A stretch of 32,000 nt of DNA. Origin: Opitutales bacterium (GTDB lineage Bacteria > Verrucomicrobiota > Verrucomicrobiia > Opitutales > UBA9783). The translations under genes and the position numbers were made by a program. The notes beneath the pieces are model-generated. The model did not search any database. It had not been told where the DNA came from and saw only the letters and a list, made by a program, of their open reading frames with translations. The stretch covers positions 1-32,000 of the forward strand of contig JBKSMP010000008.1 of assembly GCA_046881885.1 (NCBI GenBank), read 5' to 3'. Below are positions 1 to 32,000 of the stretch, in pieces (the first letter of the stretch is position 1; each line of letters begins with the position of its first letter).

Positions 1-18875: not shown

Positions 18876-20523
18876 TCAACAAATTTGCAGTTACAAAAAT
18901 CAACAAATTACGTTTTTGCGATGTTTGACCTTTTGATGTAAATAATTTTCCTAAAAGTGGAATGCTACCAAAAACTGGTACTTTATCTTTTGTTTCCTTA
19001 ACTTCTTCGCGCGTTAACCCTCCCATAACCAATGTGGCACCGTTGGCTAAAGAAACTTCGGTTTTAATACGTCGAGTTGAAAAAACAGGCTGATAATAAC
19101 CAGAATCGTAGGATTGAACATTTGTCCCATAGGTTATAATATTACTACCTCCATAGGGCACAAATCCTTCTAATTCGGTAACACAAGGTTCGAGCGACAA
19201 GTGAATGCGATCATTGCTTTCAACTAAAGGTACAACACTCATTTCAACACCGACATTACGTGTAACAAAATTTTCAGGGACCCCTGCAATAATAGCTGTT
19301 CCAGCTGATGATGCATCCGAATGTTTACTTCCGACTTCAGCGCGACCATCACGAAAACTTTCTGGATAACGCAACTCTTGTGCAACAACAATTTCTGCTT
19401 TTCTACCCGACAAAACGGTTACTTTAGGCGTACTCATGAGGTCCGAATCAGAACGTTGCTCAATTGCACGCAAAATAAATTGCATCTGGTAACGATTAAG
19501 GATGGTATTAGTATTTAAAAAATCTCCAACGCTATTACCGAAATCAAGCGCATTAGGAAATTTAGGAATAGCTGATGTGGTGTTTTCAAGAGTTTCTTTA
19601 CTGGCCCATTTGATACTGTCAAGTTGAGACAAAGGACGCAAAGTTGTTGTGGTATCAACTTTAACATTATTATTGTTTTTACCTGAATTCCAACGCAAAC
19701 CCAACTCCTCCAAAACTCCTTGTTGGATATCTAAAAATTTAGTTTCAATAGCAACCTGAGGCAAAGGTTTATATTGTTGAAGCAAGGTTTGAATACGGCA
19801 TAAAACATCTGGATAATGCGTTACAACAATCCGACAACCATCATAAGCAAAGCCAACACCTTCTTCGGTCCAAGAAACACCAATTTTACCAAAAAACTCC
19901 TTAAGTAAGGCTTCATCTGAGAGCAATTTTTCTTTCTCTATAAAAGGCGATTGAGCATAGTTCAAAATCTGTAGAACGCTTCCACGAGATACCGGAAAAA
20001 CTTGTGTACGTAAATCTAATGTACGCTTTATACCATCTCGAAACACGACCACATTGCCCTCAATCTGAAAGGAAAAGTGTGTCATTTCACAAATATAACG
20101 CAAGATTTTCTCCAACGATAACGACTGTACATTGAGATCCACGCAAGGATCTTTATGTTCAGGATCGATAAGCACAAAACTAACCCCCTTGCCTTCTAAA
20201 TCGTAAACACCAGAAAACTCTGTTAAAAACGTTAATGCTTTTGACAATGGCAATTGACTTAAATTGACTTTGGGAATAACGATACGTGTCAATTGCTCAC
20301 TCAGAGACTGTTTTTCACAAAGATTTTTGTTAACGTCATTAAGTTCACTAGGGCTCGTCATTTCTGCAGGTTTAGACACCAGCCAAGTCTCTTGAATATC
20401 TTTCAAAAGTGCTTCATGAACTTCCTTGCGCTCATCTGCGCTTAACAAATTCAAAAATAAGAATGAAATAGTAAATAGCGTTAAACACGCTCTGTTAGCT
20501 TTATTATTACCTAAATTATTCAC
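18820..20523 (-). CDS. Secretin (type II/III secretion system / PilQ-GspD superfamily outer-membrane channel)
   Basis: 567 aa with an apparent GTG start preceded by AGGTG. Signal peptide: ..LFTISFLFLNLLSA-DE. The N0/STN-like segment is IVIPKVNLSQLPLSKALTFLTEFSG. The canonical secretin C-domain includes STPKVTVLSGRKAEIVV, GVEMSVVPLV, TRRIKTEVSLANGATLVMGGL, VPVFGSIPLLGKLF and LLIFVTANLL. Confidence 0.9.
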   Translation of the reverse strand: MNNLGNNKANRACLTLFTISFLFLNLLSADERKEVHEALLKDIQETWLVSKPAEMTSPSELNDVNKNLCEKQSLSEQLTRIVIPKVNLSQLPLSKALTFLTEFSGVYDLEGKGVSFVLIDPEHKDPCVDLNVQSLSLEKILRYICEMTHFSFQIEGNVVVFRDGIKRTLDLRTQVFPVSRGSVLQILNYAQSPFIEKEKLLSDEALLKEFFGKIGVSWTEEGVGFAYDGCRIVVTHYPDVLCRIQTLLQQYKPLPQVAIETKFLDIQQGVLEELGLRWNSGKNNNNVKVDTTTTLRPLSQLDSIKWASKETLENTTSAIPKFPNALDFGNSVGDFLNTNTILNRYQMQFILRAIEQRSDSDLMSTPKVTVLSGRKAEIVVAQELRYPESFRDGRAEVGSKHSDASSAGTAIIAGVPENFVTRNVGVEMSVVPLVESNDRIHLSLEPCVTELEGFVPYGGSNIITYGTNVQSYDSGYYQPVFSTRRIKTEVSLANGATLVMGGLTREEVKETKDKVPVFGSIPLLGKLFTSKGQTSQKRNLLIFVTANLLNEDGKTFASPELPTQQTF

Positions 20524-20656
20524 GTGACACCTGACATTTTTATGCCCTACTGTTAATATGCTTATAAATAAGATTTCTTTTCTACAAGCGAAAAATAAGA
20601 ATTTTTTGAAAAGAGCTTGCCAAAAGGGTCGTAAGTCATTGTAAAATAGTGGAATT

Positions 20657-20902
20657 ATGCCAACTTACGATTACAGTTGTAGTTCTTGCGGAAAAACATT
20701 AGAAATATTTCATTCCATAAAAGAACCTGCAAAAACAATCTGTCCTTATTGCCAGAAACCAACATTACAAAGAAAAATAGGAGAAGGTGCAGGACTTATT
20801 TTTAAAGGACGTGGATTTTATGAAACGGACTATAAGCATTCTTCAAGATGCGATCAATGCTCTAAGAAGGGGGATGCAGCAGCATGCCCTCACAAAGCTT
20901 AA
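20657..20902 (+). CDS. FmdB-family zinc-ribbon protein
   Basis: 81 aa. MPTYDYSCSSCGKTLEIFHSIKEPAKTICPYCQ carries CxxC..CxxC, followed by KGRGFYETDY, which is typical of the FmdB/CxxC_CxxC_SSSS family. The C-terminal tail has a further C-x2-C-x8-C-x-H. Confidence 0.8.
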   Translation: MPTYDYSCSSCGKTLEIFHSIKEPAKTICPYCQKPTLQRKIGEGAGLIFKGRGFYETDYKHSSRCDQCSKKGDAAACPHKA

Positions 20903-22001
20903 GGGAAAATCTCAAGAAGACGTCCTTCGTTTTATTCATAAGCAAGGATGGCAGTATAGTGAAATTGCTCCTAAGGTCGGCGTTTTAGGTATTGATAAGC
21001 CTTTACCGCAAAACTCCATTGAAAAGCTTGAGCAAGCCTTAGGTTGTCAGTTGCACGTTTATGTAAGTTCTAAAAATGTGCTTTTAGATGCAGACACAGA
21101 TATCTTTTACAAAAATAAACGTTTACATTCCGTTCTAGAAAAAGCTTATCAATTACGTGCTTCAGACATTTATTTAACGGTTTATCCCGAAAAAGCCGTT
21201 TTAAAGTTTAAAAGCAAACGAGATTGGGTTCAACACGAAACGCTTACCTTTAATGTTGGAGAACATTTATTAAAAAGCTTTCTTGTTTTAGCACGCTTAA
21301 ATTTTGATATAACGCGTCGGCCTCAAGAAGGTCATTTTCGTTATGAGTACGAGAATAAAATTTTATTTTGTCGTTTGTCTTATCTTGCGAGTTCGGTTAC
21401 ACAAAGTTTAGTTTTGCGCTTATTAAGTGAAGATTTATTTCCTTTTTCAATAAAAACCTTAGGCTTACCCAACGATTTACTCCATTTTATTGATCATAAA
21501 TTAGAATTTAATGGCATGATTCTTATTTCTGGAGCTACAGGAAGCGGCAAAACAACAACCTTATACGCTTTAGGTAAATTGCTTTGTCAAAAAGGATTAA
21601 AAGTGATTTCCTTGGAAGATCCTATTGAGGCCGAGATAGATGACTGGACGCAAACAGAAGTAGACACAAAAGCTGGATATACATTTGAAACTAGTTTAAA
21701 AGCAGTTTTGCGACAAGACCCTAATGTTATTCTTATTGGAGAAATTCGAGATAACGAAACCGCAAAAGCAGCTTTTTACGCTTGTTTATCTGGATATTTG
21801 GTTGTGGCTACCTTACACGCTCAACATATCGAACGCGTCGCAATGCGTTGCCACGAACTGGGAATCGATTTCAATCTTTTTAAGGATAATATTCAACTAC
21901 AAATCCATCAATCTTGGGATATGAATTTTAAAAAAGATTCGCCAAAATTTCAGTGGATTTCTAGACCTAAAACAGAAATAACAAAAACAGAAAATCCTTA
22001 A
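20874..22001 (+). CDS. Short PilB/GspE-family secretion ATPase (ATPase 2), paralogue of ATPase 1
   Basis: The track ORF begins at 20787 (404 aa). The ATG at 20874 gives 375 aa and places ASDIYL at the same distance from the N-terminus as CSDIHF in ATPase 1, so I prefer it; it overlaps the zinc-ribbon gene by 29 nt. Motifs: RRPQEGHF, Walker A GATGSGKTTT, Asp box SLEDPIEA, Walker B ILIGEIRD, His box SGYLVVATLHAQ with the first His replaced by Tyr. It ends about 60 aa after the His box. Confidence 0.85.
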   Translation: MQQHALTKLKGKSQEDVLRFIHKQGWQYSEIAPKVGVLGIDKPLPQNSIEKLEQALGCQLHVYVSSKNVLLDADTDIFYKNKRLHSVLEKAYQLRASDIYLTVYPEKAVLKFKSKRDWVQHETLTFNVGEHLLKSFLVLARLNFDITRRPQEGHFRYEYENKILFCRLSYLASSVTQSLVLRLLSEDLFPFSIKTLGLPNDLLHFIDHKLEFNGMILISGATGSGKTTTLYALGKLLCQKGLKVISLEDPIEAEIDDWTQTEVDTKAGYTFETSLKAVLRQDPNVILIGEIRDNETAKAAFYACLSGYLVVATLHAQHIERVAMRCHELGIDFNLFKDNIQLQIHQSWDMNFKKDSPKFQWISRPKTEITKTENP

Positions 22002-22044
22002 AAAAAGATTGCCTTTCCATTTTTATAAATCTATAAGTAAAGGC

Positions 22045-23247
22045 ATGTGGAAGGTTATTGGTGCATTACTTGTATTTTCTTTATCGGTTAATTATGGTTT
22101 TACGAATGATGTAAAAGAAAAAACAATTTCTGAAAAGTCGCCTCAAGTCGTTTCGGCAAATGAAAATCAGGAAGCCGTACCTGTAAGTATTGAAACAAAA
22201 GATTTAAAAACAGAAGTTAAGAACATAAGTTTAGAAAAAATAGAAGACAATAAAACTTATGAAGATAGCAAAGGATCTTTTAGAGAACGTGTCTTTAAGA
22301 AAACTCCATCTTTAGCAAGTTCCGTAATTATCAAAGTTTATAACCAAGGGAAGTTCATGGGAATTGTTTTAATTGAACGGGGACGTCCTCCTTTGGGGAA
22401 AGCCCTCCCTGGCGGCATTATTCGGTACGAAGAAACCTGTGAAGACTGTGTTGCGAGAACAGCTCGTGATGAATGTGGCTTAAACATTCAAAATATGAAA
22501 CAATTTCATGTTTATTCAAGTTCTGATCGAGATCCTCGAACCCACATGATCGATATTGTCTTTACTGCCCAATGTACCGAATTCATTCCTTCTGCTGGAA
22601 CAGATGCCAAACATGCTTTTGTTTGTCCTATTAATGAAATCCCATGGGATCGTTTGGCCTTCGACCATGCTCAAATTTTAAAAGACTTTTTAGAGTTTGA
22701 ATTAAGTAAAGACAATAAAGATTTGAAACAAGATCTGAGTTTTCCGACCATCGTAGATAAAAAAGAACGCGAAGAAAAAGATCTTAAAGAAATCTCTAAA
22801 AATGCCTATAGGCCTCCATTATTAGCAACGACTGTCATCATTGAAGTCTATGAAAAAGATATGTTTAAGGGTATTGTTATGATTGAACGCGGCTTAGAAC
22901 CTTACGGCAAAGCACTGCCAGGTGGACCTGTTCAGTATGGCGAAACAGTTCAATATACCGCTAAACGCGAAATGAAAGAAGAATGTAATTTGGATCTAAC
23001 TGATGTAAAGCAATTCCGAGTTTATGATTCTCTTAATCGAGATCCTCGCAGACGTTGTATTGATGCGGTTCATATTTCACGTTGTGATAATGTAATCCCA
23101 CAAGCCGGTTCAGATGCCGCAAAACTTTGGGTCTGCCCTCTCGATAAAATTCCTTGGGATGAGCTTGCTTTCGATCACGCAGAAATCTTAAGAGATTATC
23201 TTGTTTGGCGTGAAGGTGCATTTTATCAGCAGTTACATAATCCGTAA
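22045..23247 (+). CDS. Putatively exported protein with two tandem Nudix-fold domains
   Basis: The track ORF starts at TTG 22009. I prefer the ATG at 22045 (MWKVIGALLVFSLSVNYGF.., a hydrophobic signal or anchor). A Lys/Glu-rich spacer precedes two homologous domains. The domain 2 Nudix box is close to consensus: GPVQYGE-TVQYTAK-REMKEECNL. The domain 1 box is degenerate: GIIRYEE-TCEDCVA-RTARDECGL. Confidence 0.8.
   Translation: MWKVIGALLVFSLSVNYGFTNDVKEKTISEKSPQVVSANENQEAVPVSIETKDLKTEVKNISLEKIEDNKTYEDSKGSFRERVFKKTPSLASSVIIKVYNQGKFMGIVLIERGRPPLGKALPGGIIRYEETCEDCVARTARDECGLNIQNMKQFHVYSSSDRDPRTHMIDIVFTAQCTEFIPSAGTDAKHAFVCPINEIPWDRLAFDHAQILKDFLEFELSKDNKDLKQDLSFPTIVDKKEREEKDLKEISKNAYRPPLLATTVIIEVYEKDMFKGIVMIERGLEPYGKALPGGPVQYGETVQYTAKREMKEECNLDLTDVKQFRVYDSLNRDPRRRCIDAVHISRCDNVIPQAGSDAAKLWVCPLDKIPWDELAFDHAEILRDYLVWREGAFYQQLHNP
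22309..23208 (+). repeat. Intragenic tandem duplication: two Nudix domains offset by exactly 170 codons (510 nt)
   Basis: I hand-aligned aa 101-230 with aa 271-400 of the track ORF without gaps. I counted 67 identical positions out of 130, for example VIIKVYNQGKFMGIVLIERG..GKALPGG versus VIIEVYEKDMFKGIVMIERG..GKALPGG, and IPWDRLAFDHAQIL versus IPWDELAFDHAEIL. Confidence 0.8.
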
Positions 23248-23259
23248 AAAATTTTACCT

Positions 23260-23280
23260 ATTCTAATTATTTAGAATTTT
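23260..23280 (+). terminator. Possible weak terminator after the Nudix gene
   Basis: ATTCTAA-ttat-TTAGAAT (7-bp all-A/T-rich stem) followed by TTTT, 13 nt after the stop codon. This is weak, and chance occurrence is plausible in AT-rich DNA. Confidence 0.3.
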
Positions 23281-23398
23281 TAGAAAAACTGCTTGTAGAA
23301 TTTAGCTAGTAGTTGGTTTGCAAAAGCTTTGAGATAGTCCAAAGATACGGCATCTTATTATTGCCTTTTTTAGGCTTTGTAAAATGTTTAGTATTGTT

Positions 23399-24367
23399 TT
23401 ACATTTCTTGTAATTCAAAGTACTTTTTCAAAACCAATAAGGCTATTAAATCTTCTTTATTGAGGTCTCTAAATTCAGCTACAAACTTGTGGGCATTTTC
23501 TATGATTTTTAAGGCTTCTTCTGTGTGTTCACTATAATAGTTTAACTTCTCTTCTAAATCCGAATAATCGTCTTTTATTTCGATATAGTGATAATTACCT
23601 TTTAATTTGCCTTCCATAAACCAAGTTTCATATTTAGGTTTTGGCATAACGGCAATAGAGTTAGAAGACATTACCCATTTTAAATTGGAAGCTACGTCAT
23701 TACCTTCTAAACACAGGATAAATTTATACTTTAAATGTCGACTTATGGGTAATAAATCCGCGTGCCATTCAGGATGAATATCTTTACGGCCGACATGTCC
23801 TAAGTTACACAAAGGATGATGGAAGTATTTCTCATAAAATTGCTCTCTGTGTTTCTGATAGATTCCACCACGCCCTATTAATAAATTTTGCTTGTCTTCA
23901 AATTTATTGGTATCGTTGACGAAAATAAAATGTCGAACCTTGTCTAAATTTAAAAGAATGGAGTTTTGATTGTTTTCTGTAATAGGTCTGCTTTTTACAA
24001 TTTGTGGAAATTCAGGTATATGTGTTACATCGCCAAATGTAAAAGCAAGCTTATTTTCGGGATTAAAATATCGAGTGTATTGATACGTATCCCAAAAGTA
24101 CGTATGAGGTCTATAATTATTACCCAATGTAAAATCTTTAATTTTTATAAACGTATCGTTAGTGCAATAAGATTTTTCCAGTTTGTTGTAATAATTTAAT
24201 CTAGCGTTGATAGCTGACTCATCGTAGTTCCTTAAAAGCGATAACTTATTTTCCAGCTTTTTTCGGCAAAAACAATTTGGAATGCAATACCTGCCTAAAT
24301 TCCTCAAATTATACAGTAGTTTACTGTTTTTATCTTTTCTAGATTCTAAATATAAAATAGGATTCAT
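23399..24367 (-). CDS. Glycosyltransferase family 90 (CAP10 / LpsA-like, lipopolysaccharide-modifying) protein
   Basis: 322 aa. The C-terminal region YKFILCLEGNDVASNLKWVMSSNSIAVMPKPKYETWFMEGKLKGNYHYIEIKDDYSDLEEKL matches my recollection of the Glyco_transf_90/CAP10 signature (YKY..dG...S.rl..ll.s.Svv......ff...L.P..HYv.v..d..dL). Confidence 0.75.
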   Translation of the reverse strand: MNPILYLESRKDKNSKLLYNLRNLGRYCIPNCFCRKKLENKLSLLRNYDESAINARLNYYNKLEKSYCTNDTFIKIKDFTLGNNYRPHTYFWDTYQYTRYFNPENKLAFTFGDVTHIPEFPQIVKSRPITENNQNSILLNLDKVRHFIFVNDTNKFEDKQNLLIGRGGIYQKHREQFYEKYFHHPLCNLGHVGRKDIHPEWHADLLPISRHLKYKFILCLEGNDVASNLKWVMSSNSIAVMPKPKYETWFMEGKLKGNYHYIEIKDDYSDLEEKLNYYSEHTEEALKIIENAHKFVAEFRDLNKEDLIALLVLKKYFELQEM

Positions 24368-24397
24368 ACGAATATTGCAGCCCTTCTAATAAGAAGC

Positions 24398-25816
24398 TTA
24401 GAAACTTCTCAAATACTTATCTACTTTATCGGTTGTAATAATTCCATAGTTGATGGTACCAAGCCAGCCTGACATGATAATACCGACTGAACCTGAATGA
24501 TAGAGTCCGGAAACATGATCTGGAAGCTCCATGGAAACTTTCAATCCTTCGAATTTGGTTCCAAAAGAGGCACCTTCAAGGTGTTGCGTATAACGATTAA
24601 AAGTCTTTGGGGTTGCGACTTCAATCCAACCTAATTTTTCTTCAATATTTGGAATAAAGTGATTTAAAGATTGCAGTGTTTGTGTTTTTAGAGCTTCTTT
24701 TGCGTTATTATAGGCTTCTTCAGACAGATTTTCCCAATCTTTCCACAAAGCATTTGTGGATGCAACGATCGTATAACGAGGTGTTTTACTTTCAGGGCGA
24801 ATACTTGGATAATAAATCGAGAATGTACGGCTGCGGGTTCCGAACGCTTTTAATTCTGCGCTCGAGAAATTAGGTTCGTCAGATGTAAAGATAAGATCAC
24901 CAATTTCAGGGAAAGATTCGCCTTCTTTTAAGCCCATATAGACTTGGCAAGAACTATTATTGAGGCGTACAGCTTCTGTTTGTTTTCTAAAACTACTGTC
25001 GATAGCATCTTCAGGCAACCATTTCAAGATTGTGTTTTTTAAGTTTGCGTTGGAAACAATGGCTTTACATTCGATGGTAACACCATTGACTTGTAGCCCG
25101 CAAACGCTTGCTTTGCCTTCTTTTTCTTGTGTAAAGATTTTCTCAACTTGGGAGCGTTTGGCTATCGTAACGCCGTTTTTAATCAATTCGGCAGTCATCG
25201 CTTCAATGAGCTTATCGGTTCCGCCCTTAAACGTATAAACGCCCTTGCTCATGAAATTCGAGAAAACAATTCCATAAGTAATAGCTGGATCATCTAACGT
25301 AGATCCGTTTGCATAGGTGATAGGCTCCATCAATAAGCGGTGAACATCCGGACGATTGGGGAAGAATTCTTCAAATAATTCGCCGGTTGTGCGATGATCA
25401 TCATCGTAGAAATTCATACCACGTAGATGATTAAAGAAGTTTTCAACGACCTCAGGAGAAAGCTTAAAATGATGGATTAATTTGTCCGTAAAATCTTTGC
25501 GATCAAAGGTTGTGTCGAAGTTAAATTGTGGATTAACAAAGCGGATATGGGGCAATTGTACGATGGAATTAGCGATGTCGGCATTCCAATAACGTCTACA
25601 GGATTTGATCATGCCGATTGGAAATCCATGCAACGATACGTCAAATGTGAAGCCTCCGGGACGCTTAAAGTAAGCGGCAAGACCACCTAATTGGAAGTGT
25701 TGTTCGAGAAGCAAAACTGAATGTCCCATTTTTGCTAATCCGTTTGCAGCTGTTAATCCCGATAATCCGCTGCCGATTACACAAACATCATATGATTTTT
25801 TGAATTGCCAAGCCAT
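24398..25816 (-). CDS. FAD/NAD(P)-dependent oxidoreductase, phytoene-desaturase (CrtI)/amine-oxidase-like family
   Basis: 472 aa. The N-terminal dinucleotide-binding motif is [37 protein letters not shown]. Length and the C-terminal hydrophobic end fit the family. It lies 30 nt upstream of the GT90 gene on the same strand. Substrate unknown. Confidence 0.8.
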
Positions 25817-25901
25817 GTTTATAAAATTTCCTTAAATGTTATCATCTAATTCTATTTTTTTAAAAAGAGCAAAACTTTTTTTCGTTATTCTGTAATAAGT
25901 A

Positions 25902-25918
25902 CATGAAAATTTTTCATG
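25902..25918. promoter_or_regulatory. Perfect 8+1+8 palindrome, candidate operator upstream of the flavoprotein/GT90 operon
   Basis: CATGAAAA-T-TTTTCATG lies 86-102 nt upstream of the ATG at 25816. No binding protein is known, and this could be chance in AT-rich DNA. Confidence 0.3.
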
Positions 25919-25970
25919 AGATTGAACTTTTTGCAAACAGTCAAGAATGAGAAGTTTATTCAATGAAAAT

Positions 25971-25994
25971 GCCGGCAGAGAAGTTCCTGCCGGC
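25971..25994 (-). terminator. Intrinsic terminator after the small secreted-protein gene
   Basis: An 8-bp GC-rich stem, GCCGGCAG (25971..25978) and CTGCCGGC (25987..25994), has an 8-nt loop. On the minus strand it is followed by ATTTTCATT. It lies 28 nt downstream of the stop at 26022 and is conspicuously GC-rich for this region. Confidence 0.5.
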
Positions 25995-26021
25995 CAATAA
26001 TAAATAATAGAAAGGGTAGTT

Positions 26022-26315
26022 TTAATATTGTTCCCAAGGATCATCCTCTGCGAAAGCTTGCATGTTTTCTGCAAAGTAATCTTTAGGTTGTATGGCTTTT
26101 GCCTTATCATTGGATGTTTTTTCTTTCTTGGCTTGCAAGAAATCGGAAAATGCATTTTCAATAGCAAACATTTGTTTTTGGGTTGTTTGGGCGGGCAAGC
26201 TTTCCAGTTTTTTTGTTTTTGTTTGCTTTTTTGCCCCCATGGCTATGGTGGTAAAACAACATAATGCGATCAAAGAATGTTTCGATAATGTTTTTATAAA
26301 AGTTACAAGTTTCAT
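26022..26315 (-). CDS. Small secreted hypothetical protein
   Basis: The track ORF is 104 aa from 26336. The internal ATG at 26315 gives MKLVTFIKTLSKHSLIALCCFTTIAMGA.., a plausible signal peptide. The mature part is Lys/Gln-rich and ends with an acidic tail, DDPWEQY. The downstream hairpin terminator supports expression. No family recognised. Confidence 0.5.
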   Translation of the reverse strand: MKLVTFIKTLSKHSLIALCCFTTIAMGAKKQTKTKKLESLPAQTTQKQMFAIENAFSDFLQAKKEKTSNDKAKAIQPKDYFAENMQAFAEDDPWEQY

Positions 26316-26582
26316 ATCCTTTAAAAAAGAAAGCAAAAATCGTGCCTAAATATTGTCGATAAAGTTTAAGGTGGGAAATTTTCTCAACTTATCAAATCCA
26401 TTGTTATGCAAGTAATTGTCCATAATATTATTGTAAAGTAAGGATTGCTTTTTGCAAGTGGAAAATGCTTGTTGGGGTTTTGCAAAATTTTTATTAGTTG
26501 CATTTCAAGCTTAGGTTTTCAAATTTGTAGTATTTTTTTTCTTGCCAAATTTGTAAAAAGAACACAAATAAATATTAATACA

Positions 26583-32000: not shown

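Follow-up and report, generated by a model that had tools for sequence, protein, structure and literature searches.

The tandem Nudix gene and its neighbourhood

The gene described here is a complete coding sequence (22045..23247, + strand) in the window, by which we mean the whole stretch of 32,000 nucleotides that was analysed. It was taken from the list of open reading frames, is identical to the called protein P0001 and, counted from its ATG, encodes 400 amino acids plus a stop codon. Pfam NUDIX (PF00293) matches the product in two stretches (E 6.7e-24; 84.8 bits against a cut-off of 21.1). A TTG at 22009 is an alternative start that would give 412 amino acids; close homologues all begin at the equivalent of the ATG, with M[WRL][KR], and the next internal methionine is residue 103, which lies inside the first Nudix domain (d1), so that a shorter start would truncate d1.

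The protein opens with a predicted Sec type-I signal peptide (residues 1-20; 22045..22104, +), called from the sequence, the homologues, a crude rule given below and the AlphaFold model. It is followed by a disordered spacer rich in Lys and Glu (residues 21-85; 22105..22299, +), recognised by its composition and pLDDT. This spacer, with 10 Lys and 10 Glu, is the charged stretch of about 70 residues that a preliminary description of the locus had placed behind the hydrophobic N-terminus; its length and sequence differ among the three subgroups of homologues (a, b and c), it is much shorter in b and c, and it stays an open reading frame in all homologues. The first domain, including an N-terminal arm, covers residues 86-221 (22300..22707, +; Pfam stretch 94-215 and a match to the PDB entry 2yyh) and carries a variant Nudix box, G124-x5-E130-x7-R-T-A-R-D-E-C-G-L146 (22414..22482, +). 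A disordered linker (222-237), a helix (239-252) and an AYRPP arm, all delimited on the AlphaFold models (22708..22815, +), lead to the second domain (d2, residues 258-391; 22816..23217, +), which corresponds to the second Pfam stretch and has a near-canonical box, G294-x5-E300-x7-R-E-M-K-E-E-C-N-L316 (22924..22992, +). Both boxes were read from the sequence and from the column consensus of each subgroup.

Two genes upstream provide the context of the locus. The direct neighbour, ATPase 2, is of the PilB/GspE/ComGA type (20787..22001, +; Pfam T2SSE 1.9e-59; NCBIfam ComGA and GspE matches below their cut-offs), and before it lies a gene for a secretin resembling the type IV pilus outer-membrane protein Amuc_1098 (18820..20523, -; Pfam Secretin 1.2e-34; NCBIfam Amuc_1098_fam 3e-75, below cut-off). 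The preliminary description had counted 43 nt between ATPase 2 and the Nudix gene, which is exact (stop at 22001, ATG at 22045), and had suggested that the gene may serve the secretin locus, either as its cargo or as an accessory. A protein of this kind would be taken by Sec to the periplasm and then pass through the secretin, acting outside the cell and possibly on a host. The short gap and the shared strand are consistent with such a role, as are the order ATPase1-unknown-secretin-ATPase2-Nudix, which is kept in the loci L001 and L002 (86-88% identity), the prepilin peptidase gene directly after the Nudix gene in L002, and the fact that a type II substrate needs a Sec signal. No terminator-like site was found in the gap between ATPase 2 and the Nudix gene; the promoter/terminator scan performed no better than on shuffled sequence, so that it says nothing firm about co-transcription. 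However, the linkage is seen only in these close relatives. At L003, L005 and L006 (44-53% identity), the Nudix gene adjoins SufS-SufU-Maf and no secretin is adjacent, and the single-domain relatives of Chlamydiota and Verrucomicrobia have different neighbours at each locus (SDR and OMP genes, RecBCD, NamZ, CNNM). Moreover, the locus resembles a type IV pilus cluster, with its Amuc_1098-like secretin and ComGA/PilB-like ATPases, while the window holds neither a platform protein nor a pilin motif and has lost the prepilin peptidase neighbour. The neighbourhood with secretin and ATPase genes is thus not conserved across the family, and we regard the proposed role in secretion as quite improbable. 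Gene context was set aside as a guide to function in general, since the neighbours of the tandem genes differ between subgroups and the single-domain loci are all unlike one another; no transporter or NAD-pathway gene is adjacent, and the contexts of tandem and single-domain genes gave no hint of nucleotide uptake.

An internal duplication with two different Nudix boxes

The two domains align without a single gap (BLASTP, 68/133 positions identical, 51%; E 2e-52), and the anchors of the repeat, at residues 88 and 258, are offset by exactly 170 codons, matching the offset given in the preliminary description, where a hand count without gaps had come to 67 of 130 identical positions. At the nucleotide level the halves share just 57% identity, so that the duplication is an old one and no artefact of assembly. 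Measured against the signature GX5EX7REUXEEXGU, the d2 box has G294, E300 and R308-E-M-K-E-E313 in place, and its sole deviation is the final G, replaced by N315. In d1 the signature is broken (R138-T-A-R-D-E143): Thr stands in for the first Glu and Asp for the second, so that one carboxylate is lost and one shortened. The preliminary description had reported REMKEE for d2 and RTARDE with the loss of one Glu for d1; the shift from Glu to Asp comes in addition.

We found 29 homologues of the tandem protein, only in MAGs of uncultured Opitutales and Verrucomicrobia. In each of the three subgroups the box of d1 is fixed as R-T/A-[AL]-x-D-E-C-G, the first Glu being Thr or Ala, and d1 has 24 invariant columns against 13 in d2, with a conservation of d1 between subgroups of 54-60%. 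The d2 box is canonical in subgroups a and b: E300, R308, E309, E312 and E313 are conserved to 100% in the subgroup of the window protein and in b, except for two that reach 92% in b. In subgroup c, d2 is degenerate (its box reads RHxKEK, and RDPR and GxDA are lost) and d1 is kept, so that this subgroup has no canonical box in either domain. Judged from these alignments, d1 is not a decaying pseudo-domain. The earlier view of d1 as a degenerate pseudo-domain thus holds for the altered box itself but not for decay, given that the variant is fixed in three out of three subgroups and that it is d2 that degenerates in c.

The pattern in subgroup c suggests that the family-wide function may reside in d1, which would mean either that d1 catalyses despite its altered box or that hydrolysis is dispensable. 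It is tempting to go one step further and to see the whole protein as a non-catalytic extracytoplasmic binder or sensor of ADP-ribose, a sugar or a sugar phosphate, with d1 as the conserved binding module and with hydrolysis by d2 incidental or lost. The non-canonical d1 box in all subgroups and the lack of a canonical box in c would fit this, as would the fact that d1 scores best on the NrtR model and that the NrtR clade has repeatedly been turned into sensors of ADPR or L-arabinose (PMC2330246; PMC4666351). Yet the five residues of the d2 box retained in the window protein's subgroup and in b are hard to explain without catalysis, the parental family of exported single-domain proteins keeps the canonical REMxEE box, and none of the nearby genes is for a transporter, sensor kinase or chemoreceptor that could serve as a partner. 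We consider a purely binding protein unlikely.

By sequence comparison, both domains belong to the NadM/NrtR (ADP-ribose-type) clade of Nudix proteins. The best NCBIfam matches are NrtR and NadM-Nudix (E 1e-8 to 1e-9), at 47.5 bits against a cut-off of 400 for the NrtR model and 35-37 bits against cut-offs of 354-409 for the NadM-Nudix models. A curated family assignment was rejected, since the window protein scores below the cut-off of every NCBIfam model, as do P0011, P0023, P0123 and P0367; the PF00293 scan with subfamily assignment proposed in the preliminary description accordingly yields two NUDIX stretches with NrtR and NadM-Nudix as their nearest models, below cut-off. The same description had associated the C-terminal motif IPWD.LAFDH..IL with ADP-ribose-type (NrtR/NadM-like) proteins. 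The motif is present in both halves; LAFDH also occurs in the NrtR-family structures 2fml and 3i9x and LIFDH in AraR (5bs6), accompanied by RDPR/RDPG in all three and by AGDDA in 2fml and 3i9x, which verifies this association. NUDIX is the only domain that Pfam detects in the window protein; there is no winged-helix domain, although the same scan detects NrtR_WHD in P0135 and P0145, and no CTP_transf_like (NMN adenylyltransferase) domain. Lacking a winged helix and bearing an export signal, the protein cannot be a transcription factor.

The closest PDB match is 2yyh (E 8e-32, TM-score 0.93-0.94; for d1, E 9.4e-33), followed by the NrtR-ADPR complex 3gz8, the NadM-Nudix structures 2r5w/2qjt/2qjo and AraR. 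The protein in 2yyh, Aquifex aeolicus O67435, is without assigned function (PMC5389931); it is about 46% identical to either domain, superposes with an rmsd of 1.2 A and has the RDPR, AG.DAK and L.FDH motifs in common with the window protein. Unlike the window protein, it is a single domain of 139 aa with a canonical REMREE box and no signal peptide, and it is presumably cytoplasmic. As to the pairing of the domains, for which a structure prediction had been suggested at the outset, AlphaFold predicts that d1 and d2 form a fixed intramolecular pair (residues 76-400, pLDDT 81, pTM 0.80; full length pTM 0.68), and the modelled geometry of this pair may be dimer-like. In a Foldseek search, none of the PDB chains spanned both domains; the highest query-normalised TM-score was 0.40, corresponding to one domain, and the NUDT12/NudC alignments have an rmsd of 15-20 A.

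The two domains can be compared with two branches of the clade. NrtR and AraR (3gz5/3gz8, 2fml, 5bs6) are dimers whose Nudix box is perturbed; they bind ADPR or L-arabinose but do not hydrolyse it (PMC2330246, PMC4666351). A subunit's N-terminal arm helps to form the site of its neighbour, which it completes (PMC2330246, PMC4666351), and in SoNrtR the arm enters the neighbouring monomer's site, where Tyr10 binds adenine (PMC4666351). That activity is lost with a perturbed box in this clade is illustrated by Slr1690, with a kcat of ~1.4e-4 per second that rises 600-fold once the signature is restored (PMC2330246). In the window protein, which falls in the same sub-clade, the AYRPP arm is conserved before d2 and d1 resembles the perturbed-box state; in contrast to NrtR and AraR, the d1 box is fixed and not randomly degraded. 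The NadM-Nudix proteins belong to the same sub-clade by sequence and fold, and the d2 box is of the catalytic type found in these ADP-ribose pyrophosphatases, but the window protein differs from them in having no NMNAT domain, in its scores (35-47 bits against 354-409 or more), in being exported and in its tandem form.

The predicted N-terminal signal and the signal-bearing relatives

Known Nudix substrates are intracellular, and a signal-bearing Nudix protein is therefore odd. The N-terminus of the window protein consists of an n-region MWK, a 12-residue hydrophobic core, VIGALLVFSLSV, and a c-region NYGFT, with a likely cut before N21. By rule, it has the features of a Sec type-I signal, namely a positive n-region, an h-region within 7-15 residues and small residues at -3/-1. 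Homologues read GF[AT]|N or GQA|D at the same place, and among the tandem and single-domain proteins several signal peptides are textbook cases (for example, ...LSLGIISAQA|A). AlphaFold models a helix over residues 2-16 and disorder thereafter, with a pLDDT <50 over residues 16-84, and LpxK, an OmpA-family protein and the secretin, all encoded within the window, identify the host as a diderm. A crude rule (hydrophobic N-terminal segment plus small residues at -3/-1), which also responds falsely to the N-termini of Rossmann and P-loop proteins, calls a signal in 22/29 tandem homologues, in 39/45 single-domain relatives (11/13 plus 28/32 proteins of ~176 aa) and in 0/9 cytoplasmic relatives, which begin directly at the Nudix domain. 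These comparisons support the view that the N-terminus behaves as an export signal, in line with the apparent export noted in the preliminary description, and the signal would probably be cleaved and the protein located outside the cytoplasm.

Nudix enzymes are nearly always cytoplasmic, a review of the Nudix clan makes no mention of signal peptides, periplasm or secretion (PMC5389931), and the crude rule has the false positives just mentioned; on these grounds, the window protein might be an ordinary house-cleaning enzyme of the cytoplasm whose hydrophobic N-terminus is an artefact of start-codon choice or annotation. This is highly improbable: homologues from independent assemblies keep the ATG and the hydrophobic segment, the next Met lies within d1, the spacer is open in every homologue, and dozens of single-domain relatives, in a sample from at least 115 clusters, have an N-terminal signal, whereas the cytoplasmic relatives start at the Nudix domain.

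Other kinds of N-terminus were considered and rejected. A lipoprotein (SPase II) signal does not fit, as the first 25 residues of the window protein contain neither a lipobox nor any Cys; neither does a Tat signal, the n-region MWK being without RR, nor a pilin-like N-terminus, since no prepilin motif occurs anywhere in the window. The mature protein has nine Cys, an odd number that speaks neither for nor against an oxidising compartment, and an argument from disulfides was dropped because, although C144 is invariant, its equivalent in d2 has no partner Cys in subgroup b. The signal might also stay uncleaved, in which case the 65-residue spacer would tether the Nudix pair to the outer face of the inner membrane. 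The residue at -1 in the window protein is Thr, which is uncommon there and a weak cleavage residue, so an anchor is possible; an uncharged run of 18 residues and the long disordered K/E spacer, typical of tethers, point the same way. On the other hand, the hydrophobic core has just 12 residues, homologues show clear small-x-small sites at this place (GFA|N, GQA|D, AQA|A), and the shortness of the spacer in subgroups b and c fits a tether poorly. We therefore think a permanent anchor improbable and prefer the cleaved signal.

The tandem protein is part of a larger family of ~176-aa single-domain Nudix proteins with signal peptides, whose named members are Chlamydiota and Verrucomicrobia. Clustered at 90% identity, its members form at least about 115 groups, and the signals were checked on a sample of these. 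It is the closest to d2, with 53-59% identity, and has the helix and AYRPP arm in common with the tandem protein. Neighbour-joining places the clades of d1 and d2 next to each other as sisters, nested among the exported single-domain proteins; as read from this tree, the tandem form arose by duplication within the exported single-domain family. This large exported Nudix group of Verrucomicrobia and Chlamydiae is previously undescribed; literature searches returned no paper on bacterial Nudix proteins exported by Sec, and none on tandem ones. Databases currently label its members '8-oxo-dGTP diphosphatase' or not at all, and the label is almost certainly wrong for this family.

A candidate function outside the cytoplasm

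As a whole, we read the protein as an extracytoplasmic, pseudo-dimeric ADP-ribose-type pyrophosphatase or binder, and we put the probability of this reading at about 0.5. In an Opitutales ancestor, the entire unit of helix, AYRPP arm and Nudix domain was duplicated in tandem, starting from an exported single-domain Nudix protein of the kind found in Chlamydiota and Verrucomicrobia. Sec would carry the product to the periplasm, from where it may be released further, with d1 and d2 packing together as an intramolecular version of the dimer that is usual in the clade. The active site would lie in d2 (REMKEE), which is predicted to hydrolyse, outside the cytoplasm, ADP-ribose-like nucleoside-diphosphate-X compounds such as ADP-ribose, NAD(H) or a related dinucleotide. 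The fixed site of d1 (RTARDE) is predicted to bind ligands of this class too, to hydrolyse them little or not at all, and to serve as a second site for regulation or capture. Physiologically, the protein would most likely process pyridine and adenine nucleotides derived from the environment or a host before their uptake. We infer ADP-ribose pyrophosphatase activity solely from clade membership and from relatives in which the Nudix domain is joined to Macro or NMNAT domains. Among the nearest cytoplasmic relatives, the fusion partners are Macro, NMN-adenylyltransferase-like or inositol-monophosphatase domains.

If the scavenging idea is right, Haemophilus influenzae NadN would do the same job, as a functional analogue only: this periplasmic NAD pyrophosphatase cleaves an NAD-type dinucleotide outside the cytoplasm before uptake, but it has the unrelated fold of the 5'-nucleotidase/UshA family, and we claim no homology. 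The NUDIX effectors of eukaryotic plant pathogens (oomycetes and Colletotrichum), which the literature searches returned, likewise have a Nudix domain behind a secretory signal; they differ in their eukaryotic ER-type secretion, in being translocated into the host and in having a single domain. Bartonella IalA, Rickettsia InvA and E. coli RppH (YgdP) are Nudix hydrolases linked to invasion phenotypes, and the first two had been put forward as precedents. They fit poorly as precedents and belong to a different sub-family; on the RNA pyrophosphohydrolase model NF001937, the window protein scores 16.5 bits against a cut-off of 139. They are cytoplasmic and are not known to have a signal peptide.

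On a wider scale, it is tempting to speculate that Chlamydiota and Verrucomicrobia share an extracytoplasmic Nudix family acting on NAD/ADP-ribose-type nucleotides that arrive in the periplasm from host cells or the gut lumen, and that the Opitutales made from it an asymmetric pair in which the R-T-x-x-D-E site was repurposed; we offer this as a tentative and rather doubtful proposal. If true, these would be the first bacterial Nudix enzymes known to work in the periplasm or to be secreted, and the new job of the R-T-x-x-D-E site would be high-affinity capture, sensing or an altered chemistry. A conserved signal-bearing family would extend to a new compartment a superfamily that has been treated as cytoplasmic, with house-cleaning and regulatory tasks, and would point to an unrecognised step in the handling of external NAD/ADP-ribose-type nucleotides by Chlamydiota and Verrucomicrobia that depend on a host or live in the gut. 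The tandem form would offer a natural experiment on how a homodimeric enzyme becomes a single chain with unlike halves: in every lineage one site is fixed in its non-canonical form, and one lineage has lost the canonical site. Tandem Nudix proteins have also arisen independently in the same clade, in the architectures 2xNUDIX+NrtR_WHD, Zn-ribbon+2xNUDIX and 2xNUDIX+NMNAT.

A repeated Nudix unit behind a predicted export signal

The tandem-Nudix coding sequence (22045-23247, forward strand) encodes 400 aa from an ATG. An in-frame TTG lies upstream at 22009; in the alignment the equivalent of the ATG (M[WRL][KR]) is the start of all close homologues, and the public gene call, P0001, is the same 400-aa protein. 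The Pfam scan suggested in the preliminary description matched the NUDIX domain twice (E 6.7e-24), and BLASTP aligned the first half with the second at 68 of 133 identical positions (51%) without gaps (E 2e-52). This agrees with the hand count of about half of the positions identical, while the anchors PSLASSVII at residue 88 and PLLATTVII at residue 258 reproduce the gap-free offset of exactly 170 codons. The halves share only 57% identity in DNA, which makes the repeat an old one rather than a product of assembly. As first read, domain 2 (residues 258-391) keeps a REMKEE box, G294-x5-E300-x7-R-E-M-K-E-E-C-N-L, canonical save for the last Gly, and domain 1 (residues 86-221) has RTARDE, G124-x5-E130-x7-R-T-A-R-D-E-C-G-L, with Thr for the first Glu and Asp for the second.

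The hydrophobic N-terminus and charged spacer described earlier were both recovered: the protein begins with MWK, followed by VIGALLVFSLSV and then NYGFT/ND, with neither a lipobox Cys nor a twin arginine in this N-terminus, and K and E are abundant in residues 21-85. The AlphaFold model shows a helix at residues 2-16 and then disorder, with pLDDT below 50 at 16-84. The strongest evidence for the predicted export comes from the comparison of homologues, as most of the 29 full-length ones (P0001-P0029) have an N-terminal hydrophobic stretch and, at -3/-1, small residues; examples, with the predicted cut marked by a slash, are GFA/N, GQA/D and, in another subgroup, LSLGIISAQA/A. A crude signal-peptide rule was positive for 22 of 29 tandem proteins, 11 of 13 single-domain relatives, 28 of 32 proteins of ~176 aa and 0 of 9 cytoplasmic relatives, a result that is supportive only, as the rule is also triggered in the window by the N-termini of some Rossmann and P-loop proteins. 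Where it missed members of the exported groups, the cause was mostly a truncated gene call or a slightly long uncharged stretch. Because the earliest Met after the start is residue 103, a shorter cytoplasmic form would miss part of domain 1. The window encodes the diderm markers LpxK, an OmpA-family protein and a secretin, and in such a host Sec export therefore leads at least to the periplasm.

Likely substrate class and proposed division between the two domains

The best NCBIfam matches, all below cut-off, were NrtR, a repressor that responds to ADP-ribose, and NadM, an NMNAT/ADP-ribose pyrophosphatase. Among solved structures the 139-aa Aquifex protein 2yyh lies closest (E 8e-32, TM-score 0.94, rmsd 1.2 Å), whose function a 2017 Nudix clan survey lists as undetermined (PMC5389931), followed by Enterococcus 2fml, the Shewanella NrtR-ADP-ribose complex 3gz8, NadM-Nudix 2r5w/2qjt/2qjo and Bacteroides AraR 5bs6. 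RDPR, AG(T/D)DA and LAFDH appear in the alignments with 2yyh, 2fml and 3i9x, which confirms the earlier association of the C-terminal LAFDH-type motif with ADP-ribose-type Nudix proteins; the AraR alignment has RDPG and LIFDH. By these comparisons the protein is assigned to the NadM/NrtR/2yyh sub-clade of the Nudix superfamily. In the cytoplasmic proteins nearest to it, the Nudix domain is joined to a Macro, a cytidylyltransferase-like (NMNAT) or an inositol-monophosphatase domain, from which we again infer ADP-ribose/NAD chemistry. It is not itself a NadM enzyme, having no NMNAT domain, nor an NrtR regulator, as it lacks the winged helix and carries an export signal. Neither is it of the RppH/IalA type, and IalA/InvA, invoked earlier, are poor precedents. 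Oomycete and fungal Nudix effectors are likewise secreted, but they are eukaryotic. Literature searches returned no account of Sec-exported bacterial Nudix proteins or of the tandem form, and the large Nudix clan review makes no mention of signal peptides, periplasm or secretion (PMC5389931). The predicted compartment and the pairing of two unlike domains in one asymmetric chain are new, unlike the fold and the likely chemistry.

The full-length homologues form three subgroups, a (P0001-10, including the window protein), b (P0011-22) and c (P0023-29). Mean identities between a and b are similar for the two domains (59.8% in domain 1, 59.9% in domain 2), whereas against subgroup c domain 1 retains 53.9% (a) and 58.4% (b) and domain 2 only 35.3% and 35.1%. 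All three subgroups share the same domain 1 variant box, R-T/A-[AL]-x-D-E-C-G, and the domain 1 motifs RDPR, GTDAK and IPWD.L.FDH; domain 1 has 24 invariant columns versus 13 in domain 2; in subgroup c the domain 2 box has become R-H-x-K-E-K, and RDPR and GxDA are gone. The preliminary view of domain 1 as a pseudo-domain therefore stands for its non-canonical box but not for decay, which is seen instead in domain 2 of subgroup c. On this conservation pattern, domain 1 is the family's constant part, frozen in a non-canonical state. In this sub-clade a perturbed signature accompanies loss of ADP-ribose pyrophosphatase activity: Slr1690 has a kcat of ~1.4e-4 per second, which a restored signature raises 600-fold, and SyNrtR and SoNrtR are inactive yet bind ADPR (PMC2330246). 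Because of this link between perturbed signature and lost activity, the simplest reading for subgroups a and b is that domain 1 would bind and domain 2 would cleave, while subgroup c, judged by its motifs, demonstrates that members of the family can do without any canonical box.

It had also been asked whether the two domains pair as an intramolecular mimic of the Nudix dimer. The full-length AlphaFold model reached pLDDT 72 and pTM 0.68, and that of residues 76-400, with signal and spacer removed, pLDDT 81 and pTM 0.80, which would be difficult to attain unless the domains were confidently placed relative to each other. A fixed pairing is thus predicted, and the dimer-like geometry is what we infer from it; the structure search returned no PDB chain covering both domains (best query-normalised TM-score 0.40). 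In SoNrtR the N-terminal arm of one subunit reaches the adjacent monomer, where its Tyr10 forms a hydrogen bond with the ADP-ribose adenine (PMC4666351). Here, the position of that arm is matched by the conserved A-Y-R-P-P arm before domain 2 and the F-K-K arm before domain 1.

Origin from a single-domain family predicted to be exported

In a genome-collection scan the tandem protein was confined to MAGs of uncultured Opitutales and Verrucomicrobia (UBA1183), of which two derive from Hadza gut samples, and a library of 1.84 billion cluster representatives held only two full-length tandem forms. The best single-domain matches cover domain 2 with its preceding helix and AYRPP arm, and 12 of 13 have a hydrophobic signal-like N-terminus. 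A profile built from these single-domain proteins retrieved 1171 proteins at E < 1e-20, with nearly all of the top ~120 measuring 167-190 aa and the named ones coming from Candidatus Protochlamydia phocaeensis, 'Chlamydiae bacterium' and 'Verrucomicrobia bacterium GWC2_42_7'; all 32 of the matches examined have a canonical REMxEE box and a signal-like stretch at the N-terminus. In a neighbour-joining tree the domain 1 clade is sister to the domain 2 clade of subgroups a and b, and since both nest among exported single-domain proteins, the tandem protein arose when a Nudix unit that was exported beforehand became duplicated. Independent tandems in the same clade (2xNUDIX plus NrtR winged helix, Zn-ribbon plus 2xNUDIX, 2xNUDIX plus NMNAT) fit a clade that works as a dimer.

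The single-domain family of ~176 aa (P0123, P0269-P0382; genes at L029:6001-6531, L032:6001-6525 and L033:6001-6723) is large, has textbook Sec signal peptides and is annotated '8-oxo-dGTP diphosphatase' or unnamed; its named members belong to Chlamydiota and Verrucomicrobia. Some exported single-domain proteins carry extra C-terminal modules, namely TPR repeats in P0126 (447 aa) and, in the precomputed Pfam listing, PF14534 in P0335 and PF06108 in P0361, which suggests, from domain content, protein-protein interactions outside the cytoplasm. A conserved C-terminal tail ending in [NK]-P (window 23227-23244; also P0123, P0270 and others) reads ...QQLHNP in tandem subgroup a and ...MIKP, MLKP or MPKP in chlamydial single-domain proteins; it may cap the structure or serve in sorting.

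Gene neighbourhood

In the window's pilus-type stretch a PPIase gene is followed by ATPase 1 (16342-17457, +), a 473-aa orphan (17454-18875, -), an Amuc_1098-like secretin (18820-20523, -) and ATPase 2 (20787-22001, +), both ATPases being PilB/GspE/ComGA-like; the 43 nt noted earlier between ATPase 2 and the Nudix start were measured again, so that all parts of the preliminary observation are confirmed. Neither a platform protein (GspF/PilC) nor a prepilin motif was found anywhere in the window. The relatives' loci L001 and L002 retain the order PPIase-ATPase 1-orphan-secretin-ATPase 2-Nudix. In L003, L005 and L006 (subgroups b and c) the tandem gene stands beside SufS-SufU-Maf with no adjacent secretin, and the contexts of single-domain relatives are unrelated and not conserved. 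A role as cargo or accessory of the secretin locus, as first proposed, is therefore possible in this genome but draws no comparative support. In L003 PPIase-ATPase 1 is still found ~5 kb upstream of the tandem gene, an arrangement that suggests reshuffling about an ancestral location and not a functional link. A promoter/terminator scan performed no better than on shuffled sequence. In subgroup b (L003), maf (9282-9848), after sufS-sufU, directly precedes the tandem gene (9908-11086) on the same strand; in L005 and L006 two opposite-strand genes without Pfam match separate them. Maf is another nucleotide pyrophosphatase.

Synteny breaks ~50 nt past the Nudix stop (window 23248-23400 versus L002:11216-11300): L002 continues with a prepilin peptidase (A24) and an MFS transporter, whereas no A24 peptidase occurs anywhere in the window, which continues instead with a glycan-biosynthesis cluster (23399-31677) of GT90, an FAD amine-oxidase-like protein, UDP-glucose dehydrogenase, a GFO/IDH/MocA oxidoreductase, a DegT aminotransferase, a formyltransferase and UDP-GlcNAc 2-epimerase. 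This cluster is probably a locus for a surface polysaccharide that varies between strains. Window GC is 36.8%, and flanking proteins are 92-100% identical to those of L001, save the 473-aa orphan at 74%. The orphan, which has no Pfam or NCBIfam match and an N-terminal hydrophobic segment, is 74%/66% identical to its L001/L002 counterparts against 86-96% for flanking genes; these identities mark it as a rapidly evolving part of the pilus-type locus that may be exposed at the surface.

Elsewhere in the window, the ATP synthase delta (OSCP) ORF (9799-10188, +) is just 129 aa long, and its Pfam match is confined to the C-terminal third of the model (positions 116-172 of 172). The delta subunit may be truncated or divergent, or its start may have been mis-assigned. 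A tmRNA gene lies at 403-783 on the reverse strand (Rfam, 134.8 bits), with the tag peptide ENNVVKFPSASFAVAA.
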